Assembly (NCBI GenBank): GCA_963802945.1
Contig: CAWDKY010000029.1
Coordinates: forward strand, 192,001-256,000
Source of the DNA: an uncultured delta proteobacterium
GTDB lineage: Bacteria; Desulfobacterota; RBG-13-43-22
Direction of reading: 5' to 3'
DNA: 64,000 bases
The position numbers and the translations under genes are program-made. A model generated the notes under the pieces. The model was given only the letters and a program-made list of their open reading frames with translations. It had not been told where the DNA came from and searched no databases. Below are positions 1-64,000 of the stretch, one piece after another (positions within the stretch are counted from its first letter, which is position 1; the number at the start of each line of letters is the position of its first letter).

Positions 1-744
1 ACCATTTTCTTTGAGAAATCGATCAAGCTGTTCGCCTTTCGATTCGGCCCGGCCGACGACGGACGCGATATCGCCTATGAGATCAGGAACCGTATGGGAC
101 CAAGCCTGGCTATCGCCCTGCCAGTATTTCTCCTGGGCCTCATCTGCTATATCTCTTTCGCCCTGATGATGGCCTTTTTTCGGGCCACCTACTTGGATTT
201 CTGGGGGGTGGTATTGTGCGTGGCCATGATGTCCATTTCCAGTCTGTTTTATATCATCGGCGGTCAATATCTGTTGAGCAAACTCTGGAATCTGGTGCCG
301 ATTTCCGGGTTCGGCACAGGGATCATGGCCGCCAAATTTCTGATTCTGCCGGTGCTGGTCGGGGTGGTGAGCGGAATCGGCTCCGGCGCCCGCTGGTATC
401 GCACCATCTTTCTTGAAGAGATCGGCAAGGATTATGTGCGCACCGCCAGGGCCAAGGGTCTGTCGGAATGGCGGGTGCTGTACAAGCATGTCCTGCAAAA
501 CGCCATGATCCCCATCCTGACCGGGGCGGTAGTGGTCATTCCGGTTCTTTTTATGGGCAGCCTGATCACCGAATCTTTTTTCGGCATCCCAGGGCTCGGC
601 AGTTATACCATCGATGCCATCAACTCTCAGGATTTTTCGGTGGTCCGGGCCATGGTTTTCCTGGGCTCGGTGCTTTACATCATCGGACTTATTTTGACCG
701 ACATTTCTTATACCTTAGTTGATCCGAGGATTCGATTAGAATGA
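1..744 (+). CDS. Oligopeptide/dipeptide ABC transporter permease (OppB/DppB family), 5'-truncated by the window edge
   Basis: Frame is open from base 1; EAA-loop motif DYVRTARAKGLSEWRVLYKHVL and C-terminal DISYTLVDPRIR typical of OppB. Confidence 0.92.
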   Translation, partial: TIFFEKSIKLFAFRFGPADDGRDIAYEIRNRMGPSLAIALPVFLLGLICYISFALMMAFFRATYLDFWGVVLCVAMMSISSLFYIIGGQYLLSKLWNLVPISGFGTGIMAAKFLILPVLVGVVSGIGSGARWYRTIFLEEIGKDYVRTARAKGLSEWRVLYKHVLQNAMIPILTGAVVVIPVLFMGSLITESFFGIPGLGSYTIDAINSQDFSVVRAMVFLGSVLYIIGLILTDISYTLVDPRIRLE

Positions 745-758
745 AGGATAAAAGAGCA

Positions 759-1168
759 GAATCTAGAATTCAGGAGTCAGAATCCAGAATGAAAAGGCAA
801 CCGTCAAAAAACTTTAGAGACTTAATTGTCTGGCAAAAGGCCCATCAATTTGTTTTGGCCGTTTACCAGTACAGTGAATTATTTCCCAAGAATGAGATTT
901 ACGGATTGACATCACAAACAAGAAGGGCTGCGGTTTCGATCCCTGCGAATATTGTAGAGGGTTTCAAGAAGAAAACAAAACCAGATAAAGTGAGATATTT
1001 CAACATAGCCCAAGGGTCACTTGAAGAATGCCGCTATTATTTAATTTTAGCCCAAGACCTTAATTATGGGGATGCCTTACATCTCATAACAAAACTTGAA
1101 GAAGTGAGCAAATTATTGGAATCCTACATTTCTTCTATTCTGGATTCTGACTCCTGACTTCTGGATTC
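759..1168. repeat. 32-bp inverted repeat of heptamer units enclosing the four-helix-bundle ORF (arms 759-790 and 1137-1168)
   Basis: Left GAATCTAGAATTCAGGAGTCAGAATCCAGAAT vs reverse complement of right arm GAATCCAGAAGTCAGGAGTCAGAATCCAGAAT: 30/32 identical. Confidence 0.93.
789..1157 (+). CDS. Four-helix-bundle protein (23S rRNA IVS-like / Avd-like family)
   Basis: FRDLIVWQKAH...FPKNEIYGLTSQTRRAAVSIPANIVEG...IAQGSLEE signature; alternative in-frame start at 741 overlaps the oppB stop (ATGA). Confidence 0.92.
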   Translation: MKRQPSKNFRDLIVWQKAHQFVLAVYQYSELFPKNEIYGLTSQTRRAAVSIPANIVEGFKKKTKPDKVRYFNIAQGSLEECRYYLILAQDLNYGDALHLITKLEEVSKLLESYISSILDSDS

Positions 1169-1173
1169 GATTT

Positions 1174-2649
1174 ATGGTCTTTTCATTCAAACCCATCATA
1201 CTCTGGACTGATGCTCTGATTGCTGTTTTGATTTTGGCCGGATTGACTTACGGCTGGACGGTATTGAGACACGAACACTTGCGGGCCCCTTGGAAACGGG
1301 TAGTCCGAAACGCAAGCGGCTTGGTGTCCATGATCGTACTGGCCGTGTTTCTGGTGATCGGTTTGCTCGATACCCTGCATTTCCGCCCGGCTATGGAAAC
1401 CCCAAAAAACGGCGAGAAAGCTTATGCGGTTGAGGTCTTAAGCCTTTTGGATGTGATAGTCGGCCGCTTAAGGCAGAATACCGAAAAGACTTATTCCGCC
1501 CCTTTGGCCACCCATCTTTTTTCCAGAGAAACCGTTGAGCTTCCCGACGGCCGGCAGGTGCGGACCTTTCCCCGCCTGGTTTACGGTGGGGCCCATCTGA
1601 AAAATCCCGATCAGGACAAGGGTAGCGATATCGCCAAACGGGGGGCCTTCGGTTTAATCCTGGCCCTGGTGTTATGGTGCCTGGCCGCGTGTGTTTTGCT
1701 TGGGATTCTTGCCCGCCGTCGAAAAATCGGATTGGCCTCATGCCTCAAGGGCGTATTCCGCGGTCAAGAGGAAATCCCCTGGAACGCCGTCTTATGGACC
1801 GTGCTGGGGCTTTTTCTATTGGCTGTGCCCACAACAGTTCTCAGCCTCAAGTATCATGTTTTCGGCACCGACAAGGTGGGGCAAGATGTGCTCTATTTGG
1901 CCTTGAAGAGTATTCGTACCGGGTTGGTCATCGGCACCCTGACCACCCTGGTGATGTTACCCTTTGCGGTTTTGCTCGGGATCATGGCCGGGTATTTCCA
2001 GGGCTGGATTGACGATATCATCCAGTACATCTACACCACCCTGAATTCCATTCCTGCCGTGCTATTGATCGCCGCCGCTGTTTTGATGATCCAGGTTTAC
2101 ATGGACAGCCACCCCGAACTGTTTGAAACCGCCAGCGCCCGGGCCGACCTGCGCCTGTTGTTTTTGTGCCTCATTCTCGGTGTCACCAGTTGGACCGGAC
2201 TGTGCCGCCTGATGCGAGGGGAATCGTTAAAGCTCCGGGAGATGGAATACATACAGGCCGCGCAGGCCTTCGGCGTTTCCGACTTCAAGATCATCATTCG
2301 ACATATCCTGCCCAACGTCATGCACATCGTGCTGATCGCCATCGTCATGGATTTTTCCGGTCTGGTGCTGGCCGAGGCCGTATTGTCCTATGTGGGTGTC
2401 GGCGTCGATCCAACAATGATCAGTTTCGGTACTATGATCAACAGTGCCCGTCTGGAAATGGCCAGGGAGCCGATGGTCTGGTGGTCTCTGTCCGCCGCAT
2501 TCGGCTTTATGTTCCTGCTGGTGTTGTTTGCCAATCTGTTTTCGGACGCTGTGCGGGACGCCTTTGACCCGAGGGTCCAAACTAGGGCCGTACGACTCCA
2601 GCTCTTTAGGAGACGACCTAAACTCATGGAGAAAGAGACGCATCTATGA
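1174..2649 (+). CDS. Oligopeptide ABC transporter permease (OppC/DppC family, long N-terminus)
   Basis: HVFGTDKVGQDV, EYIQAAQAFGVS, ILPNVMH, FSDAVRDAFDPR motifs. Confidence 0.92.
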   Translation: MVFSFKPIILWTDALIAVLILAGLTYGWTVLRHEHLRAPWKRVVRNASGLVSMIVLAVFLVIGLLDTLHFRPAMETPKNGEKAYAVEVLSLLDVIVGRLRQNTEKTYSAPLATHLFSRETVELPDGRQVRTFPRLVYGGAHLKNPDQDKGSDIAKRGAFGLILALVLWCLAACVLLGILARRRKIGLASCLKGVFRGQEEIPWNAVLWTVLGLFLLAVPTTVLSLKYHVFGTDKVGQDVLYLALKSIRTGLVIGTLTTLVMLPFAVLLGIMAGYFQGWIDDIIQYIYTTLNSIPAVLLIAAAVLMIQVYMDSHPELFETASARADLRLLFLCLILGVTSWTGLCRLMRGESLKLREMEYIQAAQAFGVSDFKIIIRHILPNVMHIVLIAIVMDFSGLVLAEAVLSYVGVGVDPTMISFGTMINSARLEMAREPMVWWSLSAAFGFMFLLVLFANLFSDAVRDAFDPRVQTRAVRLQLFRRRPKLMEKETHL

Positions 2650-3713
2650 CCGCGCCGTTACTTAAAATCGATCACCTGATCACCCGGTTGATCACGGACA
2701 ACGGTGTGGTTCGGGCCGTGGACGGCCTGTCGCTGTCCATTAATCCAGGGGAGACCTTCGCCCTGCTGGGCGAATCGGGTTGCGGCAAGTCCATGACCGC
2801 TCTTTCCATTATGCGTCTTTTGCCTGAGGCAGGCCTTATCCTTGACGGCAGCATTCATTTGAACGGCCGTGATCTTTTAACCCTGTCGGAATTGGAAATG
2901 CGTAACGTCCGAGGCAGACGGATCGGTATGATTTTCCAGGAGCCGATGCTGAGCCTGAATCCGGTCATGACTATCGGGAACCAGGTGGCGGAAATTCTCA
3001 TTCAACACCTCAAACTGCCGGGCCAGGAGGCCATGAAACGCGCTATGGCCATGCTCGAGGCGGTGGGAATTCCCGATGCGGCCCGACGCAGCGGCTATTA
3101 TCCCTTCCAATTTTCCGGAGGCATGAAACAGCGGGTGATGATCGCTATGGCCTTGGCCTGTGAGCCAGCCCTTTTGATCGCCGATGAACCCACTACGGCC
3201 CTGGATGTTACGATTCAAGCCCAGGTCCTCGATTTGTTGCGGCAAATGCAAAAGCGCAGCCGCATGTCGATATTGCTTATCACCCATGATCTTGGGGTGG
3301 TTTCGGAAATGGCCCACCAGGTGGCGGTGATGTATGCCGGCGAGGTGGTGGAAACGGCCGACCGCAAGCGTTTCTTCGACAGCCCGGCCCATCCTTATTC
3401 AAGAAAACTCTTTGAATCTCTGCCCATGCGGAATAAGCGTGGCCGGGCCTTGGCCATGATCAAAGGCAGCGTACCTCCCCTTACCCAAGAATTTTCAGGC
3501 TGTCGCTTTGTAGAACGTTGCGATTTTGGTTGGGATCGTTGTCTTTATCAGGTGCCTCGCTGGAACGAATGGAACCCGGGTCGCTTTGTGAGATGCCATC
3601 TTTATGATGCGGAGGTGAGGGATGAGGGACGAGGGACGAGAGATGAATTTAAGCTCGGACAAGGCCATATTGCTTCAAAAGGCCAAGTTCCAAGCGAGGT
3701 TCTATTCCTCTAA
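2646..3713 (+). CDS. Oligopeptide ABC transporter ATPase (OppD/DppD)
   Basis: Walker [27 protein letters not shown]-terminal GCRFVERC...VRCHLY. Confidence 0.92.
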
Positions 3714-4706
3714 ATCGAGTTCAAACCTTCTGACAGTGGAAGATTTACGGATCCACTTTCCAATCCGTAAAGGTCTCCTGAAACGTACAGTGGGGTCCAT
3801 CAAGGCCGTGGACGGGGTATCCCTTTCGATTCCCTTCGGCAGGACCCTGGCCCTGGTGGGCGAATCCGGCTGCGGCAAAACTACTCTGGGCAAGGGTATC
3901 TTGCGCCTCATCCCTTTAACCGGCGGTTCTGTTCTGTTTCAAGGAAAAGATATTTCGTCACTGTCGTCCGCTGAACTAAGACCTTTGCGCCGGGAGTTTC
4001 AGTTCATCTTCCAAGACCCTTATGCCTCGCTTAATCCCCGCCTGCGAATTGCGGAAATCATCGAAGAGGGTATGGCCGCCCTGAGAATCGGTACCGGGGA
4101 AATGGAGATCGAATGGCGCGTATCGACAGCTTGCTTACGAGGTGGGTCTGTCTGGGGCGATCAAATTTCGTTATCCCCATGAGTTCTCGGGCGGGCAACG
4201 TCAGCGTATTGCCATCGCCCGCGTCCTGTCTGTGAACCCTAAACTCATCATTTGCGACGAGCCGACCAGTGCGCTGGATATCTCAGTACAAGCCCAGATC
4301 CTGAATTTGCTCAAAGAACTGCAAGACAGGCACGGCCTGGCCTATCTATTCATCACTCACAATATTTCCGTAGTCGAGTTTCTGGCCCATGAAGTGGCAG
4401 TGATGTATCTGGGGCGCATTGTCGAGCGGGGAACGGTGGATGAGATCCTGGACCATCCACAGCATCCTTATACCAGGGCGCTCCTGTCGGCCGTACCGGT
4501 CATAGATCCGGATACCCATCGGGAGGTGATTCGGCTTCAAGGGGACTTGCCGTCCCCGGCTGATCCCGCCGGCCGGCTGCCATTTCCATCCCCGTTGCCC
4601 CGAGGTCATGCCGAAATGCAAAGTGATCTATCCGGCCCAAAGCCGTTTCAACACCACCCATTCCGTCCACTGCCATCTATACGAGTCTTTTTATAAAGCC
4701 CTTTGA
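3622..4706 (+). CDS. Oligopeptide ABC transporter ATPase (OppF/DppF), read across about three apparent frameshifts
   Basis: Pieces 3622-4182 (GESGCGKT) and 4142-4696 (YPHEFSGGQRQR, CDEPTSALD); correcting indels near 4100, 4140 and 4566 restores GCHFHPRC...VHCHLY and a stop at 4704-4706. Confidence 0.8.
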
Positions 4707-4721
4707 AGTTTATTTTCTTTC

Positions 4722-4750
4722 TTGACAAATGTAACCTTCTCGGTTACAAA
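4722..4750 (+). promoter_or_regulatory. higBA sigma70 promoter with operator palindrome
   Basis: TTGACA 4722-4727, 17 bp, TACAAA 4745-4750; inverted repeat TGTAACC-N5-GGTTACA at 4730-4748. Confidence 0.75.
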
Positions 4751-4756
4751 TTAATT

Positions 4757-5035
4757 ATGATTAAATCTTTTAAGCATAACGGCCTTGAAGATTTTTTCTA
4801 TTCCGGAAAGAAGAAAGGCATAAGGCCTGAACATGCCGACCGACTTGTGATCATTCTTGATAGATTAAATGCTGCCAGTGAACTCAAAGATCTAAGTTAT
4901 CCTGGTTCCGACCTGCACAAGTTGACGGGAGACAAGAAAGGCCAATATGCAGTAAAAGTATCGGGAAACTGGAGAGTTTTTTTCGAATTTTTTAACGGTG
5001 ACGTTTATAGGGTTGATTACAATGATTATCACTGA
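4757..5035 (+). CDS. higB: HigB toxin (RelE/ParE superfamily, plasmid-maintenance killer type)
   Basis: MIKSFKHNGLEDFF...LHKLTGDKKGQYAVKVSGNWRVFFEF...DYH; toxin-first order. Confidence 0.9.
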   Translation: MIKSFKHNGLEDFFYSGKKKGIRPEHADRLVIILDRLNAASELKDLSYPGSDLHKLTGDKKGQYAVKVSGNWRVFFEFFNGDVYRVDYNDYH

Positions 5036-5046
5036 GAGGTAATAAG

Positions 5047-5361
5047 ATGAAAAGAATGGAAAGAAAGCCGACACATCCGGGAAAAATTATTAAAGAAGAT
5101 TATTTAAAACCGTTGTCTATAACGATAAACGACTTGGCCTCAACGCTCGGTATTTCAAGAAAGACCTTATCAAAAATTGTAAACGAGAGAGGGGCTGTTA
5201 CTCCTGGTATGGCCCTTCGACTATCTCGGGCTTTTGAGACTACCCCCGATCTATGGCTTAATTTGCAAAAAAATTATGATTTATGGCAGGCAGAGCATAC
5301 TTCCGTTGAATGGCGAACCGTAAAGCCGATTTCTTCACACTTGATTCACTCCCAGGGATAG
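5047..5361 (+). CDS. higA: HigA antitoxin (XRE HTH)
   Basis: PTHPGKIIKEDYL...MALRLSRAFETTPDLWLNLQKNYDL. Confidence 0.92.
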   Translation: MKRMERKPTHPGKIIKEDYLKPLSITINDLASTLGISRKTLSKIVNERGAVTPGMALRLSRAFETTPDLWLNLQKNYDLWQAEHTSVEWRTVKPISSHLIHSQG

Positions 5362-5784
5362 AAAAAACGATGGCTCATTCTTTCCTGACTTCCTGTCCCG
5401 TTTTGATCTCAAGGAGAAACAGATTCCATCCCCGATGCCCCGAGGTCATGCCGCAATGTAAATTGACCTATCCGGCCCAAAGCCGTTTCAACGCCACCCA
5501 TTCCGTCCACTGCCATCTGTATGAGTCTTTGGAAGGGGAGGGTGATTGATATTACATGGGAGGTTTTAGAAATCCAACAGAATGAAAACTTAAAGGGTTA
5601 GAAATTCATTTGTAAAGAAAATGTTTATCATTTATAATGGGTTATCTGGAATTTGACAGGGTTGTCGTGCCATTGGACATTTACCAACAGCCATTGGTCT
5701 TTGTTGCCCACCTCAAGGGAATCCTTTGGGGAGGGCGATTATATAGAAAATTTTTGAATAGCTTATTAGGCTTGGGAGGGACGG

Positions 5785-6978
5785 ATGGTACGAAGAGCTT
5801 TAATTGCGACATTATTCAAAGGCTTTTTTATTCAACGATGGAATGATAAAATTCGCCCTGTAGTGCTTACGGAAATTGATAAAAATGCCCACAAAATGGT
5901 TATTGCTTACTGTCTTGCGAAATATGAAGAAAAAAACCAAGAAGTTAATTGGCATAATATTATCAAAGGGGGAATCTTCGAATTCCTCAGGAGGGTGGTT
6001 ATCTCAGATATAAAATCTCCTATCTACCGAAGCATTAAGTCAGATTATCCTAAGGAGTTTGAAAAGTTAAATGAGTGGGTTTTCTCAAATCTTAAACATG
6101 CATTGGATGAAGGAGAATTCAAGAAAGAACTCCATCAATACCTTCTTAGTGATAATTTAATTGATTCTCATAGCTCAAGAATTCTTGAAGCTGCACACAT
6201 ATTAGCAAGTTACTGGGAGTTTAGGATAATCAAACAAACCAGTCCTGAGGGCTACCAAATTAAAGAAATAGAAGATCTAATGCTGAAGAATATTGGTGAA
6301 TATTTAGATTTAGAAGGCATAAAAAGAATAATAACTAAACAGATGCCGAATGATTTCATTGACCTCGTTGGGCAATTGAGGTTTCAAATTAGGTGGAGTC
6401 AAACACCCAGAATCCCTGAAACTTCCGTCTTAGGGCATAGCATGTTTGTTGCAATCTTGGCGTATTTGTTTTCGAGAGAGATAAATGCCTGCAATAGAAG
6501 ATTAATTAATAATTTTTTTGGCGGCCTTTTTCATGATCTACCAGAAGCCCTTACACGGGACATCATATCGCCCGTCAAGACGGCAACACCCGAGTTGCCA
6601 AACATAATTAAGAAGCTTGAACTAGATTTGGCAGAAAAAGAATTATATAAGACTATTGAACCAGACTGGAAAAAGGAAATACAGTATTACATAATTGAAG
6701 ATGACAAAAACAAAATAACCAAAGACAACAAAACAGTGTATGTTTCAAGTGAAGACATTCAAAGTCAATATAATAACGATACCTACAATCCAATCGATGG
6801 TGAACTTGTCAAAGCAGCTGACCACTTAGCCGCATTTGTTGAAGCCCGTGTCGCCCAAGATGCTGGCATTAGTTCTAAAGAATTAGAAGAGGGCTTACAC
6901 AAACTGAACGAAGATTATAAAGGTAAAATTATCGCGGGAATTGATATTGGCGCAATCTATGCCGATTTTTCAACTTAA
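5785..6978 (+). CDS. Dual HD-domain phosphohydrolase (YfbR-like fold duplicated)
   Basis: C-terminal half RWSQTPR..ETSVLGHS..FHDLPEALTRDI..ADHLAAFVEA; N-terminal half is a degenerate copy (QRWND..EIDKNAH..FEFLRRVVISDIKSP). Confidence 0.8.
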   Translation: MVRRALIATLFKGFFIQRWNDKIRPVVLTEIDKNAHKMVIAYCLAKYEEKNQEVNWHNIIKGGIFEFLRRVVISDIKSPIYRSIKSDYPKEFEKLNEWVFSNLKHALDEGEFKKELHQYLLSDNLIDSHSSRILEAAHILASYWEFRIIKQTSPEGYQIKEIEDLMLKNIGEYLDLEGIKRIITKQMPNDFIDLVGQLRFQIRWSQTPRIPETSVLGHSMFVAILAYLFSREINACNRRLINNFFGGLFHDLPEALTRDIISPVKTATPELPNIIKKLELDLAEKELYKTIEPDWKKEIQYYIIEDDKNKITKDNKTVYVSSEDIQSQYNNDTYNPIDGELVKAADHLAAFVEARVAQDAGISSKELEEGLHKLNEDYKGKIIAGIDIGAIYADFST

Positions 6979-7041
6979 GCTTAACAAAGGTTCCAGACGA
7001 CGCGGTCTAAGATCGCCGTGCGCCTGAACTTGTTGTTGGCG
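6979..7041 (+). other. attC-like integron cassette recombination site
   Basis: GCTTAAC (R'') directly after the HD stop, GTTCCAGA (L''), CCTGAAC (L'), GTTGGCG (R'); arms pair if one C and one A are bulged, as in canonical attC. Confidence 0.6.
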
Positions 7042-7058
7042 CCGCCTTCGACGTCGCC

Positions 7059-7199
7059 AATGCGGCGTTGCCCCTATCGGGTCCATGTCCCGGTCGGCTC
7101 CGCCGCAGGCGGTCGCCAACCAGGCCATTGGACCGCGATGTCCCTCGCTTGCATGGCCTTTGGCCCCGCAAGCTTCGGGCCACGGGTCAACGCCGCATT
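7059..7199. repeat. GC-rich structured element bounded by an inverted repeat
   Basis: AATGCGGCGTTGCCCC (7059-7074) vs GGGTCAACGCCGCATT (7184-7199), 15/16 complementary; internal hairpins. Confidence 0.7.
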
Positions 7200-7257
7200 A
7201 AAAAACAGAAAAAAGAATTATATACAATACTCCTGCCAAGTAAGGTAAAATAGTAAG

Positions 7258-8124
7258 ATGGAAAAACTATGGAAGAAAGAAGTCGAACAGAGGTTTTTTA
7301 TTGAAGCACAGAAATTTGCTACGCCTGAACAGTTATTTTATGTTTCTGATTCTGGAAAATATTTAGCTTATTGGCCAAAGAATTATGATGGAAAGAAAAG
7401 CACTTTACAAAGCAGAAATTCACTTATCGGAAATTTTACAGAAAAATGGACGACAGACTTAATTCAGGGGATCGTTAAAGAAAAGGGATTATTCGCAGTC
7501 CAAGGGGCAATCTGTGATGAGATTGCCCTATCAAATATGTCTCCTGCCGATGTAGTTATTTCCAGAAAGAATAATCTTAAACAAAATCCGGAAGATATTT
7601 TGACAATAATAGAAGTCAAAATGTCTATCGTCTGGAATTGGGAACTTAAAAAGGATAAATTAATTTGTATTGGAGACTACAAAACACATCAGGGGAACCC
7701 TGGCCTTTTACGTTCCGATTCAATGCTCAAGGCAATTGGCAAGAGCATAAATATAAGAGTTTCAAGTTCTAAAGCCTCTATTATACCGATTATTATTATG
7801 GGAAATACCCCAATCACAAATAGCTACTATTCCAAAGTCGATCACCTAAAAAGTGCTGGAATTATACAAAGCTTCTGGTCTGTTAATCCCCAACCATTAG
7901 ATAATGATAGAGAGAATATCAAAAAAACTGACAAACAAGGTTTTTTCAGGTTTGACAGTTTCAATGAGTTAAAAAATGCTTTTGAAAGACTTTTGTCCGA
8001 AGAAAGAAATTACTTTTCGAGTATGAAAAGCAAAAAGGAATTGGGTCAAATCATAGAGAAAGCAAATAAAGAACAAACCTACGAGAAGAAAGCAGAGGTT
8101 TTTTTAAAATTAATCGATGAGTAA
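7258..8124 (+). CDS. Putative type II restriction endonuclease (PD-(D/E)XK fold)
   Basis: SPADVVIS...IIEVKMS catalytic-like motif; overlaps the downstream DNA methyltransferase; AT-rich. Confidence 0.65.
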   Translation: MEKLWKKEVEQRFFIEAQKFATPEQLFYVSDSGKYLAYWPKNYDGKKSTLQSRNSLIGNFTEKWTTDLIQGIVKEKGLFAVQGAICDEIALSNMSPADVVISRKNNLKQNPEDILTIIEVKMSIVWNWELKKDKLICIGDYKTHQGNPGLLRSDSMLKAIGKSINIRVSSSKASIIPIIIMGNTPITNSYYSKVDHLKSAGIIQSFWSVNPQPLDNDRENIKKTDKQGFFRFDSFNELKNAFERLLSEERNYFSSMKSKKELGQIIEKANKEQTYEKKAEVFLKLIDE

Positions 8125-9061
8125 TCAAGGCGAAATTTTTAAGATTTATAAACGTAATGGCACCAAAACGAGTTCCTTTGGGACTCCGGGCAGAATAAAT
8201 CATGATTCATCGGAATTTTACAACAGTAAATTATATGGTGACAAAAAAGTCCCTGAACACGTTAAGTTTATTGAAAACCCAATCCCATCAGACAATCTCG
8301 ACAAAATATATTGTAAATCCAGCGAGGTCATGACGGAACTCCCTGATTACAGTATTCATTTGATGGTTACTTCACCACCATATAATGTGAAAAAAGAATA
8401 TGACGAAGACCTATCCCTTGAGGAATACAGAGCATTATTAAAAAAAGTATTTAAGGAAACTTACAAAAAACTGGTTACAGGTGGTAGAGCCTGTATCAAT
8501 GTTGCCAATCTTGGGAGAAAACCATATATTCCATTACATAGCTGTATCATTGAAGATATGGCTGATATTGGTTTTCTAATGAGAGGAGAAATCATCTGGA
8601 ACAAGGCATCAAGTGCCAGCCCTTCTACTGCATGGGGTAGTTGGTTGTCCGCTGGAAATCCAGTATTAAGAGACATTCATGAATATATTTTAATTTTCTC
8701 CAAGGAATCCTTTTCAAGAAAAAAAGGGCATAAAAAAGATACAATCACTAAGGAAGATTTTCTTGAATGGACAAAAAGCGTTTGGACATTCCCAGCAGTT
8801 TCTGCAAGAAGTATCGGCCATCCCGCACCATTTCCAGAAGAATTACCGCATAGATTAATCCAATTGTATACATTCAAAGACGATGTTGTTTTAGACCCAT
8901 TTTGTGGCAGCGGCACTGCTTGTCTTACCGCATTGAAAGATAAAAGACATTATATCGGATATGATATAGAACCTTCCTATGTTAAATTAGCAAATCAGAG
9001 AATTAAAGCACACCAAAGCCAATTGAATATTTTTGAGAATAAACAGCCTACTCCCTATTGA
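8117..9061 (+). CDS. Site-specific DNA methyltransferase, beta class (probably N4-cytosine)
   Basis: TSPPY (motif IV) precedes HPAPFP and VLDPFCGSGT (motif I). Confidence 0.9.
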   Translation: MSNQGEIFKIYKRNGTKTSSFGTPGRINHDSSEFYNSKLYGDKKVPEHVKFIENPIPSDNLDKIYCKSSEVMTELPDYSIHLMVTSPPYNVKKEYDEDLSLEEYRALLKKVFKETYKKLVTGGRACINVANLGRKPYIPLHSCIIEDMADIGFLMRGEIIWNKASSASPSTAWGSWLSAGNPVLRDIHEYILIFSKESFSRKKGHKKDTITKEDFLEWTKSVWTFPAVSARSIGHPAPFPEELPHRLIQLYTFKDDVVLDPFCGSGTACLTALKDKRHYIGYDIEPSYVKLANQRIKAHQSQLNIFENKQPTPY

Positions 9062-9293
9062 TGAAATAGGGGTCGAATCTTTTACTTTTACATTTCGTGT
9101 TAAGCCAAAGGGACATAGTTGAAAAATGACATTTTACAGATAGGATGTTGGGGGCAGGTCTTGTAATAGCACATTAAAGGAAATTGCCGAACATCTGTGT
9201 TTCTGCCTTACAAATATGAGTCGGGCAATAGAATGATGGGAGGTGGTCGCTATCCGCAGCGTAGTTGATGGCGAACTTTATACGAAGAAAATA

Positions 9294-9698
9294 ATGATGA
9301 AAAATTTTGAAATTGAGCATATAGGAATCACAGTAGTGGAACCTATTGAAATGGCCAGATGGTATCAGGAAGTATTGGGATTCAATATCAGGTTTTCCGC
9401 TCAGGACGAAGAGAAGGGAGTGGCCTTTATCACGGATGGCAATAATAGGGTTATGCTTGAGTTTGGGAAAATTCCAGATGTCTCCCCTTTGGCTGACAGA
9501 ATCAACCACCACCTGCAATTGCATATTGCCTTTAAAAGTGAAGACCCAGATAAGGATGCCGAATATCTCGTCTCCAAGGGAGCTATATTTATTGAAAAAT
9601 GCCCCATTACCTTACCCGGAGAAAATCTGATAGTCTTGAGTGATCCGTGGGGCAACACCATTCAACTGGTAAAAAGAGCCGTAGCTTCTCTTGGGTAA
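9294..9698 (+). CDS. VOC/glyoxalase family protein
   Basis: IEHIGITV..WYQEVLGF..LHIAF..DPWGNTIQLV. Confidence 0.85.
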   Translation: MMKNFEIEHIGITVVEPIEMARWYQEVLGFNIRFSAQDEEKGVAFITDGNNRVMLEFGKIPDVSPLADRINHHLQLHIAFKSEDPDKDAEYLVSKGAIFIEKCPITLPGENLIVLSDPWGNTIQLVKRAVASLG

Positions 9699-9726
9699 AC
9701 CCCCAGCTTTGCCGGGGGATTCCCAA
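9691..9726. repeat. Hairpin resembling an IS200/IS605-type subterminal palindrome; may also act as a terminator
   Basis: TTGGGTAAACCCCCAGC-TTT-GCCGGGGGATTCCCAA; contains the VOC stop codon. Confidence 0.45.
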
Positions 9727-9813
9727 AGTTTGAATCCTAACTCTGGACCTTTTTATTCAGGAATTTAGGGACGTCCCCCGGTTTCGATTTGTGATTTGTA
9801 CTACTTGCACTAG

Positions 9814-10143
9814 TTACTCTTCAAACATTTCCCGAAGGACGGCGAGGACTTTATTCTGGGTAGGTTTGTCGATCCGGCCCAGCCTTTGTGAAAGCCGGAT
9901 CTTGTCCACCGTCCTGATCTGATCCAAGACCACTTGACCCTGCTTGCCCTGAAAGGTGCATGGGATACGCGTTGGATATTCCCGGCTCCTGGTGGTCATC
10001 GGAGCGATGATAACTGTGGAGATAAAACGATTCATTTCATCAGGGGAAATGATCAGACAAGGCCGAGCTTTTCGGATCTCACGGCCGACGGTCGGATCCA
10101 GGTTGACCAGAAAAACATCAAAACGTTTGACTACCATTCCCAT
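9814..10143 (-). CDS. mazF: MazF/PemK toxin
   Basis: RFDVFLVNLDPTVGREIRKARPCLIISPDEMN...LDQIRTVDK. Confidence 0.92.
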   Translation of the reverse strand: MGMVVKRFDVFLVNLDPTVGREIRKARPCLIISPDEMNRFISTVIIAPMTTRSREYPTRIPCTFQGKQGQVVLDQIRTVDKIRLSQRLGRIDKPTQNKVLAVLREMFEE

Positions 10144-10385
10144 TCACCCTGGTCGAATTGGTTTTTGATCGGTACGTCTCCATGGATCAACCTGTCCTCT
10201 TTGTTTTCGGCCATGAGCTTGAACTTCTGGTTCCATCCCTGACGGGAACGAGCAATGGGGTGAATCACGATTCTTTGATCTTTTACTTCCAATTCCACTT
10301 CTTTCCCAAGCCTGGTTTGCTCCAGGAGAACTTTCGGGATACGAATCCCCTGGGAATTCCCTATTTGGATGATGCTCGCTTTCAT
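10131..10385 (-). CDS. mazE: MazE/AbrB-type antitoxin
   Basis: IIQIGNSQGIRIPKVLL...RQGW...EWEW; overlaps mazF. Confidence 0.9.
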   Translation of the reverse strand: MKASIIQIGNSQGIRIPKVLLEQTRLGKEVELEVKDQRIVIHPIARSRQGWNQKFKLMAENKEDRLIHGDVPIKNQFDQGEWEW

Positions 10386-10410
10386 TAAAAAACCTCCATA
10401 CTTACTTTAA

Positions 10411-10452
10411 TCTAAGTAATTACATTGTAATTACTTAGAAACGTTTTGTCAA
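10411..10452 (-). promoter_or_regulatory. mazEF promoter with perfect 14-bp operator palindrome
   Basis: Minus-strand TTGACA (10452-10447), 17 bp, TACAAT (10429-10424); TCTAAGTAATTACA-T-TGTAATTACTTAGA at 10411-10439. Confidence 0.85.
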
Positions 10453-10682
10453 GACAATAAAATCAACTTGGTTTTTTCCCCAATTAGTTGGGAGAAAGGG
10501 GTCAGGAAATTAGGGACACTATGTGTAACATGGGGAACACCTTATAAGCGACTATTGTTTTAGCATTGCATTTTGTGTATATCATAAAGGGGGAAATGTG
10601 TTGATGTCCTAAAATATTATGTGGATCAAAAAGAATTAACGGGAATAAATTATTAACAGTTTGCGGAAAAATCCCTATTTTA

Positions 10683-10806
10683 CAGGTTGCTGAAAAAGGT
10701 CCAGATACAAGGCGCCAGAAATTCTGGGAATGAGGCATACATATAAGTACGTCGCAATGACGAAGAATGAGGGCAACGAAGTAGATGGGCCTTTTTCAGC
10801 AACCTG
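10683..10806. mobile_element. 124-bp MITE with terminal inverted repeats, flanked by TA/TA
   Basis: CAGGTTGCTGAAAAAGG ... CCTTTTTCAGCAACCTG (17-bp perfect TIR); no coding capacity. Confidence 0.8.
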
Positions 10807-10845
10807 TAAATCGGTTTATGAACTTATAAAAAAAGGAGAACATTA

Positions 10846-11640
10846 ATGAAACTGAGCGAGCTAACCGATGTGTTGTATGAAGTGGATCGCGGTCTGGCCT
10901 GGATCACCATTAACCGGCCGCATCGTTACAATTCCTTTACCAACCGGACCATTGACGAGTTGATCTGCTGTTTTAAGGCGGCCTGGGCCGATCCCAAAGT
11001 GGGCGTCCTCGCTTTTACGGGATCGGGTGACAAGGCCTTTTGTACGGGAGGAGATCAAAAGCAACGACAGGAGACCGGAAATTACGGGCCCATGGAAACC
11101 GGAGTATCGGAAATCGAATATTTCCATCGGCTCATTCGGGATGTGCCGAAGCCGGTTATTGCCGCGGTTAACGGCTATGCCATCGGCGGCGGGCAGGTAC
11201 TGCATGTCCTGTGCGATATCACGATTGCCGCTGACCATGCCCGTTTCGGCCAGACAGGCCCCCGGGTCGGGTCATTTGACGCGGGTTATGGCAGTGCTTA
11301 TCTGGCTCGAATCATCGGCGATAAAAGGGCCAAAGAGATTTGGTTCTGCTGCTGGCAGTACGATGCGGCCACGATGAAAGATTGGGGCCTGGTTAACCAA
11401 GTGGTGCCCTTGGCCGAATTAAAAGAAGAAGTGCGCCGCTGGGCCGATGAGATGCTGGACAAGAGCCCGACAGCGCTCCGAGCGCTCAAATGCTCCATCA
11501 ACGCGGACAGCGATTCCATAGCAGGGATCGGGGCCTTGTCCCATATCAACCTCGAGCTCTTTGTCAAAACAGATGAAGCCAAAGAGGGCCTTAATGCCTT
11601 TAATGAAAAACGTCCGCCGGTTTTTTCCCGGTTTCGTTGA
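10846..11640 (+). CDS. Crotonase of the MenB/BadI subfamily (naphthoate synthase or 2-ketocyclohexanecarboxyl-CoA hydrolase-like)
   Basis: AFCTGGDQK, GYAIGGG, FGQTGPRVGSFDAGYG motifs. Confidence 0.8.
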   Translation: MKLSELTDVLYEVDRGLAWITINRPHRYNSFTNRTIDELICCFKAAWADPKVGVLAFTGSGDKAFCTGGDQKQRQETGNYGPMETGVSEIEYFHRLIRDVPKPVIAAVNGYAIGGGQVLHVLCDITIAADHARFGQTGPRVGSFDAGYGSAYLARIIGDKRAKEIWFCCWQYDAATMKDWGLVNQVVPLAELKEEVRRWADEMLDKSPTALRALKCSINADSDSIAGIGALSHINLELFVKTDEAKEGLNAFNEKRPPVFSRFR

Positions 11641-11648
11641 TAACTAAT

Positions 11649-12419
11649 TTATTTGCCTTTAAACCGCGGTTCCCTTTTCTCAATAAAGGCATTGATGGCC
11701 TCTTGCCGGTCCTCGCTCAGTTCCTGGGGTACAACATAGTCCACATATTCTCTTTCCACTTTTCGTCCGGATCGTTCCGTCTGAGTGTAATATCCGTATT
11801 TCACCGACCGGACAAACATCGGTGGGACCTGCTTCAACAGGTTCGCCCATTTTTCGGCTTCATTCATAAGCTCGGCATCGGGTACGACATCGTTGACCAA
11901 GCCGAATCCCATAGCTCGCTTGGCGCTCATCAGGCGTCCGCCTTTCCAGGAGAGGAGCATGAATTCCAGGGCGATCTTGAAAGGCATATAGGGGGCATAT
12001 TGAGGCGGGATCTGGGCCACACCGACTTTGCCTTCTGGATAGCCGAAAAAGGCATTTTCGGAGGCAATGGTGATATCACAACCCGTCACTGAAATGATGT
12101 ACCCCAATCCGAGGGCATAGCCGCGGACGGCCCCGACGATCGGCTTGAAAAGGGCGGTGCCGTTTAATGGGTAGGCCTCATGGTATTCCCAGGGTTTTCC
12201 CATTTTCCGGTCTTCATCGGTCAGGTCGACCCCGACGGAAAAAGATTTTCCATTTCCGCTTAGGATAGCGACTTGGGCCGCATCATCTTTTTCAAAACGT
12301 TTCCAGGTGTCCCGCAGGGCAAAGCTCATTTCCAGGTTGAAGGCGTTTAATTTTTGGGGTCGATTGAGAGTGATGTAGGCGATATGGTTTTTGACTTTAT
12401 ACAAAACTGTGTCGGGCAT
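11649..12419 (-). CDS. Enoyl-CoA hydratase/isomerase family protein
   Basis: ITLNRPQKLNA, SFSVGVDL, KPIVGAVRGYALG, FIEKREPRFKG. Confidence 0.9.
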   Translation of the reverse strand: MPDTVLYKVKNHIAYITLNRPQKLNAFNLEMSFALRDTWKRFEKDDAAQVAILSGNGKSFSVGVDLTDEDRKMGKPWEYHEAYPLNGTALFKPIVGAVRGYALGLGYIISVTGCDITIASENAFFGYPEGKVGVAQIPPQYAPYMPFKIALEFMLLSWKGGRLMSAKRAMGFGLVNDVVPDAELMNEAEKWANLLKQVPPMFVRSVKYGYYTQTERSGRKVEREYVDYVVPQELSEDRQEAINAFIEKREPRFKGK

Positions 12420-12511
12420 GATGGATTCCTCCTTATTAAATCTTACATAAGATTATCTGAAAATTTATCTCTAACTTTTTATCATCTCGGAGTCAACAAG
12501 TCTTTCGGAGT

Positions 12512-12675
12512 GATGCTGGATACTGGATAACCCCAAAACCGATATTAGATACTTGATAACCTAAAAAACTGAGATTGGATACTGGATAAAGATGAATCTC
12601 TGTATCGATTATCAAGAATCCAACATCCAGTATCCAGAATCCAGTATCGGCCGTTTGATCGAGCATCCAGTATCT
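12512..12675. repeat. Heptamer (GATACTG / CAGTATC) inverted arrays; left arm arranged as three ~30-bp tandem units
   Basis: GATGCTGGATACTGGATAA-like units at 12512, 12541, 12571; ATCCAGTATCCAGAATCCAGTATC at about 12625-12648. Confidence 0.8.
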
Positions 12676-12747
12676 GCCGATGGGACTTTAGAAGCCATTT
12701 ATTGCCGATAGATCTGATTGAAAAAGAGAAATTTCGAATTTCTTTGG

Positions 12748-13608
12748 TTATTTTTTCCCGCTCAGGCCTGCTTTTTTCAGCCAGGGCAGAGAAAGTTCAA
12801 AATGTTTTTTGGCCACATTGGTCCTGGCAAAACCGCCTTCACTGGGCGGCGCCATGGTTCTATCCCGTGTGGCCGTCATAAGACAGAAATTATTGAAGGA
12901 CGATTCGACCTCGGCATTTAGACCCATGGTTTCTTCCATGTGATTGATGGAGAATTTACACAACCTGACCCAGTAAGGAATATCCAGGTAGTTTTCCGCT
13001 ACACGTTCGGCGTAGGCCATGGTCTCCTCTTCCAGTTTTTCAGGATCAAAAACCCGATTCACAAATCCATAGGTGTAAGCCTCCTGGGCGGTCATGAAGC
13101 GGTGTTCAAAAAGGATTTCCTTGGCCCGCCGCGGTCCTATGTCATAGGGTGCGGAAAAATACTCGACGAAGCCGGGCAGGAATTGGGCGTCCTCAGCAGC
13201 AAAAATAATGTCCATGGAGGCAGCCACCATCCATCCGCCGAAGATGCAGTATCCATGCACCATGGCTATGGTGGGTTTAGGCAGGTTCCGCCAGGCCAGA
13301 CAAAATTCGATGTACATTTTTCGCATGTCTTCAAACCAGGGAGTTAAACCCTGTTCGGCCCGGACGGCATATCCCTGCTGTCGTTTGTATTCTTTGTCTT
13401 CCTCGGTCCCGATGTCGTGCCCGGCCGAAAAAGCCCGGCCAAGGCCGGAAAGGACAATGGCCCCGCATTCCGGATCCTTGGCAGCGGTTTTGAGGGCCGA
13501 ATCAAGCTCTTCCAGTAAAAGGTAACTCTGGGCGTTAAGAAACCTGGGCCGATTGAGGATGATTCGAGCTACTTTGCCCGGCTGATAAATGACATGTTTA
13601 TACTCCAT
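12748..13608 (-). CDS. Enoyl-CoA hydratase/isomerase family protein
   Basis: LNRPRFLNAQ, AFSAGHDIGT, KPTIAMVHGYCIFGG; GGAGG RBS upstream of ATG 13608. Confidence 0.9.
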   Translation of the reverse strand: MEYKHVIYQPGKVARIILNRPRFLNAQSYLLLEELDSALKTAAKDPECGAIVLSGLGRAFSAGHDIGTEEDKEYKRQQGYAVRAEQGLTPWFEDMRKMYIEFCLAWRNLPKPTIAMVHGYCIFGGWMVAASMDIIFAAEDAQFLPGFVEYFSAPYDIGPRRAKEILFEHRFMTAQEAYTYGFVNRVFDPEKLEEETMAYAERVAENYLDIPYWVRLCKFSINHMEETMGLNAEVESSFNNFCLMTATRDRTMAPPSEGGFARTNVAKKHFELSLPWLKKAGLSGKK

Positions 13609-13773
13609 GCTTGTACCTCCTTTGTTTTTGAAAACCTGTTCTCTATTTAATCTCGTATCATCTAAAATAAATGATGTCAATCCATCGTATATTGCCCTTC
13701 CCTTTAATGGCGGCGAGCCTGTCGTCAAAAATCCTTGCTAAAAAATCGTTTTTTCTTTAAAATAAATAACCAT

Positions 13774-15123
13774 ATGGATTTTCCGGAAAAAGTTTATACC
13801 GTTACCCGACTGACCGAGGAGATTAAAGACCTGCTGGAAGAAGAATTTCCCTTCATCTGGCTGGAAGGGGAAATCTCTAATTTTCGGATTCCTCCCAGTG
13901 GGCATTGCTATTTTACCTTGAAGGATGCCTCCAGCCAGATCCGGGCGGTTTTTTTTAAATCCGGGCAGTCGGGCTTATCGTTCAGGCCCGACAACGGGCT
14001 TCAGGTGCTGTGTTTTGGCCGCCTGAGTGTATATGCCGGCCGGGGTGAGTACCAGATTATTATTGAAAGAATGGAATTGAAGGGTTGGGGGGCCCTTCAA
14101 CTGGCTTTTGAACAGTTAAAAGAAAGGTTATTTAAAGAAGGGTTGTTTGATCCGGAACGAAAGAAACCCCTGCCCCTTCTGCCCAGGCGGGTGGCCGTGG
14201 TTACCTCTCCGACCGGGGCCGTGATCCAGGATTTTTTAAGGATCCTGTATCGTCGCTTCCGCAATATTCAGGTCTCCATCTTTCCGGTTTTGGTACAGGG
14301 TGAGACCGCCTCTTTGGAAATTGAAGAGGCCATAAAATGTTTAAACCGGTCTTCTCTGGGGATCGAGGTAATTGTATTGGCCCGGGGTGGAGGTTCCCTT
14401 GAAGATCTTTGGCCTTTCAATGAAGAACGGGTGGCCCGGGCCATAGCGGCTTCTTCCATTCCGGTTATCTCGGCCGTCGGGCATGAAGTGGATTTCACCA
14501 TCGCCGATTTTGTAGCTGATCTGAGGGCCTCGACCCCTTCGGCGGCAGCCGAATTGTTGATCGAGCCGCAACGAGAATGGGAATCCAATATCAAGGATCT
14601 CCGGGATCGTCTGATTCAGCAGGTTTTTCAGAAAATAGATCCTTATAAAGAAACGTTATTCCATTTTCAGAAGCGGCTCGGAGATCCCCGCCGGCGTTTG
14701 GTTGACCTCACCCTTCGCCTGGATGATTATGGTGTCCGTCTTCGGCTGGCCCTTCGAGGGATCCTGGGAAAAAAGAAGGATGCCTTGGGTTGGAATCAGG
14801 AAAAATTGGCGATGAGGAACCCGCAGGATAAGATCTTGGCCGGGAGCAACAGTTTGGAAATCCAAAAATTGAAATTAAAAGGTTTGTTTTTGAGAAAACT
14901 GGAACAAGTGGAAACAGGTCTGAAGGCCCAGAATAAAACCCTTCAGGCCTTGAACCCCTGGGGAGTTCTGGATCGGGGTTATGCCCTGGTTCGGACCTTG
15001 CCGGAGTTAAGCTTGGTAAAAAAATGGGAGGACGCCCCTCCCGGGCATGAAATCCGGGTCTCTTTAGCCCACGGGGAATTGGATTGTTTGGTCGAACAGA
15101 CGCGGGAAAGGGCATCCAGGTAA
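13774..15123 (+). CDS. xseA: Exodeoxyribonuclease VII large subunit
   Basis: GEISNF..SGHCYFTLKD, RGGGSLEDLWPFNEE, SAVGHEVDFTIADFVADLRASTPSAAAE. Confidence 0.97.
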   Translation: MDFPEKVYTVTRLTEEIKDLLEEEFPFIWLEGEISNFRIPPSGHCYFTLKDASSQIRAVFFKSGQSGLSFRPDNGLQVLCFGRLSVYAGRGEYQIIIERMELKGWGALQLAFEQLKERLFKEGLFDPERKKPLPLLPRRVAVVTSPTGAVIQDFLRILYRRFRNIQVSIFPVLVQGETASLEIEEAIKCLNRSSLGIEVIVLARGGGSLEDLWPFNEERVARAIAASSIPVISAVGHEVDFTIADFVADLRASTPSAAAELLIEPQREWESNIKDLRDRLIQQVFQKIDPYKETLFHFQKRLGDPRRRLVDLTLRLDDYGVRLRLALRGILGKKKDALGWNQEKLAMRNPQDKILAGSNSLEIQKLKLKGLFLRKLEQVETGLKAQNKTLQALNPWGVLDRGYALVRTLPELSLVKKWEDAPPGHEIRVSLAHGELDCLVEQTRERASR

Positions 15124-15224
15124 TAGAAAGATTTGTTGGGACTTTCGGAAAAGCAAACCTAAAAAGGAGGCCCCCGGCGTCCCTGAAATGACAAGTTCAT
15201 TAATCATTAAGGAGGAACTTCCTT

Positions 15225-15470
15225 TTGTCAAAAGAACGAAAAGAACGATTTGAAGACACCTTTAAAAAATTGGAAACGATCGTCAATAAATTAGAAGGCG
15301 GTGATCTTCCCCTGGAAGAAACCATGAAACTGTTTGAGGAAGGGATGCGGCTTTCGCGCCTCTGTTCCGAGCGGCTGGCCGAGGTCCAAAAAAGAGTGGA
15401 GATTCTGCTTAAAACCGAGGGCGGGGAGTTAAAACCACAGCCCTTTTCTTTTGAAGAAGAGAAAGACTAA
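15225..15470 (+). CDS. xseB: Exodeoxyribonuclease VII small subunit
   Basis: FEDTFKKLETIVNKLEGGDLPLEETMKLFEEG; synteny. Confidence 0.95.
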   Translation: MSKERKERFEDTFKKLETIVNKLEGGDLPLEETMKLFEEGMRLSRLCSERLAEVQKRVEILLKTEGGELKPQPFSFEEEKD

Positions 15471-16368
15471 GTTGACCGATAGGTTGCAAAAAGAACTTAA
15501 AAAAATTCAGGGACTGGTTGATCGGGCACTCCTGACCTATTTTCCTCCTGCGGTTACAACTACCCGCCGGGTGCGAAAGGCCATGGAATATAGTTTATTC
15601 GCCGGAGGGAAACGGATCCGTCCGATTTTGTGTTTGAAGGCTTGCAAGGCCGTAGGGGGACGGATGATCAAGGCCCTTCCCGCAGCCTGTGCCTTGGAAT
15701 ATATTCATACCTATTCCTTGATTCATGATGACCTTCCGGCTTTGGACAATGATGATTATCGAAGAGGACGCCTCAGCTGCCATAAAAAATTTGATGAGGC
15801 CACAGCTATCCTGGCCGGAGATGCCCTGCTGACCGAGGCCTTTTCTTTGCTGACGCATAGAGAGGTCATGAAGAATGTCCCGGCCAAAATCCGAATCCAG
15901 GTGATCCGGGAGATTGCCGAAGCGGCCGGCATCCAGGGTATGGTGGCCGGGCAGGAGGCCGATCTGGAGGCCGAGAAAAAAAAGGTCTCTCTGACCTATT
16001 TGCAATATATCCATACCCACAAAACCGGGGCCTTGATCAAAGCCTCTCTGGTCTGTGGGGGCCTTATTGGAGAAGGCGCTGCTGAGGAAATCAAGGCCTT
16101 AAGAAAATTCGGGGAAAAGATCGGCTTAGTTTTTCAAATTAAGGATGATTTATTGAATGTGGAAGGGCAAGCCAAAGTCATGGGAAAAAGAACGGGCACG
16201 GATGAAAAAAAGGCCAAAGCCACGTATCCGATGCTGGTGGGACTGGAACAATCTAAATCCCTGGGAAAACAATTGCTGGATGAGGCCAATCAAACCATCC
16301 AATTTTTCGGGAAGAGGGGACAAGCTTTGATGCAAATTGGGAATTATATCCTTTCCCGGGATAGGTGA
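15451..16368 (+). CDS. ispA: Farnesyl/geranylgeranyl diphosphate synthase
   Basis: GGKRIRP, SLIHDDLPALDNDDYRRG, FQIKDDLL; start uncertain. Confidence 0.93.
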   Translation: MKKRKTKLTDRLQKELKKIQGLVDRALLTYFPPAVTTTRRVRKAMEYSLFAGGKRIRPILCLKACKAVGGRMIKALPAACALEYIHTYSLIHDDLPALDNDDYRRGRLSCHKKFDEATAILAGDALLTEAFSLLTHREVMKNVPAKIRIQVIREIAEAAGIQGMVAGQEADLEAEKKKVSLTYLQYIHTHKTGALIKASLVCGGLIGEGAAEEIKALRKFGEKIGLVFQIKDDLLNVEGQAKVMGKRTGTDEKKAKATYPMLVGLEQSKSLGKQLLDEANQTIQFFGKRGQALMQIGNYILSRDR

Positions 16369-16445
16369 GCTTGACCTAAACAAGATTGAATCTGTAAAAA
16401 AAGTTTTTCTTCATCCTGATCATAAATGAATTTTTCAAAGAATCA

Positions 16446-18374
16446 TTGACGATGAAAAAAGAAATTAAAATTAACACCGCTAAAAACCAGCACTATCTGT
16501 TAGACAGTATCCATGATCCAAAAGATCTGAAATCCTTATCCATGGCCCAACTGAAGCAGTTGGCAGAAGAGGTCAGGCAGCTGATCATTGAAACGGTTTC
16601 TAAAAATGGAGGCCATCTGGCCCCCAATCTGGGCGTGGTTGAATTAACCATTGCCCTCCATTATGTTTTCAAAAGCCCTGAAGACCAAATTATCTGGGAT
16701 GTGGGACATCAAGCCTATACCCATAAAATTTTAACTGGGAGGAAGGATCAGTTTCCGACGCTAAGAACCTTTGGAGGATTGAGCGGTTTTCCCAAACGGC
16801 AGGAAAGTCTCCATGACGTCTTTAATTCCGGCCACAGCGGGAATTCCATCTCGGTGGGATTGGGGATCAGCGCGGCTAAAGCATTAAAAAAGGAACCCTC
16901 CAAGATCATAGCCGTGATCGGTGATGGATCCATGACCGCTGGTGAGGCCTTTGAAGGATTGAACCAGGCCGGACATCTTGAAAAGGATCTTATTGTCGTT
17001 TTGAACGACAATGAAATGTCCATATCCAAGAATGTGGGGGCCCTTTCCTCTTTTTTGAGTAAACGATTGACCCGTAAGGGCTTTGTGCAGTTCAAAAAAG
17101 AAATGGAGTCCATTTTAAAATCCATTCCCGGCATTGGAGAGAATTTAATCCAGTTGGCCAAAAAAAGTGAGGATTCCTTCACCGGTTTTTTTACCCCAGG
17201 GATGCTTTTTTCCGCCTTGCATTTTGATTATGTCGGACCGGTGAAAGGCCATCAACTGGAGGATCTGATCACCACTTTTGAAAATATCCGTCATATCCAA
17301 GCCCCGGTCCTGGTGCATGTTTTGACCACGAAAGGCAAAGGGTATCCGCCGGCGGAAAAAAACCCCAGCTATTTTCACGGCGTCGGTCCTTTTAACCTGG
17401 AGGCCGATGATCCAACGCTGAAGAAACCTTCTGAAGTTCTCACGTATACTGAAGTGTTCGGTAAAACCATGCTGGCCCTGGCGGAAAACGATCCGAGGAT
17501 AGTAGCCATTTCCGCGGCTATGCCGGAAGGAACCGGATTAAACCTCTTTGCTCAACGATTTCCGCAACGTTTTTTTGATGTGGGAATCGCCGAGCAGCAT
17601 GGCGTTACGTTTGCCTCCGGTCTGGCCTTAGAGGGTCTAAAACCTGTGGTAGCCATTTATTCGACCTTTATCCAAAGGGCCTATGATCAGTTGATGCAGG
17701 ATGTTTGTCTGCCGAATGTCCCGGTCATCTTTGCTTTGGATCGTGCCGGGATTGTCGGTGAGGACGGGCCGACCCATCAAGGTCTTTTTGACCTGTCGTT
17801 TTTGCGATCCATACCCAATCTGGTGGTCATGGCCCCAAAAGACGAAAGAGAATTGAGGGATATGCTCTATTCGGCCCTGAAATATAACCGGCCGGTAGCC
17901 ATCCGCTACCCCAGGGGGGCCGGAGTTGGGGTGCCTTTAGATGGAGAAGCCCAGGCGATTTCTTTGGGGAAATGGGAGACTCTCAGGGAGGGGGAAGACC
18001 TGGCTGTCCTGGCTATCGGGAATACCGTTTATCCGGCCATGGAAGCGGCCGAACAATTGACTTTCAAGGGAAAATCGGCCACGGTGATCAATGCCCGATT
18101 TTTAAAACCTATGGACGAAGGGCTTTTGGCCGAGACAGCCGGAAAATTTTCCACCATCATCACTGTGGAAGAGAACGTAACCCAGGGAGGATTCGGCAGT
18201 GCAGTCATGGAGAAACTTCATCAAATACAGGCCGAGGGGATACGGGTCCGCTCGTTGGGTATTCCCGATTGTTTCGTGGAACAAGGTCCTCCGAAAAAAA
18301 TAAGAAATTTATATAACCTGGATGCTGAAGGGATTTTCAGGGTTATGATGGAAGAGCTTCATGGGACTGAATAA
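16446..18374 (+). CDS. dxs: 1-deoxy-D-xylulose-5-phosphate synthase
   Basis: GGHLAPNLGVVEL, WDVGHQAY, GDGSMTAG, DVGIAEQH, GEDGPTHQG. Confidence 0.97.
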   Translation: MTMKKEIKINTAKNQHYLLDSIHDPKDLKSLSMAQLKQLAEEVRQLIIETVSKNGGHLAPNLGVVELTIALHYVFKSPEDQIIWDVGHQAYTHKILTGRKDQFPTLRTFGGLSGFPKRQESLHDVFNSGHSGNSISVGLGISAAKALKKEPSKIIAVIGDGSMTAGEAFEGLNQAGHLEKDLIVVLNDNEMSISKNVGALSSFLSKRLTRKGFVQFKKEMESILKSIPGIGENLIQLAKKSEDSFTGFFTPGMLFSALHFDYVGPVKGHQLEDLITTFENIRHIQAPVLVHVLTTKGKGYPPAEKNPSYFHGVGPFNLEADDPTLKKPSEVLTYTEVFGKTMLALAENDPRIVAISAAMPEGTGLNLFAQRFPQRFFDVGIAEQHGVTFASGLALEGLKPVVAIYSTFIQRAYDQLMQDVCLPNVPVIFALDRAGIVGEDGPTHQGLFDLSFLRSIPNLVVMAPKDERELRDMLYSALKYNRPVAIRYPRGAGVGVPLDGEAQAISLGKWETLREGEDLAVLAIGNTVYPAMEAAEQLTFKGKSATVINARFLKPMDEGLLAETAGKFSTIITVEENVTQGGFGSAVMEKLHQIQAEGIRVRSLGIPDCFVEQGPPKKIRNLYNLDAEGIFRVMMEELHGTE

Positions 18375-19119
18375 TCCCAAGGTCCGTTTGGACCGGCTCT
18401 TGGTGGAAAAAGGCCTGGCCCCTTCTCAAGAAAAGGCCAGGGCCTTGATTTATGCCGGGATGGTTAGGGTCAATCAGATACCGGCAGTAAAACCCGGCAA
18501 GGCCATCGATTCCAATTTATCGGTCGAGGTCAAACAAGCGAGTCATCCTTATGTCAGTCGAGGGGGAGTCAAATTAGAAAAGGCCCTGGAAAGCTTTCAG
18601 CTCGAAGTCAAAGACAAGGTGGCCCTGGATGTCGGGGCTTCCACCGGTGGGTTTACCCATTGCCTGCTTTTGAGAGGTGTAAAACGGGTCTATGCCGTTG
18701 ATGTGGGCTATGGCCAACTGGCCTGGGAAATTCGTCAGGATTCCCGGGTAAAGGTCATGGAAAGAAAGAATGTCCGGTTTCTCAGCCTGGCCGACATCGG
18801 CGAGCGGATGGATTTAATTGTGGTTGACACCTCTTTTATATCTTTAAAACTGGTTATCCCGCCCTTGATTTCCATCTTGAAGGATCAGGGAGATTTCGTG
18901 GCCTTGATCAAACCCCAATTTGAAGTGGGTAAAGGGAAGGTCGGCAAGGGGGGCGTGGTAAGAAATGAAGAGGATCAAAAAACGGCGATCGAAAGTTTAA
19001 GTCTTTTTTTTCAGGAAAAAGGCCTTAGGGTTTTAGGAACCATAGAATCCCCTATTCAAGGGGCCAAAGGTAACCGAGAATTTTTTATTCATTTGTTTAA
19101 AGGGAGATTGATTATATGA
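18361..19119 (+). CDS. tlyA: TlyA family rRNA 2'-O-methyltransferase
   Basis: S4 domain, YVSRGGVKL, LDVGASTGGFT, LIKPQFE. Confidence 0.95.
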   Translation: MGLNNPKVRLDRLLVEKGLAPSQEKARALIYAGMVRVNQIPAVKPGKAIDSNLSVEVKQASHPYVSRGGVKLEKALESFQLEVKDKVALDVGASTGGFTHCLLLRGVKRVYAVDVGYGQLAWEIRQDSRVKVMERKNVRFLSLADIGERMDLIVVDTSFISLKLVIPPLISILKDQGDFVALIKPQFEVGKGKVGKGGVVRNEEDQKTAIESLSLFFQEKGLRVLGTIESPIQGAKGNREFFIHLFKGRLII

Positions 19120-20309
19120 AATTGGCAGATCGTATAGGAGAGATTAAACCATCTTTAACCTTAGCGGTTGACGCCAAGGCCAAGGCCATGATGCAAGCCG
19201 GTCAGGATATCGTCAGCTTTGGAGCCGGAGAACCGGATTTTGACACCCCGGAACACATTAAAGAGGCGGCTATTCAAGCTATAAGAGAAGGATTTACTAA
19301 ATACACCCCGGTTAGTGGAATCGACGGACTTAAAGAAGCCGTGGCCTTTCGCTTCAAGGAGGACCTGGGTCTCGATTATGGACTTAAGGAGGTTGTGATA
19401 GGCTGCGGAGGGAAACATGTGCTTTATAATATCGCCCAGGCCCTTTGGGGTCCTGGGGATGACATCATCGTGCCGGCCCCTTATTGGGTTTCCTATCCCC
19501 CAATGATCCTTTTGGCCGGTGCTAATCCGATTATTTGCCCCACCCAGGAAGTCAATGGATTTAAATTAACACCGGCAGAACTGAATTCGGCCCTGACGCC
19601 CAACACAAAGGCCATTATCCTGAACAGCCCCTCCAATCCTACCGGGTCCGTCTATTCAAAAAAAGAACTGGAGGCTCTGGGAGAGATCATCTTGAAAAAC
19701 GACTTGACCGTGATCAGTGACGATATTTATGATAAGATACTCTTTGATCATCTGTCTTTTTTCAATTTGGCCATGCTAGGACCTCAGTTTAAAGAAAGGA
19801 CATTGGTCGTCAATGGGGTTTCTAAAACCTATGCCATGACGGGCTGGCGAATTGGTTATCTGGCGGGACCCCAAGATATCATCGGGGCCATTAATAAGAT
19901 ACAAAGCCACAGTACCTCCAACCCGACCTCGATTGCCCAGAAAGCCAGTGTGGCGGCCTTGATGGGACCACAAGACTTTATTAAAAAAATGGTGGCTGAG
20001 TTTGATCAACGTCGGATCTATATCGCCGAACGTCTGAAAGCCCTGCCGGGGGTGAAAACAGCCCTTCCACAGGGGGCTTTTTATATATTTCCTAATTTCT
20101 CAAGCTACTTCGGCCGAAAAACCGGGGACCGGATATTAAAGAATTCACTGGATTTAGCCGAATATCTATTAGAGAATGGTCGGATCGCCGTAGTGCCCGG
20201 AGCGGCCTTTGGGGAAGAGGACTGTTTACGCTTTTCCTATGCCACATCTTTGCAGCAGATTGAGAAAGGAATGGATCGGCTGGAAAAGGCCCTTGGAGTG
20301 CTTTTATAA
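19116..20309 (+). CDS. PLP-dependent class I/II aminotransferase (aspartate aminotransferase-like)
   Basis: GEPDFDTP, NSPSNPTG, SKTYAMTGWRIGY. Confidence 0.92.
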   Translation: MKLADRIGEIKPSLTLAVDAKAKAMMQAGQDIVSFGAGEPDFDTPEHIKEAAIQAIREGFTKYTPVSGIDGLKEAVAFRFKEDLGLDYGLKEVVIGCGGKHVLYNIAQALWGPGDDIIVPAPYWVSYPPMILLAGANPIICPTQEVNGFKLTPAELNSALTPNTKAIILNSPSNPTGSVYSKKELEALGEIILKNDLTVISDDIYDKILFDHLSFFNLAMLGPQFKERTLVVNGVSKTYAMTGWRIGYLAGPQDIIGAINKIQSHSTSNPTSIAQKASVAALMGPQDFIKKMVAEFDQRRIYIAERLKALPGVKTALPQGAFYIFPNFSSYFGRKTGDRILKNSLDLAEYLLENGRIAVVPGAAFGEEDCLRFSYATSLQQIEKGMDRLEKALGVLL

Positions 20310-20386
20310 TGTTTAAAGGGGGGAAGAAACGTCCCGAAAGAGGCAGAATCTTGGGTTTAAGGCGGTTTCCTTGATTCTCTTTTTCT

Positions 20387-20758
20387 TTAAGCGGTTATAT
20401 TTTTTCTGGTGAGAGCCTTCTTGAACCGGCAAGAAGGCTCATGGCACCAGGGGTTTTTCTGGTTTCCAGAGGGAAACCTTAGTCGGGCACTGCGCTTGGA
20501 GGCCTTCAATGGATTGATCTTGGCGGCGGTTTGGACCGAGGATTTTTTAATATGAGTGGCTAAGTTGCAGTTTCCCAATTTCCATTTTTGGGAAGGATCG
20601 GGATAGGAAAGGCAGTATATTCCACTGTCGAATTCCTTGCCCCGGTCACAGCCTTCACATTGTTCGATTACAGGATGACAGGATCCTCCATTAAACGAAC
20701 ACCCCTTGGGGCTCATGAAGGTACAGGCGACGCCGGATTTTACGGTTGAACAAACCAT
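20387..20758 (-). CDS. PxxKW family cysteine-rich protein (true stop probably near 20479)
   Basis: CSTVKSGVACTFM..C..CEGC..YPDPSQKW..GNCNLATH..KINPLKASKR; the tail runs through a terminator-like hairpin, suggesting an indel. Confidence 0.85.
   Translation of the reverse strand: MVCSTVKSGVACTFMSPKGCSFNGGSCHPVIEQCEGCDRGKEFDSGIYCLSYPDPSQKWKLGNCNLATHIKKSSVQTAAKINPLKASKRSARLRFPSGNQKNPWCHEPSCRFKKALTRKNITA
20406..20458. terminator. Stem-loop between convergent genes (probable bidirectional terminator)
   Basis: GAGCCTTCTTG-AACCGG-CAAGAAGGCTC extended by CTGGTG/CACCAG, T-run on the plus side. Confidence 0.6.
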
Positions 20759-20892
20759 GGGAATCACCCCCTTTCTATAAATTTTTGGATAGTAATGTTA
20801 AATTTTTATTTTGTCAACTATTTTTTTAATTAAAAATAATCGTGATCGAAAAAAACAATGTCCCTTTGGGGTATAAGGTGATATAAAAAATT

Positions 20893-21012
20893 TTAGAGAC
20901 CAGAGGTTCAGAGTACAAGGATTAAGGCTGAAGGGAAAACTTATCCTTTTTACCTTAGACCAACCCATCCCTTGACTCCTCGAACTCTTGACCTCTTTCT
21001 CCCTAGACCACT
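20893..21012. repeat. Degenerate 7/8-mer inverted arrays upstream of pilB
   Basis: AGAGGTTCAGAGTACAAGGATTAAGGCTGAAGGG opposite CCCTTGACTCCTCGAACTCTTGACCTCT. Confidence 0.55.
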
Positions 21013-21032
21013 AAGCAAAAGCCGTCACTTTT

Positions 21033-22728
21033 ATGTTTAAAAGCAACCGTATTGGCGAATTATTACTCCGGGAACAAAAGATCACTTCCAAACAGTTGGA
21101 AGAGGTTTTGGCCGAACAAAAAAGCCAAGGGGGGGGGCTAAAATCGGCAACCTTTTAATTCAGAAAGGATTTATCGACGAAGAAACCCTTTTAGGTTTTT
21201 TATCCAAACAATTCGAATTGCCGATTATCGATCTTTCTCGGCTTGAGTTTGATGCGACCTTGGCCAATTTGATCCCGGACAATATTGCCCGAAAATATGA
21301 GATCTTGCCCATCGGTAAAGAAGGGAGCACTTTAAAGATAGCTATCTCCGATCCTTCCAATATTTTTGCCTTGGATGATCTGAAATTTTTAACGGGAAGC
21401 AATATCCAGTTGTTTCTTTCCACTGAAAAACATCTCAGGGAAGCCCTGGACAAACACTACAAACTTGACTTCCACACTGAACCAGGCCTTTAAAAGATTA
21501 AAGGAAGAAGTCGATTATATCCAGCCTGATGAAGAAATGGATGAGACTCAATTTGGGAAATGCCGCCAAAGAGGCTCCGGTAGTTAAACTGGCCAATCTT
21601 CTCCTTATCGATGCCATCAAAAGGGGGGCCAGCGATATCCATTTTGAGCCCTATGACCGCGCCTTCCGCGTACGATATCGAATTGACGGGCTCTCTCTAT
21701 GAGATTATGAATCCCCCGGCTAAACTGAAAAATGCCCTGGTTTCCCGTTTAAAGATTATGTCTAATCTCAATATTGCCGAAAGAAGGCTCCCCAAGATGG
21801 TCGGTTAAAATTGCGTTTTGGAGAAAACCGAGAAATGGATTTTCGAGTTTCGGTATTGCCGACCCTGTTTGGAGAAAAAGTGGTTTTGCGCCTTCTGGAT
21901 AAGACGAACCTCCAGGTTGATTTGGAACGACTTGGTTTTGAACCGGAGGCTCTGGTCAAATTTTATGAGGGAGTCCATAAACCCTATGGGATGATCTTGG
22001 TAACCGGTCCTACGGGGAGCGGTAAAACGACGACCCTTTATTCCACCTTGGGTGAATTGAACAAAACCACCGAAAACATTTCTACCGCCGAGGATCCGGT
22101 TGAATTAAATATTTTCGGGATCAATCAGGTTCAGGTTCACGAAGAAATCGGCTTGACCTTTTCCAATGTGTTGCGTTCCTTTCTTCGTCAAGACCCAGAT
22201 ATCATTATGGTGGGTGAGATTCGGGATAAGGATACGGCTGAAATTTCCATCAAGGCGGCTTTAACCGGACATCTGGTCCTGAGCACCCTTCATACCAACG
22301 ATGCCTCCAATACCGTTACCCGATTATTGGATATGGGAGTCGAACCTTTTTTGGTCGCTTCTTCGATCAATTTGGTGGTGGCCCAGAGACTGGTTAGAAA
22401 ATTATGTCCCAACTGCAAAAAAAAGGTTGAAAAATCCACTGATCTTTTTAAAGAGTTCAATCTAGATCCTACCATTCATACACTTTCGGAAAAAGTCGGC
22501 TGCCCCGCCTGCAATTTTTCAGGATTTAAGGGACGAATTGCCATCTATGAAGTCTTGCCTTTTTTTGAGAAACTCAAAGAACTGATCTTCGAAAGGGCCT
22601 CGGCGGCCGAAATAAAAAGAATGGCCCGTATCGAGGGGATGAAGACTCTTCGGGAGAGCGGATTAACCAAAGTACTGGAAGGGGTAACCACTTTGGAAGA
22701 AGTCATCAAGGTTACGGATAAAGATTAA
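21033..22728 (+). CDS. pilB: Type IV pilus assembly ATPase PilB, five apparent homopolymer frameshifts in the 5' half
   Basis: [12 protein letters not shown] start, [40 protein letters not shown]; indels near 21130, 21470, 21552, 21690, 21793. Confidence 0.88.
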
Positions 22729-22731
22729 CTC

Positions 22732-23940
22732 ATGCCGAACTATACCTGGGAAGGAAAATCAAAACAGGGAGAGACGAAAAAAGGGGAACTGGTGGCCGAT
22801 AATCTGGCCATTGCCCGTTTACAACTTCGGAAATTGGGTATCCTTCCTAATCGTATTCAGGAAAAACGGGAAAAGTCTGCTAAAAAAGTTACTGTCCGTA
22901 AAAAAATTCCCAAAAAATTGATCGTTGTTTTTACTCGACAGTTCGCTACGATGATCAATGCCGGTCTCCCTTTGGTCCAATGCTTAAATATTCTGGCCAA
23001 TCAACAAGAGAATGCCGCTTTTTCAAATGTCATCACTCAAATCAAAGGGGATGTGGAAAGCGGTAAATCATTAGCCGAAGCCTTAAGAAATCATCCCAGA
23101 GTCTTTGATCAGCTTTATACCAATCTGGTGGAGGCCGGTGAAACAGGCGGCATATTGGATGTGATATTAAATCGGCTGTCCAGCTATATTGAAAAGACCG
23201 AGAAACTTAAAAAGAAAGTCAAAGGGGCTATGGTCTACCCGGCTGTTGTTTCAGGGATTGCGGTGGTGGTTACGGCGATTATTTTACTTTTTGTTATCCC
23301 GATTTTTGAAAAAATGTTTTCCGAAGTCGGGCAAGCCCTGCCGGCCCCCACCCAATTTGTAATCGCCCTCAGCCGTTTTGTAAGTAATAATTTTATCTAT
23401 ATCATTTTAGGATTTGGGGCCTTTATTTATCTTCTACGCCGCTTTTATCGGACCGACAAAGGCAAATACTTAATGGACGATCTTTTTTTGAAATTGCCGA
23501 TTTTCGGCATTCTTCTTAGGAAGGTGGCTGTGGCCAAGTTTACCCGGACCTTTGGGACCATGGTTAGCAGCGGGGTACCTATCCTGGAAGCCATGGATAT
23601 TGTAGCTAGGTCGGCCGGAAACAAGGTGGTAGAAAAGGCCATTTTTAATGCCAGAGGAAGTATCGCTCAAGGAAGAACGATTTCAGAACCGTTGGCGGAA
23701 AGCAGGGTGTTCCCCCCTATGGTGACCCAGATGATCGGGGTTGGGGAGGCCTCCGGTGAACTGGATACCATGCTTAACAAAATCGCTGATTTTTATGACG
23801 AAGATGTGGATGCCGCCGTCAATACGCTCACTTCCATGATGGAGCCGATTATGATGGTCGTTCTGGGGGGGATTGTCGGTGGGTTGGTCATTTCCATGTA
23901 TCTGCCGATCTTTAAAATGGGGGAAGCTATTAAAGGATAA
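22732..23940 (+). CDS. pilC: Type IV pilus platform protein PilC
   Basis: FTRQFATMINAGLPL, AGETGGILD, GEASGELDTML, MYLPIF. Confidence 0.95.
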   Translation: MPNYTWEGKSKQGETKKGELVADNLAIARLQLRKLGILPNRIQEKREKSAKKVTVRKKIPKKLIVVFTRQFATMINAGLPLVQCLNILANQQENAAFSNVITQIKGDVESGKSLAEALRNHPRVFDQLYTNLVEAGETGGILDVILNRLSSYIEKTEKLKKKVKGAMVYPAVVSGIAVVVTAIILLFVIPIFEKMFSEVGQALPAPTQFVIALSRFVSNNFIYIILGFGAFIYLLRRFYRTDKGKYLMDDLFLKLPIFGILLRKVAVAKFTRTFGTMVSSGVPILEAMDIVARSAGNKVVEKAIFNARGSIAQGRTISEPLAESRVFPPMVTQMIGVGEASGELDTMLNKIADFYDEDVDAAVNTLTSMMEPIMMVVLGGIVGGLVISMYLPIFKMGEAIKG

Positions 23941-24007
23941 TCATTTTCTGATCGCTGGGCTGACCCCACCCCGACTTTTGGCCATAGTATCTTGAGTTAA
24001 CCAGTCT

Positions 24008-25738
24008 ATGAAAATTGCTTTTCCCGTTATTTACCCCAGTACATCCGAGGAAGTCTCTTCGAGGAACTGGTTTTATATCGAAGAAGACTTCTTGAGAAAA
24101 ATGAGGTGGCTTGTTTTATGGCGGTTGGTTTTTATTTCATTCTTTCTCTTACTGACTGTGTTGCTTCCTGAAAAAGAGGATCTTTTTCTCTTTCCTTTTT
24201 CTTCTTCCCCATTATATGTCCTGATTGCTCTCCAATATTTTTTTTCGATCCTCTATCTTCTTTTTCTGTTGAGGGCCGAGACCGGCCAATGGATTGCTTT
24301 TGTTCAGTTGTTCATAGACGGATTTTTTGTAACGGCTGTAGTCTATGTTACCGGTGGCATAGAGAGTTTTTTCTCCTACCTCTATTTTTTAGTCATTTTG
24401 GCTGGCGGTATCCTCTTTTTTCGGCTGGGGGGATTATTAACCGCTCTTTATGCCTTGGTTTTATATGCCGTTCTTCTTTTGCTTCAAGGTTTAGGGAAAA
24501 TCCCATTTTATTATGGACTGACCAATCCGTCTTATTTCTATTCTCAAAAATATCTTTTATATCAAATTGTCATGAATGGGATAGGATTTTTGGGGGTGGG
24601 CTATCTGAGTAGCATCTTTTCCGAACAGGTTTTAAAACAAAGGGGCCAGATAGAAATTCAGAAAAAAAATATTAATCAACTGGAAGCCATGAATCGACTG
24701 ATTATCGAGAACCTGGATATGGGATTAATCACTCTGGACCATGAAGATAAAATACAGAGCATTAACCGGGCCGGTGAGAAAATTCTTGGCCGTGATTCGA
24801 GTGATTTAAAAAATAAGCCCTTGATCACCATATTTCCTGATTTGGATAATGAACCCGGCCTCAATATGACTGCGGAGAGGAAACGTCTGGAGACCTCCTA
24901 TGTTAATCCTGATGGCTTAGTTTCAACGATAGGTTTTTTCTTTAATCGGGTAAAAGAAGATCAATCTTACGGGATTGGGAAAATATTTTCTTTTAAAGAT
25001 ATATCTCAAATCAAAGCCATGGAGGAGCGCCTGCGACAGGTAGATCGTTTGGCCTTGATGGGAAAAATGGCCGCCGGAATCGCCCACGAAGTTAGAAACC
25101 CCTTGGCTTCGATCAGTGGATCGATCCAGGTTTTGAAGGATGATTTTAAAGAAAAAGAGACAGGGGAACGCCTTTTACAAATTATTTCCCGGGAAGTAAC
25201 CAAACTGGATTCATTGATGAGTGATTTTTTGACGTTTACCCGATCGGTTCAAGTGATCGAATCCCCGATCAATATTTCAGATGTCATTTTAGAAACGGTT
25301 GAACTAATTAAAAATAGTAGAGAAATACCCACGAGTATGACCTGGAAATTAGATATCGAATCTAATCTTTTACTTAAAATTTCAGCCGGCGAGTTGTCTC
25401 AGGTTTTATGGAATCTTCTGATGAATGCCCTGCAGGCTGTTCCTTCAAACGGCGAGATCTTCGTTGAGGCTCGATATGGTCTGACAGAATTGCATGAGAA
25501 TGGGGTTGAAATCAAAGTAAGAGACAGTGGCCCCGGTATCAGCGAGATGGATCAGGTTAAAATTTTTGAGCCTTTTTTTACGACCAAAGATCGAGGGACA
25601 GGTCTTGGATTAAGTATTGTTCAAAAAATTATTTCCGATCGGGGGGGTAAAATCCAGGTGGACAGTTCTCCGGGAAAAGGGACGGAATTCGCCGTTTTTT
25701 TTCCAAAAGGGGCCGATAAGTTTAAGGTGGGACATTGA
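24008..25738 (+). CDS. pilS: Sensor histidine kinase, PilS-like
   Basis: Multi-TM N-terminus with TGGIESFF, PAS, AHEVRNPLASISG, FFTTK..GTGLGL; follows pilC. Confidence 0.82.
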   Translation: MKIAFPVIYPSTSEEVSSRNWFYIEEDFLRKMRWLVLWRLVFISFFLLLTVLLPEKEDLFLFPFSSSPLYVLIALQYFFSILYLLFLLRAETGQWIAFVQLFIDGFFVTAVVYVTGGIESFFSYLYFLVILAGGILFFRLGGLLTALYALVLYAVLLLLQGLGKIPFYYGLTNPSYFYSQKYLLYQIVMNGIGFLGVGYLSSIFSEQVLKQRGQIEIQKKNINQLEAMNRLIIENLDMGLITLDHEDKIQSINRAGEKILGRDSSDLKNKPLITIFPDLDNEPGLNMTAERKRLETSYVNPDGLVSTIGFFFNRVKEDQSYGIGKIFSFKDISQIKAMEERLRQVDRLALMGKMAAGIAHEVRNPLASISGSIQVLKDDFKEKETGERLLQIISREVTKLDSLMSDFLTFTRSVQVIESPINISDVILETVELIKNSREIPTSMTWKLDIESNLLLKISAGELSQVLWNLLMNALQAVPSNGEIFVEARYGLTELHENGVEIKVRDSGPGISEMDQVKIFEPFFTTKDRGTGLGLSIVQKIISDRGGKIQVDSSPGKGTEFAVFFPKGADKFKVGH

Positions 25739-25767
25739 CAAGCTAAGAGGTTTGAGATAAAAAATCT

Positions 25768-26406
25768 ATGATCAGTATTATCGACTACAAAGCAGGCAAC
25801 CTGACCAGCGTGGAAAGGGCTTTGAAAAAATTGTCCATCCCCTGCCGGATTACCCATGATCCAAAATTAGTCCTGCAATCGGATCGGGTGATTTTCCCGG
25901 GGGTCGGTGCTGCCGGCGAGGCCATGAAAGCCCTCAGGGCCACAGGAATGGATGAAGCCCTCAAGGCTTTTTTTCTTTCCGGACGTCCCCTGCTGGGGAT
26001 CTGCCTGGGAACTCAGGTTATTCTGGATTTCAGCCAAGAGAATCAAACCGCCTGCTTGGGGATCCTTCCCGGGGAAGTGATCCGTTTCCCCAACCCGCAT
26101 TTAGACGAGCAGGGGAAGACATTAAAAATTCCTCACATGGGCTGGAACCGGGTGGAATGGAATCGGGATCATCCCCTGGTTCGGTTCATACCGCCGCAGA
26201 GCACTTTTTATTTTGTCCATGCCTATTATCCTGTTCCCCGTGAAGAAAAACATGTCTTGGGTCGGACTCATTACGGCTTTTCTTTCCCTTCGGCCCTAGC
26301 TTGTAGGAATTTAGTGGCCCTTCAGTTTCATCCCGAAAAGAGCGGATCTTCGGGACTGGCCTTGTTAAGGGCCTTTTCCCAGTGGGAGGGCCGAGATGCT
26401 GACTAA
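25768..26406 (+). CDS. hisH: Imidazole glycerol phosphate synthase glutaminase subunit
   Basis: [32 protein letters not shown]. Confidence 0.96.
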
Positions 26407-27175
26407 GCGCATTATTCCCTGCCTGGATGTACGGGATGGAAAAACCACCAAGGGGATCCGTTTTAAAAATAATATTGACATCGGAGACCCGGTGGAAATG
26501 GCCCGCTTTTATTATGAAGCAGGGGCCGATGAACTGGTTTTCTACGATATCACGGCCTCAGCGGAAAAAAGGGGGATTATGATCGAAGTGGTTCGGCGCG
26601 TGGCTGAGGAAATATTTATACCTTTTTCCGTGGGCGGAGGAATTTCCTGCCTAGAAGATATGCGGCAGGTCCTTCTGGCCGGTGCGGAAAAGGTCAGCAT
26701 TAATTCGGCGGCGGTAAAAAATCCAGCCTTGATCCAGGAGGGGGCCCAGGCCTTTGGCGGGCAATGCATTGTATTGGGGATGGATGTGAAGAAAGTACCG
26801 GCCAAGGCCTCCCTTTCTTCGGGCTATGAAATAGTCATTCATGGAGGTCGGACGTTTACCGGTATTGATGCCTTATGGTGGGCCAAAGAGACTGAGCGGC
26901 TGGGGGCCGGTGAAATTTGTTTAAATTCCATTGATGCCGATGGTACCCAAAAAGGCTATGAAATGGCCTTGACCGCCTTGATTTCTGATGCTGTTTCCAT
27001 ACCCGTCATTGCTTCCGGCGGGGCCGGCTCCCCAGAAGATATTTGTCAGGTTCTTGGGCAAGGGAAGGCAGATGCCGCCCTGATCGCCTCTATGACCCAT
27101 TATGGGACCTATACCATCCGGCAAATCAAGGACTATTTAAAAGACCATGGGGTGCCGGTGAGGACTCTCTGGTAG
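26396..27175 (+). CDS. hisF: Imidazole glycerol phosphate synthase cyclase subunit
   Basis: [39 protein letters not shown]. Confidence 0.97.
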
Positions 27176-27205
27176 GCCCTTGAGGATCATGGGTTTGGAT
27201 TCAAT

Positions 27206-28027
27206 TTGTTGGGAACAGAGGAAATGATAATGTTTGAGCCAAAAAGTTTTTTCGATTTTTCGGATTGGGAACATCAAGAACTTTTCTCCGGCGTTGAGCA
27301 GATCTGGGAAGTTGTGCCGAGGATAAACCCCTATTTGCAATCCAGGATTCGTTCCAATTTGGAAGGCGTTTTCCCTGAAGGATCGTTTTTAACCCGGATG
27401 ATTATTTTGCACCAAGGGCGGGTTTTGGAAAAGGGCTTCTCCATTATCCCCGGAGATGCCACCAAAGGACAATTTAAGGTTTTTTATGAAAACCAGGAAC
27501 TGAAAGATGCCATTGTATTCTTTGCCGGGGTTACCCTGGTTGGAAAAGCTATTTTTGTAGGCCAGGGGACGGTGGTAGAAACGGGGGCTTATATCCAAAG
27601 TCCGGCCTTTATTGGTCGACAAACCGAGGTACGCCAGGGGGCTTATCTGCGAGGCGGTTGCTTGGTGGGAGATCGTTGTGTCGTGGGCCATGTGACTGAA
27701 ATGAAAAATTCGGTTATGCTGGACGGGGCCAAGGCCGGTCATTTCGCTTACATCGGAGACAGCCTTGTGGGAAAAGACTGCAATCTGGGGGCCGGCACCA
27801 AACTGGCCAATCTTAAAGTGGTTAATAGTACCATCAAGGTGAAGAGTACCAATAAAAAAATATATGACACTGGCCTCAGGAAATTTGGTGCAGTTCTGGG
27901 GGATCATACCGAGACCGGGTGCAATTCCGTCACCAATCCCGGAACATTGTTAGGGCCGAAATGTATTGTGGGGCCTAATGCCACGGTTAAGGCCGGATAT
28001 TATCCTCGTCGTTCGGTTATTCGGTAA
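27206..28027 (+). CDS. Left-handed beta-helix acyltransferase-like protein (GlmU C-terminal-like, no nucleotidyltransferase domain)
   Basis: Hexapeptide repeats, HFAYIGDSLVG..NLGAGTKLAN, TGLRKFGAVLGD; start uncertain. Confidence 0.8.
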   Translation: MLGTEEMIMFEPKSFFDFSDWEHQELFSGVEQIWEVVPRINPYLQSRIRSNLEGVFPEGSFLTRMIILHQGRVLEKGFSIIPGDATKGQFKVFYENQELKDAIVFFAGVTLVGKAIFVGQGTVVETGAYIQSPAFIGRQTEVRQGAYLRGGCLVGDRCVVGHVTEMKNSVMLDGAKAGHFAYIGDSLVGKDCNLGAGTKLANLKVVNSTIKVKSTNKKIYDTGLRKFGAVLGDHTETGCNSVTNPGTLLGPKCIVGPNATVKAGYYPRRSVIR

Positions 28028-28131
28028 TTCCGATTTCGATCCTAGTGGATAGCTAAAAGGCTATTGCTTATAGGAAGCAGGGATGCTTTTGTCTTTTATC
28101 GAAGAAAAAAATATTTTTTGGAAGTGACCTA

Positions 28132-28911
28132 TTGAACGGATCTTTGATCGCCTTCAGCTATCGGTTTAAAGAATGTCCGGACGTGGCGATTATTCAGGCC
28201 CGGCCCAATTTTTCCGATTTTAGTCCGGAGGAGAAACAGCAAATAAGGGAAGCCGAAAAGGTCTATTATCCGACACAGCTTTATGTGGATCTGTTTATTA
28301 CCATGGGAAAAAAAATTTTCCCCAGCCGTGAAACCTATGTTTATTCAGGCGACAAGATCAAACAGACCGCCCTGTTTCAATTTTTACGAATTCCTCATCC
28401 TCGAACCCAGGTGTATTTCGGGCGCCAAAAAAAAAGGATCAAAAACGATTTTTCCTTTCCTTTCATCGCCAAGATTCCCCGTGGATCCTCCATGGGGCAG
28501 GGAGTTTTTCTGATCCATAACGATGAAGAATTGAGACGTTATCTGCATCGATCCCCGGTGGCTTATGTTCAGGAATATCTTCCTCTGGATCGAGATCTGC
28601 GCGTGATCCTTATTAATCATCAGATCATTTTAGCTTATTGGAAAATTGCCCCAGAGGGAGAGTTCCGGAATAATCTGGCCCAAGGAGCTTCCATCCGATT
28701 TGATGTTGTTCCGGATGAGGCCTTGATTTTTGCCGAACATGTGACCCAGAGGTGTAATTTTAATGACGTAGGACTGGATTTGTGCCATACTTTCGATAGG
28801 GGATGGATGATCCTGGAGGCCAATATGAATTACGGCCTTCAGGGTTTAAAAGAAAAAGGGATGGATATTCGGCTGGTGTTGAGGGACTTAAAGTTGGAAG
28901 GGAAGATTTAG
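28132..28911 (+). CDS. RimK-like ATP-grasp ligase
   Basis: FPFIAKIPRGSSMGQGVFLI, YVQEYL..DLRV, FRNNLAQG, ILEAN. Confidence 0.85.
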   Translation: MNGSLIAFSYRFKECPDVAIIQARPNFSDFSPEEKQQIREAEKVYYPTQLYVDLFITMGKKIFPSRETYVYSGDKIKQTALFQFLRIPHPRTQVYFGRQKKRIKNDFSFPFIAKIPRGSSMGQGVFLIHNDEELRRYLHRSPVAYVQEYLPLDRDLRVILINHQIILAYWKIAPEGEFRNNLAQGASIRFDVVPDEALIFAEHVTQRCNFNDVGLDLCHTFDRGWMILEANMNYGLQGLKEKGMDIRLVLRDLKLEGKI

Positions 28912-28938
28912 CGAAAACTATTTGAAATTATTTAACTT

Positions 28939-29057
28939 GTAATTCACCGTAGCTTGCTACAGGGCACCAAAAAGGATGAGTTCGAGAAACCTTTGGTTTC
29001 TCGATCAAAGAAGAATTACCATTTGATACCCTGCAGCTTGCTGCGGGGAGGTTCATT
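28939..29057. mobile_element. Non-autonomous IS200/IS605-like element with two related palindromes
   Basis: CCGTAGCTTGCTACAGG (~28947-28963) and CCCTGCAGCTTGCTGCGGGG (~29029-29048); central hairpin TCGAGAAACC-TTT-GGTTTCTCGA. Confidence 0.55.
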
Positions 29058-29227
29058 TAATGAGTTAGAAGGTAGTTAACAGAATTGGGATGACCCGTAA
29101 AAAGATTTAAAGTTTTCACATTGACTTCTGTCTTCTGACTTCGGGGTTCTAAAGATTGTCTTAAGAAGACCCGATTAATAAAATGATTAGAGATGAATAT
29201 TCAAACTAAACTTAGGTAAAAATTTTT

Positions 29228-29638
29228 ATGATGGTCCTTGATTTACAATGCGCCAATGAGCATTTTTTCGAAGGCTGGTTTGCCAATTCGGAGGCCTTTT
29301 ATCGACAAAAGGGGGCCGGTGAAATCCGCTGCCCGGTTTGTGAAGATAATCGAATCAGCCAGGCCCTGTCACCTGTGGCCATTAAACGACATTCACGAAA
29401 CTTCAATAAGGAAGAAGAGACGAATCCCCTTATCGTTAAATTACAGCAATTTTATAAATATGTTGAAGAGAACTTTGAAGAAGTAGGGACCGATTTTTCT
29501 AAAGAGGCCTTGAAAATACACTATGGGGTTGCCGATCAACGTAATATCCGGGGGACTTCGACGGCTGATGAGGAAAAATTATTAAAAGAAGAGGGTGTGG
29601 AATTTTACAAAATCCCTTTCCCCAAGGGGGATCATTAG
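29228..29638 (+). CDS. DUF1178 family protein
   Basis: DLQCANEHFFEGWF..CPVC..FEEVGTDFSKEALKIHYG..RNIRG. Confidence 0.88.
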   Translation: MMVLDLQCANEHFFEGWFANSEAFYRQKGAGEIRCPVCEDNRISQALSPVAIKRHSRNFNKEEETNPLIVKLQQFYKYVEENFEEVGTDFSKEALKIHYGVADQRNIRGTSTADEEKLLKEEGVEFYKIPFPKGDH

Positions 29639-29645
29639 ACCGTTT

Positions 29646-30329
29646 ATGGGCCTGAACTTGTTAAAGCAATGGAGTACGGGTGCCCTAATTGCTTTGGCCA
29701 CCGTTTTCATAAAAGCCTGGTTCGGTACCTGCCGCCCAAGGATCCTGCACGATGAGTTTCACAAAGAGTTTTTACTGGGTACCCGGCAATTCATAGGCGT
29801 CACCTGGCACCGGGCCTCCATTTTTTTCTGCTACTATTACGGTCCGTTTCACCCCATGATGATGTTCAGCCAAAGTCCGGATGGGGAATATATGGCCCGT
29901 TTTGCCCAGAAATGCGGCGTTATTCCGGTCAGAGGGTCATCCACCCGTGGGGGAGAGAGGGGTTTGATCCAAATGATCCGATCTATTCAAGAAGGGAAGC
30001 GGATATGTTCCACAGTTTTGGATGGCCCCCAAGGACCTCGTTTTAAGGCCAAAAAAGGTCTCCTTTTTTTGGCTAAAAAGACCGGCCTTCCCTTGCTTCC
30101 TGTCATCTGGTCGGCTCGACGAACCATCACCCTTGAAAAAACCTGGGATAAGACCCTGATTCCCTGGCCTTTTAGCGAGGTGGTTATTGCCTATGGTTCC
30201 CCAATGATGGTTCCTGAAGAGTGCACCGAATCGGAAATGGAAGCATTGCGGTTGGAGTTAGAAAATCGCTTAAATACGATTATGACGGAGGCTGACCAAG
30301 CTTGCAGTTATCAGACCCGATGGGATTGA
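29646..30329 (+). CDS. DUF374 / lysophospholipid acyltransferase family protein
   Basis: WH..SQSPDGE..VRGSSTRGG..DGPQGP..WDKTLIPWPFS. Confidence 0.88.
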   Translation: MGLNLLKQWSTGALIALATVFIKAWFGTCRPRILHDEFHKEFLLGTRQFIGVTWHRASIFFCYYYGPFHPMMMFSQSPDGEYMARFAQKCGVIPVRGSSTRGGERGLIQMIRSIQEGKRICSTVLDGPQGPRFKAKKGLLFLAKKTGLPLLPVIWSARRTITLEKTWDKTLIPWPFSEVVIAYGSPMMVPEECTESEMEALRLELENRLNTIMTEADQACSYQTRWD

Positions 30330-30330
30330 A

Positions 30331-30516
30331 GAATGCGGATTGTGAAATCATGAACTCGAGAATTCGATTCCAGAGACCCGATACCGGATGCCGGATGAAA
30401 GCCTCTATATCCATCCGGCAGGGGGCCTCTTGTATCCGAGATTGGTCAACTTATAAACCTTTTCTTTTCATCCCTCGTTTTTCAATCCACAATCTGTAAT
30501 CCGAAATCAGAAATCG
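30331..30516. repeat. Nested heptamer inverted arrays between convergent genes
   Basis: GAATGCGGATTGTGAAAT ... CAATCCACAATCTGTAATCCGAAATCAGAAATC; inner GATACCGGATGCCGGATG ... CATCCGGCA. Confidence 0.7.
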
Positions 30517-30792
30517 TTAGTGGTAATAACCGTTATGGATCTTGCCTAATTTTTTCATATGGAAAATTTTAGCCAATTCCCGAAGGAGGTGATTGGTGGA
30601 TTTTTCAATTTTTTCCAGATCCCGGTCGTTGAGAAGATCGGGTTGAAAGTCAGCGATCAATTCTTTCAAATTTTCCAGTTGTTGAAAGATATCCAGATGG
30701 ATAGCCTGTCCTCCCATAAACGCATGCACTTCCAGAATGGTCTCGAGGCAATTCTGTAACCGCAATTGTTTTTGTTGGGCTTTTATATTCAT
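30517..30792 (-). CDS. Hypothetical helical protein
   Basis: 91-aa ORF co-oriented with pilT/pilU; protein-like composition. Confidence 0.6.
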   Translation of the reverse strand: MNIKAQQKQLRLQNCLETILEVHAFMGGQAIHLDIFQQLENLKELIADFQPDLLNDRDLEKIEKSTNHLLRELAKIFHMKKLGKIHNGYYH

Positions 30793-30906
30793 GGATTGCT
30801 GTAGTTCATTTTAAGGTTAAGGACTAATCGATTTAAGGGGTTAGTAAAAAAGCCATTTTTGATACTTGAACCCTCAAGTCATCGGCTTGGGTTGAGTTCG
30901 TTAAAT

Positions 30907-31374
30907 TTAATATCTGAAAATTTGGAGGCGGGTCTGAATAAAAACCAGGTATAGATCCCTCCAAAGGGACCATGATTTTTTTATTTGTTTGGTGATTTCC
31001 GGCAATTGGTCGGGGTGAATTACTAAATTGACGCTATAAGAAAAGGCGGACAACATGTCTCCGGATTTGATATTTGTGCCGACCCAGACCACAAAAGTTT
31101 CTCTTCTTTGGCTCGTGGGCATATTTTGAATATATTCCAGCAAGGGGTTTGGTTGGGAATTTTTGCTACCAAAATCCTCTGCCAGTATAAAAAATTCAGG
31201 TTGTTCAAATTGAAGGACAGGAAGCACCTCCTCCACTTTGTTGACTAATAAAGGGTGTCCTCCTTCTTTACGGATGGCATTGACCAAAGGTTCAACCCCT
31301 GGGGATTGACCAGCGATTAATACCGTTCGATCGGACAAAGGGTTATTTTCAGATGCTGTCCATAATAGGCCCAT
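30907..31374 (-). CDS. Hypothetical protein with receiver-like alpha/beta character, downstream of pilU
   Basis: 155-aa ORF; MPTSQRRETFVVWVG..SGDMLSAFSYSVNLVI. Confidence 0.7.
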   Translation of the reverse strand: MGLLWTASENNPLSDRTVLIAGQSPGVEPLVNAIRKEGGHPLLVNKVEEVLPVLQFEQPEFFILAEDFGSKNSQPNPLLEYIQNMPTSQRRETFVVWVGTNIKSGDMLSAFSYSVNLVIHPDQLPEITKQIKKSWSLWRDLYLVFIQTRLQIFRY

Positions 31375-31401
31375 GAAGTTATTCTTCCTGATTCGTGAAA
31401 A

Positions 31402-32562
31402 TTATTTTCGATATTCCTGATCCAAGGCAAGATCTTCGATATCGGTTGTTTTTTCACCTCGACGGCTTTTAATCTGATCAATACCCCTTTGGGTGATGGC
31501 CCGCCTTGAGGCATAGAGTACAGCCGTTTCTTCGGAAATAAGATTTTGATTAAATTTAGAAAGAATATCTTGATCAAAGGTTTGACATCCAAAGGGCTGG
31601 CTGGTCTTCATAATTTCATAAAAGGTTTTATCTTCCGATTCTCCGTGCAAGATGAGATCTTGAACCCGAAGATTATTGATCATGACTTCAAAAACAGCCA
31701 CACGACCCAGATCGATCCGAGGCAGGAGTTTTTGGCTGACTATCCAACGAAGGGCGCCGGACAGACGGATCCGAATCTGCCTTTCCTCCTCCTGGTCGAA
31801 AAAACCTAAAATACGGTTCAAGGTCTGAGTGGCATCGATCGTATGAAGGGTGCTGAGAACCAGATGACCGGTTTCGGCGGCGTTTAAAGCGATTTCCATG
31901 GTCTCTCGGTCTCTGATTTCTCCCACCAGGATGACCTTGGGTGCCTGCCGCAAGGCCGCCCGCAGTCCATGGGCAAACGTGTCAAAATCAGTACCTAATT
32001 CCCGTTGATTAAAAGTAGCCTTTTTGTGGGAATGAACCAGTTCCACGGGATCTTCCAGAGTGATAACATGCACCGGCTCATTTTCATTGATTTCGTCGAG
32101 TATGGCCCCCAAGGAAGTGGTTTTTCCAGCTCCAGTCGCACCGGTAAAAAGGATAATTCCGTTTTTCTCGCGGGCCATTTTTTTAAAAACCAAAGGAAGG
32201 CTTAATTTCTCAATCGTGGGAGTTTCGACCGGAAGTTTGCGCATAACAATACTGTAATTATTTTTTTGTGAAAAAATACTGACCCGGAAGCGCACTTTAT
32301 CGTGGATGGCGTGAGAAAGGTCGCAAGAACCTTCTTTAAGCAGGGTTTCAATTTTTTGTCGGTCCGAACGCAGAAGATTCAAGGCTATAACTTCAGTTTG
32401 AAAAGGGGTTAAGACTTGAGTTGATAAATGCAATTGAACCGGCACGAGTTTGCCGTAGACTTCCACCTGGAATGGACGCCCAACCGTTAAGTTGATATCC
32501 GATATCTGGGGGTAATTTTCTACAATCTTGGATAGAATGAAATCAAGTTCTGCAAGACGCAT
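31402..32562 (-). CDS. pilU: PilT/PilU family retraction ATPase (PilU-like)
   Basis: [46 protein letters not shown]. Confidence 0.85.
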   Translation of the reverse strand: MRLAELDFILSKIVENYPQISDINLTVGRPFQVEVYGKLVPVQLHLSTQVLTPFQTEVIALNLLRSDRQKIETLLKEGSCDLSHAIHDKVRFRVSIFSQKNNYSIVMRKLPVETPTIEKLSLPLVFKKMAREKNGIILFTGATGAGKTTSLGAILDEINENEPVHVITLEDPVELVHSHKKATFNQRELGTDFDTFAHGLRAALRQAPKVILVGEIRDRETMEIALNAAETGHLVLSTLHTIDATQTLNRILGFFDQEEERQIRIRLSGALRWIVSQKLLPRIDLGRVAVFEVMINNLRVQDLILHGESEDKTFYEIMKTSQPFGCQTFDQDILSKFNQNLISEETAVLYASRRAITQRGIDQIKSRRGEKTTDIEDLALDQEYRK

Positions 32563-32582
32563 GGGATTGGTATTCCTTAACT

Positions 32583-32655
32583 ACGATGCCCGATACAGGA
32601 TGCACGATGGCTAAAGGACGAAAGAAGGACGAACCTCTGTTCCTCGTTCTTTTTA
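32583..32655. repeat. Heptamer-type arrays between pilT and pilU
   Basis: CGATGCCCGATACAGGATGCACGATG; GGACGAAAGAAGGACGAA opposite TTCCTCGTTCTT. Confidence 0.55.
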
Positions 32656-32671
32656 CCTCATGGCTCTCCGA

Positions 32672-33754
32672 TTATACTTCCGTAAAGTCGGTGCTTAAAT
32701 CTTTCGCATAGGATTTGAATTTTTCTTTGTCAATACATTTATTATAGGCTTCTTCTCCGGAAATCCACCCTTTTTTTAAATAATTGAAAATAGCATCATC
32801 CAAAGATTGCATGCCGTATTTTTTCCCTGTTTGAATAACCGATGGAATTTGATATGTTTTCCCTTCACGGATCAAATTACGTACAGCATAGGTGGCGATC
32901 AGGATTTCTAACGCGGCTACCCGACCTTTTTGGTCGATTCTTTTGAAGAGGGTCTGGGAGATAACGGCTCGCAGAGCATCGGCCAACGTAGCCCGAATCT
33001 GGGACTGCTGATCAGCCGGAAAGACTTCAATAATCCGATCAACGGTCTTGGAGGCACTTATGGTATGTAAGGTGGCAAAGACCAGATGGCCGGTTTCCGC
33101 CGCTTCAATGGCCAGAGAAACCGTTTCCAGGTCTCTCATTTCCCCAACTAGAATAATGTCCGGGTCTTCCCTCAAGGCCCCTCTGAGGGCTGTGGCAAAA
33201 GATCGGGTATGACGCCCGATTTCTCGATGATTGATCGTGCAGTTAATATTGGGATGCACAAATTCAATAGGGTCTTCTATAGTTAAAATATGGTCCTTAC
33301 GGGAACGGTTGGCATGGTCGACCACAGCCGCTAGAGTAGTTGATTTTCCGCTTCCAGTTGGACCGGTGACTAGGATTAATCCTTTGGGCAGCAAGGCCAA
33401 TCGCTTGATGACCTTAGGGAGTCCCAGTTCCTCTACGGTAGCGATTTTACTTGGAATTTCCCGAAAGACCGCACCCACCCCATAAAGTTGGCGGAAGAAG
33501 TTGGCTCTGTATCTGGCTAATCCGGGGATTTCATAAGCGAAATCCAAGTCCCCTGTCTCTTCAAATTGTTTGATTTTTTCCTCTGGGGTAATTTCATAGA
33601 GGAGGGCTTTTAGATCGTCATTCTCCAGGACACTATATTTGATCCGTTCCAATTCTCCCCGGATTCGAAGGATCGGCTGGGAGCCAGAAGACAAATGAAG
33701 GTCTGAAGCTCCTTGGTCATGCATTAATTTAAAAAAAGCGTCTATTTGGGCCAT
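32672..33754 (-). CDS. pilT: Type IV pilus retraction ATPase PilT
   Basis: GASDLHL, GPTGSGKSTT, ALREDPDIILVGEMRD, AVRNLIRE. Confidence 0.95.
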   Translation of the reverse strand: MAQIDAFFKLMHDQGASDLHLSSGSQPILRIRGELERIKYSVLENDDLKALLYEITPEEKIKQFEETGDLDFAYEIPGLARYRANFFRQLYGVGAVFREIPSKIATVEELGLPKVIKRLALLPKGLILVTGPTGSGKSTTLAAVVDHANRSRKDHILTIEDPIEFVHPNINCTINHREIGRHTRSFATALRGALREDPDIILVGEMRDLETVSLAIEAAETGHLVFATLHTISASKTVDRIIEVFPADQQSQIRATLADALRAVISQTLFKRIDQKGRVAALEILIATYAVRNLIREGKTYQIPSVIQTGKKYGMQSLDDAIFNYLKKGWISGEEAYNKCIDKEKFKSYAKDLSTDFTEV

Positions 33755-33767
33755 GAGTCCTCTTGAA

Positions 33768-33883
33768 GATGATGGATAAAAGATGCCGGAGGCCGGAAGA
33801 ATAATGCATGATGCATGATAAAAAAAGTTTACGACCCACCTTCTGAATCTTGGATCATGTATCGTGTATCAGGCCTCAGGCCT
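33768..33883. repeat. Heptamer inverted arrays upstream of pilT
   Basis: GATGCCGGAGGCCGGA..ATGCATGATGCATGAT opposite ATCATGTATCGTGTATCAGGCCTCAGGCCTC. Confidence 0.7.
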
Positions 33884-33894
33884 CTTTTTTAGGG

Positions 33895-34233
33895 TTAACG
33901 TATCAACCAATTAATAAGCCAACTGACAATACTGATAATCAGTGCTCCGATTACCGCAGCCCAAAAACCTTGAATCACAAATCCTTTTATCATGAAGGAA
34001 ACGAACCAGAGCATGGCCCCGTTGATGATAAAGGTAAAAAGTCCTAAGGTAAGGATGTTGATCGGCAAGGTTAGAATGATCAATATGGGGCGTATAAGGG
34101 CATTCAAGATACCGAGCAGCAGGGCGGCCATGAGGATTGCCGCCGGGCCTGAAGCTTCAATTCCCTTAACCAGATAAGTTGTGATTAAAATGGCCAGGGC
34201 ATTGATGAACCACTTAAGTAAAAAAATATGCAT
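33895..34233 (-). CDS. 4-TM membrane protein, YvlD/phage-holin-4 family
   Basis: LGILNALIRPILIILTLPINILTLGLFTFIING. Confidence 0.9.
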   Translation of the reverse strand: MHIFLLKWFINALAILITTYLVKGIEASGPAAILMAALLLGILNALIRPILIILTLPINILTLGLFTFIINGAMLWFVSFMIKGFVIQGFWAAVIGALIISIVSWLINWLIR

Positions 34234-34425
34234 AGTTAATAAATAACATATTTGAGTCCGAGAGTAAATTATATTTTTATTGACGCCTCTACCAAAAAAT
34301 ACTAAAAATAAACAAGGAATCTTTTTCTTTTACCAGGAAGCTCAAAAAAAATTTGCAAATTTTGCCGAGTTTTTGATATCGGCTTTTGGTAAAGTCCATT
34401 GATTTAGATTGAAAAGGAGATCTCT

Positions 34426-35316
34426 TTGGCAGCAAGGATCATCAGCGGGACTGAGGTAGCCAAACAAATCCGGGAAGAGCTGAAACAGGAAGTAGAGAGT
34501 CAAAAGATCCAAACGGGGATTATTCCCGGATTGGTGACCATCCTAGTAGGGGAAGATCCGGCCTCGGTCAGTTATGTGACCGGGAAGCAAAAGACGGCCA
34601 AGGAATTAGGGTTCTATTCCATTCAGGACAACCAACCGGCGGATATCAGCGAAGAAGCCTTGTTGACCCTGATCGGCCAATATAATAACAATACGAAAAT
34701 TCACGGGATTCTGGTTCAGTTGCCCCTTCCTCGAACTATTAACGAGACCAAAATTCTCTATGCCATTGATCCTAAAAAAGATGTGGATGGATGTCATCCG
34801 ACCAGTCTAGGAAAATTGCTAACCGGAGAGGCCGATTATCTGCCCTGTACACCGGCTGGGATCCAAGAGCTTTTGGTTCGTTCCGGCGTCAAAACCAAAG
34901 GGGCCGAGTTGGTAATTGTGGGACGTTCCAATCTGGTTGGGAAACCCTTGGCCAATATCATGCTGCAGAAAAAAGAAGGGGCCAATTGCACGGTGACCAT
35001 CGTTCATACCGGTACGCCCCAGGAAAAAATCATCGAACACTGCCGACGCGCCGATATCCTGGTTGTGGCTGCCGGTGTAGTCAACTATGTCAAAGCCGAC
35101 TGGATAAAAGAAGGAGCTGCGGTTATTGACGTGGGTGTTACCAGAATCGGGATGAGTGAATCAGGGAAGGCTATTCTGGCCGGAGATGTTGATTTTGAAA
35201 AGGTAAAGGAGAAGGCCGGGTTAATTACCCCGGTGCCTGGCGGAGTGGGACCAATGACCATCACCATGTTGATGAAAAATACGGTCAAAGCCGCCAAGTT
35301 GTCCGCTGGGAAATAA
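34426..35316 (+). CDS. folD: Methylenetetrahydrofolate dehydrogenase/cyclohydrolase
   Basis: VGEDPASVSYV, HGILVQLPLP, KDVDG, PCTPAG, PVPGGVGPMT. Confidence 0.97.
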   Translation: MAARIISGTEVAKQIREELKQEVESQKIQTGIIPGLVTILVGEDPASVSYVTGKQKTAKELGFYSIQDNQPADISEEALLTLIGQYNNNTKIHGILVQLPLPRTINETKILYAIDPKKDVDGCHPTSLGKLLTGEADYLPCTPAGIQELLVRSGVKTKGAELVIVGRSNLVGKPLANIMLQKKEGANCTVTIVHTGTPQEKIIEHCRRADILVVAAGVVNYVKADWIKEGAAVIDVGVTRIGMSESGKAILAGDVDFEKVKEKAGLITPVPGGVGPMTITMLMKNTVKAAKLSAGK

Positions 35317-35396
35317 ATTAAGTTACGGATTGCGGGTTCCGAGTTTTAATCGTTTTAACACAAAACAGATAACCCGAAATTCAAAACAGCTTTTAA

Positions 35397-35476
35397 CCGC
35401 TTGGATCCAAGTGTTGGACTGGGACGGGGAATCGGAATTTAGAAGACCCCTGGACTATGTCCGGGGGCTTTTTTTT
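35397..35476 (+). promoter_or_regulatory. panB leader: pan-motif-like bulged hairpin followed by an intrinsic terminator
   Basis: CCGCTTGGATCCAA-GTG-TTGGACTGGGACGG (two bulged A), then CCCCTGGAC-TAT-GTCCGGGGG-C-T8, ending 65 nt before the panB ATG. Confidence 0.65.
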
Positions 35477-35540
35477 AAACGACCCCCAAAGGAGAACTTC
35501 GAAAATAAAACGGTGTTACGAATTGAAGAAGGAGGGAGTT

Positions 35541-36410
35541 ATGGAAAGAAAAAAGGTGATGATTCAAGATTTACTGGCCAAAAAGAAAGAAGGAAAAAAA
35601 ATAACCATGTTGACCGCCTATGATTTTGCTATAGCCTCTTTTATTGATCAGGTGGGAATAGATATGATTCTTGTTGGTGATACGCTAGGTATGGTGGTTT
35701 TAGGATATGATTCTACTGTACCGGTAACCATGGAGGAGATGATTCATCACTGCAAGGCCGTCCGTAGAGGGTTGAGCTATGCCTATATGATAGGAGACAT
35801 GCCATTTATGTCTTATAACATCTCCAAGGAAGAGGCCATCAGAAATGCCGGAAGGTTTTTGAAAGAGGCCGGGTGTGATGCGGTGAAATTGGAAGGTGGA
35901 CTGGAGGTGGCCGAAACCGTCAGAGCTATTGTTCTGGCCGGAATTCCTGTTATGGCTCATATCGGACTGACCCCTCAGACCGCAGGTCAATTAGGGGGTT
36001 TCAAAGTCCAGGGAAAGGATGCGGCCTCGGCCCAGCGTCTGCTGGATTCTGCCTTGGCCCTGGAAGAGGCCGGGGCTAATTCCATCGTTTTGGAATGTAT
36101 TCCCGATAAGCTGGCCGGTTTGATTTCCAAATCCTTAAGAATTCCCACCATAGGAATCGGTGCCGGCCTGGAATGTGACGGCCAAGTTTTGGTCACCAAC
36201 GATCTGTTAGGGATGTTTGAAAGATTTACGCCAAAATTTGTTAAACAATACATTAAATTATTCCCCATGATTAAAGAAGCGGTTGAGGCCTATAAAAAAG
36301 ACGTAGAGGCAGGAAAATTTCCAGGACCGGAACATTCCTTTGTTATGGAAGCCAAGGAATTGAGTCGAATTAAGGTGAATAAAAAAGGGGAAGATGCCGT
36401 TTGGATTTAA
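35541..36410 (+). CDS. panB: 3-methyl-2-oxobutanoate hydroxymethyltransferase
   Basis: MLTAYD, ILVGDTLG, DMPFMSY, AVKLEGG, HIGLTPQ; GGAGGGAG RBS. Confidence 0.97.
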   Translation: MERKKVMIQDLLAKKKEGKKITMLTAYDFAIASFIDQVGIDMILVGDTLGMVVLGYDSTVPVTMEEMIHHCKAVRRGLSYAYMIGDMPFMSYNISKEEAIRNAGRFLKEAGCDAVKLEGGLEVAETVRAIVLAGIPVMAHIGLTPQTAGQLGGFKVQGKDAASAQRLLDSALALEEAGANSIVLECIPDKLAGLISKSLRIPTIGIGAGLECDGQVLVTNDLLGMFERFTPKFVKQYIKLFPMIKEAVEAYKKDVEAGKFPGPEHSFVMEAKELSRIKVNKKGEDAVWI

Positions 36411-36465
36411 TACTTGGGGCCTTCAAAAAGTCTTATATCTGTAAAAAAATAACGGAGTAAAAACA

Positions 36466-37416
36466 ATGAAAACCGCTGTTGTCGGTCCAGGGGCCATGGG
36501 TTGTCTTTTGGCTGGGAAGATAGCTCTTGCCGGTAACGAATGTATCCTGTTAGATATCATCCCGGAGCGGGTCGAAATCATCAACCACCGGGGTTTGATC
36601 ATAGAAGGGATCCAGGGATCTTTTCAAGTCAAAGTCCCAGCCACATTAAACCCTGTGGATCTGTTGCCGACAGAATTGATACTAGTCTGTGTCAAGGCCT
36701 ATGATACCCAAATTGTGGCCCAAGTCCTTCAAGGCATTGGTTCGAATGCTTATGTTTTGACCCTCCAAAACGGTGTGGGCAATGTGGAAACCCTGGGTGA
36801 ATATCTTCCCAAAGAAAAAATTATCGGCGGAATTACCTCACACGGGGCTACCGAACTGGGCTCGGGTCGGGTGCGCCACGCCGGGCAGGGGGATACCTTT
36901 ATCGGGTATGGATTCTCGAAAGGCGAAGGTGATCCGTCTCAAGACCCTCAATTAAAAAAAATTAAATCGCTGTTGACCAAAGCCGGTTTTGTCACCCAAC
37001 TGGTGTCCAAGGTTGAAAACCTGATCTGGAGCAAACTGTTGATCAATGTCGGGATCAATGCCCTGACGGCCCTGACTCGTTTGCCGAATGGGAAACTGAT
37101 TGATTCTCCGGGTGCGAAGGAAATCTTGGATGAGGCCGTTCAAGAGGGTATCCGGATTGGAAAAAAGAAAGGGATTGAATTCATCTATGCCGATCCTTCC
37201 GCCCAGGTCAAAAAAGTCTGTCAATTCACCAGTGCCAATATTTCTTCCATGCTCCAGGATGTCCTAAAAAAGAAAAGGACGGAAATTGATTTTATCAACG
37301 GAGTGATTATGCGTGAAGGTCAGCGTTTTGGGATTCCGGTGCCTGTTAATTCTCTGCTGACGCGTTTGGTAAAAACGATTGAAGAATCGTATGAGCAGAC
37401 GGTAAGTGAGGAATGA
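36466..37416 (+). CDS. panE: 2-dehydropantoate 2-reductase
   Basis: GPGAMG, VKAYD, LQNGVGN, WSKLLINVGIN, SSMLQD..TEIDFING. Confidence 0.95.
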   Translation: MKTAVVGPGAMGCLLAGKIALAGNECILLDIIPERVEIINHRGLIIEGIQGSFQVKVPATLNPVDLLPTELILVCVKAYDTQIVAQVLQGIGSNAYVLTLQNGVGNVETLGEYLPKEKIIGGITSHGATELGSGRVRHAGQGDTFIGYGFSKGEGDPSQDPQLKKIKSLLTKAGFVTQLVSKVENLIWSKLLINVGINALTALTRLPNGKLIDSPGAKEILDEAVQEGIRIGKKKGIEFIYADPSAQVKKVCQFTSANISSMLQDVLKKKRTEIDFINGVIMREGQRFGIPVPVNSLLTRLVKTIEESYEQTVSEE

Positions 37417-37499
37417 TGGATAACCTCGGATTCCGGATTTAGGAATGAAAGAATGACGAAGGACGGTTTTTCCCCCTCCCTCCTCTCAGCCTTCAGGTA

Positions 37500-37622
37500 T
37501 CAGGCTTGAGGGGCGGTCGTTGCTTCTCTGATCGTTTTGGCGGCTAACTTTTTTCGTTTTTCTCTGCGCTGTCGTCTCCGTTCAATTTCTCTGACTCTTT
37601 CAATTTTTTTATGTTTTGCCAA
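37500..37622 (-). CDS. 40-aa highly basic small protein (below the ORF-track cut-off)
   Basis: TTG start after GGGGTG; MAKHKKIERVREIERRRQRREKRKKLAAKTIREATTAPQA*. Confidence 0.65.
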   Translation of the reverse strand: MAKHKKIERVREIERRRQRREKRKKLAAKTIREATTAPQA

Positions 37623-38185
37623 ATCATCACCCCGCTTTCATCTAGCGATACAAACATTCAGACTTCAAAGATACTTTTCCCCTTTGCACTTTATGGGTTG
37701 AGTAATAAATATCTTTTAAATTTATTATCTATTATGGAAGCAATCAGAGATTCTGTCAAGTCTCATGTTTTTTGCCTCGCTTAGAGCGCCTCGTTAATAA
37801 AGCAAGAGGGCAAGGCAAATAAGAAAATCGATTTTTTCATGGGAGGCCTCTACCTTGCATTCCCTGGAAATTAATAAGATCATTCCTTATCTCCTTCCTT
37901 GTTTCGTATTTCCTTGATAGGGAGGATTAAGGGAGGAGGGGGAGGCTGCACATTAATAGATTAATGATCTCTTCGAAAAGGCAATGAAACCCGTGCTTCC
38001 CCCAATTTTAATTCTGCATATAGACTAAGATTATCAAATCAATACCTCAGAAACTGGGCATTCTAAATTCATCTCTTAAAGTGAATGACCCCGAACAGTA
38101 TTAAAAAGTAAAGATTTCGAAACACCGTCTTCCTTGAATCCGAAAAGATAGAAGAAAAACGCCGGGAGACCTTCACGGTTTGTCT

Positions 38186-38736
38186 TTACAGCTTTCCTTC
38201 CCGGATAAACCTGGCCCCTTCCTCCAGTGCGGCCGTATTGATGGGAATCATCTTGTGGTAACGCTTATCCATGACCCGCTTGAAGGCTTTCACCACGGCC
38301 TCCTGTGAGATAGCCTTGGTTTCTTCGATCATGGCCCCCATCATGGCCATATTGGCCAATCGCTGATCTCCGACCTGGGCGGCCAGCTCGATGGTTGGCA
38401 CCATAATCATCTTGGCATCCGGTTTTTCAAAATCCTGGACGTCAATCAAGGAAGAGTTAACAAAAAGCCATCCACCAGGCTGGACCATCGGCCCGAACCT
38501 CAATAAAGACGGCTTATTCATGATCACCTCGGTTATTGGGTGATGAATGACCGGGGAACCGATCTCTTCATCGGATATAACCACCGTACAATTGGCCGTT
38601 CCCCGCGCATCTCCACGCCATATACGGGCATATAGGTGACATGACGGCCTTCTTCCATGGCCGCATAAGTCAGCAGGTTGCCGAGCAACAGAACCCCCTG
38701 TCCTCCAAAACCGGCGAAGATAACATCGAAATACAT
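38186..38736 (-). CDS. 2-oxoacid:ferredoxin oxidoreductase gamma subunit (one apparent frameshift near 38602)
   Basis: FAGFGGQG..YGVEMRG[G]TANCTVVISDEEIGSP restored by adding one base in a C-run. Confidence 0.88.
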
Positions 38737-38750
38737 GATTAAACTCCTGA

Positions 38751-39096
38751 GGCTGTTAGCTGCTAGCAATCAGCTTTCAGCTTTTTAATAAATGAAGATA
38801 ATATCTTTTTTACTTCAATTAATTCTTGGTTCAGTTCGTTATAATCCAAGTTAGTTAAAAACCCAAATCATGAGCAAGTAATAGATGACGGCTTCGTTAA
38901 AAGCGGGATATGTCCCTTGGTGTCATTCCGGCGAAAGCCGGAATCCAGAATTAACAATTAGTTACAATTTTCCTGGACCTCGATTTTCACCGGGGTGACG
39001 ACTTTTTACGGTTTCATCATAGATGATATTCCAGTTCATTAAAATTTTTCAAATGGCCAACTCGCTGACTGCTGATCGCTAATTGCTTCCTAGCTG
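38751..39096. repeat. Heptamer inverted arms (38751-38782, 39064-39096) enclosing about 280 bp between the beta and gamma genes
   Basis: GCTGTTAGCTGCTAGCAATCAGCTTTCAGCT opposite GCTGACTGCTGATCGCTAATTGCTTCCTAGCTG. Confidence 0.7.
38886..39019. mobile_element. MITE-like element with internal REP/RPE-like palindrome pair
   Basis: Imperfect TIR TGACGGCTTCGTTAAAAG / CTTTTTACGGTTTCATCA; internal GTCATTCCGGCGAAAGCCGGAATCCAG ... CTGGACCTCGATTTTCACCGGGGTGAC. Confidence 0.65.
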
Positions 39097-39837
39097 TTTT
39101 TCCTTAAAAATTCCCAACGGATAATAGGGGATCATTTCATCGTGGACCCGCTGGCAGGCCTGTTCCGGGGTCATCTTCCAGTTGGTGGGACAGGCCGATA
39201 GAAATTCCACAAAGGAAAAGCCTTCTTTCCGAATCTGAACCTCAAAGGCTTTTTTCAGCATTTTTTTGGCCTGCATGAGATTCCTGGGTGTGTTGACCGC
39301 GGCCCGGGCGGAAAAGGACGTTCCATCGATCCCCGCTAGAAGTTCAGCCATTCGGACCGGATATCCTTCCCTCATGACTTCCCGGCCGAAAGGGGAAGTG
39401 GTGGTCGTCTGTCCCAACATCGTGGTCGGGGCCATCTGTCCTCCGGTCATCCCATAAACGGTATTGTTGACAAAAATGATGGTAATATTTTCTCCCCGAT
39501 GGGCGGTATGGATGCCTTCGGCAATGCCCAGTGCGGCCAGGTCTCCGTCCCCCTGGTAAGTAAAGACAAAGTTATCCGGCAAGGCCCTTTTGATCCCCGT
39601 GGCCACGGCTGCTGCCCGTCCATGAGGGGACTCACAGACATCCACTGCAAAATAATCATACATAAAAACCGAACAGCCCACCGAAGCGGCGCAGATGGTT
39701 TTTTCCTGCAGATCATAAGCATCGATACATTCAGCCACCAGACGATGGATGATCCCATGATGACATCCGGGGCAAAAATGAAAAGGCACATCGATTAAAC
39801 ACTTTGGACGTTGAAATACCTGCTTCATATTGTTCAC
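39079..39837 (-). CDS. 2-oxoacid:ferredoxin oxidoreductase beta (TPP-binding) subunit, Vor type
   Basis: [41 protein letters not shown]. Confidence 0.93.
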
Positions 39838-40886
39838 CGATACACTTTCTTGATCTCATCAAACAATTCATTGGGCGTTGGAATCGAACCGGGCGGCCGG
39901 CCATAAAAATCCACCCCGGCCCCTTTATCCACCGACAACTTTACATCCTCAACCATCTGGCCGGTATTGAGTTCGACCACAAAAAACTGATTAATCCTTT
40001 GGGACAGCTGTTTCAAGGCGTCTTCCGGATAAGGGTAAAGGGTCTTGGGACGAAAAAGTCCGACCTTCATGCCCTGGTCCCTGGCCATTTTAATGGAAGA
40101 TTTAATGATGCGGGCCACAGATCCAAAAGAAACCACGATCATATCGGCATCTTCGATCTGATAGGTATCATAGAGTATCTCAGCCTTCATCTGCTGATAC
40201 TTTTTGAAAAGCTTCCAGTTGTGCTCGGTCAAATCCCCTTCATTCAAATAAAGGCTTTTTAAAAATCTGGGTTTTCTGCCCTTGGCCCCGGTCAATATCC
40301 AGGACCTGTCGAATTTCTCGGGTTTATGGGTTCGCATGACAATAGGCTCTTTCATTTGTCCCAACAGGGCATCCCCCAGGATCACCACCGGATTTCGGTA
40401 TTTTTCGGCCAGATCAAAGGCCAATATGGTCAGGTCATAATTTTCCTGGATGGAAAATGGGGCCAGAACGATTGTCCGGTAATCCCCATGTCCTCCGCCC
40501 CGGGTGGCCTGAAAATAATCCCCCTGAGAGGGCGAAATCCCGCCCAAGCCGGGACCGCTGCGGCTCATGTTGACGATGACCCCCGGGATCTCAGACCCGG
40601 CCAAGTAGGATATCCCTTCCTGTTTTAAGGAAATCCCCGGACTGGAAGAAGAGGTCATAGCCCTGCCTCCGGTGGCCCCCACACCCAAGAGCATATTGAT
40701 AGAGGCGATTTCACTTTCGGCCTGAATAAAAACCCCACCCACTTCCGGCAGGTGTTTGGACAAATATTCCGGGATTTCATTTTGGGGTGTGATGGGATAT
40801 CCGAAATAAAATTTACAGCCGGCGGCTATGGCCCCCCTGGCAATGGCCTCGTTTCCATTCACTAATTCAATTTTGGGGTTTGACAT
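39834..40886 (-). CDS. 2-oxoacid:ferredoxin oxidoreductase alpha subunit (VorB-like, 2-oxoisovalerate type)
   Basis: [47 protein letters not shown]. Confidence 0.93.
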
Positions 40887-40921
40887 AACAACTCCTTTAT
40901 CTTTTTAAACCAAAATCTCTT

Positions 40922-41055
40922 CAAGCCGATTAAACGGTTCCGGTGCAAGGTGTCCTCATTTCAAGGCAAGAGGAAGGCTTTGAAATTCGCTGAATGAGGA
41001 GGAATTAGGCCGATCCCGCTCAAAGCGGGAGAGATGGGCGTTTTCGACCAACCTG
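40922..41055. mobile_element. Degenerate relative of the MITE at 10683-10806
   Basis: Right end AGATGGGCGTTTTCGACCAACCTG resembles AGATGGGCCTTTTTCAGCAACCTG; left end weakly similar. Confidence 0.5.
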
Positions 41056-41063
41056 TTTAACCT

Positions 41064-41267
41064 TCACTTCCAGACTTCGATGACCACATCAGGGCACATC
41101 TCGGCACAGAGTGCACATCCGGTACATTGCGCATCCGAAGTTATACAAGCCACGGTATAACCCTGATTGTTCAGCTTATCACTGATGATGATACTTTTTT
41201 TCGGGCAGGCCAGAACACAAAGCCCGCACCCCTTGCATCGTTCTTCTTGAAAGGCTACTTTCGGCAT
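41064..41267 (-). CDS. 2x[4Fe-4S] ferredoxin, delta subunit of the oxidoreductase
   Basis: CKGCGLCVLACP and CTGCALCAEMCP. Confidence 0.93.
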   Translation of the reverse strand: MPKVAFQEERCKGCGLCVLACPKKSIIISDKLNNQGYTVACITSDAQCTGCALCAEMCPDVVIEVWK

Positions 41268-41379
41268 AGCTATTTCCTATATTGAATTGAAGCTCCTTGT
41301 TTCCAAAGGCAAGAGATCTTCCCTATTTGTTTTTTATAAAAATGGATCCACAGCCAACCGTTTTTAAACATGGTCCCCC

Positions 41380-42321
41380 TTAACCTTTTTCGGCAGTCAA
41401 AAAGGCATCCAAGGACTTCAGGTCTTCGACATTATAAGCCTGATAGGCATAATCCCTGGGCAGACATTTTCGAATCAAACCGATGAGGACTTTCTTGGGA
41501 CCCACTTCAACAAAGCGGGATACCCCCTGGGCCATCAGGTTGTTGACCAGTTCCTTCCAGCGGACCGGCTGTCCGATCTGTTGTCCCATGATTTCTTTTA
41601 TTTTTTTCGGATCGTTTTCAGATTTTCCGGTCACATTTAAGAACAGGCTGCACCGGGGAGGATTAAATGGAATGGAGTCCAGCATGTTCTTAAAGGCATC
41701 CATAGCCTCCTTCATCAAAGGGCTGTGCCAGGCTCCGCTGACCGCCAGAGGAATAGCCTTACCGCCGGCTTGAGACACCTGTTGGGAAGCTTTTTCAACC
41801 AACTCTTTGGTCCCCGAAATAACAGTTTGCTCCGGTGTATTATAGTTGGCAGCGCCAATGGCCCCCTCCTGTTTCAGTTTTAATAGGATGGTTTCCAGAG
41901 TTTCAGAAGACAACCCCATAACGGCTGCCATGGCCCCAGGGTATTTCTGGGACGCCTGATTCATCAGGACTCCCCGAACCTTAACCAGCCTCAAGGTATC
42001 CTCCAGACCAAGCACCCCGGCGGCATAAAGGGCTGAATATTCTCCCAGACTATGGCCGGCCACTACCTCCGACTTCACCCCTTTTTCTTCCAAACAGGCC
42101 AAAACAGCCAGATTGACGGTAGTAATGGCCGGCTGTAAATTGACGGTCAAAGTCAGGTCTTCCAAAGGCCCCTCAAAACATAATGCTTTCAACGGCATCC
42201 GGGTTATCTCATCCGCTTTTTCAAAAAATTCCCTGGCCGCAGGGCTTTGGTCATAAAGTTCTTTACCCATTCCGACATACTGGGAACTTTGTCCGGGAAA
42301 TAAAAAGGCCTTGGGGGTCAT
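41380..42321 (-). CDS. fabD: Malonyl-CoA:ACP transacylase
   Basis: FLFPGQ, GHSLGEY, LAVSGAWHS, EVGP. Confidence 0.95.
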   Translation of the reverse strand: MTPKAFLFPGQSSQYVGMGKELYDQSPAAREFFEKADEITRMPLKALCFEGPLEDLTLTVNLQPAITTVNLAVLACLEEKGVKSEVVAGHSLGEYSALYAAGVLGLEDTLRLVKVRGVLMNQASQKYPGAMAAVMGLSSETLETILLKLKQEGAIGAANYNTPEQTVISGTKELVEKASQQVSQAGGKAIPLAVSGAWHSPLMKEAMDAFKNMLDSIPFNPPRCSLFLNVTGKSENDPKKIKEIMGQQIGQPVRWKELVNNLMAQGVSRFVEVGPKKVLIGLIRKCLPRDYAYQAYNVEDLKSLDAFLTAEKG

Positions 42322-42400
42322 AAAAGTTTTCTCCTGGCAAATTTTGCTTTATATATAAGGGGAAAACTATTACATTTCAAGAAAAAACGAACAGTGATGA

Positions 42401-42429
42401 TTGACTTTTTTAAATCTTTGGACTATATT
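42401..42429 (+). promoter_or_regulatory. sigma70 promoter for hpt
   Basis: TTGACT-17 bp-TATATT. Confidence 0.6.
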
Positions 42430-42452
42430 TCCACAAGAAAGGAATAAAAGCG

Positions 42453-42980
42453 ATGCCATTTCCAGCCAATAAAGAACGCCTATATTCCCAGCGGGAGATC
42501 CAGAAAAGGGTCAAAGAACTCGCCCGCTCTATTTCAAAAGATTATAAAAAAGAGGAATTGATCTTGATCGGAGTTTTAAAAGGAGCCTTTGTGTTCATGT
42601 CCGACCTGGCCAGAAATCTCTCCATCCCCGTTAAGATGGATTTTGTCCGCCTGGCCAGCTATGGCAGTGGGAGTAAAAGTCAGGGGAAAATCCGATTCAC
42701 CAAAGCCATTGAACTCCCGATTAGAGACAAACATATTCTGGTGGTTGAAGACATTGTCGACAGCGGAATGACTTTGAAATTCCTTCAAGAGTTCCTGAAA
42801 AAAGAAAACCCAAAATCCGTGCGGATTTGTGCCTTGGTTGACAAGAGTGAACGACGGGAAGTTCCGATCACCATTGATTATTGCGGATTTTCCGTTCCCA
42901 AAGGATTTATTGTGGGCTACGGGCTGGACTTTGATGAACAATATCGCCACCTCCCGGGGCTTTATCACCTTCATTTTTAA
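42453..42980 (+). CDS. hpt: Hypoxanthine phosphoribosyltransferase
   Basis: GVLKGAFVFMSDL, LVVEDIVDSGMTL, FIVGYGLD. Confidence 0.96.
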   Translation: MPFPANKERLYSQREIQKRVKELARSISKDYKKEELILIGVLKGAFVFMSDLARNLSIPVKMDFVRLASYGSGSKSQGKIRFTKAIELPIRDKHILVVEDIVDSGMTLKFLQEFLKKENPKSVRICALVDKSERREVPITIDYCGFSVPKGFIVGYGLDFDEQYRHLPGLYHLHF

Positions 42981-42997
42981 TCCTTTGTTTTTTTCGA

Positions 42998-43807
42998 TTG
43001 GTTAAGGAGGCCTGCTTGATTATCCGCTGTGAAAAGTGTTCTACGGCTTATCAGTTAGATCAAAAACATATTGAACCCTTTGGGTCCAAGGTCCGTTGCA
43101 GTCGGTGCGGTCATATTTTTTGGGCTGAACCCCCTTCTCTTTCAGAAGCCCTTGATTCCCAGAAATCAACTCCGGACCAGGAGCCTTTCCTGGAGATTGG
43201 AGATGAAGAAGGATTGGTGGCCAGGCAAATGCGACCGGTCCGGAAAACCCTTTGGACTTTGATAACCGTTGGAATAATCCTTTTGGTTGCCATAGCTGCC
43301 CGCTTTTTCTATATTCAATATCTGCATCCCAGTTGGAGTATGGGCGATACCTGGTCAAAGGTTTTTTTTCTTCCGGCGGATCCTGATGGAATCCAAAAAA
43401 TAAGTCTGATCAATGTCAAAAAATATTTTAAAGAGAATGAAAAAATAGGCCGGTTTTTTGTCATCGAGGGGGAGATCAAAAACGGCTATCCAACTATCCG
43501 ACAAAGGATCAGGATCCGAGGCGCACTGAAAACAGCCGAAAATAAAGTAGCTCTCTCTCGTGAAGTCTTTGCCGGCTGGACTTTGACCCCCGAAGAATTG
43601 GAAACCCTTTCTTTTGAAGAAATCGACCGGCTACGTTCAACCCAACCCGAACGGTTTTCCAGCAATGTCCGGGTCTTACCAGGTAAAACGCTTCCTTTTA
43701 TGATCCTTTTTCCGGCTCTGCCTCCTGGTTCGACCCAGGTCTCCATAGAAGTTGTCGGTTCCCAAAAAAATCAATCTCTCTCATTCCTTAACTTATTTTT
43801 AGGGTAA
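42998..43807 (+). CDS. Zinc-ribbon (MJ0042-type) / DUF3426-like membrane protein
   Basis: CEKCSTAY..KVRCSRCGHIF, one TM helix, FVIEGEIKN; start uncertain. Confidence 0.8.
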   Translation: MVKEACLIIRCEKCSTAYQLDQKHIEPFGSKVRCSRCGHIFWAEPPSLSEALDSQKSTPDQEPFLEIGDEEGLVARQMRPVRKTLWTLITVGIILLVAIAARFFYIQYLHPSWSMGDTWSKVFFLPADPDGIQKISLINVKKYFKENEKIGRFFVIEGEIKNGYPTIRQRIRIRGALKTAENKVALSREVFAGWTLTPEELETLSFEEIDRLRSTQPERFSSNVRVLPGKTLPFMILFPALPPGSTQVSIEVVGSQKNQSLSFLNLFLG

Positions 43808-44812
43808 ATGCGGTTCACTACCCGTTTCATTTTCGACCTAATTATTTTTTCCTTAATACTTATTGGGGGTTGTATCGGGTTTATGGTCATCGAAGGCTGG
43901 GATGGCCTGGAAGCCTTATATATGACGGTCATCACTATTACCACTGTGGGTTTTCAGGAAGTCCACCCTTTAAGCCGAGGCGGGAGAATTTTTACTATGT
44001 TTCTGATCTTCTCCGGGGTGGGATTTATGTTTTATTTTCTGGGTAGTTTAGCCAGGATGATGGTGGAAGGAACCATAAAAGATATTTTCGGGAGGAGAAA
44101 GTTGGAAAAACAGATCAGCCAAATCAGCGGACACTATATTATTTGCGGTTTCGGCCGCATCGGCCGGACCGTAAGCCAGCTTTTGACGGAGAAACCGATA
44201 GAAGTGGTCGTTATTGAAAAGGACCTCGATACTATCCCCATCTTTCAAGAAAAGAAAATGCTATATGTCATAGGGGAGGCCACATCGGAAGAGAATCTAC
44301 TCAAGGCAGGTATTGTACGGGCCAAGGGGCTGGTGGCTGCAGTTTCTTCCGATGCGGATAATGTTTATATCTCTTTGACGGCTCGCGGACTGAACCCTGA
44401 TTTATTTATTTTGGCCCGAGCGGCGGAAGAATCTTCCATAACAAAATTAACCCGGGCCGGAGCCGACAAGGTGATCTCACCTTATGAAATCGGGGCCCGC
44501 ATCATGGCCAATAGAATCCTGCGCCCCACGGTCATTGATTTTATTGAACTGGCCATGCACAATCACAATCTGGACCTCCAGATGGAAGAATTGACTGTGG
44601 GGGAACAATCCGAAATCAAAAACCTGACCTTGATGGAATCGGACATCCGTAAAAATTATGACCTGATCGTGGTGGCTATCAAGAAAAAATCAGGGGAAAT
44701 GATTTTCAATCCTTCTTCCCAGGCCAAGATCCAGGTTGGGGATATATTGGTCGCCTTAGGGGACCGGAAAAACCTGACCCTCCTGGAAAAGAAATTGGGG
44801 ATTATAACATAA
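43808..44812 (+). CDS. Potassium channel with TrkA-N/TrkA-C (RCK) domains
   Basis: TITTVGF pore motif, ICGFGRIG, C-terminal TrkA-C. Confidence 0.93.
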   Translation: MRFTTRFIFDLIIFSLILIGGCIGFMVIEGWDGLEALYMTVITITTVGFQEVHPLSRGGRIFTMFLIFSGVGFMFYFLGSLARMMVEGTIKDIFGRRKLEKQISQISGHYIICGFGRIGRTVSQLLTEKPIEVVVIEKDLDTIPIFQEKKMLYVIGEATSEENLLKAGIVRAKGLVAAVSSDADNVYISLTARGLNPDLFILARAAEESSITKLTRAGADKVISPYEIGARIMANRILRPTVIDFIELAMHNHNLDLQMEELTVGEQSEIKNLTLMESDIRKNYDLIVVAIKKKSGEMIFNPSSQAKIQVGDILVALGDRKNLTLLEKKLGIIT

Positions 44813-44824
44813 TCCCTTTTCAAA

Positions 44825-44919
44825 GAATTTTAGAAGCTGGAATCCGGTAGACAGTATTTAGAATAAATCAATTATACGATCTGAATTTATAATTCCGTAT
44901 TTTGAATCCTGGATTCTTA
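44825..44919. repeat. Heptamer inverted arrays (CAGAAT-like family)
   Basis: TAGAAGCTGGAATCCGGTAGACAGTATTTAGAAT opposite ATTCCGTATTTTGAATCCTGGATTCT. Confidence 0.6.
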
Positions 44920-44987
44920 TCGTCACAAACTAAGTCATCCCTGTTTATTATTTAGGAAAACCCCAAACAGTTAAAGGTGTCTATTCA

Positions 44988-46169
44988 ATGTCCGGTCCGC
45001 TTTTGGGTTTAAAGATATTAGACTTTACCACCTTATTGCCCGGTCCTTATGCCACCATGATGCTGGCCGATCTCGGGGCCGATGTACTCCGGGTTGTGTC
45101 CGGCTCTCGCCCGGACTTAACCAGCCTGATGCCTCCTTTTATCGAAGGGACAGAGATTTCCGCCGCTTCGGCTTATTTAGGTCGCGGCAAACGTTCCATG
45201 AACTTGAATTTGAAAGATCCGAGAGGCGTCCGTATCGTCCATCAACTGATTACCTCTTATGATATTTTAATTGAGCAATTTCGTCCGGGTGTCATGGCCA
45301 ATTTCGGTCTGGATTATCCCAGCCTGAAAGAACATAATCCGTCTCTCATCTATTGCTCCCTGACCGGCTATGGTCAAACCGGTCCCCTGACCGGTCGGGC
45401 CGGACACGATATCAATTATCTTTCCCGATCCGGCCTCATGTCCTATTCGGGCCGCAAAGACACCGGGCCGGTTCTGACCGGAGTGCAGATCGCCGATGTC
45501 GCTTCAGGGTCCTACAATGCCATCATCGGCCTTTTGGCTGCGATCATTGCCCGTCAGACCACAGGGAAAGGCCAGCAGGTTGATATTTCCATGACCGACG
45601 GCGTGATCGCCTTTAATGCTTTAGTGGGTGCCTCATTTCTGATAGACGGCCAAGAACCGGGACGGGAAGGCTATATTTTAAGTGGTGGCTCTTTATATGA
45701 TTTTTATGAAACAAAGGATGGACTTTTCATCAGCTTTGGCGGTCTGGAACCTCAATTTTTTGCCGCCTTTTGTCAGGGTATCGGGAGGCCCGACCTGATC
45801 ACGGGTGGCGTCCTCCCTCCGGATGTTTATCAGGTCAAACAAGAAATACGCCAGATCATAAAAACCAAGGCACGGGATGAATGGACTGCAATTTTTCAGC
45901 AATGGGATGCCTGTGTAGAACCGGTATTGACTTTGGCCGAGGCCCTGAACGATCCCCTGGTTCGGGAGAGAGGAATGGTCGTCTCGCTTTCCCTGCCCGG
46001 AGGGGGCCAGGTTAAGCAGTTAGCTCATCCTATTAAATTTTCTGAGACCCCTTCGCAATATGACCAAGTGGGTTTACCGGCTGGAACCCATACCCGGGAG
46101 GTCCTGTTGGAACTCGGGTATACCGAGCAGGAGATAAAGGAATTTGAAGAGACGGGATTGTTTACCTGA
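44988..46169 (+). CDS. Class III CoA-transferase (CaiB/BaiF, AMACR-like)
   Basis: LLPGPYATMMLADLGADV, RGKRS, FRPGV, GHDINY. Confidence 0.93.
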   Translation: MSGPLLGLKILDFTTLLPGPYATMMLADLGADVLRVVSGSRPDLTSLMPPFIEGTEISAASAYLGRGKRSMNLNLKDPRGVRIVHQLITSYDILIEQFRPGVMANFGLDYPSLKEHNPSLIYCSLTGYGQTGPLTGRAGHDINYLSRSGLMSYSGRKDTGPVLTGVQIADVASGSYNAIIGLLAAIIARQTTGKGQQVDISMTDGVIAFNALVGASFLIDGQEPGREGYILSGGSLYDFYETKDGLFISFGGLEPQFFAAFCQGIGRPDLITGGVLPPDVYQVKQEIRQIIKTKARDEWTAIFQQWDACVEPVLTLAEALNDPLVRERGMVVSLSLPGGGQVKQLAHPIKFSETPSQYDQVGLPAGTHTREVLLELGYTEQEIKEFEETGLFT

Positions 46170-46181
46170 AGGGACGAATGG

Positions 46182-46748
46182 ATGAATACACATATACCGG
46201 ATCGTGAAGAGGCCTGGATATTACTCCGGCAATACAACCAAAACGAAGCCCTGATCCACCACGCCCTGGCCGTGGAGGCAGCGATGCGCTATCTGGCCCG
46301 AAAAAGGGGGGCCGACGAAGAACAATGGGGGGTCATCGGCCTGATCCACGATCTGGATTATGAGAAATTCCCGGAGCAGCATTGTCATAAAACCAAAACC
46401 ATTTTGGAGGAACAGGGCTGGCCTGAGGATTATGTCCGGGCGGTCATCTCTCATGGCTGGGGTTTATGCAACGACGTGGGGCCGGAAACGGATCTGGAAA
46501 AATGCCTTTACACCATTGACGAATTAACCGGTCTGGTCACGGCCGCCGCTCTGGTTAGGCCATCCAAAAGCGTCCTGGACCTGGAGGCCAAATCGGTCCT
46601 GAAAAAATGGAAGCAGAAAAATTTTGCCGCCGGGGTCAACCGGGAGGTCATCGAAAAAGGCCTTCAAATGCTGGGGATAGGTTTGGAGGAACTCATCCAG
46701 GATGTCGTCATGGGCATGCGGGAAGTAGCCGGAGAGATAGGGTTGTAA
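46182..46748 (+). CDS. HD(IG)-domain hydrolase
   Basis: HALAVEAAM, GLIHDLDYE, DELTGL..RPSKS..FAAGVNRE. Confidence 0.9.
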   Translation: MNTHIPDREEAWILLRQYNQNEALIHHALAVEAAMRYLARKRGADEEQWGVIGLIHDLDYEKFPEQHCHKTKTILEEQGWPEDYVRAVISHGWGLCNDVGPETDLEKCLYTIDELTGLVTAAALVRPSKSVLDLEAKSVLKKWKQKNFAAGVNREVIEKGLQMLGIGLEELIQDVVMGMREVAGEIGL

Positions 46749-46781
46749 GAATAGGATCATCGGCAAAAGCATTGCCGATGA

Positions 46782-46860
46782 TCGAAGGATTCGAGGATTC
46801 AAGGGGCCAAGGATTCAAGGGAAAGGCGTGGAGGTAAAACCACTCGAACCCTCGAATCCT
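46782..46860. repeat. Octamer inverted arrays
   Basis: TCGAAGGA-TTCGAGGA-TTCAAGGG-GCCAAGGA-TTCAAGGG opposite CACTCGAA-CCCTCGAA-TCCT. Confidence 0.75.
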
Positions 46861-46934
46861 ATTTCCGTATAAAAATAGCCAAGGATAAATCACGCTCGAA
46901 ATCGTGAATTTAAAACTTCCAATGGAGATTTATT

Positions 46935-47804
46935 ATGAGCTGGGTTGTGATCGACGAAGAAAACTGTACGGGATGCGGTATCTGCGCCGTCAGATGTCCG
47001 AGATGTTACACCAACAATAGAGGAGAAATTACCACGGATGCTAATGAGGAGACCTGTATCCTCTGCGGACACTGTGTGTCTCTTTGCCCGGCCGGGGCCA
47101 TCACCCATTCGAAATTAAGGCCGAAAGACTTTCTGGGAATCACCCAAAACACCCAACTGGATACGAATACATTCATCCATTTTCTCAAGGAGCGGCGCAG
47201 CCACAGACATTTCCTCAAAAAAAGGGTCCCTAAAAAAGAGCTGGAACTCCTGATGGAGGCTTGCCGGTGGGCGCCGACGGGAAGCAATGTTCAGAACGTG
47301 GAAGTCATTGTCTATACGGATCCGGAGAAAATCTCAAAGTTATCCGATTTGACTATTGAGTATTTCTCCTGGATCGGAGAACGAGTCAAGAAAAAAATTG
47401 CCAGGCTTGAAGCCGAAGGCCAGCAGGATACTCCGGACTATAAGATGACCCTTCGTTTGCTCGGGCTCGGGGAACGGATGGCTCGTGACAAAAAATCCGG
47501 TCGGGATCCGATTTTTTACCAGGCCCCTGTTCTGATGATTTTTCATTCTCCTGTATTGACCAGCGCCCCTAAGGATAATTGCGTCCTGGCCGCCCAGACC
47601 GTGGCCCTCACTGCCCGGACCATGGCCTTGGAATCATGCTTCATAGGCGTTACGGAAGCGGCGGCCGAATATTATCCGCCCTTGAAAGAGGAACTTAAAC
47701 TTCCGCCGGACCATAAGGTGTTTGATATGATGATTCTGGGGTATCCCAAACTGAGATTCTTAAAAACCGTGCCTAGAAAACCCATTAAGGTCAGGTGGGA
47801 ATAA
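46935..47804 (+). CDS. Nitroreductase family protein with N-terminal 2x[4Fe-4S] domain
   Basis: CTGCGICAVRCP, CILCGHCVSLCP, RRSHRHF, APTGSNVQ, LGYP. Confidence 0.92.
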   Translation: MSWVVIDEENCTGCGICAVRCPRCYTNNRGEITTDANEETCILCGHCVSLCPAGAITHSKLRPKDFLGITQNTQLDTNTFIHFLKERRSHRHFLKKRVPKKELELLMEACRWAPTGSNVQNVEVIVYTDPEKISKLSDLTIEYFSWIGERVKKKIARLEAEGQQDTPDYKMTLRLLGLGERMARDKKSGRDPIFYQAPVLMIFHSPVLTSAPKDNCVLAAQTVALTARTMALESCFIGVTEAAAEYYPPLKEELKLPPDHKVFDMMILGYPKLRFLKTVPRKPIKVRWE

Positions 47805-47835
47805 CAATCAAAGAAAATAGCCATAGGAGGATGCC

Positions 47836-48900
47836 ATGAAAGTACTGGCCCTAAATTCCAGTGCCAGAGTCGGGGATGTGAGCAAAACAGAAATTATGCT
47901 GGACTGTCTGGTCCATGGGATGCGTGAGGCCGGGGCCGAAGTAGAAGTCATTAACCTGCAAAAAAAGAAAATCAGATACTGCAGCGGATGTTTCACCTGC
48001 TGGACCAAAACTCCCGGTCTGTGCATTCACAAAGATGATATGACCAAGGAAATCTTTCCCAAATGGTTAGCCTGCGACCTGTGTGTGCTGGCTACCCCCC
48101 TTTTTCATTATACCATCAATGCCCTAATGAAAACCTTTATCGAAAGAACCCTTCCGGCCGCCTTGCCTTTTTTCGTGGAAAGAGACGGGGTCACAAGGCA
48201 TCCTCGTCGGTACGAATTGCCTTTGGTGGCTGTAATTTCCGTGGCCGGGTTTCCCGAGGAAAGTGTTTTCGATCAGCTCAAGCCTTATATAAACTTCTTA
48301 TTCAGAGACCGATTGGTAGCTGAAATTTATAGAACCTCGGCGGAAATCCTTCGAGCCGACACCAAGAACGAAAAACTAAGGGACATCCTTGCGGCCACAA
48401 TCCAGGCGGGAAAAGAATTAGTTAAAACTGGAAAAATTTCTCCGGAGACCATGGAAAGGATCAAAAACCCCATAACCGACTTCAAAAAAATGGCACCGAT
48501 TGGAAATTGCGCCTGGCAAACCTGTATTGACGAGAGAGTTACCATGGGAGAATTTCAAAAACGGAATATGGTGCCCCGTCCCGATTCGATTGGAACATTC
48601 CTGGCTATCATGAAGATGGCTTTCAACCCCACAAAGGCTGGAGATGCCAAAGTGACCATGCAGTACAACTTCTCCGGCCAGGTGGAAGGCCGCTGTTATT
48701 TTTCCATTGAGAATGGAGAATTAAAGGCAGAGGAGGGGCAAATTGCCAACCCTGACTTGACTATTGAAACACCTTTTGAAGTTTGGATGGATATCCTTAC
48801 CGGTAAAGCCGAAGGGGCTCAGATGCTGATGGACGGCAAATATTCAGTCTCCGGCCAAACAGACCTGCTTCTCAAAATGAACCAATTCTTCGGGGAATAA
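47836..48900 (+). CDS. Iron-sulfur flavoprotein/flavodoxin-like domain fused to a C-terminal SCP2 sterol-carrier domain
   Basis: CSGCFTCWTKTPGLC..DDM, ATPLFHY; C-terminal FNPTKAG..QYNFSG..PDLTIET..W..G..GAQMLMDGKYSVSG. Confidence 0.85.
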   Translation: MKVLALNSSARVGDVSKTEIMLDCLVHGMREAGAEVEVINLQKKKIRYCSGCFTCWTKTPGLCIHKDDMTKEIFPKWLACDLCVLATPLFHYTINALMKTFIERTLPAALPFFVERDGVTRHPRRYELPLVAVISVAGFPEESVFDQLKPYINFLFRDRLVAEIYRTSAEILRADTKNEKLRDILAATIQAGKELVKTGKISPETMERIKNPITDFKKMAPIGNCAWQTCIDERVTMGEFQKRNMVPRPDSIGTFLAIMKMAFNPTKAGDAKVTMQYNFSGQVEGRCYFSIENGELKAEEGQIANPDLTIETPFEVWMDILTGKAEGAQMLMDGKYSVSGQTDLLLKMNQFFGE

Positions 48901-49037
48901 TCAGGAGAGAGACAGGACCGGACCAAGAATCTCGGTTTTTCTTTGGCGGCTGAATTCGTCCATAAAACTGGTGGTTTAACCATACGGTTAAAAAAAACAT
49001 TCGATCAAAGAAGGGTAAATCTGTTCAGCAGGAGGGA

Positions 49038-49736
49038 ATGATCATGCAACTGATATTCATTCATGGTTCCGGAGGCAGCAAAGAATCGTGGTCTTACCAA
49101 ACCCAATATTTTAAAGGCAGTATAGCCTTGGATCTTCCGGGCCACTCGGAAGGAGAACTTATCCCAACTATAGATGGCTATTGCGAATGGCTCCGGGGAT
49201 TCATTCAGGATGCGGGATATCGCCGGGTCGTTCTCGTTGGCCATTCCCTGGGTGGAGGGATAGCCCTGTTGTATGCGGTGAAATATCCTCAGGATGTGGC
49301 CGGCCTGGTTTGCGTGGGCAGCGGTGCCCGGCTCCGGGTCCACCCTATGTTCCTCGAAACGTTGGAAAAGGCCGTTATTGATCCTTCTCAATTCGAAAAA
49401 ACGCCTAACCCCGCCTATGACCTCGTCGACCCTGAATTAAAGGCTGTTCTTAACCGCCGGTACCTGGAAAACGGACCGGCGGTAACGCTCAATGACATGA
49501 AGGCCTGCGACCAATTTGATATCATGGAAAGAATCGCTGAAATCAACATCCCCACCCTGGCCCTGTGCGGAGACCAGGATGTTATGACTCCGCCCAAATA
49601 TTCTCTTTATCTGGCTGGCCACATGCCCAAAGCCAAGGCCTTGGTCATCAAAGGCGGCACCCATATGGTGTTTGCGGAAAAACCGCTGAAGGTGAATCGA
49701 GCGATTGATGAATTTCTTCAAACCATCGATGGATAA
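49038..49736 (+). CDS. Alpha/beta hydrolase
   Basis: FIHGSGG, DLPGH, GHSLGG nucleophile elbow, GDQD, GTHM. Confidence 0.93.
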   Translation: MIMQLIFIHGSGGSKESWSYQTQYFKGSIALDLPGHSEGELIPTIDGYCEWLRGFIQDAGYRRVVLVGHSLGGGIALLYAVKYPQDVAGLVCVGSGARLRVHPMFLETLEKAVIDPSQFEKTPNPAYDLVDPELKAVLNRRYLENGPAVTLNDMKACDQFDIMERIAEINIPTLALCGDQDVMTPPKYSLYLAGHMPKAKALVIKGGTHMVFAEKPLKVNRAIDEFLQTIDG

Positions 49737-49832
49737 GCCAGCTTTTACCAAGGCGATTCTTTGCTATCTAACCATTTCCTGAATTTCCAAAAACAGATGG
49801 ATAAGATACTTAGAAATCTTCCCCAAGCAGCC

Positions 49833-49861
49833 TTGCATTTTTAGGCTGATCTAAGTAGACT
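49833..49861 (+). promoter_or_regulatory. sigma70-like promoter immediately before queC (leaderless candidate)
   Basis: TTGCAT-17 bp-TAGACT, 7 nt before ATG 49869, no SD. Confidence 0.5.
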
Positions 49862-49868
49862 ACAGATA

Positions 49869-50570
49869 ATGAATTATCAAAAAACTAAAGCAGTTGTTCT
49901 CTTAAGCGGCGGCCTGGATTCCTCCACAACTTTAGCCGTGGCTAAAAGCCAGGGTTATGAACTTTATGCCTTAACCTTTCGATACGGCCAACGTCATCAA
50001 ATAGAAATCGAGGCCGCCAAACGTATTGCTCACTATTTCCAGGTGGCCCAACACAAGATATTTGATGTGGACTTAGGCAGCTTCGGCGGTTCGGCCTTAA
50101 CAACTGAGATTGAAGTACCGAAAGATCGTGGATTGGCTGAGATCTCAGCGGATATCCCGAGTACTTATGTACCGGCACGCAATACCATCTTTCTCTCCTT
50201 GGCCCTGGCTTGGGCCGAAGTGTTGGGGGCTATTGATATTTTTATTGGTGTCAATGCCTTGGACTACAGCGGCTATCCCGATTGTCGGCCGGAGTTTATT
50301 GAGGCCTTTGAGACCATGGCCAATCTCGGCACTAAGGCCGGCGTGGAAGGGGTGAAAATAAGGATCCACACTCCCCTGATTAATTTGAGCAAGGCCCAGA
50401 TTATTAAAAAGGGCCTGGAATCAGGGGTTGATTTCAGTCTGACCAGTTCCTGTTATGATCCGTCTTCGGAGGGAAAAGCCTGCGGGAGGTGTGACGCCTG
50501 CCTGCTGAGGCTCAAGGGATTCGCAGAAGCGGGAATTAAGGATCCGGCCCTATATGAGTTATTCGATTAA
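49869..50570 (+). CDS. queC: 7-cyano-7-deazaguanine synthase
   Basis: [39 protein letters not shown]. Confidence 0.97.
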
Positions 50571-51195
50571 AGAAATTTATTACACCCTTCAAGGTGAAGG
50601 GGCACAAGCAGGTCGCCCAGCCGTATTTTGCCGTTTTGCCGGCTGTAATCTCTGGTCCGGCAGGGAGGCCGATCGCCCAACATCATCTTGCCGATTTTGT
50701 GATACCGATTTTGTGGGGACAGATGGGCCTGGCGGTGGTAAATTTGAAAACCCAATGGATCTGGCCAAAGCGGTGATGGATAAATTTCCTGCAGGGGTAT
50801 CCAAAACACTGCGACCTTTTGTCGTCTGCACCGGCGGTGAACCTTTGCTTCAACTGGACAAAGCTTTGTTGGATGCTTTTCATGGTCTCGGATTGGAAAT
50901 AGCTATTGAAACCAATGGTACCCTTCTAATGCCTGCTGGAATTGACTGGATTTGTGTCAGCCCTAAGGCTGGGGGCGAATTAAAAATCAAATTTGGTGAT
51001 GAGTTGAAATTGGTTTTTCCCCAAGAGGGAACGGAACCAACGATTTTTGAATCTCTTGATTTTAAAAATTTTTTTCTTCAACCCCAAGACGGTCCCGATA
51101 TTAAAAAAAATATCCAAGAGGCAATCCGATATTGTCTCGAACATCCCAAGTGGCGTCTCAGTTTACAACTGCACAAAATAATCGGACTTCACTGA
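50554..51195 (+). CDS. queE: 7-carboxy-7-deazaguanine synthase (radical SAM, CX14CX2C type)
   Basis: [43 protein letters not shown]. Confidence 0.95.
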
Positions 51196-51300
51196 TTGGT
51201 TTCCATCAGGGAATCTCTTGTACGGTTGAGTACTCATAAAATCGAGAAGAATTATCATGGACCACATAAATTTTTATAAATAAAGGGCAGACTCAGTGAT

Positions 51301-51369
51301 GTCATGCCGGACTTGATCCGGCATCCAGGGAATGCAAAGACTCTGGATTTCGGCTTTCGCCGGAATGAC
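51301..51369. repeat. REP/RPE-like palindromic repeat
   Basis: GTCATGCCGGACTTGATCCGGCATCCAG ... CTGGATTTCGGCTTTCGCCGGAATGAC; related to 38922-38999. Confidence 0.75.
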
Positions 51370-51412
51370 CTATGGACATTCATTTTTTACTTCCATTATA
51401 GAAAGAGACATC

Positions 51413-52291
51413 ATGGCAGAGAAAAAAAGCGAAAACTGGGCATCGTGGATAGAATCCGTTATCCTGGATTTCATTGAACGTTCTCCAAAGAACACCCTTC
51501 AAAACCAGGCCCAGGACAAGGCCTTTGAAAATCCTCTGGTCGGTTTTTCCCGGGGAGATGATCCCATCTTTGAAACCTTTAAAGAGCACGTCGGCCCATT
51601 TCACTGGACCCCTTCGGAGATATTTTCCTTAACCTTTCCGGAAACGACATTCCGGCCGGGAGAACTGACGGTCATCAGCTATCTTTTATCTCAGACCAAG
51701 GAAACCAAGGCCGACAATCGGAAAGAGAAGCTTTATCCTTCCGATCGCTGGGTCAGGGCCCGCATATTCGGAGAGGAGGTGAATGTTAAACTGCGCCAGG
51801 CCGTTGTTTCGGCTTTGCAAGAAAAGGGAATTCCGGCTGTCGCTCCCCAGCTTTCCCCTCTTTGGGAACAAAAAAGATCAGACCGATTCGTCTTTTCCTC
51901 AACCTGGTCGGAGCGGCACGTAGCCCATGCCTCCGGTCTGGGAACCTTTGGGGTCTGCGACGGCCTGATCACTCCCCGCGGCAAGGCCATGCGTACCGGC
52001 TCGGTGGTGGCCGCTGTTAAAATCCCTCCAACCCCCCGGCCTTATAGCCAACATCAGGCTTATTGTCTTTTTTTCAGTCAAGGGATTTGCGGAAAATGTA
52101 TCAAACGATGTCCTGCCGGCGCTTTAAGCGAAAAAGGTCATGACAAACTTAAATGCTTCAACTACATCAGGGGAAATGTCCTCCCTTATGTAAAGTCACA
52201 TTATGGCTTTGAAGGCTATGGATGCGGTTTGTGCCAGACCGGGGTCCCCTGCGAATCCAGGATTCCGGTAAAGCAGGACGTAAAAGACTGA
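51413..52291 (+). CDS. Epoxyqueuosine reductase (QueG)-like 4Fe-4S protein
   Basis: WSERHVAHASGLGTFG..LITPRG, CGKCIKRCP, CGLCQTGVPCE; adjacent to queCE. Confidence 0.75.
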   Translation: MAEKKSENWASWIESVILDFIERSPKNTLQNQAQDKAFENPLVGFSRGDDPIFETFKEHVGPFHWTPSEIFSLTFPETTFRPGELTVISYLLSQTKETKADNRKEKLYPSDRWVRARIFGEEVNVKLRQAVVSALQEKGIPAVAPQLSPLWEQKRSDRFVFSSTWSERHVAHASGLGTFGVCDGLITPRGKAMRTGSVVAAVKIPPTPRPYSQHQAYCLFFSQGICGKCIKRCPAGALSEKGHDKLKCFNYIRGNVLPYVKSHYGFEGYGCGLCQTGVPCESRIPVKQDVKD

Positions 52292-52332
52292 CTTAAGACA
52301 GTTCGCTATCAATAAAAGGTGGAGGTCTTCTT

Positions 52333-53724
52333 TTAAAAGACCTCGGCCGAAAAGACTTGGATTTTTGTTTTTTTATCCTTCCAGGTGTCTTTGGGAAGCC
52401 CGGCCTTTTGACAGGTTTGTTCCAGAAAGGTTTGGGTATCCCAGCCGTATTCAGTGGCCACCTGGGGCAGGAGAAGGCCGGAGTTAAATCCCCTTTCGAT
52501 AAACAATCCATGTATGCCCACCTGTATTTCCTTAATGTCCTGGATCTGACGTAAAGGGGTCAAGGCCGAGATCTCGATAGAAAGGTCTTTGAGTTCCCTT
52601 TCGGAGAGTGGCGGAAATCGGGGATCTTGGAAGGCAGCCGCCTGGGCCATGTCAATCACGGTTTGCGAAAGGGGTTTTAAAGCCTGAATATGGCCGATAC
52701 ATCCGCGCAGTTGGCCCTGGGTTTTTAGGGTTACAAAGGCCCCTTTTTTTTCGGAAAGCCTCTTGGTCTCCCCATCACGGCTGGGCATGGGGTGGCCCAA
52801 AAGACGGTGTTCGATGGCCCCTCTGGCCAACCTATGTAAAAAGTTTTTTTCCTCTTTGGAAAAATCATTTTCTTTTTGTTTTCCTTTCCCCTGATTTGAG
52901 TTGAAAATGGCCGCAGCCATATAGCCCACCACACTGGAGTGATCGCCGGAAACATCCCCGGAATTGGCATAGTTCAAAACATAAGCCTGATCAGCCAGAA
53001 GGAGCTTGGCCGTTTTCATCACCGTAACCAGGGGACCAGCACCGCAAGCTTCCGATTTTTCTTTGGTTATATCCTCCATTAACCCCTTTTCATCAAAAGC
53101 CAACACCCGGTCTATGACTTTTTTATCCAGGGCTTTGGCTTGTTCATAGGAATGAAAATGGGACAGATCGGTACTGGCCACCAATAAAGCCTTTTCCCCC
53201 TTAAGAACCTCGGCCAAAGCTTGGGCCATTGCTTCACAGGTTGATGGATCCTGAGAACCTTGAATGATGGGCACAATTGAAAAATTAGGAAGGATTTCCT
53301 GGAGAAAAGGAAGCTGGATCTCCAGGGAATGTTCCTGGGCATGTCCTGCCGGGACAAACTTAAAAACAGGACTTTTTTCGGAAAGGGACCGGGCTAATAC
53401 TCGATCCACAGGGATTATTCCTAACGGGGTTTCATAGCCGGTCTTTTGATCGATAGAGGCCCCTTTAAAAGGGTAACGGTGACTGGGGGCAATAATGACG
53501 ACCCGAGTAAAGGGCCTGGTTGATAAGAGCTTATAGGCATGGGCAGCCACCCCCCCGGAATAGACATGGCCTGCATGGGGGACGATCAGAGCGATCAGTT
53601 CTCCGGATATTTCCGGTGTATCAGGAACCGCCCGGAAAAAGTTTCGGATCTGGGACCGCAGGATTTCCGGATTATCAGGATACCAACTGCCGGCAATAAT
53701 GGATTTTCTGATGTCTTGTGTCAT
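52333..53724 (-). CDS. AmmeMemoRadiSam protein B (MEMO1) - protein A (AMMECR1) fusion
   Basis: AGSWYP, PHAGHVYSG, EHSLEIQLPFL, STDLSHF, VVGY; then GAFVTL..LRGCIG..DPRF..GLLLPQVA. Confidence 0.92.
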   Translation of the reverse strand: MTQDIRKSIIAGSWYPDNPEILRSQIRNFFRAVPDTPEISGELIALIVPHAGHVYSGGVAAHAYKLLSTRPFTRVVIIAPSHRYPFKGASIDQKTGYETPLGIIPVDRVLARSLSEKSPVFKFVPAGHAQEHSLEIQLPFLQEILPNFSIVPIIQGSQDPSTCEAMAQALAEVLKGEKALLVASTDLSHFHSYEQAKALDKKVIDRVLAFDEKGLMEDITKEKSEACGAGPLVTVMKTAKLLLADQAYVLNYANSGDVSGDHSSVVGYMAAAIFNSNQGKGKQKENDFSKEEKNFLHRLARGAIEHRLLGHPMPSRDGETKRLSEKKGAFVTLKTQGQLRGCIGHIQALKPLSQTVIDMAQAAAFQDPRFPPLSERELKDLSIEISALTPLRQIQDIKEIQVGIHGLFIERGFNSGLLLPQVATEYGWDTQTFLEQTCQKAGLPKDTWKDKKTKIQVFSAEVF

Positions 53725-53896
53725 GGCAGGCCTCCTTGATTGGGATGTAGGAAGGATCGGCTCTCCAAAGAGATCGGTTGTCCCTCCAAAGAATACCATA
53801 GAAAAAACTAAACCCCAGACAATTAAATAGATCCGGGGCAATGTCTGTTGTTGGCAGGCGTAAGCATGCCTATTGAATACGCCATGGTCAAGATGA

Positions 53897-53947
53897 AAGC
53901 TGATAGCTCGAAGCTGAAGGCAAAAGTCTTCTCTTTGAGCCATGGGC
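53897..53947. repeat. Short heptamer inverted array
   Basis: AAGCTGATAGCTCGAAGCTGAAGGCAAAAG opposite CTTTGAGCCATGGGC. Confidence 0.5.
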
Positions 53948-53949
53948 GA

Positions 53950-54963
53950 TTATACCTTATAATAGTCTTTATACCATTCTACAAAGTACTTAATCCCATT
54001 TTCAATGGAAGTGGCTGGTTTGAACCCTGCATCCCTAGTCAGATCCTCCACATCGGCAAAGGTGGCCGGTACATCTCCGGGCTGAAGGGGCATGAGATTT
54101 TTAATGGCTTTTTTCCCCAGGCAATCCTCCAGAATCTCGATGAAGTATAAAAGTTCCACCGGGTGGTTATTGCCGATATTATATAATCGATAAGGGGCAT
54201 AACTGGTCGCGGTATCCGGCTGCCGGCCGTTCCACTGCGGATTGGGTTCAGGGATCTTGTCCATAATCCGGGCCACCCCCTCGATGATATCGTCAATGTA
54301 AGTGAAGTCCCGCTGCATCTTCCCATAGTTGTAGACCTCAATGGGCTTTCCTTCTAAGATGGCTCGGGTAAAAATAAACAAGGCCATATCCGGTCGGCCC
54401 CAGGGTCCATAGACCGTAAAAAGGCGAAGACCGGTACAAGGTAGTTGGTATAAACTCGCATAAGTATGGGCCATGAGTTCGTTGGCCTTCTTGGTGGCTG
54501 CATATAAGGAGACCGGGTGATCGACATTGTCATGAACCGAAAAGGGCATCCGGGTATTGGCCCCGTAAACAGAACTGGAAGAGGCAAAGACCAGGTGCTT
54601 GACCTGATGATGCCGGCACCCTTCCAGGATATTTAAAAACCCCAGGAGATTGGTTTCGGCATAGGCATAGGGATTGATCAGGGAATAACGTACCCCGGCT
54701 TGAGCGGCCAGATTGACCACCATATCAAATCCCTGTTCGGCAAAAAGAACGGATAGGTTTCGACGATCGGAAAGGTCGATTTTGACAAAATGAAAATTGA
54801 GATTAGATTCAATCTCCTTCAGACGATCCAGTTTCAACCGGACATCATAATACTCATTCAGATTGTCTAGACCAATTACTTGATGCCCTGCATTCAAAAG
54901 CCGTCGGCAGAGATGAAAACCGATAAAACCGGCAGCGCCGGTGACTAAAATTTTTCGGGGCAT
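53950..54963 (-). CDS. NAD-dependent epimerase (UDP-glucuronate 4-epimerase type)
   Basis: [34 protein letters not shown]. Confidence 0.94.
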
Positions 54964-55247
54964 AGAATCTTTCCGGTTGCCTATGATAAAAGATTATTTT
55001 GTAATTATACCATACTTTAGTAAAAAATATCAGACAGTGTCAAGCCCCTTTTGTTTTGCGTTTTTCTAAAGCAACCTTCACTTGCCCCCATTGGATATTT
55101 TGTGATATAAAGACCTAACGATCAGAAATGAATTTTTAGGGAATCCTTTCAGAGAAACCGAAGAAGGATTTTACATAAATACCTTATCCCAAAAACCATG
55201 GGAACTTTTTTCGTTGTAGGGGGACCGGAGATGAAAGAGGCTTTGGG

Positions 55248-55820
55248 GTGTCGGTAAAATTTTTACAACTTCTCTATCTTTTCCAAGCATACGGTTATTT
55301 GATTATTTTTACCGGGACCTTCTTTGAGGGAGAGACGACCCTAGTGCTGGGAGGCCTGCTCTCCCATCAGGGTCATCTGAACTTTTGGATCGTCATCGCC
55401 ACTGCCGTTTCGGCCTCTTATATAGGGCACCTGTTCTTTTATTTAATGGGTAAAACCGCTTCCCCCTGGGTCCTGCTCAAGTTTCCCAAATTTCGGTTAA
55501 AAATACAACAGGCGGAACACCTCATCCGCCGTTATGAAACCACAAGCCTTTTCATCACCCAATATGTCTTCGGGTTTCGTTTGGCCAGCGCCATGGCCTT
55601 CGGTATCCTGGGTATGAAAATCTCCAAGTTTCTTGTCCTGCAAGTGGTCAGTTGTACCCTTTGGGCCATTCTTTTTACGGCTCTGGGCTTTTTAGTCGGG
55701 AATTCATGTGAAAGTATAGTCAAAAATATTGATTGGGCCATTTTGATCATCCTGGTAACAGGGTTCTTGATAGCCATCATTGGACGGAAATTTTTTGATT
55801 ACTGGTTTCGCTCCCAGTGA
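55248..55820 (+). CDS. DedA family membrane protein
   Basis: YGYLIIFTGTFFEGET..GG; hydrophobic. Confidence 0.88.
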   Translation: MSVKFLQLLYLFQAYGYLIIFTGTFFEGETTLVLGGLLSHQGHLNFWIVIATAVSASYIGHLFFYLMGKTASPWVLLKFPKFRLKIQQAEHLIRRYETTSLFITQYVFGFRLASAMAFGILGMKISKFLVLQVVSCTLWAILFTALGFLVGNSCESIVKNIDWAILIILVTGFLIAIIGRKFFDYWFRSQ

Positions 55821-55894
55821 TATAATGACTCTCAGGGTTGAAGGAAAAAGGAAATAAGGTATCTTTTCCCTTTTCTTGGTATGTTTATGACCAT

Positions 55895-55975
55895 GAATTC
55901 AGAAGCCAGAAGTCAGAAGAGAATCCCATCCCTTTTCCCATTTCTTCTGAATTCTGGATTCTGAATCCTGGATTC
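55895..55975. repeat. ORF-less heptamer inverted repeat of the same family as 759-1168, directly upstream of ftsH
   Basis: AATTCAGAAGCCAGAAGTCAGAAGA vs reverse complement of 55943-55967 GATTCAGAATCCAGAATTCAGAAGA (22/25), 22-nt loop. Confidence 0.85.
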
Positions 55976-55996
55976 TATCTTTAATGGAATACCTTT

Positions 55997-57847
55997 ATGC
56001 CTATTGAAAAAAAGACCCATTTTTCCATCTGGTATTTTGTTTTGGCCATGATTATTTTGATGGCCTTTCAGACTTATTTCATGGCCGACCAAGTGGGCCA
56101 GATTCCCTATAATGAGTTCAAGATACTATTAAAAAATAACAAGCTGTCTAATATCGTCATTTATGATGACCTTATTTCCGGTAAAGTCAGGGCCGCGGAA
56201 ATAGAAGGACTGGTTTCTTCAGACACCATCAAACAACTGGGGAAAGGGAAAGGTGAGCTTTCGTTTATAACGGCCCGCGTGCAGGACCCGGAGCTGGTTA
56301 AGGATCTTGAATCGGTAGGCGTAAAATTTACCGGGAAACTGGAAAACAAGTTGGTTAAATTTTTTACCAACTGGATCCTTCCTATGATCTTTTTTGTGGC
56401 GGTTTGGTTTTTTTTAATGCGCCGGATGGGGGGAGCCAGCGGCGGTCTGATGTCTATCGGGAAAAGTAAGGCCAAAGTTTATATGGAAAAAGATATTAAT
56501 ATAAAATTTGATGATGTGGCCGGGATCGATGAGGCCAAGGAAGAACTTCAAGAAGTCATCGAATTTTTGAAGTTCCCCCAAAAGTTTCAGCGGCTGGGCG
56601 GCAAGATTCCCAAAGGGGTTTTATTGGTTGGTGCCCCGGGGACAGGCAAGACGCTCCTGGCCAAGGCCGTGGCCGGGGAAGCCGGTGTACCTTTTTTCAG
56701 TATGAGCGGCTCTGATTTTGTGGAGATGTTTGTCGGAGTGGGGGCGGCGCGGGTTCGGGATTTGTTTACCCAGGCCCAGCAAAAGGCCCCTTGTATCATC
56801 TTTGTCGATGAATTGGACGCCATAGGCAAGGCCCGGGGGATCAACCCTATGGGGGGGCACGATGAACGTGAACAGACCTTGAATCAGCTTCTGGTTGAGA
56901 TGGACGGGTTCAACACCGAAAAGGGCGTTATTATTATGGCCGCCACCAACCGACCTGAAATCCTCGATCCGGCCTTGCTTCGCCCCGGTCGTTTCGATCG
57001 GCATGTGATGATCGATAAACCCGATGTTCAGGGCAGGGAAGCGATCCTCCGTGTCCACAGCAAAGGAGTCACCCTGGCACCGCAGGTGGACTTGAAGGTG
57101 ATTGCCGCCCGCACTCCCGGTTTTGTCGGGGCCGATTTGGCCAACATTGTCAACGAAGCGGCCTTGCTGGCAGCCCGGAAGGATAAAAAAGAGGTGGACA
57201 TGAAGGATTTTGATGAAGCCATCGATCGGGTTATTGCCGGCCTGGAAAAGAAGAACCGGAGGATGAATGAAAAAGAAAAAGAGATCGTGGCGTTTCATGA
57301 AGCCGGCCATGCCATTGTGGCCGAAACCCTGCCCAACGCCGATCCGGTTCACAAGGTCTCCGTCATACCCAGAGGGATCGGGGCCCTGGGTTACACTCAG
57401 CAACTGCCCACCGAAGACAGATACCTTATGACCAAAGGGGAATTAATGGATCGAATGGGTGTTCTTTTGGGAGGCCGGATCGCCGAAGAACTCCATTTCA
57501 AGGAGATCTCCACCGGGGCCCAGAACGACTTACTGCGGGCCACGGATATTGCCGAACGGATGGTTCGTGAATATGGGATGAGCGATCTGGGAGTGGTCAC
57601 TTTTGAAAAAGAAAGGCGGCCTTTATTTCTGGAAACTGGAATGGGATACGACACCGGCCGCTCCATCAGCGAAGAGACCTCCAGGTTGATTGATCAGGAA
57701 GTGAAAAAGATCATCGAGCAGGCGAAAGAAATAGCCGGCCAAATATTAAAAGAGCATTTGAATCAATTGACTACCCTAGCCCATCGTCTGCTGGAAAAAG
57801 AGGTGGTCGAAGGAGAGGAATTAAGAGAGATACTGGCTAAAAGCTGA
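55997..57847 (+). CDS. ftsH: ATP-dependent zinc metalloprotease FtsH
   Basis: Two TM helices, [25 protein letters not shown]. Confidence 0.97.
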
Positions 57848-57965
57848 CCGCTAAAAGAATTCAAGTCCTGGAATCCTCGGCCCCTTTTTAATATTAAACA
57901 TCCGGCCTTCGGCCTTGGGGATTAGAAATTAAGACTGTTTTCATAATACAAGACTGATTAATACT

Positions 57966-59066
57966 ATGTTTATGACCTGGTATAAAAACAGTGCCATCTA
58001 TTCCCTCTGGACTCGATATAAATTTATATCCTGGTATTGGGAGATCCTCCCTATATTCATTCTGTTGGCCTTCATTTTCATTCTGGATCAATTCTATTCA
58101 ACCAAAATTCCACCGGAGATCCTTCACCGGTTTTACTATCTGCCCATCGTATTAAGCGGACTTCTTTTCGGTTTTAAAGGAGGTATTCTATCGGCCGTCG
58201 TGGTTACCTTTTTATTTATTCCCCACTGGGTGCCTTTGTTTCCTAACGCCGCTCCCCATAATGCTTATCTTGATGAAGTAGTCCTTTTTTATGCCTTTGG
58301 GATCCTGATCGGATTATTAGTCGATCGTGAGAGGCTCGAAACCCAAATGAGACAGGATCAGGAACACCTGGCTGTTCTTGGAGAGGCAGCGGCCACGGTA
58401 GCCCATGAATTAAAAAATCCGGTTATTACCATCGGGGCCTATACTCAAAAAATTCAACAGAAAACCAATCCCGAAGATCCCAACTGGGAACGACTGTCAG
58501 TCATTCATCTGGAGTGCCAGCGGATCGAAAACTTGCTTCAAGACATGATCCATTTTTCTCGGCCGATCAGCCCTGAATTTTCTTTTGTAGATATTAATCA
58601 TTTGATTAAAGAGGCCCTGAGGATCATTCATCACCAGGCAGAACAAAATCAAACTCTGTTAAGTCTCGATCTGGACGGAGACCTGCCTTCGATTCAGGCG
58701 GATCCAACTCGGCTTACCCAGGTTTTGCATAACCTGATCCTCAATGCCATTCAGGCTTCGGGTCCTGAACAGCCGATTTTGGTGCGAACCCAGAGACAAA
58801 AAGGGTATGTCATCATCGAGGTGGCGGATCTGGGGCATGGTATACCGTCGGCTTATCAAGAAAAAGTGTTTGCCCCCTTTTTCTCCACTAAAAAAGAAGG
58901 TTCGGGGCTTGGACTGGCCGTCTCAAAAAGGATTATAGAATTGCATCAGGGGCGATTGTCTTTCCGTACCAATCAGCCTACGGGAACTATTTTTTCCGTC
59001 TCGTTGCCCTTGGGCAGGAAGTTCTACCCGTCCCGTTCCGGCTTTTCAGGCGAACTTAACGGATAG
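57966..59066 (+). CDS. Membrane sensor histidine kinase
   Basis: TM N-terminus, AHELKNP, NLILNAIQA, DLGHG, FFSTK..GSGLGL. Confidence 0.9.
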   Translation: MFMTWYKNSAIYSLWTRYKFISWYWEILPIFILLAFIFILDQFYSTKIPPEILHRFYYLPIVLSGLLFGFKGGILSAVVVTFLFIPHWVPLFPNAAPHNAYLDEVVLFYAFGILIGLLVDRERLETQMRQDQEHLAVLGEAAATVAHELKNPVITIGAYTQKIQQKTNPEDPNWERLSVIHLECQRIENLLQDMIHFSRPISPEFSFVDINHLIKEALRIIHHQAEQNQTLLSLDLDGDLPSIQADPTRLTQVLHNLILNAIQASGPEQPILVRTQRQKGYVIIEVADLGHGIPSAYQEKVFAPFFSTKKEGSGLGLAVSKRIIELHQGRLSFRTNQPTGTIFSVSLPLGRKFYPSRSGFSGELNG

Positions 59067-59579
59067 ATCTTGGTAGCGAACCATCTCCTTTTCCCTATGT
59101 CTTTCTCCTGGGGTCGATTATTGCCGTCTGCAACCTTTCTCCGGCCTGGCGAATCAGAATTCCAGGCCGATCATGATTGCTCCGCTGCCGGGCCTTAAAT
59201 ATTGCGGTTGTTGATGGCAGGTTGATCCTGGCCATAGGCCCGAAAAAAGCGAAGATATCGCTCAGGCATTGAGAGAAGGATATCTTCGAAGCTTTAAATC
59301 AGGATGCTGATCTGGGGATTTTTAAACGGGTCATAAAAGGGGTAAGGTCTACTTTTGACTCTTGGTCACAAATAAGACTAAAAACTTTTAAATTCCTCGC
59401 TCATCTGTTCGACTTTTAATAATTATCTAATCCTTCTGATTCTTCCCTAAAAACAAAAACCCCATCTCTCTTGTTAAAAAATGGGGCCTTGGTGGGTTGC
59501 TTCATGGACCGGCCTTTCGAAGTAGTTTCCTGAGATATGGTCTGAAAGAAATCAAGGATTCAAACCTAATGGATTGCAA

Positions 59580-59921
59580 TCATAAATTCAAAAGAATCCG
59601 AAGACGATCTTCAACAGCATCCAGGGTTACGGGGGATACCTGACCCAAACGTTTTGAAAGCCGGCCTTTGGAGATAGAGCGAATATCTTCACATTTGATA
59701 AAACTGGGTTTAGTGAGCCCTCCCTCAGGTATGTCGACAGGAACATGAAAGGGAATACCTTTGGCCCTTGAAGTGATAGATAAAGCTACGACAAGCTCAG
59801 CCGGACCTTGGTTAAAAAGATCCACCGAAATAATCAGTGCCGGTCTTCTTCCAAAAGGCTCTCGACCCTTTGTGGGATTCAAATCAACCAGCCAGACCTC
59901 CCCACGTTTCGGTTCGGCCAT
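59580..59921 (-). CDS. mazF: MazF/PemK toxin
   Basis: RGEVWLVDLNPTKGRE..RRPALIIS..FN..CEDIRSISK.RL. Confidence 0.92.
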   Translation of the reverse strand: MAEPKRGEVWLVDLNPTKGREPFGRRPALIISVDLFNQGPAELVVALSITSRAKGIPFHVPVDIPEGGLTKPSFIKCEDIRSISKGRLSKRLGQVSPVTLDAVEDRLRILLNL

Positions 59922-59925
59922 GGCC

Positions 59926-60171
59926 TCAGTCCCCTTGGCCGTCAGGAAAAGCAGCGTCCCATTGTTTTCTCTCTTCCAGTTCTGCCTCCCAAGACTTCGG
60001 ATTTTTTCTTAATACCGAATACGCCTTGTTGGCCTCTTGGAGAAAACGATGCCGTCGGTAGTCTTCGATGGCATCATCCAGGATGGATTGGAGTGTTTTC
60101 CTTTCCTCTGAGGCAATCTCCTTTAAAATAGCACTGGATGTCTTGCTGATACGAACGGTTGAACTTCCCAT
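59926..60171 (-). CDS. Ribbon-helix-helix antitoxin
   Basis: STVRIS..ILDDAIEDYRR..FLQEANKAY..W..E...WD; AGGAG RBS; upstream of mazF. Confidence 0.85.
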   Translation of the reverse strand: MGSSTVRISKTSSAILKEIASEERKTLQSILDDAIEDYRRHRFLQEANKAYSVLRKNPKSWEAELEERKQWDAAFPDGQGD

Positions 60172-60204
60172 GGCTTCTCCTGACAACTAATTGATTTACG
60201 AATA

Positions 60205-60233
60205 TGTATACAAAATTGAAACAATATTGTCAA
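60205..60233 (-). promoter_or_regulatory. Promoter of the second TA operon
   Basis: Minus-strand TTGACA (60233-60228), 17 bp, TATACA; palindromes ACAATATTGT and TGTATACA. Confidence 0.6.
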
Positions 60234-60438
60234 CAACAAAAAACCCATCTTCTTTTTCAAAAAATGGGGTCTTGATGGACTGCTTCATAGGCCAGTCTCA
60301 AAAAAACAGGATTCGAGGGTTCAAGGAATTAAACTCCTTTGCATTTCATTTGAACGGATAATTTAGAATATATCAATTAGTGAGAAGATGTTAGGGAAAA
60401 GATGTAAGATTCCCGTGGAAAAAAATTTTAGAATTTAC

Positions 60439-60467
60439 TTGACACCCAAATTTCTTTTTTATATATT
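60439..60467 (+). promoter_or_regulatory. sigma70 promoter for the acyl-CoA dehydrogenase
   Basis: TTGACA-17 bp-TATATT. Confidence 0.65.
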
Positions 60468-60522
60468 CAGTCCAAACAAGTTTTTATCAATTAAATCAAT
60501 AAATTATAATTAGGATGCAGCT

Positions 60523-61689
60523 ATGGACTTTAAGATCAGCGATGAGCAGCGCGCCTTCGTCAAAACGATACGCAAAGTATGCCAGAAAGAGTTTGCTCCG
60601 CGGGCTATCCAGTACCTTGACGGCACGTGGCCCCAGGAGAACATGCGCCGACTTGCCGAGTTGGGCGTTTTGGGAATGGCCGTGCCGCAGGAATACGGCG
60701 GGTTAGGCCTGGCTATCCTCGATACCGTATTGGTGCTCGAAGAAATCGGCAAGGTGTGTTATGTCACTGCTATGGCGGTGCTGGGCGAGGTTGGTGTGCA
60801 AACCCTTATCATCGCCCATTATGCGCCCGAGAGCATCAAACAAAAAATACTTCCACGCGTGGCCAGCGGTGATGCCATTCTAGCTATCTGCATGACCGAA
60901 CCCGACGCCGGCACCGATGTTCCCAACTATCGCACCAATTGTGAAATCTGGGGCGATCGTCTGGTGCTGAAGGGCGTCAAGACACTGATCAGCCGCGCCG
61001 ACATCGCTGAGATGTTCGTAGTCTTTACGCGCGTGAACGGAGTGCCGGGCGCGCGCGGCATCGGCTGCGTACTGGTACCCGGTGGAGTGAAGGGACTTAC
61101 CGTGAGGGCAAGTTATCACACCATGGGTGGCGAGTATCTGTCGGAGGTCATCTTCGAAGATGTTGAATTGCCTTTTGAGAACTTGGTCGTTCGCGAAAAC
61201 GGCATGAAGCGGCTGCTCTCGGCGTTCAATACTCAGCGTTGCCTGAATCCCGCCATCTGCCTCGGACTCGCGGAAGGGGCGCTGGAACAAGCCGTACGCT
61301 ACATGCGTGAGCGTTCAGCCTTCGGCCAGAAGATCGGTGACTTCCAAGGCCTGCGCTGGAAAGTGGCCGACATGTATATCGAGATCGAGGCGGCGCGTGG
61401 CCTGCTCTACCGGGCGGCAGTGAGCGGTGATCAGTTCCCGGACCCAATGCTCGCTGCCATGGCTAAGATCTACACCAACGAGATGAGCATCCGTGTCACT
61501 TCGGAGGCGATCCAGGTGCACGGCGGTTATGGCTTCACCGACGAATTTGCGGTGTCGCGCTTTTTTCGCGGCGCGCGCTACGGCAGCCTTGGCGGCGGCA
61601 CCACTGAAACCTTGCGCAACCTTGTCGCCAGGAAGCTTGTGGAGGACCTGGATCTGGCGACCGGCTGCTTCGGTATGGGAACGTTCTAA
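60523..61689 (+). CDS. Acyl-CoA dehydrogenase family protein
   Basis: MTEPDAGTD, GVKTLIS, RSAFGQKIGDFQG, QVHGGYG, GGGTTE. Confidence 0.95.
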   Translation: MDFKISDEQRAFVKTIRKVCQKEFAPRAIQYLDGTWPQENMRRLAELGVLGMAVPQEYGGLGLAILDTVLVLEEIGKVCYVTAMAVLGEVGVQTLIIAHYAPESIKQKILPRVASGDAILAICMTEPDAGTDVPNYRTNCEIWGDRLVLKGVKTLISRADIAEMFVVFTRVNGVPGARGIGCVLVPGGVKGLTVRASYHTMGGEYLSEVIFEDVELPFENLVVRENGMKRLLSAFNTQRCLNPAICLGLAEGALEQAVRYMRERSAFGQKIGDFQGLRWKVADMYIEIEAARGLLYRAAVSGDQFPDPMLAAMAKIYTNEMSIRVTSEAIQVHGGYGFTDEFAVSRFFRGARYGSLGGGTTETLRNLVARKLVEDLDLATGCFGMGTF

Positions 61690-61701
61690 TTGCTTACAAT
61701 C

Positions 61702-62514
61702 CTATTTTTTACTCAATTCCAGATTTTTCAAAGCTGTTTTCGCATTGGCCAGATTTTTTCCTGGGACATTGACTCCTTTAAACTCGCTCCACCTCGGATA
61801 CCTATTAATGAAGTAGGTCTGAAAACCCCCTTCGATTTCTGAGGTAAAGCCCATGGCGTCCAGCATATGATTGACGGAATATTTTACCATTCGCAACTGA
61901 AAGGGATTGTTTTCGGCCACCCGTTCGGCATAGGCCAGAGTTTTTTCTTCCAGCTTCTCACGAGGGAAGACTTTATTGATGAAATGGTTTTCAAGAGCCT
62001 CGGCTGCAGTGATAAAACGATGTTCAAAGAGGATTTCCTTGGCCTTGCGGGCTCCCAGGTCCCAAGGAACTGGGAAGTATTGGGTGTGGGACGGCAGGAA
62101 TAAGGCGTCTTCGGAGGCGAAGATAATATCCATGGCCGAAGCGAACATCCATCCTCCGAATATGCAATAGCCCTGGACCATGGCAATGGTCGGTTTGGGC
62201 ACATTGCGCCAGCGCAGGGTTTTATTGAGGTAGATGTCTCGAAAGCGGTTATATACGCCCGGACCGTCGTTGGGGAAACCCCTGGTCTCCTTGTCAGCCG
62301 TTTCTTCGGGTGTTCCCAAATCGTGGCCGGCGGAAAAGTGATCGCCTTTACCGGAAAGGACGATAACCTTGACCGCCTCATCATTGGAAGCCTTTTCAAA
62401 GGCCTCCTCCATTTCTTCAATCATCAGGCGGCTCTGGGCATTGCGGTATTTCGGACGATTTAGAATGATTCGGGCTATTGCTGCCGGTTGATAGATAATG
62501 TGTTTGTAGTCCAT
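61702..62514 (-). CDS. Enoyl-CoA hydratase/isomerase family protein (paralog of 12748-13608)
   Basis: LNRPKYRNAQ, HFSAGHDLGT, KPTIAMVQGYCIFGG. Confidence 0.9.
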   Translation of the reverse strand: MDYKHIIYQPAAIARIILNRPKYRNAQSRLMIEEMEEAFEKASNDEAVKVIVLSGKGDHFSAGHDLGTPEETADKETRGFPNDGPGVYNRFRDIYLNKTLRWRNVPKPTIAMVQGYCIFGGWMFASAMDIIFASEDALFLPSHTQYFPVPWDLGARKAKEILFEHRFITAAEALENHFINKVFPREKLEEKTLAYAERVAENNPFQLRMVKYSVNHMLDAMGFTSEIEGGFQTYFINRYPRWSEFKGVNVPGKNLANAKTALKNLELSKK

Positions 62515-62615
62515 GATTACTCCTTCCTTTTTATTAGCTGCCGGTACCTGGGAACTCGATGGGTATCTTTAAACTTACCTAATGGAAAAAAATCCGGCCT
62601 ATCACCGGGGTCCTT

Positions 62616-64000
62616 CTATAGAGACCTGATCCGCTTGGCCTTGGGCAGCAGGTCATCCAACTGTTTTTTAATGGCGATCTTGTCGAACTTTCCCACACTG
62701 GTCTTGGGGATGGCCTTGGTGATCAGTATGTAATCGGGAAGCATCCATTTGGTGAGCTTCCCTTTTTCCACGCCTTCAGCCTGCAAAAAGTTGAGGATGT
62801 CTTTCTCATCTTCTTTGGCCCCTGGAACGAGAGTCACAAGAGCCATGGGCCTTTGTCCCCATTTTTCATCAGGGACCCCCACATAGGTGGCCTCCAAGAC
62901 GAATTCAGCCGTGGCCGTAAGGTTCTCCAGCAAAACCGTGGGAACCATTTCCGCACCGCTGCGGATCATATCAGACATCCGGTCGGCTATAATGGCGTAT
63001 CCTTCTTCATCCATTTTGGCCACATCCCCTGTATGGAACCAGCCGTCACGCCAGACCTCGGCTGTTTTCTCCGGATTATTAAAATACTGCTCCATGACCC
63101 ACGGGCCCCGGATCAGGATCTCACCCACGGTCTCGTTGTCCCGGGGGACCGATTTCCCATTTTCGTCGACAATCATCACCTCTACTCCTGGGACGGCCAA
63201 TCCGGTTTTTACCCTGATCTCGTCCAGCTTTTCCTCCGGCCAATCTACCATGGTTTTCTTGACAAAGGCCCGGATGGCGGAAGGTGCTGTTTCCGTCATA
63301 CCGTATCCGGATCTGGCCTTGAACCCGGGAATGATCTTCTCGGCTTTCCTTTTCAATCCCAAAGGCAAGGCCCCGCCGCCGACGCCCAGGTTTTTCAGAC
63401 TGCTGAGATCGTAGCGGTGAATATTTTCATATTCCACGAGCATAGCCAGGACCGTGGGCACCACTGAGGTTGAGGTCACTTTTTCGGTTTGAACCAGTTC
63501 GCAGAATCCCTCCACCGTAAACGTTCCCGGCAGGGCCAGTTTGTTGGCTGAAAAGACATTGAGAAACGGAGCGCCCCAGCCATGCACATGATAAAGGGGT
63601 GTTACCGCCATCCAAACGTCTGCCTCCCCAAAATGAACCCGGGATGGATCGGTGAGAAAATAATTATAGGCAATGATATGCAGGGCCTGTAAATAGAGCT
63701 GCCGGTGAGTAAACATGGCCCCTTTGGGCAGGCCCGTTGTGCCGGTCGTATAACATAGGGTGGCATAGGTATCTTCATCGAAGATCGGCCACTCGAATCC
63801 AGGGGATTGCTCTTTAAGCAAGGCTTCATATTCATAAAGGGGTTCGATTCTTGTTTGGGGGAGTCCTGGTTTATCGGACAGATAGACAAATTTTTCCACC
63901 GTGTCTTTGATTCGATCATAGATGCTTTCCAGCATGGGCCAGAAGGTATCATCCACAAACAGGATTTTGTCCTGAGAATGACGGATGGTATGAACGATAT
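62616..64000 (-). CDS. Acyl-CoA ligase (AMP-binding, medium/long-chain), 5' end outside the window
   Basis: YTTGTTGLPKG, GYGMTE, WFHTGD, PKTSVGK. Confidence 0.93.
   Translation of the reverse strand, partial: IVHTIRHSQDKILFVDDTFWPMLESIYDRIKDTVEKFVYLSDKPGLPQTRIEPLYEYEALLKEQSPGFEWPIFDEDTYATLCYTTGTTGLPKGAMFTHRQLYLQALHIIAYNYFLTDPSRVHFGEADVWMAVTPLYHVHGWGAPFLNVFSANKLALPGTFTVEGFCELVQTEKVTSTSVVPTVLAMLVEYENIHRYDLSSLKNLGVGGGALPLGLKRKAEKIIPGFKARSGYGMTETAPSAIRAFVKKTMVDWPEEKLDEIRVKTGLAVPGVEVMIVDENGKSVPRDNETVGEILIRGPWVMEQYFNNPEKTAEVWRDGWFHTGDVAKMDEEGYAIIADRMSDMIRSGAEMVPTVLLENLTATAEFVLEATYVGVPDEKWGQRPMALVTLVPGAKEDEKDILNFLQAEGVEKGKLTKWMLPDYILITKAIPKTSVGKFDKIAIKKQLDDLLPKAKRIRSL

Follow-up and report, generated by a model that had tools for sequence, protein, structure and literature searches.

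Proteins of family PF05635 form a very large group of unknown function and are annotated as 'four helix bundle protein' or 'S23 ribosomal protein'. Short tandemly repeated repetitive (STRR) heptamers occur as tandem arrays in the intergenic regions of operons in heterocystous cyanobacteria and, to our knowledge, are defined as repeats without an associated gene. In the intervening sequence (IVS) of 23S rRNA helix 45 in Coxiella burnetii, three tandem heptamers precede the ATG of the S23p gene, the stem is 28 bp long, and cleavage by RNase III in vitro occurs at the first repeat (PMC4990558, in the excerpts used here). The same excerpts report that the number of units differs between strains, that one strain has a 176-bp deletion in the ORF and that the GC content is low; its authors considered that the S23p protein is probably not made and judged the ORF to be decaying.

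Paired inverted sets of five heptanucleotides with the consensus MTYCTGA have been described in Geobacter metallireducens (Aklujkar et al. 2009, PMC2700814), where they were proposed as binding sites for global regulators yet to be identified, such as IHF/HU. The main text and 12 of the 19 supplementary files of that study make no link between these pairs and a four-helix-bundle or S23 gene. In the accessible portion of PMC8491059 the PF05635 family appears only as a row in a table. We found no paper linking PF05635 genes to such array pairs outside rRNA, in literature coverage that was mostly without subscription journals.

The DNA analysed here, which we call the window, is a stretch of 64,000 nt from an uncultured delta proteobacterium (GCA_963802945.1, contig CAWDKY010000029.1), whose own genome is G000 in our genus comparison. 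Two permease genes in the window are separated by a single unit of 412 bases (757-1168), in which a four-helix-bundle gene lies between two inverted arrays of heptamers. The features are listed in Table 1.

Table 1. Features of the permease junction in the window
Feature	Position	Strand	Basis
Upstream ABC permease gene, 3' part (Opp/Dpp/Nik-type 'B')	1..744	+	TGA 742-744; PF00528 2.5e-32
Purine-rich 12-nt leader, permease stop to first heptamer	745..756	+	Sequence
Left arm, five heptamers CAGAATC TAGAATT CAGGAGT CAGAATC CAGAATG	757..791	+	Repeat search, fold, TRF
Four-helix-bundle gene, 122 aa + stop, PF05635 / TIGR02436	789..1157	+	Profile scores
Right arm, inverted heptamers ATTCTGG ATTCTGA CTCCTGA CTTCTGG ATTC	1137..1168	+	Repeat search, fold
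Downstream ABC permease gene ('C')	1174..2649	+	PF00528 3.3e-25; best NCBIfam Opp4C, under cut-off

The preliminary description reported an ORF bracketed by heptamer arms, complementary at 30 of 32 positions and with a G-U pair as one of the differences, and a repeat search confirms this. The arms at 759-790 and 1137-1168 are 32 nt each, 346 nt apart and 94% complementary; T764/G1163 would form a U-G wobble and T769/C1158 is a true mismatch (U:C). TRF scores the left array as period 7 with 4.9 copies. Its last heptamer provides the ATG of the ORF, and an AGGAG (772-776) is also within the left arm, while the TGA (1155-1157) and the last codons of the ORF are within the right arm. The heptamer units and these placements had been given before, and all the sequence statements made about them hold. 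The ATG of the downstream permease is 6 nt past the right arm and 16 nt after the ORF stop. The GC content of the cassette is 0.37-0.39, against 0.51-0.59 in the flanks. The location had been given as between oppB and oppC. The two genes are indeed permeases of the Opp/Dpp/Nik kind, but the names are labels at the family level only, because neither BPD_transp_1 permease reaches an NCBIfam equivalog cut-off; the best matches of the upstream gene, Opp3B and Opp2B, are both under cut-off.

We searched the DNA of 40 relatives and extracted the permease junction from 13 genomes of the same genus. In G001 the site is empty: the upstream stop TAG overlaps the downstream start GTG and there is zero spacer. 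The full cassette is present in G000 and G010, and in G011 and G006 it has lost the 3' half of its ORF, the breakpoints differing between the two. The 12-nt leader is kept in the three congeners with the cassette at this junction and is absent at the empty site. The junction in G012 has a short hairpin from a different heptamer. In G003, G009, G013 and G007 the arrays are one-sided, lack a clear complementary partner and consist of a unit that is different again. Remnant arrays occur in G005 and G008 together with an unrelated small repeat insert, and G002 has a palindrome of unrelated sequence. A comparison with relatives for an empty site had been proposed in the preliminary description, and G001 provides one. 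The alignments show that the cassette was inserted at the stop/start junction of the permease cistrons, in the sense orientation. With such a series among the congeners, the junction is a hot spot for arrays of this kind at which the gene-bearing form decays in situ. The value of the window is this unusually complete series at one orthologous site (empty, full, half-deleted, replaced).

There is no target-site duplication at the cassette ends, either in the junction series or in a block shared by G013 and G009 (see below). A 10-nt direct repeat at 728-737 and 1163-1172 is not such a duplication, because the left copy belongs to the conserved coding sequence of the permease and is found in G001 as well.

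The ORF has diverged more than its surroundings. Between G000 and either G010 or G011 the synonymous divergence (pS) of the ORF is 0.64-0.67, two- to threefold that of the two flanking genes (0.26-0.34), and the arms are nearly identical. The four ORFs at this junction are 75-79% identical to each other irrespective of host distance, in the manner of a star. The excess would be explained either by exchange of the cargo among cassettes with like arms or by a higher mutation rate of the AT-rich gene.

Six PF05635 matches are found in the own genome. Five of them lie within inverted arrays of 7 or 8 nt, with a different unit in each: the CAGAATC type of the window, the 8-mer AAGGATTC, GGTTCAN, GGATRCT and CGAATAT. 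One of these five cassettes is frameshifted. The sixth match, in a protein of 250 aa, is weak and lacks arms. A scan of species genomes, with an alignment of two sequences as the query, returned 80 loci spanning many phyla, Acidobacteriota, Planctomycetota, Patescibacteria, Bacteroidota, cyanobacteria and ANME-1 archaea among them. We scored the best ungapped inverted match between the flanks; 76 loci were usable (at least 120 nt on each side) and 4 were dropped. The score was at least 12 in 64 of the 76. The controls gave 0/76 for shuffled flanks, 0/68 for flanks displaced by 320 nt, 7/76 for direct instead of inverted matches and 40/228 for flanks of different loci, the last because loci share units. 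Among the 64 bracketed loci the period is 7 in 37, 8 in 25 and unclear in 2, and the median arm is 27 nt.

Within the genus there are 119 PF05635 matches over 14 genomes (4-17 per genome, all 14 positive). We fetched 27 of these loci, and 22 of the 26 that were usable also score at least 12, with highly varied units. Complementarity is always between the two arms of one cassette, and units vary freely between cassettes. The preliminary description had asked whether other family members have such flanks; they do in the own genome, in the genus and across phyla, with shuffled and displaced controls at zero. On the evidence of these flanks, the bracket is the normal packaging of the family across bacteria. 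The unit also follows the protein: it is common to within one difference in 186 of 288 protein pairs with at least 60% identity and in 15 of 1575 pairs below 60%. Co-inheritance of one cassette alone explains this link.

The orientation of the ORF was scored against neighbours called as the longest open frame of at least 90 codons in each 700-nt flank, which is a crude call; 69 loci were scored, and 7 had flanks too short to use. In 48 of the 69 the ORF has the orientation of its two neighbours and in 2 it is opposed to both, with 10 and 6 in the two mixed arrangements and 3 undecided. In the own genome the five cassettes are each behind a co-oriented gene, namely those for a LuxR-type regulator, guaB, a DegT aminotransferase, gspF and a permease, and the insertion junctions include guaB/guaA and gspF/pseudopilin.

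Several lines of evidence bear on the movement of the cassette. The homology of the window cassette to copies elsewhere is confined to window positions 758-1168. A second type (L001, with 8-mer arms and copies about 80% identical) is present in five different gene contexts in five congeners. G013 and G009 share a block of 495 nt, identical at 483 positions, with unrelated DNA on both sides; in the subfamily of this block, homology reaches about 30-37 nt beyond each arm. The cassette encodes no recombinase. Relatives of the gene that are 68-72% identical are found on cyanobacterial plasmids, 13 of 26 of which are predicted to be conjugative. One of these, the conjugative plasmid pNPUN02 of Nostoc punctiforme, carries a gene that is 69% identical, has CAGGAGT/CAGAAGT arms and shows the same layout as the window (stop-arm-ATG ... 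arm-ATG). There is also decay: counted by hand, about 30 of the genus total of 119 PF05635 matches are fragmentary or have stops, and ten further matches are partial and fall within a longer subfamily. Taken together, the genome comparisons show that this kind of cassette is found at unrelated sites in congeners and decays by ORF deletion. They also uphold the view that the element is self-contained and built like an rRNA IVS, as had been proposed, given the empty site, the bracket throughout the family and homology bounded by the outer ends of the arms.

The ORF product matches PF05635 with 122.4 bits (cut-off 33.8) over profile positions 1-105 of 106, and TIGR02436 with 115.4 bits (cut-off 24). 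Its relatives in the PDB are 2gsc_A (9.1e-18) and 2rld_A (5e-4), each from an entry with five chains. The dN/dS of the ORF is 0.058 between the window copy and the G010 copy at the same site, and 0.07-0.12 among the L001-type copies. The low ratios (0.06-0.12) show purifying selection, by which the protein is maintained. The view that the Coxiella protein is probably not made (PMC4990558, same excerpts) fits poorly with such strong selection on a gene of the window type. A tblastn search of 50,697 phage records returned zero matches. We also considered a role as an anti-phage defence gene and rejected it, as PADLOC had no match (0 defence families at E <= 0.01 for the cassette ORF).

When positions 735-1180 are folded as RNA, the MFE and the centroid structure alike have the arms paired, with a predicted stem of 10 bp, one unpaired base and 22 bp. 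The fold energy is -131.6 kcal/mol compared with -97.3 +/- 6.1 for shuffled sequences (z = -5.6), and 0 of 100 shuffles were as good. The stem envisaged in the preliminary description is thus borne out by the predicted fold. The own genome has an RNase III gene (rnc; 212.8 bits, cut-off 166.25). An Rfam search of window positions 600-1400 gave one match only, at chance level (E = 0.93). None of the 22 RNA sequencing runs compared with window positions 400-1600 covered the locus, each containing less than a tenth of its sequence words.

These observations lead us to propose that window 757-1168 is a promoter-less gene cassette, mobile over evolutionary time and built like the ORF-bearing IVS of 23S rRNA. 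The cassette would be transcribed only within the operon mRNA. On this transcript the arms would form a helix of 10 + 22 bp that buries the AGGAG and AUG of the cassette, 6 nt before the next start. Either RNase III would cut the helix as it does in the rRNA elements, or translating ribosomes would open it, and by either route the host operon would tolerate the insert. The protein, as a relative of pentameric four-helix bundles associated with nucleic acid, may act on nucleic acid and most plausibly on its own repeat arms. Taken jointly, with the steps at the RNA and protein level included, we regard this explanation as probable but well short of assured. The sense bias, the predicted fold, the presence of rnc, the homologue in the Coxiella 23S IVS and the occurrence of a helix-45 IVS in the 23S rRNA of the own genome count for a role in RNA. 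The lack of a wobble preference in the arms and the uncompensated unit changes between close copies (both below) count against such a role or are neutral. Of the separate steps, we infer cutting of the stem by RNase III by analogy with the rRNA case, and binding of the protein to its own 7-mers is put forward purely as conjecture.

Preliminary claims are in this way partly supported overall, and the part that concerns the cassette is well supported. Wherever it could be checked, none of the outcomes named there as contrary (the ORF at this junction in relatives lacking inverted arms, other family members without such flanks, no stem) was encountered.

Arrays and hairpins of the same kind are also present without the gene. 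TRF found 337 period-7 arrays in the own assembly (4.37 Mb). Counted at a single score threshold, period 7 has 213 arrays and period 8 has 92, compared with 6 for period 6 and 24 for period 9. The four heptamer-armed cassettes of this genome have as their arm units four of the seven commonest heptamer classes. The commonest class (AGTTCGG type, 25 arrays) has no cassette in the own assembly, and one congener has a cassette of this type. A direct scan gave 51 non-redundant inverted repeats with periodic arms, mostly with loops of 6-100 nt. For the arm family of the window, a loose pattern matched 86 arrays and 21 hairpins or pairs with loops of 14-75 nt; with a strict pattern there are 52 arrays, 28 of them partnered within 500 nt and 24 without a partner. 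Many single arms of this family are part of a conserved repeat of about 130 nt. Because the arm family recurs dozens of times without the gene, the hairpin is not a private packaging of the ORF. This recurrence had been missed in the preliminary description, and it weighs against the cassette explanation, since the arms have an existence apart from the ORF.

The own-genome loops of 346-467 nt are four-helix-bundle genes. Two other long loops hold another repeat and an ordinary gene between two separate hairpins, respectively, and no other gene family was found in comparable loops in this genome. The gene-less loops are unrelated to each other. An HMM search found no ORF remnants in them, and 20 from the own genome matched the ORF by blastn no better than shuffled sequences did. 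The purine-first form is seen in 26 of 28 gene-less hairpins and in 52 of 64 gene-bearing ones. Orienting the gene-less hairpins by arm composition relative to their neighbours was discarded as invalid, an inverted repeat being identical on both strands.

The alternative that fares best after the cassette explanation places the function of the arms in the DNA. It holds that an oligomeric protein, be it the four-helix-bundle protein or a nucleoid protein of the host, binds the units as iteron-like sites in double-stranded DNA. The paired arrays would then serve in regulation, architecture or recombination, with the RNA hairpin as a by-product. The arms were examined for wobble pairs in this respect: at 72 loci the positions that are not Watson-Crick comprise 110 G:U, 114 A:C and 225 others, and there is no preference for wobble in the sense RNA. 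The absence of a G:U excess is what complementarity at the DNA level or neutral decay would predict, unlike the usual selected RNA helix. The test is a weak one, however, because many of the mismatches are mixed unit variants rather than point changes. Unit changes between close copies at the window junction are uncompensated. The abundance of gene-less arrays, in particular the excess of period 7 over period 6 and the single unpaired arms, also suits DNA sites, as do the covariation of protein clade with unit type and the proposal of IHF/HU-type binding for the Geobacter pairs (in the parts of PMC2700814 cited above). On the other hand, a model of DNA sites does not require the sense bias of 48 loci against 2, and the arms are complementary within every cassette while the units differ freely between cassettes. 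The covariation is equally expected from co-inheritance, and the one homologous element that has been studied is processed by RNase III in vitro (PMC4990558, as excerpted). We consider an explanation at the DNA level unlikely.

A wider version of the cassette explanation would take in the gene-less arrays as well. PF05635 proteins would be sequence-specific partners both of their own arms and of gene-less arrays of the same unit, and the cassettes would be the autonomous members of heptamer or octamer array families of the STRR type or like the Geobacter sites. The protein would make the arrays, keep them alike or move them in trans, and cargo would be exchanged between like-armed hairpins; such exchange would account for the excess synonymous divergence at one site. 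The match of four of the seven commonest heptamer families to cassette arms and the tracking of unit by protein clade speak in favour of this version. Against it stand the commonest array family, which has no cassette in the own assembly, and co-inheritance, which suffices for the link between clade and unit. We offer it tentatively and, as a whole, consider it unlikely.

It has also to be considered whether the gene is a mere passenger. The array hairpins would then be a host repeat class, or an independent one, at intergenic junctions, which offer a safe harbour in which the four-helix-bundle gene is cargo in some loops; it would be swapped between like-armed hairpins by homologous recombination, and the function of the protein would be unrelated to the arms. 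Consistent with this, gene-less hairpins of the window arm family far outnumber the single gene-bearing one, and their loops are related neither to each other nor to the ORF. The array family at the window junction varies between congeners, target-site duplications are absent, and the raised pS of the ORF, its star-like relationships and the near-identity of the arms are as expected from exchange. However, nearly all sampled PF05635 members are bracketed and no other gene family occupies comparable loops in the own genome, protein clades follow unit types across phyla, and a raised mutation rate or weak codon bias in an AT-rich foreign gene could also produce the excess pS. We find this account distinctly improbable. 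Finally, the idea that the ORF is a DGR Avd accessory gene or another reverse-transcriptase partner is close to refuted and in our judgement highly improbable, since the weak similarity that favours it (bAvd PF22296, 25.8 bits; NF033474, 27.8 bits; PHROG 'Avd protein of DGR', 35.1 bits) misses the curated cut-offs (40 bits for PF22296 and 80 for NF033474), the neighbours are permeases and the own assembly (72 contigs, 100% complete by marker genes) has zero RVT_1 matches.

Three long-standing loose ends may be one: the ORF-bearing IVS of rRNA, the PF05635 proteins, and the tandem heptamer arrays of cyanobacteria, Geobacter and the lineage of the window. If the arms are RNase III sites, such cassettes would cut operon mRNAs between cistrons in many phyla, a step that operon models and transcriptome annotation ignore. 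Should the protein read its own repeats, it would amount to a small, programmable module for repeat binding. The window on its own is ordinary, one typical intact member of the class. What it contributes is the orthologous-site series, the orientation count, the negative wobble test, the excess pS, the 495-nt block and the link to plasmids.

The cassette can be compared with several known systems. It resembles integron cassettes in being a promoter-less single ORF that needs transcription from outside and is bounded by foldable sequence. It differs from them in lacking an integrase and an attC at a single end, and its copies are scattered singly in operons rather than stacked at a platform. 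With DGR Avd it shares distant sequence similarity and the same four-helix-bundle fold class. Like MITEs and REP/BIME elements, it is short, multicopy and intergenic, has terminal inverted repeats that are conserved within the genome, and its gene-less forms outnumber the gene-bearing ones. In contrast to these elements there is neither a target-site duplication nor a transposase or RAYT-like gene, the inner sequences of the gene-less forms are unrelated, and the arms are tandem arrays with a unit specific to the family. As to gene-less copies that arise by internal deletion, as in MITEs, the evidence points both ways: the ORF is being deleted at the window junction in G011 and G006, but 20 gene-less loops of the own genome resemble the ORF no more than shuffled sequences do.

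The STRR heptamers of cyanobacteria are linked to the window by cassette genes that are 69-72% identical and have the same heptamer arms on plasmids of Nostoc and other cyanobacteria. In the parts of the Geobacter study cited above (PMC2700814), the sites are inverted pairs of 3-5 tandem units of 7-9 nt at variable distance, located between operon genes such as proB and proA, and the consensus MTYCTGA is the unit of the right arm of the window. The difference is that the Geobacter pairs are described there as protein-binding DNA sites.

The closest likeness is with the rRNA IVS of Coxiella and Leptospira, as excerpted from PMC4990558. The same protein family is encoded in the loop, in the sense orientation, the stem is about 28-32 bp long and heptamers stand directly before the ATG. 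With the Coxiella element in particular (same excerpts), the cassette shares a low GC content relative to the host, ORF deletions and changes in unit number between relatives. Unlike the rRNA elements, the window cassette has as its host the mRNA of a permease operon and no 23S or 16S helix. It differs from the Coxiella IVS also in that the window-type gene is clearly under purifying selection, and cutting by RNase III in vitro belongs to the Coxiella element (PMC4990558, as excerpted). The 23S rRNA of the own genome does have an IVS in helix 45, without an ORF and without heptamers, which is a different element from the cassette. The rRNA case and the paired sites of Geobacter are in print; judged by these comparisons, the window holds a real and typical member of a barely described class of cassettes.

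There is an exact 10-nt direct repeat, GGATTCGATT, on either side of the cassette that lies between the two permease genes (at 728-737 and 1163-1172), and this was considered as a target duplication but judged not to be one. The upstream permease ends in conserved C-terminal codons that are similar to the heptamer unit of the cassette arms; this likeness might be relevant to targeting or to the seeding of an array.

The arm family of the cassette is also present without a gene. A gene-less hairpin towards the far end of the window has a loop of 22 nt when delimited by unit pattern, or 25 nt by TRF. In addition, about 12 'solo' arms of the family are embedded in a conserved composite repeat of the same genome (examples are given in the table). 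One side of this repeat, which is approximately 130 nt long, is a GC-rich hairpin and there is also an A/T-rich closing stem. It could represent either a small RNA or a further kind of non-autonomous element.

Locations of repeat and hairpin features
Feature	Location	Details
Gene-less hairpin	window 55900-55976	CAGAAGC-type units, loop, then TTCTGAA-type units; unit pattern and TRF
Solo arms in ~130-nt repeat (examples)	C16:106284, C16:272497, C16:325821, C15:28501, C30:230676	own genome
AAGGATTC 8-mer array and inverted partner; GGATACT-type heptamer arrays	window 46785-46860 and 12517-12648	30-nt period beside the GGATACT-type arrays
GAGGGAY heptamer array	window 3616-3646	one-sided
Small repeat, ends of GTCATTCC...GGAATCCAG / CTGGATTCC...GGAATGAC type	C16:240174-240616, C39:54724-54985, C29:189318-189539, C53:28256-28456; L010, L011; L136:3200-3560	C contigs, own genome; L136, own-genome 23S rRNA locus
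ORF-less intervening sequence	L136:3236-3525	C65 23S rRNA gene, helix 45; 27-nt arms, 236-nt loop

The window contains further arrays. Two other cassettes of the same genome have arms built from these units, one from the AAGGATTC 8-mer and one from the GGATACT-type heptamer. The GAGGGAY array terminates at an in-frame ATG (3643), approximately 20 nt inside the second ATPase ORF as listed (3622-4182). The first ATPase ORF runs on through this array, so that its C-terminal residues are encoded by the repeat.

Within the 8-mer-armed subfamily, the 495-nt mobile block common to the copies in two congener genomes (L139 in G013 and L140 in G009) extends past the arms. It takes in two further hairpins, one in the leader (CTCATC...GATGAG) and one in the trailer (TCTCCCAA...TTGGGAGA).

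The 23S rRNA gene of the same genome is 3290 nt in length, in comparison with a model of 2925 positions, and carries an intervening sequence in helix 45 whose arms are 89% complementary and non-heptameric. A small repeat, distinct from the heptamer arrays, is nested in three kinds of site: the loops of heptamer hairpins, the permease junction of the cassette (in the congeners G005 and G008) and this 23S intervening sequence, again in its loop. The small repeat seems to prefer hairpin loops.
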